A DNA stretch of 63,987 bases, the filler included, from Polymyxa betae A26-41 (taxonomy: Eukaryota > Protista > Endomyxa: Phytomyxea), in NCBI GenBank assembly GCA_003693705.1. It is 5 parts of 5 records of this genome, joined end to end, with 100 filler letters (N's around TTAATTAATTAA, not from the genome) between each part and the next. Parts side by side here need not be neighbours in the genome. Positions count along the whole stretch, not along the records: positions 47,688 to 52,066 come from RBZT01000938.1; 4 more parts are not named here. The stretch is one strand, 5' to 3'. The number at the start of each line of letters is the position of its first letter. The first letter of the stretch is position 1. Positions 1 through 63,987 of this stretch are shown one piece after another. A model generated the notes under the pieces. It was not told the origin of the DNA and did not search any database. It saw only the letters and a program-made list of their open reading frames with translations. Both the position numbers and the translations under genes were made by a program.

Positions 1-167
1 CAACATTCAAACTTTATAATTTACATCAAATTTTATTTGCAAACCATTTCAATTGCAATTTCGCATGAAAGGGCAGTGAGAATAGGAAAGGACGCAGATT
101 TTTGCGGATGGTCTCACATTGCTGATCCTGGCTCCGGAGCGCACTTTGGCAAAATTGCAGGTTTTTT

Positions 168-446
168 TCAGGTCTCGATCCAAAACGCAGATTTCCGCTG
201 CGTTTGGCAGAATGCCGCAGGATAAGGCATGTCAGGGCAAACCTGCGCAGTTCCGGTGCTGGCAGAGCAAGCCTGAGAGCGTTTCGGGGTCACACAATGT
301 TTATGGCAACGGAAGTACTTCAGTCCGGTTGGACCTGTCCGATTGTAAACATACGTATATCCATATGGATGGCTGTCATGACCCGATATCCGTGTACCCG
401 TTTTGCTGTCATTGAAGTGTACCTGTTCGCTTCCGTACTCGATCAT
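168..446 (-). pseudogene. FLYWCH-like zinc-finger fragment, probably the N-terminus of a Mutator-like transposase
   Basis: GYTYVYNR..GLKYFRC..C.A pattern resembles FLYWCH and the ORF at 8643-8978; lies inward of a terminal repeat array at 985-1172. Confidence 0.4.
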
Positions 447-984
447 CTTTCGCGTATCCGGTTACGATCTTTGTTGTGTACTTTTTATGTTTATCAATCA
501 TTATTATTCATCCTTCCTTATGAACAATACACGGACTAGTTCCGCTCTGTATTCGTCTCATATTTTCGTAGTCATTCTGTGGCATTACAATAGCGGGGTT
601 GGCAGCGTTCGGCATGACGAGAAAACGGAATGGATACAGGAAGATGAGACTCCAGGACCCTAGACACAAAGATCAAGAGCTGTAGAGCCCGTGGCGGATT
701 TTATTGACAGTCGATTTAGATTTGGAAGGAGTGTCTGATTCTTCCGAATGCCGTTTCAAGACAACGAATTTGCAGGTGTCATACGATATATTCTGATGTT
801 GTTTGAACGATATCAAAGTATACATGCAAACCGTGCCTCAAAAATATTTGAAAATACATAGCATGTGATAATAAACAAACGAAACAGCGTTTGATAACAA
901 TGAAAGTAGTTGAGCCAGTGAAATCCAATCCAAAATTGAAAAATTCATCTAAACAAAACGATCTGCAAATTAATTCATGGAGGC

Positions 985-1172
985 GGTAGGTTTTAGGGTT
1001 TGTAGGTCAAAATCGTGAGGGTAGGTCAATGTGGGTGGACGCAGTAAAATGTCCCGAATGTAGGTCAAAATTAGGTCATTTTCGAGAAAGTAGGTCAATT
1101 TGTAGGTCAAAAAAAACTGCGGACGGTGTTGATCAATTGTTGTGCGTAGGTCAATCGTAGGTCATTTTAAAT
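985..1172. repeat. Array of TAGGTCA motifs, likely subterminal repeats of a DNA transposon end
   Basis: About eight (G)TAGGTCA copies ending ...CGTAGGTCATTTTAAATCC; related end at 13300-13347; the Ngaro RNase H frame stops here. Confidence 0.5.
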
Positions 1173-2007
1173 CCTCCCGTCCAACTGTTGAAACCATTCC
1201 CGCCGGTGACGGCACCACCCGCCCATCCCCCAGCTGGAGGCATCTGTATAGGCACCGAGATCATAGTATATGCTGGCCTCTTCACGAAATATTCTGTATG
1301 ACGCATTCTGTTTGTTGAGGAATTTCAACCATGCTGTCAGGTCATCCTTGGCTCCATATGGAAGGGGGTAAGCCACCCTCGTTGTCCTGCAAGACACCGT
1401 CGGAGTCGGAACATGAATGTTCGCCCAGCAGGCATGATCTGCGCTAGATAATTCAGGGTGCCAACAGCCTGCTGGACCATCTTCATTGTAATACCTTTCG
1501 CCATAATCAGGTTCTTGATTCGTGTTTTTGCCTTTTCAATCTTGCCTTCAGGTAACGAAGCCATCATCGTCTCGGTGTCGAAGAGAAACCCTATGAATGT
1601 CTGCTGCCTGCTTGGTATCTTCGGTTTCTCCGGATCAAGCCTTATGACTAAGCTCGCCGCCACCTGTTGAAAAAGCAGCTGGTTTCTGAATTCTTCGGTA
1701 AGGTCGTGGCCGATTCCGAAGAAATCTTCCACGTAACACCGTGACTTCTCGAAGCTGTCAGGAAGCTTCGTTTGCTGTACCCATACAAATAGCTTGGTGA
1801 CTTCATTCCACAAGCCTGGTGAGCTACGACTGCCGAAGGAAATTGTCGTTCGAATGTAGTAACGATAACCGATCTTGAACATCAGCCATGGACGTGAGCT
1901 TGTTGTTAATGTGGATCCTATACTTGACCCCCGACTTGGAGCCATGTGACGACAACATCAATGGAGTAGCGACCCACGGCATGCGCAACAACGAAAAGGT
2001 CCCGTAA

Positions 2008-2600
2008 GAGGCTGTTTCAAGTAAATAGACTCCGTGGTGCAATAGAGACTTCCAGCAATCAGATTGCGTCTTGCTCTGTTTCTAGCTCTATTGCGGAAAT
2101 TGATCTCCGTGAGGTCAATTTCTGAAATAGAGCTCTATTTCGGGTCCAATCTCGCAATAAAACAATCATTTTCTCATGGATCCCACGACTGCTGCCATCG
2201 TCTCAGGGGCTCTGATCGCCTATCCGACATGCTTGGCAGGTGGGGCCGTGGTATGGGCTTCTCAACCACACCGTTTTCGGCCTGGGGTTCTCTTATTGCC
2301 GGCGTTCATTTCGGTTTTTGTCAAAGGTGACGAATTCGTCTCGGGGATAGTATCATTCGTTGGGCGTTAGACATTGTGCAGAATCAAGAAATGGAGACGT
2401 TGGGGTCGCAAACTACACCATTACGTCACGTTTAGTCACGCCAACTTCTCCATTCTTGATTTCTGCACAATTGCGAAGCCCTACTGTTACGCAATAAAAT
2501 CTGCGCCAGTGCCGCATTTGTCTGCTCTATTTCTCTGCCAGGATCTACTTGGGACATCAATTTCACGCAATTGCAAGCTCTATTTACTTGGAACAGCCTC
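2008..2600. mobile_element. Non-autonomous PIF/Harbinger element (MITE) inserted in the copia 5' LTR
   Basis: TIR GAGGCTGTT(T/C)CAAGTAAATAGA, TSD TAA at 2005-2007 and 2601-2603; the 3' LTR shows the empty site. Confidence 0.9.
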
Positions 2601-2770
2601 TAAAACCATCGCCCCGCAGTCTCTGTATATAATCAACTCTATAAATAAACAACAGTTACTGAAGTGGAAATAAAGGCCGTGCAACATCGTGCGAAAGATC
2701 TAGGTACCTTAGCAACGCTTCACTCATAACTAAACAAAACTTCATTGCAACAGTCCAAGTTGCTTCAACA

Positions 2771-2782
2771 GATTAGGAGTCC
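2771..2782 (+). promoter_or_regulatory. Primer-binding site complementary to a tRNA-Arg anticodon arm (half-tRNA priming)
   Basis: GATTAGGAGTCC directly after the LTR end; its complement GGACUCCUAAUC has a CU-CCU-AA anticodon-loop pattern. Confidence 0.55.
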
Positions 2783-5207
2783 CATATTCTACATCATCCA
2801 GCCCCTAACGGAAATCACGGGATCTTTCTACAACGGACCCAAACCGCTCACAAGACAAGACCTCTTTCAAAGTCGAATTTTCCAATGGCACTGATTTCAA
2901 ATATTGGAGTCAGAAGATGCTCCTTTTATTCAAGATTAAAGGATGGACAGGCATCGTAGCCCCACATGCCGACGAATCGCCGAACCTCTCAGAGGACGAA
3001 AAGACCAAGGACGAACTCGCTCAAGCTTTCATTTTACTCCATCTGTCCTTCGCAGCTGTCTGCGAAACCTCAACCGCACACGGAACATGGCATGAATTAT
3101 GTCATTTGTATCAACCAAAGTGCAACGCTTCTGTTCTACAGCACCTACAATCATTCTTCTCCCTAACGCAGGGTACTGACTCAGTTCAGCAGTACATCAC
3201 AAAGGTCAAAGACGCGGCAAACATGATCAGGGAAACGGCTTCTAAGGAGTTGCTAGTCTTCAATGACTCGCTCATTGCTGCAAAACTATTGATTGGAGCA
3301 TGTCCCAAGTATAAAAACGTGGTCAGCGCTATCGACGTACAATCACGGAATTGACGCTCCCCAAAATTTCCTCAATACTATTATGAGAAGAAAACCGGCA
3401 AGGCATCCAGAAAACGATCGAAGAACCGTGGACAGCACAATTGAACGAATTGAAATCTGCAAACCTTGCGCTTAAATCCCAGCTCAGCAAGTTTTACGTC
3501 TGAATCTAGAAAGAAAAAGGATTGCAGTTACCATCGAAGCCGGTCCCACTCCGATGAAGAATGCCTCCCCACCAACACCCTGAAATTCAAAGTCAATCAA
3601 ATACACAATCACCTAAACACTATCACCAGTCTCTCTCAGCGATCGTTACATCATCGAATCTGACTAGAAATGAGTGGATTATCGATTCCGGGTGTTCCCA
3701 TCACATGACATTTGACCAAACTCCATGTCACACCATCAATTACAATCTTGAAAGTAGAGGCATCCTGCTAGGCGATGACAGAGATCCCCATTTTCGGTCG
3801 CGGTAAAGAGCAGATACCAGTGCAAAATGGCCATCTACCTCTCGACGAAATTCTCATCGCCCCTGACCTCGGAAAGAACCTTCTCTCCATTGCCCAGTGC
3901 ACGAAAAATGGAATAAACTTCAGGTTCGAGGGGTCTACCTACAAAATATTCTCTTCCGAAAAGTGCCAACATCCTGCTGGAAACGTGCTACACACAGTCA
4001 CTTAAGGAAACGATAACATCTACCGCATTTGCGCTCGGCCAACGCACACGATATCAGCCAACTCTGGAAACAGGATACACAAGCATTCACAAGGCAGATA
4101 TGGCACGACAGGCTGGGACACATAAACGAGCGAGACCTGCAGCGCCTCATAAAACCGGGGACAACTAAAGCGGTATATATCCGAGAATCAAGCAATACAT
4201 CCTCCGATTTTAGCCCATGAGAAAGTTGCGTTATGCCGAAGATCGCAAGAGCCCCCTTTCCCATCCAGTCATCACAAAAGTGCATCACGCCTCTTTGAGA
4301 TTGTTCTCAGCGATATATTCGGGCCGTTTCCCGTTCCTTCTTTGGCCCGGTCCCGTTACTTCATCTCCTTTATCGACAAGAAAACTCGATTCGCTCACAT
4401 TTACTTCCTGAAACACAAATCTCAAGCTCTTGAGGCATTCATCAAGTTCGACTCAATCGCCCAGCGTAAAGTTGGACAGCGCATCCACAGGGTCGAAACA
4501 CTACACACAGACAATGGAGGCGAATACATCTCCAAACTGTTCCGGACTTATTGCGAGAAACACGGAATTAAACAAGAAACAACGGTCCCCTACACCCCAC
4601 AGCAAAATGGAATTGCCGAGCTGTTCAACAGAACAATTCAAGAAATCGGCAACAGCATTCGGCACAAATCAGGATTGGGCCCAGAATTCTGGGCTGAGGC
4701 TGTCAACACTGCCTGTACTTAACCAAACCTTAGCCACCTGCGAACATTCGGATGTAAGGCTTGGCACCAAATTTGAAAAGAACTCAGCACTGAACCTCAA
4801 AACCCCATTTGAAGCATTTTTCGGCGAACCGCCAAATCTTAGCCACCTGCGAACATTCGGATGTAAGGCTTGGCACCAAATTCCAAAAGAAAAATGGCGC
4901 AAATTGGACTTCCGAGCAGAACAAGGAATCTTCATAGGGTACAGCAACACTCAGCAAGGATATTGCATTTGGAATCCCACAAAAAACCAGATCACTGTGA
5001 GTCGGGACGTTGCGTTCGATGAATCCGAGTTTCCGGGTGAACACATCGCGGGAGTCAATTCGAGGGGTCGTGTTGATGTGGATCCTATACTTGACCCTCG
5101 ACGTGGAGCCATGTGACGACGACATGAATGGAGTAGCGGCCCACGGCATGCGCAACAACGAGAAGGTCCCATAATACCATCGCCCCGCAGTCTCTGTATA
5201 TAATCAA

Positions 5208-5414
5208 TGTTAGGATTGTGGTAGGAAGTTGGAGGGTTTATTCTCAAGGATGGCTAGTAGTGAGGTGGAGAAGGAGTTGGCAGGAATGGACAAACACCCG
5301 CTTCACGATCAGGCGCCGTTGTCGCTGCGCATTGCGCGGGTGGTTACGCCCGGGGGCTGCGCTGGGACCAACTGTCGTGACTGTACTGATGTGGACGCAC
5401 GAACGGGCGTAACA
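5208..5414. mobile_element. Solo LTR (207 bp) inserted in the copia 3' LTR
   Basis: TGTTA...TAACA ends, TSD ATCAA at 5203-5207 and 5415-5419; absent from the 5' LTR. Confidence 0.9.
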
Positions 5415-5802
5415 ATCAACTCTATAAATAAACAACAATTACTGAAGTGGAAATAAAGGCCGTGCAACATCGTGCGAGAGATCTAGGTACCTTAGCCACG
5501 CTTCACTCAAAACTAAACAGAACTTCATAGCAACTGTCCACGTTGCTTCAACACTTGTGTCAAATTTTAAATGGTGGTACGCTTCCTGCACATCCTCGTT
5601 CCAAAGATAGACGGAGCCGTAGTGCTCTTTCTCTTCGAGGATCAATCGCATTGTATCTTTGAAGCGGGGAAGCATGATCTCGAACTGGGTTGGGTCAATG
5701 TTGAAATTAACCGCCGTCGAACTGTTTTTAACTGTTAGATTATGGATTAGTCGATCGAGCTGCTCATTTTTGGCACACCGTAAACAGGGCATGCTATATA
5801 AT

Positions 5803-6634
5803 TAGGGCTCCGATCGGGTCGGGTCGGGTCGGATCGGGTAGCTACCCGCACGCTGATGAGATATGCCTCGACAAATGTATGGCGAGAGAAAAAGTTCACA
5901 AAAACGCTGTACAAACATCTTGATTGGGTGCGTTACTACCTAATAACAATGCACCTAGTGTCTCAGGCTGAAGGGAATGTCGACGCAGTCTAAAAACATT
6001 GTCCGCAGTTGAAAATTTCTTAATCCGACACGGGCGATCCAGGAATGGACAGTATGTCTCTTTAGACAAAGATGTGAAACTGCACCGCATGCGATATAAT
6101 GTAATATAAAGGATCAACAGAAGAATCCTCGCTGCGCAAGTTCAGATAATTGTCGGCCTCGTCCATTATTGGCCTTCACAAACGCATTGCGAGAACATCG
6201 AGGTACGTGAAAAATGAAGAATCTTCACCAGCTGACCCTGTGGAAGCGGTTGGTGGGGACCTGTTCTGCAGTACCAATTTCTCCTAATCGGTCACTTTTT
6301 CTCCCAATTAGAGATTATCAGAAGTGAAAGAGGTTCGATAAGGTCAGAGTAATTAATACTGAAGTCTTTATTTTGAATAGTCGCGAAAGCGTCGGTGAAG
6401 AAATGGGTGATTTGCTCTTGCGGGTTGCCATATTCGTGACTGCAATGATGCAACTTGACAAAATACACAAATGGGAGCTGAACGTAAATCAGTGCGCGGT
6501 TTATACAACTCAAATTATTAACCGTCGGATACAGTCGGGAAGTCGGGTCGGGTATCGATCCGCTACCCGAACCCGACCCGAACCCGACCCGACCCGGGTT
6601 TTTCCGATACTACCCGAACCCGATCGGAGCCCTA
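5803..6634 (-). mobile_element. Non-autonomous hAT element (Ds-like) with dimerisation-domain remnant
   Basis: TIR TAGGGCTCCGATCGGGT, 8-bp TSD TATATAAT at 5795-5802 and 6635-6642, ACCCG subterminal repeats, FSTADNVFRLRRHSLQPETL hAT C-terminal motif. Confidence 0.92.
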
Positions 6635-8160
6635 TATATAATTTTTATATGGAATTTTCTTCGCGATAGAAAGGTCCAATAAAATGACCTTTTAAGTGCT
6701 CCTTTCTGAGTGTGGCAACGAAGCGCAGATGGTCGGCGTCGGATGAACCGGAGTGTAGAGTAGAATCCCATTCCCATGATCTGTCAGTCGGCCGCTCATA
6801 TCTGATACGGGTACCATACTGAATCTCATAGAGGAACCTATCAACGGTCCGCCGGTCAGGATGTCTGCTCAGTGCTGTACGCCAGCTATCAAGCTTCAGC
6901 CAGGGAATAACTTCATCGGCCTTCCGAAGAAGCGCTTTCCGCTCAGACAAGCTCCTGATCTCCAAGACCTCGAATGGTCTGTCATATGGTGATTCAGGTA
7001 TGCGGGTTCTTACAACGCTATCGTGGCTGTTACCGTGCAGGTCTGATATAGTTTCAATAAACGCGATGGAATACTGTGAATTCGCAGCTGGTTTATGACT
7101 CTTATTACAATCACTTCCAAACAAGCATTTTTGGTTACGAGCAAATTCACGGCAACGGATGTTGCCAATGGTATCTTTCGTGTCTTTTTGAAAGGTCTTT
7201 TTGGCGGTAGTATTGTTGATCGGTTCGGTATCGCGCATACATGCGCGTTGTAGACGCATCTCTTCACTCGGGTTGTGCCATTCTAAGGCTGTGTAGTCCG
7301 CCCTCTCGTCACCCAGTCGTCGGTTTCGAATCTCGTATCGATCTACTGCTCGCCAATTCTTACGGTACAGACGGGCACGCTGCGCAATTACTGCTCAGTC
7401 TGATGAATCTCTGCCCACGTATAAAAGCTAGCTAGTCGTTGATCTCTCTCTTGGACGTAGTCTGGTTCATCACTTTTGATTCATTCCCTTGGACCACAAG
7501 GTGTGTAATTTCGTCAGGGTCGTTTTCGAGGCTGCCCACGATGCTTTCGTAGTCCACATAGCGGGCTTCTAAAATCTTCTTTCAGATTTCTTCCGAAATC
7601 GCGGCAGGAATGCTGAAACTATATACGCACCACCAGCTTGCTTAGTTTTTCGTTCGAGCTCCGCAATACGGACTTGCGCACCCTGCAACCGCTCATCTCG
7701 ATTATTCCACGTCATGCCGATGATTTTTTTCAGCATCTTTCCTTCCACTGTCGCTTCATCGTCGAGAGTTTCTAAAGACATGAAGAGTTCATCACTGGTT
7801 TTCTCCTTAGGAATTCGATTTCCGGCGCCCGTCGCTTGGGCACCGCCCCATCTCGAGCTCATCGTTGAGTGACATGAGTTCTTCTGACCACCTCGGATTC
7901 CGTCAGGTAGCCTGATTCAGCGAGATGAGCACTTGGGATGAGTAATGTCATCGCTTTCTTTTAGCGGCCTGTTCATGTATTCTCATTTCAGTAAAACTAT
8001 GCATATTCTGACTTCGCAGTATATTTTTTCAAAATTTGGCAGTAAGTGCGCACTGGCAGTTCCTGCGTAGTTTGTTAAAATTCATTGGTTTTGCCTAGCT
8101 CCCTTGGCCGTCAACGGCAGCACTCTGCTTCGTCACTACGCTCCTGGCCAAGTGCTCTAA

Positions 8161-8978
8161 TTGATTTTCCGGTCATCAACACATGAAAAACCGGAAGGTA
8201 GACATCATGAGCCACATACTTTACCATGAGAATGAGTAGCTGTTTGAAAGACGCTGGTACGACGGCAAATGTTAAGCATCGACGAATTAATGTACCCGAT
8301 CATTCTTCAACAATTTGTATAGTCCTGGATGTTCCCATCCTGTGAGCCGATGGGAAAAATTGCCAGAAAATACAGGAGTATTGAAAGCCAGGAAGACATT
8401 ATGTCTCTCTGACGTCAATGCCAAATCCAACTCTTCAAGATCTCGCAAACGATCTGCCGACTGGCCGCCTTGTCGAATATTTTTAACACGATTAACGATC
8501 TGGTTTCAGGTTAACATCTGCATAGGAACGTTTCCATAGGTTAATGTGATGAAGGCTAAAATATCGTTCCAAATCGAAAACGGACTCTTTGTTCTGTTCG
8601 CTATAGCCATTTCGTCGGCAAAATTCTTCATCTTGTTAAACGTCAGTAGTTTGTACAAAAATATCTTTCGGAAATCACCTCGTTTTCCACATTCATGAAT
8701 CTGTTAGAGTCCGAATCTATATAAGCATTCTGTTCGCATTGGCGCTCTATCTCATTGTCACGTCTTACAATAACACCATTTTCAACCACTAAAGTAGCTC
8801 GACATTTATGCGGCCGCCGTTGGGTTTCACGATATTGACTGCATCTGAAGTATAGGACATCCTGGTGATGCCGTGAGAGATTATACTTGAACCCGTTGTG
8901 AACTATTGAACGTCGATTGGAACTGCAATCCTCCATAGAGTTTGCACAGAGCGAATTCCAATGTCTCATTTCATACAC
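8161..8978 (-). pseudogene. Mutator-like (FLYWCH + MULE DDE) transposase pseudogene
   Basis: HNGFKY..LYFRCSQY..CRATL FLYWCH motif; frameshifted FVDA/TFAVVPASFKQLLILMV..YLPVFHVLMTGKS at about 8165-8290; cut at 8157 by a GAGCAC/TAA Harbinger-like end. Confidence 0.75.
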
Positions 8979-9080
8979 AAACTGAGCCAGACTCTACTCA
9001 AGCAAATGTATTGATCACAGATTTTCTCATGCAGGCGCATGTCAGTTAATTTTGGGAATCTTTTATAATGGCAAATATAT

Positions 9081-9101
9081 TGACAAATATATCAGATACC
9101 A
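9081..9101 (+). repeat. 21-bp direct repeat copy 1, TGACAAATATATCAGATACCA
   Basis: Identical to 13211-13231. Confidence 0.9.
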
Positions 9102-10510
9102 GCATTCTGTGTAGTGTAGTAATAATTGCGAACACTTATTGCGCCCTACAGTAACTGTTATGTTACATGTTATGTTTCATGTTATGTTACATGAAGTCTT
9201 GGAAGGTCCCATAACGAGAATTTGCATTCCTTTAATTTTTCTATATAAGGGGCTCTAATGCCGTGGCACTAAACAGATTACTTTTTCCATATTATTTCAT
9301 ATTTTGGTTGAATCTCCGATTCAAGCCACAGAATATTGTGCTGCTATTGATGTGCAGCGGGTGTGATGCAGACAAAAGTGCATTTTTCTCCAGAGTGGCT
9401 GACTCACACATGCAGGATGTTGTATCATGCACGAATCCTTCTGCATTGCTAATAAAGAAGCCAATAGGATTTAGGAATAAAGTTCTGATTTATAAACAAG
9501 TGAAAATTTATTGATTGCATCTATTGTGGATTCAGTGGGGCCTGCAATTGGCAGCTTTCAGTGGTTCCAGAACAGATTTTCGAAAAAAGGCGATGTCGGT
9601 ACAAAATCGGTGGCGCGCCCCAAGAATTGATAATATTCTGCTCATGGCCATGGAAGTGGTTGTCAAAGCAAAGCATCAAAGGTCGCAACGTCTGTGATTC
9701 GAAATTTCGAAAAGCATTAGAAAACTGCTTCCGCTCGACCCGACTGGAGCTTCTGGCAATTTGCTGAATGAATCGAAGTTTTTCGACTCCATTCAGTGTC
9801 TGCAAAGGCGTGCGATCCACGTCGAAATCGCCAAAGGTCTGCTTTCGCCGGACTGTGGTATTCGCAGCATGAGGAGGAGCTATCACAACTGAATCGGGCT
9901 GGGGAATATGTCGGTCACATCCCAATTCGATGTCTTCCTGAATTTTCGAGCCAGATTCAAGCGCACTTACCAGGTTCATACTCGCCACCGCCGATGCGGT
10001 AACTGTAGCTGATTCTCGAACATGTTCCATCATCTTCTCCACCACCGACTCCAGTTGAATCACCAACTCGGGGCTTACGGAAGCCTTGAACTTTCCAAGA
10101 AGCTCCTGATACTGCTGATAAGGGCTTTCGTCCACATGGTCCGATTGATGAATAGCCTGGCTTAGCCGTCGGTAGCTTATGTCGCGGCCATCTTCAGTGA
10201 AGCCCAGAAAATGGCGAGCCTTCAAACTTTCCATGAACTCGGCAGCTGAAACCGCCAGGCTTCGGGTTTCATTGTCCGGTTGACGTGAGTGAATAGTAAG
10301 GTTCTCCCGAATTAAATGTCCGTTCTCAATAGCAATGGAGTGCGATTATGGTTGAATCCTGCTCATGATATCGTCACTATAGAAACAATAAATCCAAAAT
10401 TAATCATCAAGTTAAAATCAGACTTACGGAGCCGTCGCCTTAATCATTTCGATTAATTTCCCGGCATCGTTATAATATCGTTGAGCGTTAACATGTGCAA
10501 CATATCTAGC

Positions 10511-10773
10511 TGTCAGGGTCGGGCTAAACCAGGCGCTGCCTTCGAGGACAGGAAGGACGGACGGGACTACGAAGAGACAAGAACAGGGAGAGAGAGCGAA
10601 TGTAGTGCTATATTGAGAACTGATTTAGAGGTAGGTTACTGCGTGGAATTGGTACATTTCGGAACATTCTAGTGATCTACTGAGTGTCACGGAGTGCGGG
10701 AATATTTCAAGAGTATTCGACTTTTGAAAGATTACGTTACTAACCCTGGGCTGCGCTGGTTAGATCCCTGACA
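10511..10773. mobile_element. Solo LTR (263 bp) inserted in recombinase box II
   Basis: TGTCAGGG...CCCTGACA, TSD CTAGC at 10506-10510 and 10774-10778. Confidence 0.9.
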
Positions 10774-11304
10774 CTAGCAGCCTTCATAACGTCAAGCATA
10801 TTTGCGCCATACCAAGTGGCGAAGAGATACCCCGTCTTTCGAGCACAATGAAGTCCAAAAGGGCCTCTACGACGCAGAAGCTTCTGACATAGGTCCTGGA
10901 ATACATTGAAGAATTTTGAATACTGCATGGGGCGGAGAAACTCTTGGTTACGGCCAGAATCGAACCATTTCTTGCAGGGAAACAGGCAGCCTTCTGTGAA
11001 ACCATTCGATCCAAGATGAGCGAGCAGATGCGAGATTGCATCAAACTCGGGGACATCTCGATCTCGATGAAGCAGCAGCAGCGTCTTCCGATCTCGACGT
11101 TTTTCCGTCTTCCCATCGACCCATACGGCAAGCTTGTCAACGACATTCGATTTAATCTATATATATCAGAATTAAAGAGCCAGCTGATAAAATTGTTATG
11201 CAAACTAACCACCAAAAATCTCTCCTCAAAATCGCTAAAAAGCATATCTTGCCCATCGCCATTCCGTAAGAAGAGTTTAACGAACAGGATAAAGATTGTG
11301 TAAA

Positions 11305-11650
11305 TGTCAGAGGAGTGGACGAAGACGAGGGCAAAGTGCCCGAAGAACGTGGACAAAGACAAAGGGTTGCCGAGGACAAGTGGACGAGGACGAGGCCTGT
11401 AAGGGCGACGTGGACGAGGGACGCAGCAGGAGCTGGAAGAATTGAAGCGATGTTTATAAGGGAATTACAAGTATGAAGCCTCGGCAATAAATCTCACCGA
11501 GGATGATTAATGACGAACGAAGCCTCACTGGGGTACCAGTGGGGCAAGACCACTGGCCACGGACTTAACTTGCCGTCATGTCGGAAGGTGCGGGCTGCGC
11601 TTGCCAGGACTGCGGCTCGGTGGGTTGCGCCGGTCTGTATGTCCCTGAAA
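11305..11650. mobile_element. Solo LTR (346 bp) inserted just before recombinase box I
   Basis: TGTCAG...CTGAAA, TSD GTAAA at 11300-11304 and 11651-11655. Confidence 0.8.
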
Positions 11651-12240
11651 GTAAAGCATGAAATATTTGGGTCGTCCTCTTTCATGCAGAAATCCCGCAG
11701 AATCAACACTTCTGTTGGTGTTAGCTGCGTTACCCCATTTGACACATATTCTTTTACATCCTTTTTGATACGCGTGAAAGCGTTCTCGAACAGAAGAGAT
11801 TCGGTTGGCATTCCTTTCCGCCAGATCAGCGGAGTGGGAGCGTGCCGATCGCAGCCAGAGCGGTTGGGAGGATTCTTCTGGCGCTCTTCAATACAGTTCG
11901 AGCATAAACCTTGATAGCCTCCTCAATGATCGAAGGCTTCATGATTGCAGACCCCATTTGGGAAAGATTATCAGGATTCGTCCATGCACCAGAGCAGCTG
12001 ATCTGTAATCCAGTAAAATCACTTAATACAGGAGATCCATCAGTGCGTGACAAAGGTGTTCCCTCTTCAAAAGTTCTCCAGTATATACAACACTAAAAAA
12101 GAGTAATTATTGCTCAAAAACCGAACCCAGAGACTGGTTGCGCTCCGCGCAACCAGTCTCTGGGTTCTTCATAAATCTTGCTAAACTTTTTGCCACATGA
12201 TTTGCGCAGCCAGTCGCACTTCTTGTTGGCTGTGAGGGTA

Positions 12241-12417
12241 CAGTAGTACCGGTACTACCGGTAAAACCTATGCTGACAGTCCCGGTAGTCCCGGGATGTC
12301 CAGCTGTCTGTGCCATTAATCCAGAGCTGATCGCATCCAGTCGCGTTTCTATTAACAGTGTGGGTAGTATCGGTAGCACCTGCCACAGTTTATCGTAGGT
12401 AATACCGGTACTACGGG
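12241..12417. mobile_element. Probable small Tc1/mariner-type MITE
   Basis: Inverted GTAGTACCGGTA(C/T)TACC at both ends, TA flanks, internal ACCGGTA repeats. Confidence 0.45.
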
Positions 12418-12480
12418 TAGGCCAGAAATAAGCAGGACAAAATGGCAATCCTTGATCACAGTAATGGTCCGCCAAAGAAT

Positions 12481-12740
12481 GTTCACGACTGTGAGGAGTC
12501 CGCGCCTCAGAGTCTCAGACTGTCAACTGTGGAGAGTGACCTCTTTCAATCCAATGATCAGTTCCCCTCTATGGATGACCCAGTAAGTGTGACGGTCACC
12601 GAAGATAGTTCGGCTTATTAGGTCTGGCCGGTCCGGTTTATTGAACAATAATACTAAGTATCCATTGCAGAATTCAATCAGTAAACATACGAATCGATTC
12701 CACGTTCATTGCCGGAACGCTTTCAGGGGCGTCACGAAGC
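12481..12740. mobile_element. 260-bp insertion, probably a solo LTR
   Basis: Flanked by AGAAT direct repeats (12476-12480, 12741-12745); interrupts GDFESLIIL coding sequence; termini not cleanly TG..CA. Confidence 0.5.
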
Positions 12741-13210
12741 AGAATTATAAGGGACTCGAAATCCCCTATTATCGATAGAAAGTACCAAAGACCAAGGAGA
12801 TGCTTTTCATAGGCAACCTTGGAAGCGGGTTCAAGAGGACGATCATCAAACTAGCCCCGATCCCGCCTTCCAGAGAATCCAGGGCGCCGCTCCATTCCCA
12901 TTCGAGACAAAACAGTGTCGATTTCAGTTAAAACAGCTGCATTCAGCGCATGAGATAATTTATAAACCTTTTTTTGGGTTTCGTTGGTCTTTCAGCACCC
13001 AAGATGGTTCGTTCCTCCATGTTTGCAGGACGTCGCACCCGGCGTCGATAAACGGGTGCAGAGGTTGCAGATGGTGCGGCCGCAGATTCAATCGGCGCGG
13101 CCTCTGAATTTTGTGATGCACCTTGTGATGCGGGCTGTGATACGGGCTGTGATGCGAGTGATGCGGACATAATATAGAGAAAAAGAATGCGTAAGTTTGT
13201 ACTGAGATAA

Positions 13211-13231
13211 TGACAAATATATCAGATACCA
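13211..13231 (+). repeat. 21-bp direct repeat copy 2, TGACAAATATATCAGATACCA
   Basis: Identical to 9081-9101. Confidence 0.9.
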
Positions 13232-13480
13232 ATATTCGAACATTTTTAGATCAAGGGTTTCTGGGGTTAGGGTTAGACCAAAAATTAGTGCGCCACGGAG
13301 CTCGATCAATTTTTCGATCGTAGGTCATTTTTCGATCATTTTATCCCTGTCCCCTCTGTTACAGCCTTAGCTCAACTTCGGGGCAAACTAAGCTTCGTCA
13401 ATCTAGCTAATCGTCATGCTCAATCTCGTTTATCTCCGCTTCGTGACCCCGGACTCCGTGCGTCTAATTTTGCCGGCCTC

Positions 13481-14345
13481 TCATCGGCATCTTCCCACTC
13501 GACATGGCTGGTGACCTTGTCNNNNNNNNNNNTGTAGCCGCGGCTCCTTCACATTAACCAGCTCCTGCAGCTTCTGCCGCAGTTTAAAAGGCCGAACTGC
13601 AGCGAGGAGGAACTTCAATTCCAGTTTTCTCCCTTCCCGTCCTTCGAATGATTCTTGCCAGCCGTGCTTGGCAACGATGTCTTGAAAATCGCTCACCAAG
13701 TCGATGGCACGGCCGAATGGGGAACCTTCAGTGCGCATCTGTAGTTTGCGCATTATCTTGACCATGTCGGGTCCATGTAACCGATCACGATCCTGTCGAT
13801 CCATTAAGCCCGTTAGATCCCGGAACAACTCCGTGGCCGAAAATTCTTCTACGGGCTTCTTCAACTCGTACTTGCAGATAGCTAGCCGTTAAAAGGCTAG
13901 GTAGGCTTCAACATTGTCTTCAGGGGGCGTGGCTCCATTCCATCGGCCCCGGCTTCTTCAAACACGGCCAGGTAGTTCTTATAGTTGGCCATGAACTTGA
14001 CCAGATCTTCTGATTTTTCTCGGTCTCACTTCTCCAGCTTCGGCGCCTTGTTGATTTCGAACGCCATTGTAGATATTTTGTTCTTTTGTGTTGGCTCTTC
14101 ATTCTGTTCGGAACTGGAGCTTGAGTCTTCGTCGATGTTGTTTTCGACTTCAGCGACCGTGTTCTTGAGGTGAGAGATGTCTTCAGTATTCTCTGCCTTC
14201 TGTTATTTGCTCTTTCGGAGAGTTGTTGAAGATGCTCGATTCGCCATGTTGCAGTTAATGAATTCTTTAGTCTGTTTTCTTGAGATGACCAGCTTTTTAT
14301 GTATTCTTTCACCAAGGAGCCACAAGGATTAGGATTGGCATTCAT
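13481..14345 (-). pseudogene. Ty3/gypsy gag fragment
   Basis: LQM..RAIDL..F..GW..G.K..KFLLAAVRP pattern shared with the gag ORFs at 17508-17963 and 29465-29985. Confidence 0.65.
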
Positions 14346-14721
14346 CTAACCGAGTTAGATCAGCTCCCCTTCTGTGAAAAAAATCGCATTACGTTTAAAA
14401 GGGATTCCTTAAATTGACCAGTTTTTTTATCAATGATCAGTAAAATGATCAAGTCCGTGCCGGCGCATATTATCGATATAATCCTCAAATGAATGTATTT
14501 TATGATCAAACTTTCTGGATTGAAAGTATTTTTATCGTCCTTCATGAAGTGGGCAACTGCCATGCTTGGCCATTCACAGCGGATATCGTTGATAGCAGAT
14601 TCGTTGTTCTTAAACGTTCCCAGAACTTGTCCCGCCTGTTCGATTTTGCCTTTCGCTTCAGAATACATATTAATATTGTCAGCAATCTCGATCACGGTTG
14701 CGTCAGCCTGGATATCAAATA

Positions 14722-16885
14722 CCGTGCCTACCCTATAACCGATACTCCGATATCAGATATCCTCTGATAACCGATTAAAATTTCAGAAACATGTTCCGTT
14801 CTATGGATGATATCCGATACGACAGGGAGTTTTCGATTATCTAATATCCGATACAAAAAAAGCCCAAAATCGGTTATCAGAAAATATTAAAAAATCACTA
14901 AAATGCAGCATTTTACTTATTCTGGACACATCAGTCGATTTTGTTGATGAATCTAAGAATCGTGGGCTGTCGCAGAGAAGATTCTCGCTTTTGTCGCTCG
15001 CTATCTTTCAAATTTTGCAACATTCGATGAACTTTGCGGATAAATTGAAAGTTATCTTCTGGGTCTTCACCTAACTTTACGGACATAGTTTTCAGAGCTT
15101 GAATTCGTTGCTCCGGAGACAAAAATTCAACAATCTCGTTATCGTCGTCCATATCCTCACTGATGGGTTCATCAACCAAGGATCCCTGAACAGACTGGAC
15201 GATTTCCTTATCTGAAAGCTTCATAATTTCATATGGACATCAATATTCTCATCAGAGTTATCGATGAATTCCGATAGTGGATAAGGGTCACGGCAATTCA
15301 AGTTTTTCAATGTGTGATGCAAATCGCTGTCCCACTCATTGTCTTCCACTGCAGAAAGGGTCTTCGACATTGAAGAACCCGGACAATCACCCAGTACGCC
15401 AGAATGACGCCAGCAATTTTGGATAGTCGTCGAAGATATCATACTCCACGCTGAGCGGGCCCATCGCATCGCTTGAAGAATATCCACTTTGTAAATATCC
15501 TTCTCGCCTATCGCGTCCAAATCTAACGCTTGCTTTAATTGGAAACTCCGGTATCTTTTCTTAAACGCAGCAATAATTCCGGCGTCCATCGGCTGAATGC
15601 GTGAAGTCGTATTTGGAGGTAAGAAAAGAACTGTCACATGGCGGAGTTTTGAATTGCGAACAACGTGTGATGGTGCGTTGTCCAACAAAAGGACTTTCCG
15701 CTCCTGTTTTCCCATGCGGTTATCAAAGTCCACAATCCAGTCTTGAAAAAGTGCTTCGGTCTTCCAGGCCTTTGTGTTAAAGAAATATCCGTGCTGCTGT
15801 CCCGTTTTCCTTCCGAACGCATGCGGTTTTTTAAATGACCAATGAAAAGCGGCGGCAATTTTTCGGAGCCGTCAGCATTAGCTGTAAAAACTATTGTAAT
15901 ACGACTTTTCTCCTTTTTGGATCCCTTAAGATTCTTTGTAGCAATTGACCAATCAGGCGCCATCCTGTAAAACAGACCAGTTTCATCCATATTGAAGACG
16001 TCCTTTGGCTGGAAGTTGCGGATTGTCTCAATGATCGCCGGAAGGTTCGAAGCAATTGCATCTTCATCTGCGGATCCAGCTTCACCGGACAGCGTGACAG
16101 ATCGAAGATTGTATCTTTGTTCGAATTTTATCAGCCATCCGACTGAGAATTTTGGCCTTCGATCCTCCGGAATTTGAAGTTCGTTTGCAAGCAATTGCGC
16201 CTTTTCCTGGATTAACGACCGGAAATTGGAATCCGAAGGGCTTCACATTGTAACACCCAAATTCGAAGAGATTCATCCAGTTGCGGACATTGTACAACAC
16301 CCAAACGTCTCTTCGTATCGTCGTGAATTAGGGCTTCGCAGCTCATGGACTGAAGTTTCTTGTTCACGATTGCAGAATCGTGGATTGAGACGGGCATTTC
16401 AACAAGGAGAACTCTTGCAGACCCACTGTGCGAGTTCTTTCTGAGTTTTCTTAGAGTCTCGCAGAGATTCTTCTAATATCGCTTTCCTCTGGACATGGGA
16501 GAGCTTGCCAGATTGCGTCTTTTTACTAGCCGCTGTTATTATGTTTAAAACAGTGTTCGGTGCGAGCCGGTCCAAGCCAAATTCAGCAACAGCCCAATCT
16601 GCGAGCGCCTTCTGAGAAAGTCCGGATTCAGAACGATGTTTTTTAAGATAAGATCTTTTTGGTTTTCTGACAATCTCCGTTTCTCATTCCCCTTTCTGTC
16701 GATATCGCGCCGATTCTCAAATCCGTCCTGCAAGACAGAAAAAGAGCAGAATCCGGACTTCAAACAGTAAATATGTTGACCGTATCCTTCTTCCTCCGAA
16801 CCAGAAGATCCGCAAAATATATGAACTCCGCGGCCGCAGTTAGGACATCTGTAATGGTCATCAGCTCTCAGTGAAACACACCCAA
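14722..16885 (-). mobile_element. pogo/Tigger-like DNA transposon, frameshifted transposase (Zn finger, HTH, CENP-B HTH, DDE_1); only one end visible
   Basis: FNMDETGLFY, LLLDNAPSH, LPPNTTSRIQPMDAGII; FSVGWLIKF..RY; TA-CCGTG terminus with ATAACCGAT-like subterminal repeats. Confidence 0.9.
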
Positions 16886-18995
16886 CCTGCGGGTGAGGTT
16901 TTACCGATGCGAGAACAAGCCGGGCTCGTTGCAGACGGCGCAATGCTCCATTTTCTCCCAAGAGTAAAGCCAAAAGCAATGATAGCAGGAGCCCTCTATG
17001 GAAGGCAACTCCGCACTCCGCGGAAACCAAGTTCCAAAAATAGAAAATATATTCTGTATTTTCAAAATTGTTTCGTGTATGGGAATTATAATAATAGAAG
17101 GATTTCTCCCTGTTATTGATTGGACGTGGACACATCCCTAGATCATTGGTGATGAACAGCAAGGCGCGATATCCCTATGATTCTAATTAACAGTTTATGA
17201 ATACATATTTTTTATCGTTCTCTTTAAAAGATCACACAGAGCGCTCTGTAGCGACTTTTATCTTGAACCAGCATGTCGAAACTACCTGTCGAACCCATGC
17301 AGACCGAAGACCTTTCGAAGAAAGAATCTACTGCAGAGAATGGTGCTGGGTCGAAATTTCCAACACCTGCAGTTTCTTCGTCTGATGCAACTAGTTCTAA
17401 ATCATCTGCGGACGTTGCGTCGTCGTCGAATGTATCGTCGACTGTTCCTTCATCGATTCTGGTTCGCCCAGGAGAACCGCCTCGATTGAAAACTCTGGAT
17501 ATTCCAGATGTGCTTTTTCGGCAAAAGCTCAAACAGTTATTATGATGTACTTGAAAACGCTCGCCGACATGGAGCTGGATCTACGGCTTTTCCTCAGAGC
17601 GTTATTACGTTGATTGATCCGAACCTTCTATCTGTTATTCTGAAACATCTTATGAAGATTGAAAAGGAGCTGACAGATACGAAATTTTTGGATTTTTTGG
17701 AGCAATATCTCGACTCGGATACGTCTACTCATCGTGAAATTCCATCGATAGTAGCGTCATCTCTGAAGTTGAATTTGAAGCTTAAACCGAAAGCGAGAAT
17801 AATTGATTTAGCTCAACAGTTGGAAACTTTGATTGAGATTCGTAACTGGCAGCGGTTTTTCTATGGGACTCAGGAAGGAATCAAAAATTATGTTGATTTC
17901 TTGGTTGATGCTTTGAAGCCTAGAGCCTTTAAAGACGAAATTGGTTTCTTATATTCGTTTTAATAATCCTGCTGCGCGAAATGATCATACAATTCTGGTT
18001 GATCATATGCTTAAAGTTGTTGAAAATTTTAAGCATTATTTACGAGATTATGATCGTAATGGTCCTAAGCCGACTGATGGCCCTCGTGGTTTTAAGCGTG
18101 CTGCTTTTAATTCTAATTTGAATCGTAGTGAGGCAAAGAAGCCTCGGACAACCATTACTTGCCTGAAATGCCACACTGTTGGTCATCATATGAAGGTTTG
18201 TCCGCAGCATCCGAGTGCTGCTGAGCAGAAGAAATTAATTGAGCAGTATAAGCTTCGAAAACAGTCTAATGATAATACTAAGAATAAATCGAAGACTGGT
18301 TCTCACTATATTAAGCTTGCAAGAATTTTTGAAAGTTCTCAAAATGAGACTGGGACTGTCAAAGCTGCATTAGCTGGGGGCAGCTTAATTTGTGACGCAA
18401 TTCTTGATAGTGGTGCGGATGCCGCCATAATCTCCGGCAGAATTTGTGCTGAACTTAAAAAGTTAATCCCAGATCTGATTATTCATAATTTATTAGAGAG
18501 AATAACTCTTGAAATGCCTAATGGTCATACAACAATCATTGACCATTCTCTAGATATTGATATAATGTTGCAAACTAAAATGGGTCAATTGATAGTACAA
18601 AAGCAACATTGTCTTATATGGAATGATTTAAATGAAGATTAATTGCTAGGCAATGATATGCTTTCAGGTTTAAGAATCAACCCTAGGCATGCTTTGGACA
18701 TTTTGATAGCATCCTATAATTCTTATAATGAGAATTTTGTTACTGAATATTCTTCAAAACATCCTGATACTGGGCATGATATTGAATCAGAATGATATTC
18801 TTGTCTGGTTAATAAAGTAAAAGAAGCCGTCGAAAATGGCTTGAGCCATGAGTATGAGCAGAAGCTGCTAAGTCTTCTGATACATCGATAGAATGTCTTT
18901 CGATTGAAGTTGGGGCCTGATGCTCCAGCATCTGTCTCTCCGTTTATGACTCATCTGAAACCTGACGCTAAATCCGTTCGTTGTAAAGCACGATT

Positions 18996-21076
18996 ATTAA
19001 CGAAGGATCTGACGCTCAAGATGCTTTGTTTTATCAGAGAGAGACGAAATAAAGAGTGAGTATAGAGAGCCTTGGAAATAGGTAAAACCCCGCCACGCAT
19101 TATATAGGCGCCAAGTCGGGTTGCACCTCAACACACACCCCCTCAAGCTGACGGCGCATTGCTTCAACACCCATAGCTTTTCGACACCACTGGAACTTAG
19201 GGGCATTGATCGGTTTTGTAAGTGCGTCCGCCACCATTTGGCTGGTCGGTACATATGAAATTTTGATGATTCCTTCCTCGATCAAATGGCGTTGTAAATG
19301 CATCTTAACTTCAATATGACGGGATCGTGGATCAACGCGGTGGTTCTGGCATATTGAAATAGAGCCTTGATTATCGCCAAATATGTCTGTCGGTTTACTA
19401 TCGGGGAGCCCTAGGTCTTCAAGCAGTTGCCTAAACCAGATTGCGGTGTTCGCGGCTGCTGCCTAGGCCACATATTCTGCTTCACATGATGATTGGCTTG
19501 GTCTGCGTTGGAGCGTTGAACGCCATGCCACCGGTCCATTGGCTGCTAAAAATACGTTTGCTGTGATAGACCGCCTTGTGTCCGGGTCGCCCGCCCAGTA
19601 AGCGTCGGTGAACGCTTGAACAGTGAACTGTGCACACTTGGTAGTGTCATGATCGTATTTGATTCCAAAATTGCCTGTGCCGCTTAAATATCGAAGATCG
19701 AGCTTAGCTGAATTCCAGTGCCGTCGTCCCGGATTAGCAATGAATCGACAGAGGACGTCCACAGCGTGCGCGATGTCTGGTCGAGTATTTCTGGCAATCC
19801 ATAATAGCCGGCCAACAAGTTCGCCATAGAGCACTTTCGTATCATGCCTTTCAGAAAGCTCGGTCGGTGTCGAAGGGCACATTTCTTTTGTGAGGTGGAT
19901 GTTTACCTGGTGCGGTAATGCTGAAGGCTTACAATCCGTCATGTTGTACATTTGGAGTGTCTCCTTGATGTACTATTCTTGGTCAATTTGAATCGATCCG
20001 GTAGAAGTGTCACGTCGAATTCGCATTCCTAAAAGGAAGGCCGGCTCGCCTAAGTCAGTAATGTCCCACTCAGAGCTAAAGCATTTAAGAGTAGCATCTA
20101 AAAGGGAATCGTTGTCGTATGCTATCAGGATATCGTCAACATGGATCCCCAAAATAATTACATCGTCACCAACTCGCTTGATATACATACATGGATCAGC
20201 CGTACTCCTTGTGAATCCATTTCTGAGAAGGAATTCGTTAAGCTTCTTGTTTCATGTCCGACCAGCCTGTTTTAAGCCGTATAGAGACTTGAGTAATTTG
20301 CATACGAGATGTTCCTCACCGTGTTTCGCCGTTCCTGGCGGCTGCACCATGTGAACATCGGTATCCATATCGCCATTCAAGAACGCTTTCACGATATCAA
20401 TATGACGCAGCTTCAGTCCATAATGTGCAGACATTGCAAGTTGCAACCGAATCGCTTCCAGGTTGGCGACTGGAGAGAATACTTCCTTGTAATCGATGCC
20501 TTTTCGTTGTGAAAATCCCTGCGCGACCATCCTTGCCTTGAACTTTCCAATAGAACCATCACCGGAGCAATGTGGTTTGACGCCGAGTATCCACTTCGAA
20601 CCAATTGGCCTTCTGTCAGGGGGCGCTCTGACGAATGTCCAAGTTCCGTGTTCGTTGAGGATGCCGATTTCTTTCGTGATAGCGTCCAACCAATAACCAC
20701 CAAAGGGGCTGGAAATTGCCTCTTCTAACGATACCGGGATTGGCACATCAAGCGGTGTTAAACCAACCAGGCTGGGACGTGGCAGCTTCGCAGCGGCTTC
20801 ATCGTTAATATCATGCAATGAAAACCTGAGACCATTCCCCTTAGTACATGTTGTCGCTGAGTGGCACCCGGGAACGAAACGCTCTATCGGTGCTCGGGTA
20901 CGAACAGAATGACGTGTTTGTTTCGTGGACGTCGGCTGATGGTAACTTACATCTTCATCCCCATCGTTCTCGTCAACCTCATCACCTTTATCGTTGCCAT
21001 CATCATTATCCTCACTATCGTTATCATTGTCGTCCTCGTCGTCAACACCCTCATGATCAATATATATCGTCCTTTG
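18996..21076 (-). mobile_element. Ty1/copia 3' half (RT, RNase H, PPT, 3' LTR)
   Basis: KARMVAQGFSQ, DIVKAFLNG, SLYGLKQAGR, HVDDIL, TRPDIA, QMVADALTK; PPT TTGAGGGGGTG then TGTTGA near 19133. Confidence 0.92.
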
Positions 21077-21372
21077 TGTAGTGAGACTGTCTCACATTGA
21101 AGACAAATAGAGCAACTGAGACTGTCTCACATTGAAGACAAATAGAGCAACTGAGTCAATCGATGCTAATGATNNNNNNNNNNNNNNNNNNNNNNNNNNN
21201 NNNNNNNNNNNNNNNNNNNNNNNNNNNNNNNNNNNNNNNNNNNNNNNNNNNNNNNNNNNNNNNNNNNNNNNNNNNNNNNNNNNNNNNNNNNNNNNNNNNN
21301 NNNNNNNNNNNNNNNNNNNNNNNNNNNNNNNNNNNNNNNNNNNNNNNNNNNACGTAGGAGACAAACGACACA
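21077..21372 (+). mobile_element. Gypsy-family LTR ends spanning an N gap
   Basis: Both ends match the LTR at 34385-34693 (TGT.GTGAG.CTGTCTCACA...ACGTAGGAGAC.AACGACACA); flanks differ, no TSD. Confidence 0.8.
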
Positions 21373-23587
21373 TGCGGTGGTCCTTGGGGCGGGATTCGAA
21401 CGGTTGCCTGGTTGATTTCTCGGTCTCGCATGCATCACAGAGGCCTTGGCTCTCGCTCATATCCTCGACCACTATGCCTTTAGCTATTCCTTTTCGTGCC
21501 ATTTCCTTAATCACCCGTGTTGGTGTGTGTGCGAGTCTGTTGTGCCAGGTGTCAATAGAGGCTTTCGCGACGTTAACAACCTCCTGGTGTATCTGGTAGA
21601 GACCATCTCGGCAGTCACCTTTCGCGATTAACTTACCCATTTTGTATAGGTGGCACCCTGTAGCGTCGAATTCAGCCTTATCAATATCCCCGTCCTTACA
21701 AGCTCGACTGATGGAGATCAGGTTGAGAGCGACATCTGGCGCTTCTAAGACCTTGGAGACCTTCATGTTGCCGATATTTACGGAGCCGCATCCGGTAACA
21801 GGAATCGCCGTTCCATCTGTTAGAGTGATTTGGCGATCGCTCGGGTTTGTCGGGTTTCTATTCGCCAACTTGGCTGTCAGTGATGTTGACGCTCCCGTGT
21901 CGACGATCCAAGTGTTGCGGTTGAAGGATGAAGCGGCGAGAACGCAGTTTCCCCATACTGCCTTGACGTGTTCCTCTTTGTTGTCATCCTTTTTCGATTT
22001 TAATTTGGTCGGGCATCGATGATCGAAATGGCCTTCTTGGCTGCAAATTGTGCATTTGTGCTGCTTGGATCTTGTGGAGTACTGCTTAAGTAGGCCTTGG
22101 ACTAACAGCTGTGGAGCTGTTATTGTACCTTTTGGTCAGTTGGTTGCTGTGAAGTCCTGGCGCAGGTTCTACAGAATAACAGCTCAAAGGGTCGGGTTCG
22201 AGTCTCCCCTGGTACTGGACGTTTTGGGTTCAGTGGACCGGACCGGCTCACAACTCGTGAAAAGATGCGTGGTTCATCTGAGTTGGGGGTCACCTACTTA
22301 GTTCTGCCAGAGGCCTGAGTGCCTGATTCTGGTAAGGAATGCAGTCACATTCAAGAGAGGGGTGTGTGGAGTACTGCTTAAGTAGGCCCTGGACTAACAG
22401 CTGTGGAGCTGTTATTGTACCTTTTGGTCAGTTGGTTGCTGTGAAGTCCAGGCGCAGTTTCTACAGAATCTGCATTCATCTACTGTGAGTCCTTTCTTTT
22501 GCAATGTTGACATTTCGCCTTCGGTTTACCGACGCTTTTCTTCTTCTTTGACTTGGTGCCAATCAGATTTGCCTTCTGGACCTGAACAACGGCGGGCTCG
22601 TTCTTGGCAAAGTTAATGAGCGCGGTTTCCAGCAGGTCTTAAGTTTGACGAACTTTCGGGCCGTATAGGAACTGCTGTCTCAATACGTCCAGCTTTGGAG
22701 GGAGCTTCAGAGCGATCGCTGTGAACATCTTGGCGTCGTTGGCCGGGTTTCCGGTTGCTTCAAGCTGATTTCTGATCAGGCGGGCACTATCGAGTAATTC
22801 CAGTATATCGCCGTCTTCTGTAAGCGTGAGCTGCGTCAAGGCGAGTTCTGCGGCGATTTGGTCGGTTGTCGCCGTTCCTGCGAAGTGCTGCTCGAGCCTC
22901 TTCCATGCTGATGGTAGGTCGGGACAATTGATCGTCCTTCGCTTAAATGGTGTTGATAGAGACATCATCACTAAGTGGATCGCTTGGGCGTGTCGGCGAT
23001 CCCAGTCGTAAATCACGGTTCCGATTTCGTCATTTGTGCGAGTTGATGTAGCCTGACTTTTCAGGTGATCCATGAATTGCTTTCTCGCGTTCTGATACTT
23101 GGTTTCAGCTTGATTCTTTAATTCAGCTGCGCTCGGGTCTTCTGGTGATTCTTCAGCGGCTGTTCGTGCGGCAATGGCTTCGGCTGAGGCAAGTTGGATT
23201 TCGGCTTGTTTTGCGTTGGACGCGTTCGTGGCGGGTCGTGTCTCCTCCTCGGTCATGATGCGGTATGCTCCAATGCGCTTGAACCCGAAAACTGCCTCTC
23301 GACGCCAAAGTTGCCAGCTTGTGTCGTCCAGTGTCATGGACGTCAGAGCGGCGACGTTTCTCTGCTCTGTCATGGCGGTTCTTGTTGGTGTAACGTAAAC
23401 CGATAGCGATCTGGGCCCATAACCTGGTAAACTTGATAGCTAAAACGCAGTTGAGGCAGAGAGTAGAACAGAAGAATACAGATTTTAATTAGTCAAATAA
23501 ATTGGTCATGAGTACGGATCGTATCGGTACGTACACCTGGAGACGATCGTCTCGGTACTGGTTCGGGAACTTGTGAAAAAACTAACA
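21373..23587 (-). mobile_element. Ty1/copia 5' half (LTR 23425-23587, PBS, gag, PR, GAG-pre-integrase)
   Basis: TGTTAG..TACCA then GGTTATGGGCCCAG (23411-23424, copia-type half-tRNAiMet PBS); CTICSQEGHFDHRC; WIVDTGAS; WHNRLAH..CDAC. Confidence 0.9.
22073..22465 (+). mobile_element. TRIM (miniature non-coding LTR retroelement, 393 bp)
   Basis: Two nearly identical 101-bp LTRs (22073-22173, 22365-22465; TG..CA), PPT AAGAGAGGGGTG, imperfect TSD GGATCT/GAATCT; inserted in copia gag. Confidence 0.9.
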
Positions 23588-25605
23588 CTCTTATCATCTG
23601 GATTGATGAATTATTAGGATATGCAGATGAAGAGAAAACTTGGTTCACAATTCTTGATCGGACCTTGGAATTAGCTGATAGCTTTAATCTTAAATTTAAT
23701 ATTGAAAAATGTCATCTTTTCTTGAAAGAGGTCAAATTTTGTGGACGAATATTTGGTCCAACGGGTGTGAGACTCAATCCTCGGAGGATTGCTGCGTTAA
23801 CTGAAATGCCAATTCCAAAATGAGCTAATGAGCTGCAGCAAATTCTAATGGCATCGCAATGGATGGCTCGTTCCATCCCAAATTATCATAAGATAGTTAT
23901 ATCTTTACAAGATATACTGGAAGATGTAATGAAATTGCAATTACGCCGAACTAAAAGGCCGCAAGTCGAGTTGACTTGCAGCGATTTGGTTTTAATGAAA
24001 TTCATACAAAGGCATTTATTGAATTAAAAAATGCTATTACAAATGCTGTTAAGTTAGCTTATCCTAGCGATCAGATGGTTCAATGTGTCTTTTATGATGC
24101 CAGCCATCATGCTAGTTCAGGATTGTTTTCTCAGATTCCACCTGAAGATATCAATAAACCCATTCATCAACAAAGACATCAGCCTCTTGGTTTTGTAGGC
24201 CACAGATTTAATGGGTCTGAACTGAATTGGGCGACAATTGATAAAGAGGCTTTTGCCATTAAGGATACTTTGAAGAAGCTCTCTTACCTTTTACATATGC
24301 CTTCGCCTTTCCATTTATATACGGATCATAGGAATTTACTGCATATGTACAATCCTTTGAAGTGTGCAAAGCAATCAGCAGAAAGGTTGATTCGTTGGGG
24401 GATTGAAATACGGGATTATAATTACCTAATTCATCATATCTCCGGCGAAGATAATCATTGGGCTGATTTGCTATCTAGATGGGGTGCGGGTGTATGTGAT
24501 GTCTCTGATAATGAACCCATAGTTCATGTCAGAGCGCTACGAATATCGGAAGATATTACTCCGACCGAACCAAATCATTTATTAAATGATACTATTCGTG
24601 TACAGCCTTGTAAAAAATATATTCTGGCCAGACACGTCTGAAATTATGACGGAGCAAAATCTCCATTTTCCCAATAGCCTTTTTGCTAAAAATTCAGATG
24701 GACTTTTGGTTGATACACAAAACAGAATAGTTATACCCATTCAAAGTGTTGACCTGATTAAGCGACTATGCATTATAGCACATGCTGGTTGTCATTGTGG
24801 TCATTTGTCTTATAAAAATGCATTAGCTATGCTACAAGACTGGGTATATTGGATCGGTATGAGACAAGACATCAAGGATGTCTGTTCTGCTTGTTTGCAC
24901 TGTCTTCCAACGCGAAAGGATTTCGTATCCCTCATCCGCTTGGAACTGCGTGCCATGAAAGAAAACCAAATGAGGTTTTGCATTTTGATTATTTTTATGT
25001 TGCATCCAAATTGAAAAGTTCTATGAACTTTCAATGGATATTTGTCATCCGTGATGATTTTTCAGGTCTAGTTTTACTGAGACCTGTACTTGTTCCTAAT
25101 ACAGATGTCACTGTTGGCGCTTTGCTCCAATGGAGGGCCCTGTTTGGAACATGCAGAATGTTTGTTTCCGATCAGGCATCATATTTTGTTTCAGAAGTTA
25201 TGAAACATCTATCCCAAAAAATAGGAACAGAGCAACATTTTGTGACTGCCTATTCTCACTATTCTAATGGAACCATTGAAATAGTAAACCGTAATATTAT
25301 CAATTTATTACGATGTCTTATGTCAGAGTTAGAGCATCTCCACCGCGGGTCTATTCCGAGGTCTATTGAATATAGACCCGTCACGGAATGCCCCACCGCG
25401 GGTCTATAGTCTATCTATTAAATAGACCGGTCTATATTTCCAGGAAATAGACCGCTGGCTATTTAAAGGTCTACGGAGTTGCGTGAGCGTCATGACGGGA
25501 GTTCAATTCTTCTCGACTGTATTTCTGTTGGTTGTTTTTTTTGCGGTTGGGAATTCGGAAGTAGGAGGATGCTCGTTTTGGGTCATTTCGTCACGAACTG
25601 AGCCA

Positions 25606-26336
25606 ATGGGCCGCGGCAAAGGCTGGACCTCGGATGAGGACATGTTCCTCGCTCGCTCTGTCGTGCAGGTTAGCCATGACCCAATCGTAGGCGCTGATAA
25701 AAAAGCGCCAAATTCTATAATCGAGTTCTCCAGCAGTTTTTGCTGTTCGCCCCTGGAAGCAATCGAACTCCAGACGCTCTGTGTAACCGATGGAAGGAGA
25801 TTCTGGCATCATGCTCCAAATTTGCGGGATATCTTGCAACCGCCAAGGCTCAGCCGAAGTTGGGAGAGCAAGAAGATTATTATATAGATGAATCATTCCG
25901 AATTTTTCAGGAAGTTGAAAAAACAGGTTTCAGATTTCGCTCTATATGGGAATATCTTCGACAGCACGTTCCGAAATTTGAGCAGGGCTTGACTCCAAAG
26001 GCGATGCATTCTAAGCGAATGCGACCTGAGGATCAAGATGTATGTGAGGAGGCTCCGGAAGGTCGGTCCCAAACGAGACCTATTGGAACAAAAAAGGCGA
26101 AGCAGATGGCTTACAAGAAGGATGGCGACGATGATGACTGTGTAGAAGTTCAACGGGCTTACGTACTTGAGTCCCGACGTCGTGATGACCTGATCGAAGA
26201 GCAGAACCGATTGGCATTGTTTTCAGTGAACCTTTCTGCCCTGGACGACACTGTGCGAGAGTTCCACGAGCTCAAACGTAAGATAGAGCTGGCTAAGCTG
26301 AAAAAGCAAGCCGAGGAAATGGGTATTCATTCATAA
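25606..26336 (+). pseudogene. Pong ORF1, Myb/SANT-like DNA-binding protein, one frameshift near 25700
   Basis: WTSDEDMFLARS..DPIVGAD / RTPDALCNRW..RPIGTKKAK split across two frames. Confidence 0.85.
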
Positions 26337-27668
26337 ATTTCCGGCTGATTTCCACAGGTGCTCGATCAGGTCAGACTGTAACTGGAAATGCGTAGCAGAA
26401 TCGCGAGTTTCTCGTATACGACCTACTCTTGCTGACAAGGATGCGGCAGGCAGATCTTCGAAGCTTGTCTCCCTAACCTCAATAGGTAGAGAGATCCGTT
26501 GGCGATTGCGACGACGGCGATCTTCACGAGGCTTGCCTGTCTCATAACCATCGTCACCCTCTACCGGTGCCTTTCTCTGGTCTTCCACAATCATATTGTG
26601 AAGAATGATGCAGGTTCGCATGACGGAGGCGATTCTTTCCTGGTCCCACATTCGTGCTGGATTTCTGACAATAGCAAAGCGTTTTTGAAGAACACCGAAT
26701 GCTCGCTCCACATCTTTTCGGCAGCCTTCTTGCTCCCTCCCAAAATACTGTCTTGCAGCGCCTTGGTGATCAGGGATAGATTTCATGAAGACGGGCCAGT
26801 TGGGATAGATACCATCTGCAAGCCAGTACGGCTTCTCGTAGCGATTTTCGTTGATCTCGTAGCTGATTGAAGGCATTGTCCCTGTTATGATTGAATGCAA
26901 CAGAGGTGATCGTTGCAGAACATTGATATCGTTCATACTACCCGGCATTCCGAAGAATGCATACCAAAACCATAGGTCGCGAGATACTGCTGCTTCAAGG
27001 ACAATGGAAGTACCTTTGATGCCTCGAAAGGAGCCATGCCATGCTTTAGGACAATTTTCCCATTTCCAGTTATAGCAATCGATGGAACCTATCATTCCTG
27101 GGAACCCTTGGTCAGAGTTTTCTTTCAAAATGCGTTTCAAATCATCAGATGTTGGTGAGCGCAAGTACCCTGCACCAAATCTGGCTTCTACAGCTGAGCA
27201 GAAATGCTGCAAACATTCGCTGGTAGAGGACTCGCTGATTCTGATATACTCATCGACCATATCGTAGCTCGAACCATTAGCTAAAATTCTGATTGCAGAG
27301 ACCATTTTCTGGACTGGATAAAGGCCTATCTTTCCGAGAGCATCGGTTTTCTGCTCAAACCAAGGATCCTGGGTCCTAACACCATCCATGATTCGAAGAA
27401 AAAGCTCACGGCGCATCCGGAATCGCCTCCGAAACACTCTTGAGTTGAAAACCGGATTCTCTGCGAAATAATCTTTGAAGATTCGCTGGAACCCGTCCTC
27501 AAAATCACGTTCTGTATTCGGTTCTTTGCCAGGACGCGATCTTCCGTGAACAGGAGAGTCGAGAGCCTTCCGTTTCAAACTGAAGAACATCCGGGCCTCA
27601 ACCAGATCATCATCCAAGCTAGTATCCCGTCGCACTCGCTCAAAACATTCCCCAATTATCGGATCCAT
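26331..27668 (-). CDS. Pong/PIF DDE transposase, intact 445 aa
   Basis: FRRRFRM, GFPGMIGSIDC, YWLADGIYP, RKDVERAFGVLQ, CIILHNMIVED, DLIEHLW. Confidence 0.95.
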   Translation of the reverse strand: MDPIIGECFERVRRDTSLDDDLVEARMFFSLKRKALDSPVHGRSRPGKEPNTERDFEDGFQRIFKDYFAENPVFNSRVFRRRFRMRRELFLRIMDGVRTQDPWFEQKTDALGKIGLYPVQKMVSAIRILANGSSYDMVDEYIRISESSTSECLQHFCSAVEARFGAGYLRSPTSDDLKRILKENSDQGFPGMIGSIDCYNWKWENCPKAWHGSFRGIKGTSIVLEAAVSRDLWFWYAFFGMPGSMNDINVLQRSPLLHSIITGTMPSISYEINENRYEKPYWLADGIYPNWPVFMKSIPDHQGAARQYFGREQEGCRKDVERAFGVLQKRFAIVRNPARMWDQERIASVMRTCIILHNMIVEDQRKAPVEGDDGYETGKPREDRRRRNRQRISLPIEVRETSFEDLPAASLSARVGRIRETRDSATHFQLQSDLIEHLWKSAGNL

Positions 27669-28938
27669 TTGTATATTTGAATGTACAATAGAACGCGCGC
27701 GCGGTGCGGCGATCTATATAAACCTGGTCTATTTTAACTCCATGGCGCAGAAAATCTCGAATAGACCTTAGAATAGACTCCACGCGGTGGAGATGCTCTT
27801 ACGATCTGATAAAGCGAACTGGCCTTGGTTTGTAAAGATAGTAGAACATGCTTTGAACCATCGCCCGCAGCGCCGATTAGGAGGTAACGCTCCAATAACT
27901 GTAATGACAGGATTGCCTGCAGACAATCCACTAGATCCTATTTTTTACAATCCTCAAAAATTAGCGATTAGCTCAGTTGATGTGAATTCTGAGCAGTTTT
28001 TAAATTGGGTTGAGAAACTGCAATTGAGTCTCCAAAAATATGCATATAGATGTCATATCAATTACAACATCTGAGCGGCAGTCTCACCGTGATTGTAAAT
28101 CGCATCATTGAACACTTGCCAATTTTGATATTGGTGATTATGTTCTTGTGGCTATACCAGAGCGTAAGTCTACGAATAGTAATAAGTTAGGCTTTATTTG
28201 GCATGGGCCATTTAGAATAGTGGATGTTCACCGAGCTTATGTGTTTACAGTTGAGAATCTCCTTTCTGGGGAAACTCAGGAAGTACAGGGTGACCGTATC
28301 CAATTCTATAGTGATAAATCTTTGAAAGTCACTGAGGATATTCTGACACAGTTTCAGTATGATACATCTAATCGACAATTAGAGAAGATTTGTGATGCTA
28401 GATTGAACTCAACTAGCACTGATATTGAATTTTCCATTAAATGGAAAGGTTTTACTGAGTTGGAGAATTCATGGTGTCCTGGTGCTAATATTCGTAAGCA
28501 CTATCCAATGGCAATTCGTGAATTTTTGCAAAATTCTCCGAACCATCCATTTGCCTCAATTGTTGGCGCATCTTTACCAAACTTTTAATTGCGCACATTT
28601 GTTTAGAGGTAGATCTTTTTTCCAAAACTCGATTTATCCCACAGGGTTTGCGGGTGCGGTTTTACTGGTGCTTCTAACATGTACGATGAATGATATTTAA
28701 CCCAAACTTTTCCCTTCTTTCTCAAAATTTGTCTTGGGGGAGGTAGTGTATGGGAATTATAATAACAGATGAATTTCTCCCTGTTATTGATTGTACGTGG
28801 ACACATCCCTAGATCATTGGTGATGAACAGCAAGGCGCGATCCCTGTGATTTCAATTCAACAGTTTATGAATACATATTTTTTATCGTTCTCTTTAAAAG
28901 ATCGCACATTTCGACAATAACTGCGTGAATGTCCCTTG

Positions 28939-30129
28939 TGTTGGATAGCAGACCACGCTAAAGTTTATGGTCACGGATATCGGCGATCGGAACGGAGATG
29001 ATCGGTCCGACCAACGATTGGGCCCTGGTGATTTATTATCTGATGAATACATTCATTCTACTAATCTGCCTACAACATTCGTTACGTAACTATCTGACAA
29101 AGAAATTTCTTTAGTCTAAAGGCTATTATTTTATGTCACAAATTGCTGCAGGGGTGCTGGAAAACATTCTGGCATCTATGTTTCAACAAGTGCGATCACA
29201 GGAAAATAGGGACGCCCGTGATGGTGCTGCAATGCAGGTTGACCGCAATGGGGTCGATTTGGGGCCTGCTATTAATACCGCTGATATGTTTCAACCTTCA
29301 CATCCACCTGTTCTATTGAAAATGGACCGCAAATCCATTATTGACTTCAAGAAGCAAGTGCGTCGATATAGAGATATATTGGAAGATGCTCGGAGACGTG
29401 GTGCTGGTGCGTCTGCATTTCCAGTGGCGATAAGGCATATGATTGATCCCAGCCTCATGAATTTTTGGAAAATGACCATTACCGAGAGCTTCCTGAAGGG
29501 ATCAATCGCACCAATGTCACGGACGAGATGTTGGCGCATGTTTTTGATGAATATTTAAAAGCTGACGCTTCTTCTGTTCATCATATCCGTGAGACTGTTG
29601 TCTCCACTCTGAAAATGAGGATGGATTTGCCTCCTCGTATCGGATTTCACACCTGGTCCACGATTTCGATGATCTCATCGAATCGAATAATTTTCAAGCT
29701 GCATTTTCTTCAAAAAATGGTCCGAAAAATTATGTCCGACTTCTTTGTGAAGTCATTCAACCAATCGAATTGAAGCGGCATATGAAAGACCTTATCCAGT
29801 GGCAACAATCGGAGCTGGAAGATGATAGGTTCGGTTTTGTTGCTGCATTATATAATAATGTTGAGACGTATGAGAATGTTTTTAAATACTCTCGGCCGAG
29901 TTTTGGAAAGCGGCCTGCTCCTCCTTCGTCCTCATCATCATCATCATCATTTAAACCTAATGTTTCTAAGAAGGCCCGCCCATAACATGTTAAAAATGCC
30001 AGAAAACGGGCCATCATATAAAGGCGTGTCCTTTAAAGCCTTCGGCTGCTGAGCAGAAACAACTAATCGCTCAGTATAAACTTAAAAACAAAAAAAAATC
30101 GTTGAAATCTTCTGCTTATTCTTTGATAG
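28939..30129 (+). mobile_element. Ty3/gypsy 5' LTR (28939-29077) and gag fragment
   Basis: TGTTG..CAACA; gag similar to element A (DILEDARRRGAG vs DVLENARRHGAG). Confidence 0.75.
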
Positions 30130-30229
30130 NNNNNNNNNNNNNNNNNNNNNNNNNNNNNNNNNNNNNNNNNNNNTTAATTAATTAANNNNNNNNNNNNNNN
30201 NNNNNNNNNNNNNNNNNNNNNNNNNNNNN
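30130..30229. other. Artificial contig linker (Ns + TTAATTAATTAA six-frame stop); also at 47588-47687, 52067-52166, 58184-58283
   Basis: Same 100-nt structure four times. Confidence 0.97.
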
Positions 30230-30553
30230 CACCCTAAGATCCCTAGCTTCTAAAGGAATCCTGACTCTGCCCGTTTTTGTTAATAACAGACTACCATTAG
30301 AATCTATGCTAGGTCCGAAATACTGTTCCTGGTATGAACGAATCTCATCAATTGATGGCCAAACAAACTCTTTCTTCTGTAATGGCCTCACTCTGTATTC
30401 AGCTGGAATACTACAAACAGTTCTAGATGAGAGTGTTCGGACCTCTACAATCTCTGTTGTGGGAGCTGTCAACAAATCTGACTAAACATCATCTTCACCT
30501 CTGATATACTGTATCTGATTGTTGAACTTCTGTATCTCTAAAGCCCAACGCTG
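30230..30553 (-). pseudogene. Gypsy pol fragment (RNase H to integrase linker)
   Basis: QRWALEIQKF, FVWPSIDEI, RVRIP; homologous to 24390-24780. Confidence 0.7.
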
Positions 30554-30555
30554 NN

Positions 30556-31247
30556 CTTGGAAACTGAAGGTGAAAAATTGCGCTAACGCATACCTGTGCG
30601 CAAGCTCTGCTCTAGAATTGCCATTATATACAGGGGTTTATTCTGGTTAAGAACCACTGCATCATAATGACTCTCTGAGAGGTTGGCTAATGGCTGAGCC
30701 AACCATATATCAGGGTTAGGGTTAGGGTTTGGAAGCGCAGCCTCCATCTGGGTGGAACCCCCCCCCAACGGTGCAGTAACCCCTTGCATACCCTCCTGAG
30801 GATACGCAACTCTTAGCGCAGCCAACCATAGCCGCGCAGCCTCCAACGCAGCTTCTGGCCGCGAGGCCTCCTGCGCAGCCCCTTGCGAGGACGCGGCCTC
30901 GGGCGGAGCCCCTTGCTGCGTGGCCTCCTGCGCAACCCTCTGGGGTGGCGCGGCCTCTGCAACACTGCCCTGGTTGTGATGCCCGACTTGGACATCACCA
31001 GCGCCAGCTGGGCGCTGTTCGGCAGCTGAGCTCGTGTCCATCAGGTTAGAGGTGGTACGCCAACTAAAGACGTCTTTGTGGCAATCTGTCGTTCAAGCCT
31101 GAGACGATTGCACGAAGAAATAGTGAAGATGAATCTCTATTAATTATATGCGTATTCAAGCCCTTAGTAAATCCAAATATTCATCGGAGTTGATTGATAG
31201 CCAGAGTATGCGTAAATTAGAGCCATACAATATCTAATATTGTTACA
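30556..31247 (-). mobile_element. LTR, TGG-type PBS and Ala/Gln/Pro-rich gag N-terminus of an LTR element
   Basis: TGTAACA start at 31247, TGGCGTACCA just upstream of the ATG at 31041. Confidence 0.5.
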
Positions 31248-32440
31248 AGCTATGCTCATTGGTTTCGCCGGTCATTGCGATCAATGCTCGATCAACAGGA
31301 ATGCCTCGTTCAGTATTTGGATGACAGCCCAAACTATCGCCCGATCAGCGCCTTCTACATTTCATAATGTACATGAAGCTTGACAATGCAGTTCGATATG
31401 ACGCCTTCACCTGGAACTGGTCGAAAAGTTCCTCGTGCGACGATTCTGTTTTCGTTGCATTCTGTATCAACGAAGCATTACGAGACGAACTTCGCTGGCC
31501 CGGTGCAGAGTATCGCGAACGAGGCTGGCTTCTCGACTCCCTGCATTCCTAGGCTGCATTGGATTTATCGATGGGACTCTCGTTCAAATACGGCCGGCCT
31601 AAAGATCTCAACATTCACCGTTGGTATTTCAACGGGAGAAAGAAGATCTACTGTTTCAACAGCACCGTCGTTGTCGACCACGATGGGCTATTCATATTCG
31701 TTGATCCAAGGTAGTAAGTACCCTGGGTCGTACCACGATGTCAATATTCTACGCCAGTCGAGTCTGTATCGCAACTGGAGACAGCATTTTGTTGAAGTTC
31801 CCTCTAACGTTCAGGCCTCTTTGACCAAACAAGAGAGTCAAGCTTGACCATGCAACACAGGCGGTCAAAACTCCGTGGCGGACGTTTCCGATTTATGACA
31901 GTGCAATAATATTATAATTCTATATAAGATGCCACCCGGCTCATAATACATTCATTCATTATTATATTGCTCTCTTATCCTCAACATCGACTTCAACATT
32001 CGTAGACGCTGTCAGCTGCTTCCGGCAAAGGACTGCTGACCCTCTGCCTCCACCCTCCATCTTTAACACATTTTGCACATCGTGACGATTACTTTGAATA
32101 TCTGCTAGGTGATCCTGGCTATGTGGGCGAAGAGATGTTTATAATGCGACGTATTGATCGCCGCGAGATGGACGAGGACGATAATGATCAGATGACAGCT
32201 GTAGATGCATACAATGCAATGCATGGTGGCCACCGAGTACGAGTTTGAATGGGGAATTGGCGGACTCAAGAGGAATGGAAACGTCTTATGAAGCGCTTCG
32301 ACTCTTCGAGAGAGAAGTTTCCAACATTGTTCCATGCAGCAGCCATCCTAACAATTTTCTTACTGCGCCGACGAATCGACATGTCTGTGGTCGTTTTTGA
32401 CCAAGATGAAGCTGACGTTGGCTGGGAGGGCGATTACTAA
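31248..32440 (+). pseudogene. HARBI1-like (DDE_Tnp_4) Harbinger transposase pseudogene
   Basis: GCIGFIDGT, YPGSYHDVNILRQS, LGDPGY, EWGIGGLKR.WKRLMKRF; same family as 43630-44845. Confidence 0.85.
31790..32068. mobile_element. Solo LTR (279 bp)
   Basis: TGTTGAAG...TTTAACA, TSD CATTT at 31785-31789 and 32069-32073. Confidence 0.9.
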
Positions 32441-32488
32441 CGCTCTTTATTCATTTGTATCTACAACAGAAGAGAAGCAGCTCGCCTG

Positions 32489-33536
32489 TTAAATTCCTCT
32501 TGTGAAATTAGTCCCAGAGCCAAGGCTTCTTTTTAAATTTTCTATTTTGGCTCGCGTGGCTTTGGCTTCAAGAAGCTGTTGCTTCAAGCTGTTATTTTTG
32601 CTGATGCGGGCGATTGAGCTCGATTGTTTATCGGGCATCTGCGCTTTTGTTTTAATGTTGGGCTCTTGTGGCGTTTTAGACGAAAGGCCTACATTGGGTT
32701 TTGTGTTTGGTGTCTGCATCATGCTGATGCATTCTTCTCGTTTGGCTAATGTGACGCATACTTTACTGCGTCCTACTGCTCGTAAAACTGCGTATCCCCT
32801 TCCTTCCTTTTCTTAAATCTTTCTTTATTTTGTTCTTCTGACGAATTATCGCGGTCCTACTAATCATCGGTCTCCTTGATTCCACGGTGCCGCCACGGTC
32901 TTTAGGCAATAATGCATTCAATTTCCATTCTCTCTGTAATTTCCATCTCGTCTCTAACGTCGTCCGAACAGCCGCAGTCGGCGGTTCGTGTCGTCGTCCC
33001 GACGTCAACTGGAAAGTTGTCACAGCAAACATGTTCCTCTTTGCATGCCCATCAGTCATTTTGATCTGTTCTAAAAAATCTCCTGGCTGTAACGCCGCCT
33101 TTCCGTTTTCGCTGTCTGCAGTTCCAGTTTTTTGCTCAGATTTTGTTGGTCTAATTGAGGTTTTTAAATGTTCGACAGATATTCTGCAGTCAGGGAAGGC
33201 TACACGGTAGTCAGTTTCAACCTGAAAAATCGAGGATATTAACCAATCGAGAATAAAAAAGGTCCCAAGAATCGTTACGCTTTTCCACATTTTCGCAGGC
33301 AAAATCTGAGTTATATTCTTTTTGCCATTTGAGTAAACAGCAAAATGTTTATTGTACGAAGCCATCAACACACTAATTCGATGACTGTCGGCAACTTGGC
33401 CCTTTGGTTGAGGCTTTTCAGCCTGGCAAGGAGCGGCAATGGAATTGTCAAAGTCCAGTTTTCGTTTGCTTGGGACTTCGGTCTTGGATGATCCAAGGGA
33501 GCTAGATGAGCAATCGCTATTACTCATGATCTCCAT
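32489..33536 (-). pseudogene. Convergent partner ORF of the Harbinger element (divergent Myb/SANT-like), with probable intron near 33223-33278
   Basis: Tail-to-tail with the transposase; W..V..DY..FP..S.E.LK motif after splicing GTAACG..TTTCAG. Confidence 0.5.
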
Positions 33537-33899
33537 CCAACTTCAGTATCAAAGTTCGAAGACCGAGCGCGCAGCCTGCCGACCGGAATTCCCGAGGAAA
33601 CTCAGTCGTGCTGAGTTTTCAGAACATCTCCGAGTTCCGCCGTGAGTTTCAGCCGAGGGCTGCGCCCTCCCAAGCTCGTCGGGAGTTTTCTTAAAACTCC
33701 GTACGACTCCGCTGACTTTGCCCCATTTACGGACCAGTTTATAGACGGACATGTTTATATCCTCATTTTGTAAACTGTGTTTGCATTGCCCTTTAAATCG
33801 AGGTGAAGTTGTTCTACGTCCCTTTGGCCTGGCTACCCATGCTGCTGCTCGCAACTCAGTGCTTCACTTCGATCACTTACAAATTGATCGATCTCGTAA

Positions 33900-34384
33900 G
33901 TAGCAATTTAATTATCTTTTCGTTGTTCGTGACGATTTATCATCTTTTGTAGAATTATTTCCTTGCTTAAATTCTACTGCGTCTTTTGCCGCTGAATGTT
34001 CGATTGACTGGATCACCCGATATGGCATCCCTTCTATCTTTGTTTCTGATCGTGGTTCTCACTTTCTAAACTCTCTTATTGAAGCGGGATGTTTAAAATT
34101 GCACATTAATCATCATTTCACTCTTGCCTGTTGTCTATGGTATAATGGCATTATCGAAATCATTAATCGTCATATTCTGCATGTCTTTCGTTCTTTTATT
34201 TCTGAATTTCGCCTTGACTTGGTTGATTGGCCTATTCTTGTTCCTCTGATCCGTTTTGCTCTGAACCATTCTACTCCATCTGGTCGACCTGCTGTTGCTA
34301 CCCTGTTTTTGGGTCTATCTCTTTCCTCTCCGCTGGACGCCGTCTACAATCCTCGAACGAAAGCTGTCGTTCCTGTACCGTTTG
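33900..34384 (+). pseudogene. Gypsy integrase core fragment
   Basis: VVRDDLSSF, YGIPSIFVSDRGSHF, NGIIEIINR. Confidence 0.85.
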
Positions 34385-35706
34385 TGTGGTGAGGCTGTCT
34401 CACATTCGAGACAAAAAGAATAAATGAGACAAAATCGATGCTAATGATTGATCAGTGACATTGATCCATCTGAAGGTATCCGTGGAAAACCCTAACGAGA
34501 CAGGAGGAGACCTAGAAGGACCAAATCGCCACTGGGGGCCCAGTGGTGTCGGAACTGCCGGCCTCCGGAAGCCCGGAACTACCCTGGCCGGACTGGACGA
34601 GACCTTGGGGCCTGGAATCTAATTCTACTAAATCATAATTCCACTGTGCTCTCAATTGTAAAGTCTTTGTTCACGTAGGAGACCAACGACACAGAACGTT
34701 CTGTAGCCGTGCTAGCTCAAGTCTACGCTACAACCCTAACCCTAACCCTACCCCTTCAATTGTCATCATGTTGAGCAACGTCGTCCAGTGCCGTGAACTC
34801 GATCCTTACTACAACGAGGACTCTTCCACGGACTCATGCTCTATCCCGGACGTCGTTATGCGAGTCCATGACGATGATAACAGTGTAACGTTATCACCAA
34901 CCACCGATGTTTCGGTAGACGCCAGCGTGTTGAGCGTCGATGCATCCAACGGACCGGATGTATCGTACCGGCGGAGTCTCGACCCTCTGGCCAAGTTTTC
35001 ATGCAAGCTAACAACGCGCCTACGTTAAGGCGGACCGATACCAAGGGCATTAGACTGTTCTTGCGCAAGTATGCGCTGTATCGGCAGAACATCGAGGATG
35101 TCAATTCGGAGTCCGCGGTCACGGTAACTCTGCGGACTGGCAAGTCGATGTTCGACCCGGTTTTATTATCGGCGCTTATGAAGTATGAGCGGGACTGGAG
35201 GTCCCCGCCGGAACGGCTTGATGTGACTCGTTCCTGCTACGATGGCTGAAGAAGCAGCAGGGCAGCGAACCCTCGAGCCAGAAAACTCTTTCCAAGATTA
35301 TGCGTGAGAATCTGAAGATGGACTTTTGGATTTAGCAGCTCGTGTTCATGACCTCGCAACTCGGCTTGCAAAAAGAACCTTGTCAGATACTTGATAGAGG
35401 CCGTGCAAACCCCCAGCTTTCGAAACTACATGAAGAATGCTGTCAATGCTTCGATGCATGCCGCATTTCAGCAGTATACCGAGGCTTTCTTTGACATACT
35501 GAAGGCCAAAGCCAAGATATTCGACGAGATGAAGTCAATGGGTCAGGACATGGGAGTCACGCGCCGCTCGTTTGCGGTTTCCGAGTCCGACTCCGACCCT
35601 GACGATGATCGGTCTGTAGTCTCGAAGTTCAGTACAGAATCGTACAAGCACTTCGTCGAGGCTCGAGGGACTCCTTCAGCTACCGCGCAGCTCGGACAAC
35701 TAACGT
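34385..35706 (+). mobile_element. Gypsy 5' LTR (34385-34693) and degenerate gag
   Basis: TG..CA LTR shared with 21077-21372; P.L..TD..I..F..Y and LIEAVQTPSFR gag motifs like element A. Confidence 0.75.
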
Positions 35707-35999
35707 AGCTGTTTTCCGTAAAATGGGATTTTATCTATAGTACATTTAACTCACTCCGCGCACAATTTACTATTAACTTTGCGGACAAGTCTACTGATTA
35801 ACATCTATAATACAATTTGTATTGTAAAATAAACCCCAATTTTCTTCTGTTAAGACCATGGAACTGAGCAAAAAATCACGCCTTCATTTTATTAAGACCC
35901 TGAAAGTAGTGATGAATCAGGGTTGGGGGTGTTAAAACTCACAATCCAGGGTTTATGGCTTATTAGAAATACCGATTACAAAAGGAAATACTGTAAATC

Positions 36000-38005
36000 T
36001 TCTGCAATTCCTCTCCAGTAGGATTGATGCCGCGATGTCCAGAAAGGCCGCAATGTGAAACCACCAGACAAAAATGCCAAATTTTAAATCGAAAGCATCA
36101 GGATGAATAAAATAGTACGGATTGAGTTAAATAAACCTCATTTTCAAGAGTAAATTCGGAACGAAGATGATAGTATATAGAGAAATAATTAGACTGAATG
36201 GAAGAAATTTCAGATAAGCTGGGCCAAACGAAATCAGTTTGTTGGAAAGGTTGAGCGATAGCATTCGTAACAAGACGAGAACAAAAATCAGTTAAGGAAA
36301 CACTTGAAGCAGAATGAGATCCGAAAATCCCCAACGTGAGCCAATATCGGCCCAAACATTGTCCTCGTCAGAAATAGATACATAAGATATACCGTCCAGA
36401 TTGAGACGCCAGCGATGGACTTTGTCCAAAGAATGTCGATTATGGAAAACATAGACACTTTCAGGATGATAGATAAATACTAAATTCCAATGGTCAGTGA
36501 AAATACGAAACTGGTGTTTAAATCAAAGCGACGAACAGCATATTGAATACGGTAAGCTTCTTTCTCAGGAACAGACCAGTTTGTTGAAGGACCTATGAAA
36601 GCCCCCGAACAGAAAGCAAGCGGCTGATGCGACTGTTCTTTAAATGGCAGATGTTAATCCTGAACAGGAATTGGTGTTATTACAATCCAAAAATCCTTAC
36701 AAGCATCCGTAAAGAGGCTTGGGACCAGATCATCAGTTGGATACGCCAACTAAACAGCATTTTTGATGGACTCCACAATATTCGAGAACGATTCAGCATG
36801 TTCAGGTTCCCAGCCGACCACCGACAGAAGAATCCGGGATACAAACTTCTTTGAGCGAACAGAGGCATTCTTCAAGCATTCTTCGAGTAATTGACGTAAC
36901 GGAGCAGCTTTCCGAGCAAAATCAGAAAATGGCCGACGACAACCACGTAGCAACGCAGACGAACTGCATCAGTTCTCCAGCGGTAGCAGGGACCGGGAAG
37001 TTCTGAAGAGCTTTAATACGCTTGGGATCAGGAGAGATCACCTTCGACGAATAGATACTGCCACTCCAGAGGGCTTCAGTCATGACAAAACAACATGTGG
37101 AAGCACTCAATTTTAAATGAAAATCACGACAAAGAACAAACACCTTTTTCAATAAAGAAAGCAACTTGTCAGGAGAGTCTGAAAATCCTAGCAAATCGTC
37201 AAGCCAAACTGAAAATTGGTTAGGCATCAAATCTCCAAAAATTTCATGCATTCCACGTTGAAAAGCAAAAACGCCATTGCAATTGCCTTGCCAAATTCGA
37301 GTGGGAGCATAAAAGCCAAAATGAGTTACAAAACTTAGACAATCAAGATCGCCAGTAACTGGAAATTGCCAATAACACATAAAGCAATCAAGAGTAAAAT
37401 AACAGAAGAGTTTTTTTATGACAGCCAAATGTGCGTAAATGTGGCATAGGGAAGTAATATTATACCATAGTCTTTTTTGCAGGGATCATATCGATCACCA
37501 TCCGAGGCTTTTTGAACGGGTCGACAACAAATGCGGGAAGAGCCCAAGAAGGATTACGATTAAAGAAGATTAAACCTCACTTTCCAAGTTCAGACACCCA
37601 GCCGCTCATATAGGTCCTAGCAATAGAAGACATAAAACGAGAATAGGCAAAAAACAGGATTAGCACCAGGTAATGGTTTTGAATCAAAGGAGTAACTTTG
37701 ACAGGAGGATCAGAACATAGAGAAATACGAAATATATCAATAAAATTCCAGCAATAATTTGAGCGAAGATCAGAAATAAATGATTCAGGAGCGTTGCAGC
37801 GAATGCATTCTTGAGCTCGTTCTTCCAAAGCGGTACATATATCGTCTAAGGCATTAGAGCTTAGAGAAGGAGCATTTTCAGAAACATGATCCACAAAGTT
37901 TTCAGCATTAGAAATAACATTAAAATCAGAAACTTTGCCAGCTAAAAGGCAAATTTGGGATTCAACATCAATGCCTAGACGATGCAAGATTTTGAAAAAG
38001 GCTTT
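36000..38005 (-). pseudogene. Degenerate gypsy pol (RT, RNase H, start of IN)
   Basis: LDCFMCYWQFP, VWLDDLLG, PDPKRIKAL, FTDHWNL, FVWPSLSEI. Confidence 0.85.
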
Positions 38006-38048
38006 AGAATGGTGGTAAACCTTCGAGCTGTCAATGCTCAATATGAAT

Positions 38049-41000
38049 TGTTGCGACACGTGTGTCGAGTCACGACTCTGATCCTGACATGACGATGTTG
38101 CCAAGACCCATTGGAGGCGAGATTAGTTAATTGGTCTCGAAAGCCAGAAGTTCTTATTGTTTTGACCAAACAATAAAGGATTAGCTACCCTACTACTGTT
38201 TGAGCTACGAATACTTTCGTAACATTACAATAAGACCTATGGCAACTGCGAGAACACAGGGCCAACAAAGACGGTCCCAACTGAATGATGCGATTGCTGC
38301 GGGTGACGTGCAACTCCGGGTGAGGAGACCCCGTGGCGGCGTTGCCCTGGCAAGATCATTAGACGTCGGCATCGTTGCGGACGCGGCGGAAGTGGTCCGA
38401 GGGGGCGTTGGCCCGGCCACTAATGGGAATGAGATCGGCGACGGCGCCGATGCAGATGTCCGCGGCGACGATGGCCCGGAGATCCATCACAATATAAATG
38501 ACGGTGACGCCCAGAATCACGGTCAAAGCGAGATCAGCCCGCACGGCAACGGACCTTCCAATTTTCCGGTCGTCAACGTGTCCCCGGAAGAGTTAACGTT
38601 TCACTCAAGACCTACACAACAACGTTTCGAGAGCGAGCTCGCGCAGCTGCGACGCGTGCTAGAGCAGCAGTCTCGCACTATTCAGGAGCTGACGGATCAA
38701 CTCTATATGAGAGACCGAGCCACAGCAACCCGGACTCAGGATACCGCAGAGCCGACCGAGACCCCATCATCGACAGTGACTTCCAACAGTCGTTCCAAGC
38801 CCCACTTTGTAGAGTTGCCGTACAAGTTCTCGGGGAAACAAGATGAGGCAGATGTTGACATTATGGACGCTGGGTCATGGTTAGACATGTTCGAACAGAT
38901 GTGGGGCCTGACGGATCCCAACGAGCCCACTATGACGGATGTTCAGAAACTCCGTGACCTCCTAAGGAACCTCAAGGGACCTGCACTGGCGAAGGCCCTG
39001 GCCGAGGGACCGACTGCATCGTTCAGACAGGTCATGACCTGCTGCGGGAGATGTACTCTTGGCACGACAAGGCAGGATCCTCCCTCAATTATTTCAACTC
39101 TTTGAGGCAAGATGTCGGACAATCTGTGGAGGACTTTCACATCAAGTTTTCTTTGGCTTATGCTAAAGTCCAAAGGCTGTCCAAAGGAGATTTCGTTATG
39201 TCGCCGGCTCTTCTAGCGACGCGATTCCGCGATTCACTTATACCTCATTTGGTTTCTGCTCTGGGTCTGTTCGAAGACATTCAAGATTACGAAGCAATGG
39301 TGTCGAAAGCGCTTTCTATTGAACGTGCACACGAGCGTGAAAAGGCCCGACGCCCTGATGCACTCGCCGCTGCGGCTTCTGTCGTCGAACGCCGCGGAAA
39401 CCGTAACCAACAAGGACGAGTCCGTGTGACGTGCTGGAATTGCTCTCAGCGCGGTCTTTTTGCTAGACAATGCCCGGAGCCTGACATTCGTGTTATTAGG
39501 GACGTTCAGGCCGAGACACAACTGAGATTGAATTGTTCCGGAGTTTTGACAAGCGTTAGTTGACTCTGGCTCTTCTGCGGAGTTTACTGAACGATGTTCG
39601 TTAAATCCGAGAACCACGATCGACTCCGAGGCTGCGGTGCCTGTTCTCGGGTTCTCCGGAGATGTGATGGAAAGTTTGGGGACGGCTGCAGTGACGGTCG
39701 GTTTATCTAGTCAGGACGGTTCTGTGCTTATCGACCATTTTGATTGTCATGTACTCGAGCGTGGTCCTCACGCTCTGGTACTTGGCATCCCATTCCTACG
39801 AAGACATCGACTGATGATAGACGTGTCCCGAGAGATACTGATTAGTCCGAGCGGGTCTACTTACAAAATGAGGCTGGCGTCTTCCTCAACAACCAGTGCT
39901 CACCTCAGCGGAGCGGTCAACGCAATGAGCCAACGCGACGCAGAACCTCCGAGGGTGTGGAAACCAAGCCACGACGAGACCATTTACGGCACCCCTGAGA
40001 AGCAGGCTGCGATTAGGTATTTCTTCGATGCAGAGTTTCGTGATATTTTTGACTTCGAAAACAACCACGTCGGGGCCATTACTGACCATACAGGGATTTG
40101 GCACTATATCGATACAGGCGACGTTAGACCGGTAGCAAAATCGCACTATCGGATGTCACCGGAGGAGCGCCGCTTGACCGACGAGTGGCTTGAAGAAACT
40201 GGCGTCCGGCGCGATTTCTCGCGCCCCTGCCGGAACATCTTGGGCCGCTCCGTGCATATGGGTCCCGAAGCCCGGTGGTGGCAAACGTTTCTGCCACGAT
40301 TATCGGGGTCTGAACGCGGCGACACAACGTGACCAGACTAGTTCGCCTGAGATTGCCGACATACTCGACAAGATGGGCGGCTGTGATCGGTTCATCAAAA
40401 TAAACTGGGCGGCGTCGTTTAACAAAATTCGGATATGGCCCCCTCATCGGGCCAAGACCGGGTTTATCACTCACGCCGGACTTTTTGTCTCTAATGTTTT
40501 GGGATTCAGACCAACCAATGGGCCGAGACACTCTCCGGTCGACCGATAGTCAGAACGTCGACGACAATATCTGCCATACCAGAGGAGGTTTCGCGCAGCA
40601 CCTGCAGGCTCAGAAATCCGGATTCAGAAAAGCCAGTCTTGGCGGGGTTAAGTTGAAGGCGAAGAAGTGTTCCTTTAACACGCCAGAAATCACTGTCTTC
40701 GGTTTTGTGGTTAACGAAGAAGGTTCGAGCCCGGATCTGGACAAGATAGCGGCCCAGGACCAATTCCCGACTCCAGCTTCTGTTCAGGACATCCGATCAT
40801 TCGTCGGGCTTGCCGGATTTTATCGGCGTTATGTTAAGGACTTCTCCCGGATCGTGGTACCGCTGAACAAGTTACTGCGAAAGGACGAGCGATTCGTCTG
40901 GGAAACTCCGCAACAGGACGCCTTCACGGAATTGATGCATATTTTGATGTCTTCTCCTGTTCTGAAGCATCCGGACTTCGACCGACGATTTGTCAGATGC

Positions 41001-43196
41001 AAGCCTGGACGGCCTGGGTGCGGTACTACAACAAAAACGAAGAAGGACATCTGCTACCTGTTGCTTATGCCAGCCGTAGCTTGAAGCCGGCGGAGAAAAA
41101 CTACTCTGTTCCGGAACTGGAAGCGTTAACCATAGTCTTTGCACTGGGCAAATGGCGCCATTATGTACACGGGACTGCATTCGATGCCGAAACGGATCAG
41201 CAATCTTCAACATGGTTGAAAAACTGCGATTGCCCCGTCCCGTCTCGTGCGTTGGGCTATACATCTATCGGGAATACGACATGAACATTATCTTCCGAAA
41301 AGTGAGCTCGGATGTTGTTGCAGACGCGTTATCACGGTCTTTTGCTGTCATGACCAGATCGCGCACAGCTCGTCAACAAGATGAGCACGATCTCGGAGGG
41401 GTGGGGGATGGTTCGCACCGAAGACGGACCTCTCAAAGGGACTCTGTTGAATGCCCAAATGGAACAAAATGATGAACTGACGAAGATAGTTCACAGATGT
41501 CCCGATAAAACGACGACTGTCGACGGACTTACTGCGTTCCAGGGAACGTCGGGAAGAACAGGATCTACGTTCCAAGTTCGGTCAGAACCGTAATCCTGGA
41601 ACGAACGCACTCCTCTATGCGGACACCCTGGGACCCGCCGCACGGTTGATATCATCAGACGGCAGTTTTGGTGGCCAACATTGACAAAAGATGTTGCATC
41701 ATGGGTGCGGTCCTGCATTCAGTGCAGTCTCGCAAAGACGCCAGTCCACACTGGTTCAGGATTGCGCAGGCGAACACGGCGGAGCTTCCATCCTTTTGAC
41801 GTTGTCGCCATGGATTCGTTGGACCTCTGCCAGAAACTCCGTCCGTAAACCAATACATGTTGACTTCGATTGACTCCTTCACGAACAGGGCCGCTGCTGA
41901 ACCTATACCAGACATCACAACGGCCACCTTGGTGGAGACTTTGTACAAGAGTTTGTTCTGTCAGCACGGCGTTCCAAATCAAATTTTAACGGATCGTGGT
42001 TCACCATTCACTAGCGCATTGAACAAGGGCCTGACGAATTTGCTCGGAGTCCGACACCTAAGGACAACGGCGTATTCCCCAAACGCTAATGGCGTTTGCG
42101 AACGATTTCACCGTTATCTTGCGAGCAACTACGAACTTTGAGCGATGCTGAGTTAAAAGAGTGGGACAAGGCCGTGCACGCGATCGCCTTTACCTTCCGC
42201 AACGGGTTTTCGGAGTCTACTGGGAACTCCGCGTACTTCCTTCTACACGGTCGTGATCCGAATCTGCCTGATCATCTGTTAACTACCGTGGACGAAGAGA
42301 CGGCGGAGAATATGAAGACGCGTATACCGTGTTTGGAGAGACTTCGGCGAACCCATGCCCTGGATGAGTCTCACAGCGAATCAGCGATTGAGAAGCGAAA
42401 CCGAGATTTCAATGATGGACGTCAGGAGACGAACTTTCCGATCGGGTCTTTTGCTCTCCCTGCACTCCCCGAACCAGCCTAAAGGAAGATCAAAGAAGCT
42501 GCACAAGAAATGGCGCGGCCCATTCAGGATCGTACAAAAGATTCATCCTGATGTATACCGGTTAGAGGCACGATTCCACTCAGTTTCAGATAAAATCGTG
42601 GTCGCACATGCACGGCGAATCTACCCTCTGAAGGACGTGGCGATGCAGAATCCGAGATTGGTCACAGAGCGAGCCGAGCTGCTCGGAACGCCCCAAAAGC
42701 CTCAGAGTCGAACAAAATGTCCTGGACGAACCTAAGATCGGCGACCCGAACGTGCTCGAGGACGAGAAAGTGTGAAAGCAGCGGAGTCGTGCCGTGCTAA
42801 CCGAGTATCTGGTGCGTTGGTCTGGAAAGGATTCATCTTACGACTCTTGGGAGCCAGAAGTGAACCTCAACGCGGCGGCCAAGGCTTCATGTCCCCAGTC
42901 CGCAGGGCGTTCGAAAAGATTTGCATATTGGTTGATCGGGTTGAACGATTCGGTCGAGGAAAGTGCGTGGTCCGAAGACGAGGTGCAATCGGCCCCGCAC
43001 TCGGGGGGGGGATATGTTGCGACACATGTGTCATCTGTGAGTCACGACTCTGATCCTGACATGACGATGCTGCCAAGACTCATTGGAGGCGAAATTAGTT
43101 AATTGGTCTCGAAAGCCAGAAGTTCTTATTGTTTTGACCAAACAATAAAGGATTAGTTACCCTACTACTGTTTGAGCTACGAATACTTTCGTAACA
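38049..43196 (+). mobile_element. Full-length chromodomain Ty3/gypsy element B (frameshifted)
   Basis: LTRs 38049-38224 and 43015-43196, 4-bp TSD GAAT, G-run PPT; gag CWNC..C, LVDSGS, RFCHDYRGLN, FVGLAGFYRRYV, TDRGSPF, EYLVRWSG..DSWEP. Confidence 0.95.
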
Positions 43197-43510
43197 GAAT
43201 CTACTGCAGGGCCAATGCCTTTTCTTGAGTCTTTAGTTCAATATTTATCTGGATCAAAATTCTGATTTATTCTTGATGCTTTAATTAAATGTTTTTGGAT
43301 TATGCCTTTAGATGAGAAGTGTCGAGATATATTTTCATTCATGACTGATCGAGCTGTATTTACCCCTACAAGGTTTATCCAAGGAGCCTTAAATTGGGCT
43401 ACCCAAATTCAAGCTCGAATGGCTGAGATATTGACAGATATGCTAATAAATCTCTAATCATTTGGACTGATGGTCTGTTGGGCTATACTGAAACTGAACA
43501 AGTATGGTTT
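43197..43510 (+). pseudogene. Gypsy RT fragment hosting element B (left part at about 38008-38048)
   Basis: VNLRAVNAQY joins ESTAGPMPFLE..FSFMTDRAVFTPTRFIQG..IIWTDGLLGY across element B. Confidence 0.8.
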
Positions 43511-43629
43511 AGTAGAGAAATCCGCAAATATAAACCTACTTTTCAAGTCTAGTTTCAGGTACAGTATCACAAAGTGGGTGTGACTGTGCTCTTCCGTATA
43601 TTATTGGAAAGTGGATTTGAGTAAACCCT

Positions 43630-44845
43630 GTTTTTGTATTTTGTCTTCTTCCGAGAGGGAAAGCTCTGGATCTGAATGCGAATTCGATTCAGATGAAGAG
43701 CTCTGGGATGGTTTCAGCTTCATGTACCATCGGCTGTAATGGCCCTGGACGCTATAGAAGCCGAGACAAACGAACCTGACTCTCAACAACTTGTGACTCC
43801 AACAGAGGGCGTTCGTGCTATTTATGGTAGTTTATGTACAACACCGTTGATTTTCAAAAACCTGGCCCACTTTATGGTTGACGAATTCGTAGAACTATCA
43901 GCCCTCGTATGCCCAGTAATCGCGCTAGCTGCTTGATCTTCTGGGAAAACATAAAGGGAGCCGGCCGTCCTTCGAAACTAAATCCTGCTCAGCGATTGAT
44001 GGACTTTTTGTAATTTTTGAAGCATGATAATACATGCAATCATGATGCGTTCCAGTGGAATTGGGCACGCAGCTCTGTCTGTGATGATGTTTTTTATCGC
44101 TAAGTGCACTGCGCAGGCGTTTGCGGAAGAAATTCGCTGGCCGAATTCTGCTGAACGAAATGCTTTAGGTCGAATTATCCCGCAATTGCCTGGATGTATC
44201 GGGTTTATAGATGGCACGCGTGCGCTGTGCCGAATTCGTCGTCCTTACAAAGATCCTGATGAGCGTCGCTGGTTCAACCGTAGAAAACAGATGTATTGCT
44301 TTAACAATACTGTCGTTGCAGACCATCAAGGATTGTTTAGGTAATTATGTTGATCCTGGATATCCAGGAAGTTTCCACGATGTCAGTATCCTTCGCGAAT
44401 CCGAACCCGATCAAAACTGGAGAGGGTACTTTTCCCATAGGGAAAAGTACCATGAGTTCCTGCTCGGAGATCCAGGTTATTTGGGTAATTCAGATTTGTG
44501 ATCGTGTCGTCAACTGTTGATAATCAATCGTTATTGTAGGCCAGGATATGTATATCATGCGACGCAACGATAATTGGGAAATCGATAAAAATAATGTTCC
44601 TGGCGCTATACATGCATTCAACATAAAGCATGCCAGAATTCGAATCGTCGTGGAATGGGAGTATCGGCGGCTTGAAAAGGAAATGGAAGCGTCTGATGAA
44701 GGGTTTCGATTTCACGAAGCAAATGTTCCCTGACATATTCATATCAGCAGCGATTTTAACGAATTTTTTGCATAGACGGCGAGAATTCCAAGTAGAGATA
44801 GAGCGAAACGGAAATCCTGGTGTTGGATGGGGATTTGATTATTAA
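43630..44845 (+). pseudogene. HARBI1-like Harbinger transposase pseudogene with intron near 44485-44540
   Basis: PGCIGFIDGT, DPGYPGSFHDVSIL, LLGDPGYLG, GGLKRKWKRLMK. Confidence 0.85.
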
Positions 44846-45363
44846 TCGGCAATAAAGGCAATTTATTTACAAGCTCTAAGAGCAAGGGCACTTTGCGCAA
44901 TTACCATTATCATTATCAGTAAGGTAATGATAAATTAAATGATTTCGTCTTCCACCGGGAACCATCAAACAATATCCCAAGCATTAAAATTTAATGAATC
45001 CTTAAATTGCGTATTAAATTTGATAGTTGGTTTGATTTGTAGCATTATACAATGCAGCAGACCGATGTCGTCGATGCCGCTGCTCGTAGAAAGGGCAAGC
45101 AACCTGGTGTCAAGAATCTCTCGTCAACAGGTGATTTGGCTGTCACAAAAGCATATCAAAAAGCAACTTCTGACCCTGCGATTGGTATAGATCAGGATAC
45201 CGACGAATACTATGGCAAGATGAAGCAAGAATTTGACCGAATTATTGGGGATGCAAAATTTCAGGACCAAACAGATGCCGCCATAAAACACGAGATGGAT
45301 AAATGCTATTCAGAAAGCCTTGCTGAAGTTCAGTGCATACATTGTAGCGGTTTCTCGAGCTAC

Positions 45364-45623
45364 TGATTTCACACACACACGTAATGATGTAAATACAATT
45401 CTGATTTTATCAATTCAATCTCTAACTTCCAGACGGTCCTTCACGGAGTCCGTAACTCCGTAGCTGCATATTAGGGCAGCCTTCTTCATAGTTTCGTCGT
45501 CTTCGCAGTTTCTGACTAATCAGATTTATGCGAGGAATACTGCGCTGTGTCTTCACATTCTGCGTAATCATCTGAAATATTATTGCGTACGGGGTTGTTT
45601 ATTTCTATCATAAATCTGATACA
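45364..45623 (-). mobile_element. 3' LTR with PPT of an LTR element
   Basis: Minus strand GAGGAGGGGAA-TGTATCAGA...GAAATCA. Confidence 0.65.
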
Positions 45624-45712
45624 TTCCCCTCCTCAAAATTTCTTCAATTTCTTGTTTTCCTCTAGCTAGCTCCTCTATCGACAAAATTATCGATTGCTCT
45701 TGGAAGTGGTGC

Positions 45713-47587
45713 TGATAGTGAACGCTCTAATAAACGAGAAGTATGACAATGTATGAGAAATCAAGTGTGTCCATTTATTTCCATATATTCACGACGGAAG
45801 GTCCGATCGAAACCGGAAAGGGCAGTCTTGACCGGAAAGGGAAGTCTTGACTCGTCGGACTGCGGAATCGATCCTGAGTCACCTTCCGATCAAACCCTAA
45901 AACCCTAATTTGCATTTTAACACGCCCCTTCAGTTGAGAGTTCGTAGAATCTCTTAACTGGAGTTGAGAAGCGAATGGAAATCTTGTAAAGGTTAGTCAT
46001 GAATTTGAGGATGTTAATGGTGCAGCGCGCTGCGCAGGAATTGGGGAAAATTTAGAAAATCCATTTACGGAGACGCACGCAGTTTTGGGAAAACTGCGTG
46101 GTACTGTGGGACTCTGTAAAGTTACTGAACAAATACCCACTAAAAACTAAAACCAATTGCTGCGAGCTTTTCAGTTGGAGGATATACGGACTTCCTTTAT
46201 ATTTAGTAAAGTCCACAACTCCTGGAAATGCGGCACTGGGAGGGCTTTGGTGAATATGTCAGCGATATTTCTCCTGATTCGACTCTCTTTAATGAGAGAA
46301 CACCGTGAGCGATTTCCTCTTTGAGAAAGTGATATTTTAGGTCAATATGCTTCATTGAAGACTGGTTCAGGCTGCGATGGCAATAAGATATGCAAACCTG
46401 ATTGTCTTCAAATATGACCAGTGGTGACTGCATTGGAAAACATATTTCGTGAAGTAGGTTTCGGAGCCATTTTCCGAGTTTTGCGGATTTTGCAGGCGGC
46501 ATACCATTCTGCTTCTGTAGAAGATAATGGTGTATTAGTAAACTTTTTACAATTATAGTCTACTGTGCCTCCATGTAACATAAAGACATAACCGCCGACT
46601 GATTTTCTCCTATCGGGGTCAGTTGCCTAATCAGAATCAGAGAACATTGCTGATGTTGGGCAGTTTCGTGGGAGATTCGTTGAAATAGGCTTTTAGCAGT
46701 TCGGAATTGCCGTCGAACTGCAGACCATATTCTTTCGTCCCTTTCAAATAGGCAAATATTCTTTTTATTGCGTACCAGTGTTGAATTCCTGGGTTTTCGC
46801 AAAATTGCGCGACTTGTTGAACTGCGTGCGCAATATCTGGCCTTGTTTTAGATGCTAAGTATATTAGCGATCCGACAGCGGCGCGGTATGGCTTCTTCGC
46901 CATCAGTTTGATTTCAGTATCTGACTTCGGACTTTGTCCTGAGTGCAGACGTGTGCTGGCTATTTCCGGCATGCGAACTGGATTGCAGTCATGCATTGCG
47001 AAATCTGACAGTATGTCTTCAGTATATTGGGTTTGTTTTAGCCAGATTTTCCTATTGGGGCGGTCCCGTATTACCTCAATGTTTAAAAAGGACTTGAGGG
47101 GCCCTAGGATTTTGACTTTAAACCGCTCTTGAATACGCTGTTTTAATTCGCTGTTTTTGAGTCACTGGCGACTATCAAATCATCTACATATAGTAGTACA
47201 ATGAAAGTTTTGCCGTTGGACAAGTTCAACCGGTACACGCATTCGTCAGAAATGCAAACGAATTAGGCCACATTCTAATAAAAAATTGTGGAAAGTTGAA
47301 TTCCAAATTCGACCAGCTTGCTTTAATCCGTAGATGAATTTATTTAATTTGCAAACTTTTTGAGTGTTGCCTTTGGCTTTACAGCCTGGGGGCCGTTTCA
47401 TGAATATTTCGGTATCGATTGTACCGTACAGGTATGCTGTTGTAATGTCAACATGCTCGAGATCAAGGTCCAGATGCGCAGCCATTGCGATTAGAACGTG
47501 AAAAGCGTAAAGTGAGCGACTGGCGCATATGTCTCGTCGGAATTTATTCCATGTTGCTGTGAGCCTCCTCGCGCAACTAAGCGCGCT
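45713..47587 (-). mobile_element. Ty1/copia 3' part (RT, RNase H, PPT, 3' LTR 45713-45922)
   Basis: DITTAYLYG, YGLKQAGRIW, YVDDL, TRPDIA, FEDNQ..KHIDLKYHF; PPT CTGAAGGGGCG-TGTTAA. Confidence 0.92.
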
Positions 47588-47687
47588 NNNNNNNNNNNNN
47601 NNNNNNNNNNNNNNNNNNNNNNNNNNNNNNNTTAATTAATTAANNNNNNNNNNNNNNNNNNNNNNNNNNNNNNNNNNNNNNNNNNNN

Positions 47688-49460
47688 GTGCAGCAAATAG
47701 GTGAATTTAATCTTACTCTTTCGTTCACAGAACGTGATAAAATACCGCTCTCCTTTTATAGATCGTATAGGTAGGGGTCCGCATTCGTCAATATCAGTTC
47801 TCTCTAACAGTCCCATTGTTTCGGTTTACTATGCTTTGGGAATGGCAATCTCTTAGCCTTCCCGATGACACATGCTTCGCAGAAAGGTCAACTGTTCGAC
47901 AAATGCTCAACCAGTTTTTCAGTTGCCAACCTTCTATGCGATATTGTCTGGATGTCGTGGAAGTTTCGATGTCCAAGCCGCATATGCCAGAGCTGAAGGG
48001 TATCGTTGTTTGTGTCAGAATCGGACTTGGCTGAAGTATCTTCATTGAAAATTTGACATTACTAGGATCTCCGTCTTGGCTTCTAGATTTGGATGACATG
48101 AAGATTCAGATTTTGGTAAACTGATAGTCATATTATCTCAATTGAAACTTGGTCTGTGCTATCTTAACCATGGAATTCCAAGAATTACAGGAAAACATGG
48201 GGAGTTAATGATATTGAATGATGTAACTTAAGTCTGATCAGCAACAACAACAACAGTCAAAGGCGATGATTCTTGCAAGATTGTTAATTTCGTCCCATCT
48301 ATTGTTTCAGCTTTCAGCGCAGATAGCTTGTCAAGAATCGGAATGTTGAGAGCTAACATAGTTTTGCGGTCAGCACAGTTTGTAAACGATTTTGTATCAA
48401 CTAAAGCTCTTTATAACGGGACTGCAGTTAGTTTTAAATTTGACCCTGGTGGTAAAATAATTAGGAGTTGAGTCGGAATAATGAAATGTAAAATATCCTT
48501 TATAAGGAGCAGGCGTGGAGGCAGACAATTTCATCCCCGCCGAGGGCCTGGGAGTTCTTTTAGCGAGTTTCTGGCATTTAACTGCGATGTGTCCATCTTC
48601 ACCACAGTGAAGACATAAGCCGTTATCTATACGATGTTGACGTTCATCAGACGATAATGGCGTTCTGGGCTGTGATTGCGTGGAGAATGCTGCATCTAAT
48701 ACCATTGGATCAGACGATGGCTTAGATGTCGCCGGACTTCCGGTATTTGTAAATAAGGCGGTTCGATCGCCAAAAGAACGAAGTTCAAAATACGGTTGTC
48801 GCATTCAATAGCATCATTAATAGCAGATTCTAAAGTAGCCGGTTTCGACTTCGATAATAATAATCGTTTTACCTCGTTGTTCAGCCCACGATGAAACCAA
48901 TACATTTTGGCTGCGTCATTCCAATCTAAATCTGCAGCAATGAGACGAAATTCAGAAGCATAGGCACTGGCTGGTCGGCGGCCTTGCTGAAGGGTTTCTA
49001 TTCTTCGAGACGCCGTATTAATGCGATCCGGGTCGCCAAAGGCTTCCTCTAACAATTGTACAACAACGTTTGCATCGTTAAGTCGAATATCATTAGATTC
49101 CAGTAGAGGAGAGTACCAATGAAGAGCTGCCCCTTTCAATAAAGTTCCCAAGAGGGCTACTTTTACAGAATCTGCTGCATAACGTTGCGGCTGAAACTTC
49201 CAAATACGTTTAAGCTGATTCAGAATCCCTCGCGGTTTGCGACGATCTCCATCGAATGGGTCTGGAAGACGAACATTTGGTTCTAAGGATTGAGCTGCAG
49301 GTTGGTTAACAGTCGTTTGCTGCTGATGGTGCAGCAATTGACGTTGGAGCTGCTCGATCTGCGCACGCATGGCTTCAACCTGCGGTTAGAAATTATTTTG
49401 GAGTTCCTGAATATCTGAAAGGGACAGTGTTCGAGGTGGCATTTCTGGGCCCATAACCAA
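47688..49460 (-). mobile_element. Apparent hybrid LTR element: copia PBS, gypsy/sushi-type Gag and protease, copia GAG-pre-integrase and integrase start
   Basis: GGTTATGGGCCCAG then ATG; PDPFDGDR..KGAALHW..QGRRPASAYASEF..FHRGL..CLHCGEDGHIAVKC; ALVDT..PVILGIPWL; LWHMRLGH..FCEACVIGK..PFP; DECGP..GERYFITF. Confidence 0.75.
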
Positions 49461-49607
49461 TTAAAAGCTGAAGTTGAGCAGAACTTGTACAAAACGTTGA
49501 CTGAAACTAAATTGAGATGCTTGAGATAAACTAGAGACGTTCTAAGTTAGAACCAGAAACGAAAGTGTCTTTTATCGTCATCACAAACAGAATCATGATT
49601 GATAAAC

Positions 49608-50680
49608 TTATTGACTCAAGAAGAGCATGTAGAGTTGATTCCACCTAATTGAATCCAAAGCGTTCTGCTTCTCATAGTCCAGAATCATATTGTGAAGAAT
49701 AACACATGTCTTCATGACTGAATACATGCCATCACGACACCACAGCATACAAGGAGTCGTCAAAATATGGAATCGCGCTTTCAGCATTCCGAATGCTCTC
49801 TCGATATCCTTCCGCTTGCCCTCCTGCATAGATGAAAATTTCTTCTCCTTTAAGGTTTTCGGACTGCTGATTGTTTTGACGAAGCTAACAATCGGCGATC
49901 GGCCATTAATAACATCGTGCAGAAGAGTTGACCGATCCAGGACGTTGATGTCGTTCATCGAGCCTGGCATTCCAAAAAGGAGGTGCCAAAACCGGCAAGA
50001 ACGGTCAGCGACCGCCTCTAATACCACTGTTGACGTCCCTTCTTTGCCTGTGAACATTCCCGCCCAAGCAGAAGGGCAGTTTTTCCAGGTCCAATGCATG
50101 CAGTCGATGGAACCAATGCATCCAGGCAATCCTTGTCCATAGCTTTGATCTAGTAGTTTGTTTAGGTCTTGGATAGTTGGTTTACGAAGAGCATGATAGA
50201 TTGCCTCAATTGCAGCACAGAAGCGCATCATGGATTGTCGGGTCGTGATGACTTTGGACATTCGAAATTTATCATCTTGCTGTTCTGCCGAAACACCTGA
50301 AGCTAATATACGAACGACATTGCTAATCTTTTGGCGTGCACTGAGGCCTAATCTTTTACAGGCGTCCCGTTTCTGGATAAAATAATTGTCGTACTCCTGC
50401 ACTTTTTCAACGATCATGTCAAACAGGCCAATCGGAAGGCGAAACCGAGCTTTAAAATCTTCGGCATCATATATAAACTGGATTAGGACCCCAGTAATCC
50501 TCATGAAGAAGCTTATCGTAAAGGACCCGGCGACGATCTTTGGGTATTGCTTGCCTCTTCTTTGCTGGACGGATCATCCATAAGCTAGTTCCTGCATGAT
50601 CATCTCGAGATCGCTACAATTCTCGCTGTCAGATACATAATGATCAGGACGAAATTTCTCCCAGAATGCATTTAAATCCA
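49608..50680 (-). pseudogene. Pong/PIF transposase, internally deleted and C-terminally truncated
   Basis: FKARFRL, GLPGCIGSIDCMHW, RKDIERAFGML, CVILHNMI; lacks the LADG segment. Confidence 0.9.
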
Positions 50681-50787
50681 TGCTATCGTTCGATCGTCAG
50701 ATTTAACGATTTGCCGATTTTTGAATACCGGTGCGAAACCCGCGCGAAATCGTTAAGCGTAGTTTATTGATTTAATTATTAAAAATA

Positions 50788-51452
50788 CGCGTAATTCACA
50801 AAATACCCCAAATTTGAATCTTTATTCACGAAATACCCCAAATCCGCAGTTTTAAAAATTGCAGTGGCGCACTTTCGACTGGGCGCACGATTCTCAAATA
50901 CGATATAGATTTCGATTAATGCTTGAGACTTGGCAGAGCACACCAAGGAATCTTTACAGAATGGATGGTGAATGTTGCAGATTGGGAGCTTTCGCCTTAA
51001 CAGAGCCGTCTCTCCGCCTAACCCGGAATTAACATACGCCCGGAAGTTTACGTTCTTGAACAGATAAACTGATTACTGAACGACAAAAAGCTATATATTT
51101 TGGTCTGTTCACTTTTGTGGACGATTGCAGTTCATCCTAACGCATATCAATCGTAACTTCTGTCGGAAAGCTGTAATGCTCCCGAAGGGCGACTGCAGCT
51201 CTTGGAAAGGCTCACAGCTCGTGACAACTTCAAATGAAGCCATTACGTCTCTAAAAGACAAAGATACGCTAAATAATCGAAAATCGTGCGCCTACTCGAA
51301 AGTGCGCCACTGTAATTTTTAAAACTGCGGATTTGGGGTATTTCGTGAATAAAGATTCAAATTTGGGGTATTTTGTGAATTACGCGTTTTAAAAATGCGG
51401 TTTTGGGGTATTTCGCGAATAAAGATTCAGATTTGGGGTATTTTGTTACGCG
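50788..51452. mobile_element. Mutator-type MITE with long TIRs and a duplicated right end
   Basis: 9-bp TSD TTAAAAATA at 50779-50787 and 51453-51461; about 105-bp inverted repeat 50788-50892 vs 51282-51386. Confidence 0.88.
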
Positions 51453-51498
51453 TTAAAAATAACGATAACGATAATTGCGCCCGGTAAACATGCTCTAA

Positions 51499-52000
51499 AG
51501 CTAGCTCAGCATCAATTAATGCTTCTTCCTGTTTGATTTTGAGAAAACGCTGGGCTTCCTCAGAATCAGCTATACATCCAGCTTGGTTCACTATGAGTAA
51601 CTCGTATTCCACCATTTCACGTCCAGAAGCAGAAACTCGGGAATCTTGGATCCAGACTGCGCTCCTAAACGTTCGACGGTTTGTATTTGAAATGAAATGC
51701 GATGCGCTTACATCCACAGACAAGAAACCTTGATGCGTTGATACTGTCTTCCTAACACATATGTTTGCAAAACGCGACCAGAAACTATCCACGTGGGCGC
51801 AATCAATGTTTGATCGAAACGCTGAAGGCGAACTCAACAGTATATTTTCACCGATGTCGATGGATTCAACAAAATAATTGGGACGCCAAAGAATTGATTG
51901 AAGACAATGTTGGAACCCGATAATGTTAAAGATGTCATGGAGTCAGAAATTTTCACAGTTCAATGCTGAGCCAAGAATCTGCGACGCTGTGAACAAAATC
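51499..52000 (-). pseudogene. Probable convergent partner ORF of the Harbinger transposase at 43630-44845
   Basis: Abuts the right TAA of the 44880-51495 insertion; EEAQRFLKIKQEE coiled-coil C-terminus. Confidence 0.4.
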
Positions 52001-52166
52001 ATTTACCTTTTATTACGTTATTTCTTTTATATACCGATGGCGTTATTGTTAAGTTAGTTGGTTCCCNNNNNNNNNNNNNNNNNNNNNNNNNNNNNNNNNN
52101 NNNNNNNNNNTTAATTAATTAANNNNNNNNNNNNNNNNNNNNNNNNNNNNNNNNNNNNNNNNNNNN

Positions 52167-55100
52167 TGTCCGTCAGAGAAGGGAACTTCGACATAGCGTG
52201 TAATAGAGGTATTGGTGTGGACTTCATACATCCAGTGTAAGGCTGGATCCTTGAGGGATGCCGTTCTTTTGCTCTAGGATTTGAGATAGGGCGTTTTTAT
52301 GTGCTATTGTGAAAGTTCTTTCGCATAACGAGTCATAAATTATCAATATTAGTTGAGGTGGGATGCCTAGTTTTATCATTTTTTTGACTGATATGTGTTT
52401 AGGAACTCTGTCATAGGCTTTTGTGAAATCGTAAAATATGCATCCGAATTGTTCATTTTTGGCCGCGCTTGTACCGCAGTAGTGTATTAGGCGTATGAGT
52501 GCGTGTGAGTGTTGAGTGACCTGTACGGCACCCGAACTGGCTTCGTGGCAGTTTATTGTTGATTAGGTCTCGGATTCGAGTTTGTATTATGAACTCGGTG
52601 AGTTTTGATACATTCGAAAGCAGGCTGATCGGGCGATATTCTCCCGGTTTTGGCTTGGGGAGTGCGACGATCCGAGCGGATTTGAGCTCGTTCTGGTAGG
52701 TCCCGATTTTAAGAATCTGGTTGTTGATGGCAGTGCAGAGCAGTTGCAGGAGGTCTTTATTTTTGCATACTATCTTAAGTGATTTGTTGGAGATCCTATC
52801 CGGGCCAGGTGCAGACCGATTATTTGCGGCTTTAAGGGCTTGGAATAGTTCACGTTCACTTATTGGTGACAGGTTCTCGTTTTTTGAACGCTCTTGCAGG
52901 TTGATAATATTTTGCTGCAGCTCCTGTATTTCCCGGTCGTCCGGAAGAACATCGTTTTGGTCGAAGATGGATTCGAATTGGTCAGCGATGTGCTCTGCAG
53001 TCTCTTGGGCTTCACCTTGTTCCTGTGGAGTTTGTTGTGCTTTTTTGTTGAGTGAAGGTTCAATCTGTTTTATAAGTTTAAATATTTGTGCTCCCGTCTC
53101 GTCTTCGCATGCGGTGGCGATGATGTTCTGCCTTCGTGCTTTGGAGAAAGCTTTTGCGAACAGTTTGCGTTTTTCTTTGTATTTAATAACTCGCTCCGAT
53201 AGCTGCTGACTTCTTTTTCTAGCTCTTATAATTTCAGTGCGGCTCGATTACGAGCTCGTCTTGCCTGAGACAATTCTTCTGTCCAGAATCCTATTGGTCT
53301 GTGTTTCATTTTTTTAAAAGTGATCGTCTGGCTAAGTAGTTCTTTTATTTGTCTTAGGTCGACGGCATCTCTATCGATTTCGGCCATGCTCAATGTCAGT
53401 TTTTTAAAAGTCTCTTTGCAGTCCAAAACTGCGTATATCTCGTTACGGTAATCGCGTTTAGGGAAGTTGCGACTGTTGGACTCGATTTTGAGTTTGCATA
53501 TAGTAGGGAAGTGATCGCTGTCTAGCTTACGCAGTACTTTCCATTCGATGACGCTGTGTTTCGCTTTTTTGCTGCCTAATGTAACGTCGAGCATGTTGTC
53601 ATCTCTAGTTTTGCTTTTGGGGTCACTGATTACTCGTAAAGGACCTTCTGGATATAGTATTGCATCTAGATGTTGGAATGTGTGGGGATGGTTAATGCCG
53701 AACCGAGAATCTAGTGTATTGAGGTCACCTGTAATGATGAGCTTCTTTTTGAATCTTTTGTGTAGAATTAGCTCATAGATTGTGTCCCAGAAACTTGTTC
53801 TGTCTTCTATATTAGTGTCAGGGGGTATATATGCGTGGATTAATGTGATATCGTCTTCGATTTCTATGCATTGAACCTGAATTCTGGAAGTGGTTTGCAG
53901 TCCAAGTTCTTTAGTGATTATCTTGACTGAAATCCCGTTGCGCCAAAAAATGGCGCTTTGTGTGTCTCGAGGTGTATGATCAAAGTGTTGGAAACCGGTT
54001 ATTTGTCTCCTGGAGCCCAGCTCCGATACGCAGATTATGTCGATTTGTTTTTTCTTGCAGAGGTGTGACAGCTCTGTTGCCTCGCCCAAGTTCAAGGATC
54101 GCGCGTTCCACTGTAAGATAGTTAGCGTTTCGTTTTGCGACGTTAAAACTGCGGGGGTGGGTGCCGTGTTTTGAACAGATCATGTACTGAAATAATTTGT
54201 AATTAGTGTCTGTGACCTTTGACTGTTTGGTGTGTTTCCGGGCGGGGGCAGTCGGTAAATGCAGTTCCTCGCTTCATCGAGTCTGTCATCTTGCCAGATA
54301 GATTGCTTCTGGTGTGGTCTGTCACTTCGGTTACTGATCAGAGTTCGGCTACTATTTGTAAGAGTTTGTATGGTAATGATTTTATTGTTGTTTGACTCAA
54401 TAATCCAACTGTTTATTGTGGATTGTTTAGTTGGCTGGTGCTCCGCGTAAATGGCATTCTGGGGCCAAATGCCCTTCCAAGTTGCAGGTGATACAGTGTG
54501 AAAAATTGTTGGGGTCTTCAGTGCAGGCTTGGGTCTTGTGAGATTCCCCACATATCCCGCAGCGCACTTTTCCGCATCGATGCCTTTGCTCACAATCGAT
54601 GGTGTGGCATTGTTTGCATACTCGCCCCGGGTTGGTCTTTGGTGCTGCAGCGGCGTAGACGTTGTCGCCGACTGTGACCCATTTCCGGGCAATGACGGCC
54701 TGTGCTTCGGCAGGGTAGTTGTAGACGACTTTGACGGTGTTGGGTTGCTTGAGCTTGATGAGCTCAACAGGTTTTTCCGGATCTCGGAAGAACTTGAGGA
54801 ATTGTTTGTTGATTTGTGCTTCAGGGACGCGGAAAATGACGACCTGTCGGTCTTCGTCTGATTTGGCATCATAATGGGGGTAAACGCTATCTGGTCTGTC
54901 GAGGGTTTTGGCTGCTTCGGCCAATTGTCGAAATTGCCCTGAGGTTTGTCATTAGTAGATGTAAATTTTTCGTGTGTAATGTTACCTGGCGCGAGGCCTC
55001 TCAAGATAATGCGTCCACTTTCATGATAACTCATTTGGTGGAGGTTGTATTTCTTCAGGAAGGTGGCGTGTTCTTGATAGAATTTCAGGTGCTCTATGGG

Positions 55101-55400
55101 GTCGGGCACTGTCTCATCGTCCTTTTTGGTGTCGATTACAGCTGAGTGTGGTAGTTGCTGGTGTCGTGGAGGATCTTTTTCGGGGTGCTCGTTGTGTCTA
55201 GGGTGTCAAGTGAGATGTATTCAGTGTGTGGTCGTTTACGATTTGTAATCGCAGGGTTGGGATTCGTCACTGGTCTCTGCCGGTTATTAGGAGCAGTGGG
55301 TTGCCGTCGCGGGGTCTGCTGCCGCTGTGAACGCTGACGCTTGTCGCTGTTGGCGTTGTCTATGTCATGAATCTGCGCTACTTTCTACATTTTCTGCGCT
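52167..55400 (-). mobile_element. APE-type non-LTR retrotransposon (LINE): ORF1 zinc knuckles, ORF2 endonuclease + RT, truncated by a gap
   Basis: CGICGESH..C, CITCNLEGH; ILQWNARSL, GDLN, LDVTL, SDHFP; APGPD, YRPISLLS, DFTKAYD, GIPQGS. Confidence 0.93.
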
Positions 55401-55412
55401 TAGTTAGGAAAC

Positions 55413-55655
55413 TGTGTAGCCTTTCAGAGTTCTTTTCAGAGATTAATATATTTCTGTCTTTATGATATATCGTAAACAAACAGGTGAACGTTCGTCGAGC
55501 ATCCAGCGCCAGTCATTAGAATACGTCCAAAATCAGGCTTATATAATTCCATACACTACTTCTCCCAAGACAAATTTATGCTGTGAAAGTAGGAAATTTG
55601 TGAGATTGCACATGTAGAAGCACCAGTAAAACCGCCCCCGTCAAACCCTGTGGGA
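55413..55655 (-). mobile_element. Gypsy 3' UTR, PPT and 3' LTR (55413-55555) related to element A; continues at 57920-57945
   Basis: TTGTCTTGGGAGAAAGTAG-TGTATGGAATTAT matches 28729-28760. Confidence 0.75.
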
Positions 55656-55781
55656 TAAGAGCCTGTTCCAAGTGAAAAAATGCGGAAAATAAATGAGCAA
55701 CCCTCCAATCAGATTTGCGCTCTATTTTTAGCATCGCATTTATTGGAAATGAGCTCTGCAACCTGATTTTCAATAAATGTG

Positions 55782-56963
55782 ATGACAATCCCTGGAAACA
55801 TCGCAGTGGTCGGCGCCGTCCAGGCTAGCGCCATCGCTGTCTGTGGGGCTGTAATGGCTCTAGGGTCGATGAGGCGTCCTTCAGATGGTCGTAGCAATCC
55901 TACACCTCGATCAAGAAGATTCAGCATACGTCATAGTCAGTTCCGAATTGCAGATGCCGACTCAATTTACGATGACGGCTGGTTCCGCGATAGTTTTCGT
56001 TGTACCAAACCATCTTTCGACCGTATTGTTGAGCTTATTGAGCAACATTGGCTGCAAATAAACGAGCCTCTAAATGTCAACACAGTTTTCTGGGTTCGCG
56101 ATAGAGTAGCAGTCACGCTATGCTACCTGATGCATTCTGGATCGCTTAGCGACGCAGCTAAACTGTGTGGAATGGGGAAGTCCTCCGCTAACAGATTTAT
56201 TTGGCAGGTCGTCAATGTCATCATTCACTGCCTGGGTCCCCAAGTCATAAAAATGCCTGAAACGGAACAGGAATGGCTACAATTTGCGGAAGGTTTCGAG
56301 CAGATAGCTGGATTCCCAGGGTGCTGCTTCGCAGTTGATGGGTGCCTAATTGCTATAGAAAGGCCATATGAATACGAAGGATGGTATTGTCGCAAGGGCT
56401 TTCCTGCGATTAACGCCCTCGTAGTAGTTGACCACCGCGCTCGAACTCTTAGCTATGATCTCCGACCAGGATCGGCGAACGATAAGGCAATTTGGAATTA
56501 TTCCAAATTCGGATCCGAAATCGGCTCAGTTTTGCCAAAGAGACTTCATGGCCTTGGAGACGCCGGGTTCAAATTGTCAGAATGATTGCTGATTCCTTAT
56601 CCCATTCGAGATAATATGCCTGCTGACGAATCACATTATAACTACCTGCATTCCAAGACCAGAATTACTGTGAAACGAGCGTTTGGCATGATCAAGAATC
56701 GCTTCCGCATCTTCCAAACCAAACTCAGCCAGAAAGTGCACTTCGATACAGGCGAATCTGCAGCATTGCAGATGGCCAAAATAATAGAGGCGTGCTTCAT
56801 CTTGCATAACATTCTGATTGATCTTCGGGACCAACAGAACGATGATGACAATGTCTGCAGCTTTATTCCAGAGCTGGATACAGGGTTTCCCAGCATAATG
56901 CAGGAGCACGCAGGGAAACGAAAACGAGATCGGTTCAAAACGTATCTTTATTCCAATCACTGA
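55782..56963 (+). pseudogene. HARBI1-like transposase with a single in-frame TGA at 56583-56585
   Basis: GFPGCCFAVDG, RKGFPAIN, PGSAND, LGDAGF, TRITVKRAFG (catalytic E appears as K), CFILHN. Confidence 0.92.
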
Positions 56964-56965
56964 TT

Positions 56966-57754
56966 TTACTGTTTGCTTGTTAAACTCTGCACTAAGGAAC
57001 GAAGTAGATTATTCGTTTCTTCCGTCTGTACAGCCTGCCGCTCCAGCAAGGCTCCGATGCTGTCCAGCTTACTCGGTTCTACCTCTTTTGGAGCCGCCAA
57101 AGCTGAGGCAAGCATTTGGCCCATGCCAAGCAAGCTCTCCTTGATCTCCTTGCCAATCGAGACGTCAGGCTCGCTCACAGCACGCTTGGGTCTCCGAGGG
57201 GTCACCACTGTTTGTACAGATGGCGCCTTTTGGGCAAAGCCTGCGACTTCCAAGACCCCATTATTAGTAAGTGATCCAGAGTCTTCAGCCTTGCCAACTT
57301 GAGGCGCTACACTGTTGAGACAATCGTGGGCCGAACCCTTATTACCGCCGAAATGAGATACCAGTGAGTCCCAGTATTCCGGGTTCCTGGGAAGTTTTAC
57401 GTTTCCAGTTGATTTTTCGTCGATATTCGTCAGCTGTCGATAGGCCCGCTGCACATCCTGGTACTTCCGCTTAACTTTGTCTAGAGATATGTCCATATTG
57501 AAGGTATTATTGACATCACTTGTGATTCGATTCCATCCTTTCGCAATCGTATTTTTGTTTTTCGAATCCACGAAGAAAGTTCGATGAAATTCCTTCAAAT
57601 CCAGCATCATTTCAACCATTTCCGTTGACCATTGTACATCCGGAGCGCTGTCTTCAGTCTTCGCAGGCCTGTATCGCTTCTTAGTAGCAGGAACGCTTGC
57701 TGACGTCGCAACGTCGACCGTTGGGGAAACTTCAGGGACATCGGGAGACGACAT
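56966..57754 (-). CDS. Harbinger Myb/SANT-like DNA-binding protein, 262 aa
   Basis: WSTEMVEMMLDL..KGWNRI..KVKRKY..TGN..PEYW. Confidence 0.85.
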   Translation of the reverse strand: MSSPDVPEVSPTVDVATSASVPATKKRYRPAKTEDSAPDVQWSTEMVEMMLDLKEFHRTFFVDSKNKNTIAKGWNRITSDVNNTFNMDISLDKVKRKYQDVQRAYRQLTNIDEKSTGNVKLPRNPEYWDSLVSHFGGNKGSAHDCLNSVAPQVGKAEDSGSLTNNGVLEVAGFAQKAPSVQTVVTPRRPKRAVSEPDVSIGKEIKESLLGMGQMLASALAAPKEVEPSKLDSIGALLERQAVQTEETNNLLRSLVQSLTSKQ

Positions 57755-57943
57755 TGTTAGAGACTACACACAACGCAGTTCGCAGGACTCACGATCTCAT
57801 TTATTACTTCATTTAATATACAGTCATTTTCAGCATTTTTCGGATGTCATACCTGGACCGCCTTTTTTTCAATTACCGCATTTTTTTATCGCATTTTTTT
57901 CACTTGGAACAGGCTCTAAATACTGGTTTGGAAAAAAGGTCTA

Positions 57944-58183
57944 CCGTATGCTCCCTTATAATTAATTCTCTTATAATTAATTCTCTCTTATAACTGAAAG
58001 AGATCCGGTCCACCGACATCGGTAGTACGACTTATAATTAATACTCTCTAATATTTCATAATTAATACCCGAAATGGCTGTATTAATTATAAGAGAGTTA
58101 CATAAAAATCATTAAATTTTCATTTCCATTCTAACGCTCCTAGGTTATCAGTGATCAGTTCAAAAGTACGCGCGAATATCGCT
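57944..58183. mobile_element. Probable Tc1/mariner-pogo-type end with TTATAATTAAT subterminal repeats
   Basis: TA-CCGTA start, repeated TTATAATTAAT; runs into a gap. Confidence 0.45.
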
Positions 58184-59091
58184 NNNNNNNNNNNNNNNNN
58201 NNNNNNNNNNNNNNNNNNNNNNNNNNNTTAATTAATTAANNNNNNNNNNNNNNNNNNNNNNNNNNNNNNNNNNNNNNNNNNNNCACGCCAGTGAATTTTT
58301 ACACTACTGAAATTTAATTTGTTGATTTGAAATATAAAACGACTGCAACAGTTATTCTAGATTTTTGAGAATAATTTGGCAAATATTTGTATGAAAGAGA
58401 TGACAGCGTCCAAAGAGAGAAAAATACAGCGCTCCTTCTTAAGCCGCTTTCCGAATTCTCTGGTCAGCCGCTGCATCACACCAGCTTCGACCTTTTCACC
58501 AAGAAAAGCAATGTAGCTTCTGCACCAATCCACGATCGCGTCCTTGTATTGAAACGGACGCAACATCAGCTCCAACACAGCATCGTCGGCAAGGATTAGC
58601 ACGAGGTCGGCAAGAGCGACGCCTCGATATCGGAAAACGGATCGTTGATTTTTGATTATATCAGTGGTTTATTTTTTTTATTAATTTGGGATTGGTTTAT
58701 TGGATTAATTTAGTGGGATGTGGTTTGAGACTAATTTTGGATTGGTCTGATATAAATGGGTGTTGGAACTGGAAAATATCGGTTTGGAAAAAATTAGCAA
58801 AAATGGTTCTCGGAATTGGGATTTTTGTATGACGGCGTGAAGTTTTTCCACACCCCGACTTTTTTTTTTGAAAAAAAGGCAGAATGGAGCGTGCGGTATT
58901 CGAAACCGCGACATGCTTGTAAAGCATGCGTGATGACCGACTACACTAACGCACCAGGTTCTCTAGATAGAATGCTGACATTCTAATGTTGCCGTTGACC
59001 ATAAAGTCCGTACGGAGTCCGCGGGTCAGCCAGACCGCCCTTGCTGGCTTCATTCTCGACCATTCTTCATTTTGATATACTCTCCTGCAAG

Positions 59092-60159
59092 ATGCCTATA
59101 TCGATGAGATTGCTAGTCGGTGCCTTGGCGTTCCTATTGCTTGGGCATGGAACCGTGGCCCGAATCGCCACGCAGGCCGACCTACCGGCGCCGCCGGCCA
59201 ATACCGAATTCACCATCACCACCGAGAACGATGCGGAGCCCAAGACCGTCGTTACATTGTGGACTCGGGATCCGGAATTCGACTCCATGAGCATCCTGAC
59301 GTTTCGCCTCGAGTATCGGCACGACCGGCCGGACGAGGTCCTGATCCGCGGTCTGCGGAAGGTTGTCGGGATGCAGCACGGACACCCAGGCTTTGACCAG
59401 GAGAAATCGCAGCGGTACTGTCCTCCGGCCGGACTCCTCATGGCGCTGATCGACGAGATCATCGCCCGGACGCGGGTCCGCACCGCATATCTGGAAGACT
59501 GGGCCCACCTGCCCTACAACAAGGCCGATGCGGCGTCCTGCGTGGTGAAGTCCGCGGTCCTGTTCAACGTCGTGATCGTGGACGACGATCTGGCGCCTAG
59601 GTCGTCGATTCCCCCGAACGGCAAGTCCGTACGCTTTCTGTACCGCAAGTTCGGGTTCGGCTATCTTCATGATCACGACGAAGCCAACGATGAACGAGCG
59701 ATTGCCGAGCTGAAACAGCTTACAACTGACGACGTCCTGGATGTTTTGAATGAGGGTTCCGAAACCGAGGTCTGTGTGTAGATTCTGTCGTCGTCGCCGT
59801 CGTCTTCTGAGCGCTGTTCACAGATCAAAGACGTCGACCAGCTCGAACGAGGCCGAAATTTCACCAAGGCCATGCAGGAGCTGTACCGGACGCGACCGGA
59901 GGTCGGCGAGAACATCATCCGGACCCTGTTGGACCACCGATGGGTGACAGCGAACAGCCGGCCCGGGAACCGGTTCGCCACGAATCTCCGCACACTGAAC
60001 TTGGAGCGAACCCTGGTGAAGCGTTATCGGGTCGAGTCGCGTCCTTCCTCAATCGAGCTGAATGTGAAAAGGCTCGTACTAAAATCGCCTCTCGTATATG
60101 TCACAATCGGGGTCATCATACTAAGGTTTGTCCTTTCAAACCTTCTGCATCTGCTGTAA
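59092..60159 (+). pseudogene. Putative secreted protein with GNAT-like motifs, interrupted by an in-frame TAG at 59779-59781
   Basis: Hydrophobic signal peptide MRLLVGALAFLLLGHGTVA; GC-rich codon usage; GLLMALIDEI..YLED and FLYRKFGF; frame stays open 125 codons after the TAG. Confidence 0.6.
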
Positions 60160-60269
60160 AACAATAATAAATCGTCGAAGTCTTCTGCCTATATTACGGG
60201 AGCGAAGGTAGCCAGTACATTCTCTGTAACAGAGTGTGATATAAAAATTGTACTGGTCTACTGGGAATT

Positions 60270-60780
60270 GGTCTGTGAGGGCAATTCTTGACAGCGGAGC
60301 TGATGCCGCTATCATTTCAGTAGTGTTTTATATAAAATGAGAGCACTTGTTGATCATTTGCAGATCAGATCGTTAGAGCTACCTTTAACTTGACGATTGC
60401 CAAAACTCGGAAATAATTAAGGTCCAACAGACAGTTGATATTGACATAAAATTAGAGACGAAAGCTGGAATGCTGAAATTATCCAACCAGAGATGTATTA
60501 TATGGGATCAATTAAGCAATGATGTCCTTTTGGAAAATTTACATTTTCACAACCTTGGGCATCGATCCTAAGCATGCATTGGATATTTGAATTGCTCATC
60601 ATGATGGACTGTAATGTCAATGATACTATTTCGGATAATCTTGACATCGGAGAAGACATTGTCTCAGATATCTTATCTTTGATTAGGAGCAAAGTGAAAG
60701 AGGCATTATCACATGGTCTTGATAGTAAATATGAAGATACATCACTGCAATTACTCATATCTCATAGAAATGTTAATCAT
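60270..60780 (+). pseudogene. Gypsy protease remnant (element A-like)
   Basis: ILDSGADAAII and DIDIKLETKAG similar to 18390-18640. Confidence 0.7.
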
Positions 60781-61731
60781 TGTTCCTTGAAAGGAACAGC
60801 AGGCGCGAGAACAACTGTTTGAAATCTTGCAGCCCAATTTGATAGACTCCGGCTCCTTTCTGTTTTACGGTTCCTATGAATGACCACCATTGATCCCAAA
60901 AGCCGTTTGTGTCGTCAGAACAGATCTCTGGAGTTTTATTCGGGAAGGAAGGGTCATCATATCGTGCCCGGACTATTCGCGATTGGTCAGATTAATGCGA
61001 GCGTTACGGTCATATAATTTTTGTTGAATACAAGCATTAAAATCTCCAGCCCAGTTATCTGAAACAGGCGGTGTGAACCGCATGATGTTCGTCATTGGTG
61101 TTGATGACTGTGTTTGTCCTTTCAAATTATGGCAGGTTTTAGGTATTGGGTGACGATAACAGCTGTCTTGTCAAAGGCTTCCTTGGCATCATGGACAGAG
61201 GGGCAATCCTGTTGGTATCCTAATCCATATGGCTCTCTCTATTAATCGCGAGTTGCAGGCTTGCTGGTGATATCGCCCTGAACATTGCTATATTCAGGAC
61301 AGGATTGGACCAGCTACTCGAGTGTTTGAATCATCAAGTTTCTTGTGTTCGATTTAATAAATATTTATTCGAGTTGCATCGTTTATTTATCGAACAAAAT
61401 TGTTAAAACATGCTGGAGTGAAAGGTGTTAAACGACCTAAATGGTACTACAGAGTATACATATCAAATTTCTACTGTGGTAAGTATTAATCGCCTCTGTG
61501 TTGAGCTGTCCCCTGTCTAGTCACGGCGGACGGAAGCGATAAATAACATCGACAGAAAACGACCAAGTTTGAGCACCCACCCACAATCACCAGTGAAAAA
61601 AATAGTGATAGAGATAACTGCGAGAAACAACTGCGTAGCGCTGCCAGTTCGTTGGTGGATTTTTAAATTTTAATTGCGTACCATAGCAGAGGATTAAGAC
61701 CGCCTGAACGGTTATTAGTTGCTGTCTATCG

Positions 61732-62666
61732 ATGGCGTCGCCATGTCACCGCCCGTTCTCAACAGCACTTTTCCAGCAGCATCTGACAACCACCAGCGTC
61801 GGGCGCCCCGTCCACCACTTCGACCAGACGACCTCGACAATGAACGAGGCTCGCACCATGCTGCAGACCGCCGCCCATGGAACAATGGTCTTTATCGCTT
61901 TCACCTTTGGTTTCGTATTCCCAAATTTTAGCTGTTTAGATCATTGCTGATTATCAATCGAACGGCGTTGGGAGAGGCGATGGGCGTGTCTGGTCCAGTC
62001 CAGCTTACGAGAACATCTATGTGACGTTCATTCTGCATCCGAATTCATTCACCGATGCGGTTCGAATCAATTTAGGCGTCGGCGTCGCTGTGACGAACGC
62101 GATCCGAGCATTTGGCGTAGCCAATGCTGGCGTCAAATGGCCGAACGACGTCTGGGCGGACTGGAAGAAGCTGGCCGGCGTTTTGGCGAACACCGAAGTG
62201 ACGTCGGAGAAGCTCGTGATGATGGTCGGAATTGGCATCAATGTTAACGAGACGATGTCGTCGAATCCGAATCCGGACGTTGCCCGCTCTGCTAATAGCA
62301 TTCGAAGCATCGTCGGAAGCGACGTCGAGCGCGAAGTAAGAAGCTTTTAGCTTTCATTTCCGGCGTCTGACATTTTGCTGAAAGATGCTGCTGGCGAAGC
62401 TTTGTGCCGAAATTGAAAAAATGTTATCGGAGAGTAACGAACAGATGCTTGAACAGTTCAAGAAGCTGCACATTCTCGATGGGCAGAAAATCGTCGTCAT
62501 GCCGAGGAAACTCGAACATCGCGACGATCATTACGAAGCGGTTTGCGTCGGCGTCGCCCCGACCGGAGAGCTTCGTGTTCGTGTCAATGGCGTTGAGAGG
62601 CTTCTGTCGTCCGAGGAGGTCAGCATTCGCCCTCGTGTCGATGCTTGCCTTTCAGGACAAAAATAA
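61732..62666 (+). CDS. Biotin protein ligase (BirA/BPL family, no HTH); exons 61732-61887, 61940-62335, 62385-62666
   Basis: STM, ADYQSNGVGRGDGRVWSSP, KWPNDV, KKLAGVL, GIGINVN, C-terminal G.L.V domain; two phase-0 GT-AG introns (52 and 49 bp). Confidence 0.93.
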
Positions 62667-62931
62667 GCGATGCTCATGAGCTCAAGTGAGACCTCAATTT
62701 TTATCCATATCTCAAGGTCTCAAGGTATAGTTTTCAATTGGGCATTTTTTTTAGTAAATTCTGATTATTTTTTCTAGTTTCGTTATACAGTCGATTTACC
62801 CAGTAAAATGTCAAGACAGCAATATTTGTAATCTATTAGGTCGTGTAGTTTAATTACGATTTCGTCAAAGAGAGAGCTTCTTGTATTTATTGGCCTTAAA
62901 TTGGATCAAAGCGTGAATTTGCTATTTTGAT

Positions 62932-63830
62932 TCAAAATGCAGGATGCGGCTCTCGCTGTCGGTTTTGATCACGAACGCCATGAACGCCAGCGGGAGCAGG
63001 ACACTGTACAGGCAGACGGCAGAAGCATGGGCCAAGCCGACCTCGTCCAAATACAGACGCAGCCATCGATCCATGTATTCGCGTCGCAACTGGACATGGC
63101 ATCAACGAAGGCAAAACCCTAAACCCTGGCATCTTCCTCCACCTGTATCGGTACTCTGATCCCGATGAAACAGCAGAGATCGAAGAAGATCGGGCGGACA
63201 CACGACGCCTGCCGATCGACCAGGCGGAACCGGCCGTCATCGACCACGATAATGTTGCCGCAGTGCAGATCGCCATGGGCCAGCACGGTCGGGAACCTGT
63301 GCAAGACCTGGATTTAGATCTCGGGTAGTTGCCAGCAGCTTTCGTCAGCAAGACTAGCAACGCAGGGGGCGACGTCTTTCACCGATATGTAGCCGAACTG
63401 CGATGGGATCGGGCCAGCTTGACGATGAACGCGTCGATCTGTTGAACGGAGTTGATACCGTTGCAAATGGACGGCGTCGTTCCATGGATGAACTCCATCA
63501 GCAGCAGATACTGGCCCGTCCCGTGCACGCCGCTGTTGATAAGTTCCGGGCAGAGACGACCGCGGCGATCTCATTCATATGATGAAGATGAAAGGTCTCA
63601 GCGAAGCCGCCAGGTGACGATTTGCAGATGGGATGGCGTATCCTGGACCCGGGGGACGCCTTCGCTCTATGAACTATATCTGCAGAGCCTTGCGGATCGT
63701 CGACATCTCTCCGTCGCCCAAAGGCTCCCTGACCGGCGATTGCATCTGCGCGTTTCAGGATCATAGACAGCGAATGAGAAATGATTTCGTCTATACGCAG
63801 GACGGGTGGTGCCAGCCAAGGCGGCAACAG
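62932..63830 (-). pseudogene. APH/choline-kinase-like phosphotransferase, frameshifted
   Basis: YLLLMEFIHG, TVLAHGDLHCGNI, RLVD, FFDL spread over several frames with stops. Confidence 0.75.
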
Positions 63831-63987
63831 ACCCGCGCTCGTTGCCAGTCGTGTAATACATTTCTGGCGACGTTGTTGAAATCAGGTTCGTCGCCTCTAA
63901 CGATTGATCACAATCGAAGTCTCAAACAGCCATGGAAAGCGGCGAGCCCTGGAGCCGAGCAAGTTTGTCGAGGAAATCGAAACCGTT

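Follow-up and report, generated by a model that had tools for sequence, protein, structure and literature searches.

The minus-strand element at positions 47688-49547 of the window (the whole stretch analysed, 63,987 nucleotides of DNA from Polymyxa betae A26-41, assembly GCA_003693705.1) belongs to a family of LTR retrotransposons which, with a probability that we put at close to nine in ten, is a real Ty1/copia lineage in which the corresponding module of a chromodomain-bearing Ty3/gypsy element has taken the place of gag and protease, most likely in a single event. The copy in the window is the degenerate, truncated 5' 1.86 kb of one member of this hybrid family and is a dead fossil; the actual finding is the family.

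Every motif listed in the initial annotation was recovered by six-frame translation of the minus strand at 47688-49460, and the order of the copy on that strand is LTR, putative half-tRNAiMet primer site, Ty3/PEG10-type Gag, decayed frameshift cassette, gypsy-type protease and copia integrase start. At least six premature stops and at least five frame changes were counted, in keeping with the degeneracy first recorded; in addition, the active site of the protease reads D-T-K and the slippery site has decayed. The reverse transcriptase (RT) of this copy falls beyond the contig end, and comparisons of its integrase concern integrase pieces only. Broken frames of all copies were read piecewise or with X, with natural sequences throughout; exact-protein look-ups with the window copy's own ORFs returned no match. 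A Harbinger-like transposase, considered as a clue to the host, pointed to no one organism, its best named matches being in Fragilaria (53%), Aphanomyces (51%) and P. brassicae (47%).

The 5' LTR, the ends of which had been considered not identifiable, was delimited by comparison with relatives at 49459-49547 (89 nt, from ACTTAGAAC at its start to TTTTAATT at its end), the 3' LTR lying outside the piece. It is directly followed by the primer binding site GGTTATGGGCCCAG (49458-49445, read directly), which we take to pair with the anticodon stem-loop half of initiator tRNA-Met and which, as originally noted, sits just before an ATG (49442-49440); another ATG in frame with it is contained in the site itself (49454-49452). 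By simple arithmetic, approximately 3e-5 occurrences of this exact 14-mer are expected in 4.4 kb on both strands. With one variable base allowed, the motif was found after the LTR in six relatives (L001, L082, L084, L085, L086 and L088), abutting it directly in all of them as in the window copy, and in none of 80 gypsy relatives (0/80), in which inspection by eye revealed no primer site either. A search for tRNA genes in the retrieved loci found none. The relatives' LTRs start A(A/G)TT(A/G)G.. just 3' of the polypurine tract and end ..(A/T)TT at the primer site; in the P. brassicae copy L088 both ends are fixed by a 5-bp target duplication. An ordinary copia element, L087, has a short LTR with an ..AATT end, the primer site GGTTATGGGC with the start ATG inside it, and a polypurine tract as in the hybrids. 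The gypsy module is flanked by features held in common with L087: the short LTR and half-tRNAiMet primer site on one side, and the integrase, RT and polypurine tract on the other.

The broken gag of the window copy, delimited by translations and by tblastn against the L001 Gag, occupies 48531-49454, with a premature TAA at 49388-49386, frame changes near 48741-48732 and between 48556 and 48534, and the gag stop of the family (TGA, 48533-48531) placed by an alignment of eight hybrids (A3). Its translation over 49385-48699 matched Pfam families PF03732 (Retrotrans_gag, 5.9e-11), DUF4939/RTL-type (1.3e-7) and Ty3_capsid (1.5e-7), bearing out the gypsy-type Gag originally proposed, while the copia-type Gag families PF14223, PF14227 and PF14244 gave no Pfam match up to E=1. 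The capsid domain (48879-49145) was placed by Pfam, profile-profile and PDB comparisons. A CCHC zinc knuckle (CLHCGEDGH..C, 48568-48615) matched Pfam zf-CCHC weakly (E 0.016) and lines up with those of L001 and further relatives. Identity to the L001 Gag by tblastn was 64% over 49283-48741 and 58% over 48732-48556. A hybrid-Gag profile matched a gypsy Gag profile with a probability of 100 (E 1.5e-61), whereas the part aligned by hhalign with a copia Gag profile was the 21-column zinc knuckle only, and PDB matches were to the PEG10 capsid (7lga, 1.4e-13) and Ty3 Gag (6r22, 1.1e-6). The hybrids carry the Ty3-type capsid Gag of Ty3/gypsy elements and not a Gag of copia type.

The protease region (48111-48407) is a dead retropepsin of the gypsy (RVP_2) type, identified by tblastn to the L001 protease and by the protease tree. 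It has D-T-K (48398-48390) in place of D-S/T-G, in-frame stops at 48230-48228, 48161-48159 and 48140-48138, and the ILGIPWL flap/C-terminal motif at approximately 48185-48165. The profile scan of the three modules that had been proposed as a check gave matches for Gag and pre-integrase in the window copy and no Pfam match for the protease pieces themselves; the gypsy-type assignment nevertheless held, as the pieces align to the proteases of intact relatives (37% identity over 100 aa to L001, 49% to L083) and group with L083 and L001 in the protease tree at 100/98. Among the relatives RVP_2 was matched at 2.5e-13 (protein P0152), 2.2e-9 (L082) and 1.5e-9 (L088). Hybrid proteases match RVP_2, gag-asp_proteas and Peptidase_A2B and are up to 47% identical to those of gypsy relatives; the copia-type protease region (PF22936 Pol_BBD, DS/TG ... 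NLLS) is not found in them, while P0156, the protein of L087, carries PF22936.

Downstream of the protease, an unconserved linker (48042-48110) contains the gypsy/copia junction together with a frame change and another stop (48044-48042). Next, at 47688-48019, come the N-terminus of a copia-type integrase (HHCC/gag_pre-integrs, LWHMRLGH ... CEACVIGK) and the first part of its catalytic core (DECGP..GERYFITF), cut at 47688 by the contig end and broken by a stop at 47890-47888 and, near 47825-47807, by a frame change. The copia pre-integrase reported earlier was upheld by a match of 48058-47891 to PF13976 (gag_pre-integrs, 1.4e-7). The distance from ILGIPWL to LWHMRLGH, given previously as about 45 codons, was measured at approximately 56, and since intact relatives have about the same spacing there is no deletion at the junction of the window copy. 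In the intact protein P0152 (encoded by L084), a single ORF of 1126 aa, RVP_2 (residues 33-157) is followed by gag_pre-integrs (197-249), rve, SH3_retrovirus and RVT_2; residues 37-185 align to gypsy proteases, and those from approximately 205 onward to ordinary copia P0156. The junction also lies within one ORF in L088 (5980-7062) and L089 (6035-8263). A word-indexed protein search across the protease-integrase junction of P0152 gave P0152 itself as the sole match.

Loci of the family were found in five other environmental assemblies and in the P. brassicae reference genome (GCA_001049375.1). The architecture of the window copy is collinear with that of seven other loci (L001, L082, L083, L084, L085, L086 and L088), and in every module its nearest identity is to other hybrids. 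L089 is a 5'-truncated copy, and L024, with a Gag 71% identical to that of the window copy, is a probable member whose contig ends short of the integrase. For the Gag locus scan a 6-sequence alignment was used, a 19-sequence one being too diverse for scanning. When the junction was sought elsewhere, as had been advised, it was not single-copy: the closest Gag-protease relatives (L001, with 64% Gag identity, L082-L086 and L088) run into copia integrase and RVT_2. Continuation into gypsy RT, named at the outset as the pattern that would speak against a hybrid, was seen only in distant relatives; all 80 related-Gag loci (L002-L081, at most 47% Gag identity) are without a copia pol, and those long enough run into gypsy RT, integrase and chromodomain.

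This recurrence bears directly on the possibility that the junction is a private scar, produced by an assembler join or by a deletion between nested or adjacent gypsy and copia elements. Such an accident would suit a copy that is degenerate and cut by a contig end, and LTR elements often nest (L084 itself apparently lies inside another copia RT); however, the junction recurs with unchanged spacing at seven further loci, drawn from different samples and assemblers and from a reference genome, the proteins of these loci are 30-80% identical, and the junction is often within one open frame, so that a one-off accident is scarcely credible.

The remainder of pol is of copia type. The part of P0152 homologous to the integrase of the window copy matched Ty1 integrase (7z0h, 3.8e-18), L001 matched RVT_2 (5.6e-62), and the PR-IN-RT order of copia pol is present in P0152/L084, L082, L085, L086 and L088. 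A stretch of approximately 150 aa C-terminal to RVT_2 in the hybrids had no Pfam match. Probes for gypsy RT and integrase/chromodomain matched L002-L081 and nothing in the hybrids beyond the protease; the hybrids have neither an RVT_1-type RT, nor PR-RT-RH-IN order, nor a gypsy integrase. Against L083 and L001 the integrase pieces of the window copy show 82% and 78% identity, respectively, and against ordinary copia only 38-43%. The hybrids group as a single clade in the integrase-RT trees, with a support of 100 when all columns are used and 91, under the starred level, on integrase-RT columns only (SH-aLRT, quick search); the first tree had taken in N-terminal columns, and when it was redone on integrase-RT columns the topology was the same and the support lower. 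The sister of the hybrids is ordinary copia P0156/L087, the whole group falls within copia (support 100), and 25-41 ordinary copia lie outside hybrids plus sister (one outgroup, P0178, is known here from pol alone). The domain types of the hybrids are settled by HMM, profile and PDB sequence matches. With copia features flanking the module, a recurring junction and a pol tree nested in copia, the initial proposal of a capsid-protease swap rather than simple nesting is supported.

Signals for -1 programmed frameshifting, as recognised from sequence, are predicted between gag and pol in the intact relatives of the window copy. A slippery heptamer (G_GGA_AAC in L024 and L088, G_GGA_AAT in L084 and L086, and a looser G_GAA_AAC in L001, L082 and L085) is followed by a 6-nt spacer and a covarying hairpin of 8-9 bp whose loop opens with the gag stop, and pol is in the -1 frame. 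In alignment A3, 95.3% of cells are paired, compensatory change is seen at 6/8 pairs and 0/500 shuffles were as good. The same alignment places the remnant of this cassette in the window copy at 48499-48560, where the slippery site now reads AAAGAAC, the hairpin arms (48541-48534 and 48519-48512) retain 7/8 pairs, and the loop begins with the TGA stop of gag. The gypsy relatives have the same layout, with a G_GRA_AAC slippery site, a 6-nt spacer and a hairpin around the gag stop, and covariation is seen in both groups; the stop is TAG or TAA in the gypsy relatives and TGA in all hybrids, together with a (C)GGTC loop motif. In the ordinary copia sister (P0156/L087), gag-pol is a single ORF.

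LTR-element capsids and retropepsins are all distantly homologous, and the Gag tree is unrooted, so that polarity depends on the pol tree and on the family-level HMM evidence. A copia lineage might accordingly have kept an old gypsy-like Gag-protease from which other copia diverged, with no swap at all. Against such retention, the hybrids are nested in the pol trees, with a sister of ordinary Gag and the 25-41 further ordinary copia outside; present-day gypsy relatives share 40-47% identity with their Gag and up to 47% with their protease; the slippery site, spacer and stop-spanning hairpin are common to both; and likeness to the copia Gag of the sister is not detectable outside the knuckle. 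We regard retention as highly improbable.

Replacement could also have occurred several times, each hybrid sublineage taking a gypsy Gag-protease separately. Gag identity between hybrids falls to approximately 30% (L084 against the window copy), lower than that between the window copy and some gypsy relatives, and the protease tree, which places hybrids together with near gypsy relatives and leaves the far ones outside (85/77), does not separate the two, a single origin being found in 41% of bootstrap trees. In the Gag tree, however, all 8/8 hybrids are on one side of a branch (93/91; 94% of bootstrap trees), every hybrid has the TGA gag stop and (C)GGTC loop as against TAG/TAA in gypsy relatives, both junctions are identically placed in all hybrids, and pol is monophyletic. 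Independent swaps are therefore considered unlikely, and a single replacement in a copia lineage is preferred.

Intact members measure 4.5-5.3 kb, with LTRs of approximately 83-190 nt, and read in order LTR, abutting primer site, Gag with CCHC, cassette, -1-frame pol, RVP_2, linker of approximately 40 aa, copia integrase (HHCC, core, SH3), RVT_2, GAGGGGG-type polypurine tract and 3' LTR. Open frames were observed in several copies, and only two (L082 and L084), both from metagenome assemblies, are intact and complete; their LTR pairs are 100% identical. No clear target duplication was found around either, and their flanks may be joins made in assembly, or the copies may have recombined. In L088 the LTRs are 98-100% identical, there is a 5-bp target duplication (GAGGT), and pol contains frame breaks. 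Independent copies with matching LTRs, target duplications and a continuous gag-PR-IN-RT frame had been anticipated for a replicating family; the identical LTRs, the L088 duplication and the RVP_2-to-RVT_2 ORF of P0152 agree with this, whereas gag and pol are in separate frames. Judged from sequence, identical LTRs and a target duplication appear to be signs of recent, real transposition, and we hold with moderate confidence that this is a recently active, stable chimeric lineage of Phytomyxea-like protists, with a copia replication and integration core and a gypsy capsid, nucleocapsid, frameshift signal and protease.

Such a lineage could have arisen by two crossovers, located respectively between primer site and gag and within the protease-integrase linker, through template switching between co-packaged RNAs or through DNA recombination. 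Gag-Pol would be made by -1 ribosomal frameshifting, the particle would be built from gypsy-derived Gag, and the otherwise-copia polyprotein would be cut by the gypsy-derived protease. Reverse transcription would be primed by a cleaved initiator tRNA, half-tRNA priming being known in Drosophila copia and Ty5 (PMC5371799), and the copia integrase would insert the DNA with a 5-bp duplication.

A family of soil protists, the clubroot parasite among them, with copia machinery and a gypsy-type capsid, frameshift signal and protease implies that these deeply separated families can exchange this module. If the reading is true, capsid-protease modules can be moved across the Pseudoviridae/Metaviridae boundary and still function, and RT-based and capsid-based classification conflict for a whole clade. 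The family would also offer a natural experiment on three questions: whether copia RNA that is primed from half a tRNA can be packaged and chaperoned by a Ty3-type capsid/nucleocapsid, whether the integrase and RT of copia can be processed by a gypsy retropepsin, and whether the ratio of Gag to Pol can be set by a gypsy -1 cassette when the enzymes are those of copia. Annotation pipelines that label mixed-domain elements 'nested' or 'mixture' would drop such families, and this one occurs in the genome published for P. brassicae, the clubroot pathogen, in whose repeat fraction LTR elements dominate.

Copia and gypsy are treated as separate families in which Gag, protease and pol co-evolve. No published description of a copia/gypsy hybrid family was found in open-access text, and we know of no swap of a core particle module between LTR families, recombination being documented within families and for env-like additions. 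The hybrids resemble Ty1/copia elements (Pseudoviridae; Drosophila copia, yeast Ty5) in PR-IN-RT order, RVT_2, GAG-pre-integrase and SH3 integrase, 5-bp duplication and putative tRNAiMet-half primer site, and their ordinary sister L087 in having short LTRs and in the placing of the start ATG within the primer site. They differ in a Ty3/PEG10-type capsid, with a Gag of no copia Pfam type, in an RVP_2-type protease (ILG..WL..NP.IDW) in place of the Pol_BBD type, and in a gag and pol split by a predicted -1 cassette, most copia having gag-pol in one ORF and Ty1 a +1 shift. Chromovirus-like Ty3/gypsy elements (Metaviridae; L002-L081) have the same kind of Gag (PF03732, DUF4939, Ty3_capsid; 36-47% identity), CCHC knuckle, slippery site/hairpin and RVP_2, but the hybrids are without RVT_1, gypsy integrase and chromodomain, place integrase before RT, have a primer site and LTR of the copia sister's kind, and end gag with TGA, not TAG/TAA. 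Known recombinant LTR elements include Ty1/Ty2 hybrids, BARE-1 mosaics and captures of env by gypsy, BEL and copia lineages; these likewise show modular recombination of co-resident retroelements, but involve exchange between close relatives or an added gene, whereas here the core capsid-protease crossed between copia and gypsy and then diversified. Gmr1-like Ty3/gypsy elements of deuterostomes also combine a gypsy-type Gag and protease with an integrase before RT; in Gmr1, however, integrase and RT are reportedly gypsy-type and merely rearranged, while those of the hybrids are copia-type by HMM, PDB match and tree. The hybrid family is a cross-superfamily chimera and not a Gmr1-like reordering.

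The analysis was confined to the piece of the window from 47688 to 52066, taken in minus-strand orientation. An LTR retrotransposon begins at 49547 and is cut off by the end of the contig at 47688; the 5' part that is left opens with an 89-nt 5' LTR (49547-49459), the ends of which were set using the LTRs of the related hybrids described below as a template. The initial annotation had proposed, from sequence alone, that a gypsy-type Gag-protease sits here inside a copia chassis, and all of the motifs it listed were found again in the translation. The Gag piece (49385-48699) matched the Pfam families Retrotrans_gag (5.9e-11), DUF4939/RTL-type (1.3e-7) and Ty3_capsid (1.5e-7), as well as a CCHC knuckle weakly, and matched no copia Gag family up to E=1; the copia-typical GAG-pre-integrase domain was identified at 48058-47891 (Pfam, 1.4e-7). 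The protease pieces had no Pfam match on their own, and the active site reads D-T-K. This copy is dead, with in-frame stops at 49388, 48230, 48161, 48140, 48044 and 47890 and at least five frame changes compared to intact relatives.

The same piece also carries a Harbinger/PIF-like DDE transposase remnant on the minus strand (49611-50573, with upstream fragments at 50577-50696; Plant_tran 1.5e-62, DDE_Tnp_4), which ends 60 nt upstream of the retrotransposon LTR. Its open stretch is 321 aa, compared to about 430-450 aa in relatives, the best of which are metagenome proteins (59%) and, among named organisms, those of Fragilaria, Aphanomyces and Plasmodiophora brassicae. A MITE-like inverted repeat at 50784-51446 has 117-nt arms, 94% complementary and 373 nt apart, made of 30-nt and 70-nt subrepeats with AAATACCCCAAAT motifs, and a 171-aa open stretch on the minus strand (51430-51942) had no Pfam match.

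Exhaustive searching with HMMER found 4912 relatives of the Gag piece. The long distant ones (36-41% identity) carry RVP_2, RVT_1 and Chromo domains and are therefore gypsy/chromovirus elements. The closest match (P0001, 62%) lies on a metagenome contig, L001. Downstream of this Gag come a protease ORF and, after it, one that matches gag_pre-integrs, SH3_retrovirus and RVT_2 (5.6e-62). The window copy is collinear with L001 in every module (Gag 64%, knuckle region 58%, protease 37%, integrase 52-78%). Contigs of the best matches to the L001 copia ORF gave five further loci (L082, L083, L084, L085 and L086), and the same search gave two loci, L088 and L089, in the P. brassicae e3 genome. A Ty3-type Gag precedes pol in all of these except the truncated L089, with only the C-terminal part of Gag surviving in the degenerate L083, and pol consists of a gypsy-type protease followed by copia integrase and RT. 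In L084 a single 1126-aa ORF, P0152, contains RVP_2 (2.5e-13, residues 33-157), gag_pre-integrs (197-249), rve, SH3_retrovirus and RVT_2. As protease and integrase share one ORF there, and the same order recurs in the other loci, the junction is a family trait within open reading frames; outside the window it was found in the P. brassicae reference genome and in five further environmental assemblies. The initial annotation had considered that the junction might be single-copy, with relatives of this Gag-protease continuing into gypsy RT; the closest relatives continue into copia integrase and RT.

Scanning metagenomes with the Gag alignment identified 80 further loci (Gag identity 36-55%), none of which had a copia pol; gypsy RT, gypsy integrase and a chromodomain lie downstream in all of those that were long enough. 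One of the 80, L024, is an outlier with 55-71% identity to the hybrids, and its contig ends short of the integrase.

Profile comparison aligned the hybrid Gag to distant gypsy Gags over 230 columns (probability 100, E 1.5e-61), and to ordinary copia Gags at the zinc knuckle alone; its matches among PDB sequences were the PEG10 capsid and Ty3 Gag. Separate trees, all unrooted, were built for Gag, protease and integrase-RT; the initial annotation had proposed trees of Gag, protease and integrase. The eight hybrids fall on one side of a branch in the Gag tree (93/91), and the protease tree groups hybrids with near gypsy relatives to the exclusion of far gypsy (85/77), with no resolution within the group. 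Both integrase-RT trees were quick searches: the one using all columns unites the hybrids in a single clade (support 100) with an ordinary copia element, L087 (protein P0156), as sister, the group lying within 41 other copia elements, and with integrase-RT columns only the topology was unchanged (supports 91, 90 and 100). P0152 residues 204-481 match the Ty1 integrase among PDB sequences. The 5' breakpoint lies between primer site and gag, and the 3' breakpoint within a linker: the part of P0152 alignable to gypsy proteases (up to 47%) spans residues 37-185, whereas alignment to P0156 begins at about residue 205.

Both the hybrids and their gypsy relatives have pol in the -1 frame and a slippery site (G_GGA_AAC, G_GAA_AAC or G_GGA_AAT) about 16-25 nt upstream of the gag stop, followed by a 6-nt spacer and a hairpin whose loop is opened by the stop. 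The 8-bp stem shows 95.3% pairing across the eight hybrids, with compensatory changes in 6 pairs (0/500 shuffles as good; slid controls 36-66% paired). At the gag ends of the gypsy relatives (L016 1017-1078, for example) the cassette is conserved as G_GRA_AAC, the 6-nt spacer and then a covarying hairpin of 10 bp, which shows 86% pairing and 33 compensatory cells in 28 of them (slid controls 20-36%). The stop in the loop is TAG/TAA in these elements, whereas it is TGA in hybrids. The window copy has a decayed heptamer and keeps 7 of the 8 stem pairs. Since hybrids and gypsy relatives have the same -1 cassette, gag, cassette and protease appear to have been transferred together as one module.

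L087 encodes a PF14223 Gag and a PF22936 protease within a single 1289-aa ORF, and has in common with the hybrids a short LTR, an ..AATT end, a polypurine tract and the primer site GGTTATGGGC with the start ATG inside it. This ATG, which we take to be the complement of the initiator tRNA CAT anticodon, starts gag in L001 (505-518) and the whole polyprotein in L087 (528-540), and is kept in the window copy (49452-49454) in frame with the ATG proposed initially. In all hybrids the LTR end, (A/T)TT, directly adjoins GGTTAT(G/A/C)GGCCCA, and a GAGGGGG-type polypurine tract lies just before the 3' LTR; the 14-nt primer-site motif occurred in none of the 80 gypsy relatives.

The two LTRs are 100% identical in L082 (135 nt) and in L084 (at least 83 nt), with no target duplication seen around either, and those of L088 are 98-100% identical and lie between a perfect 5-bp duplication, GAGGT; such identity and the duplication are marks of genuine transposition. 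The 5' LTR of L088 has a 22-nt internal duplication (4620-4660) missing from its 3' LTR. Upstream of the 5'-truncated L089 is an ORF (5019-5678) with DUF4218, a transposase-associated domain. The 5' flank of L084 (1-46) resembles another copia RT coding sequence (..TISQQAYIERVL..), which points either to a nested insertion or to a join made in assembly. The L085 and L087 contigs repeat 126 nt at both ends and are circularly permuted, closed through the LTR, with unit lengths of 4466 and 4360 nt. An artefact of assembly caused by the LTR repeats is the likeliest explanation, but tandem copies or 1-LTR circles may also account for it. Two gypsy relatives, L041 and L007, form head-to-tail repeats in assembly (period ~5015-5021 nt), either tandem elements with a common LTR or an assembly wrap.

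P. brassicae has at least two hybrid loci. GC content was 42% in the window, 45-51% in the other contigs and 58% in P. brassicae, and the window and other hybrid contigs are probably from soil protists other than P. brassicae; no feature points to human DNA. Searches of open-access full text yielded no account of a Gag-protease chimera of copia and gypsy, nor was one described in PMC2774666 or in a P. brassicae pangenome preprint; P. brassicae papers give LTR classes as 'Gypsy' and 'Copia' only.

Beyond the directly established architecture, open frames, identical LTRs, target duplication and covarying hairpin, the chimera may have arisen when a copia element and a chromovirus-like element sharing a cell recombined through two crossovers. 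Gag-Pol would be made by -1 frameshifting, a particle of Ty3 type would assemble and be processed by the gypsy retropepsin, and integration would be carried out by the copia integrase. Minus-strand DNA synthesis would be primed by a cleaved tRNAiMet; the classic users of such a half initiator tRNA primer are Drosophila copia and Ty5 (PMC5371799).
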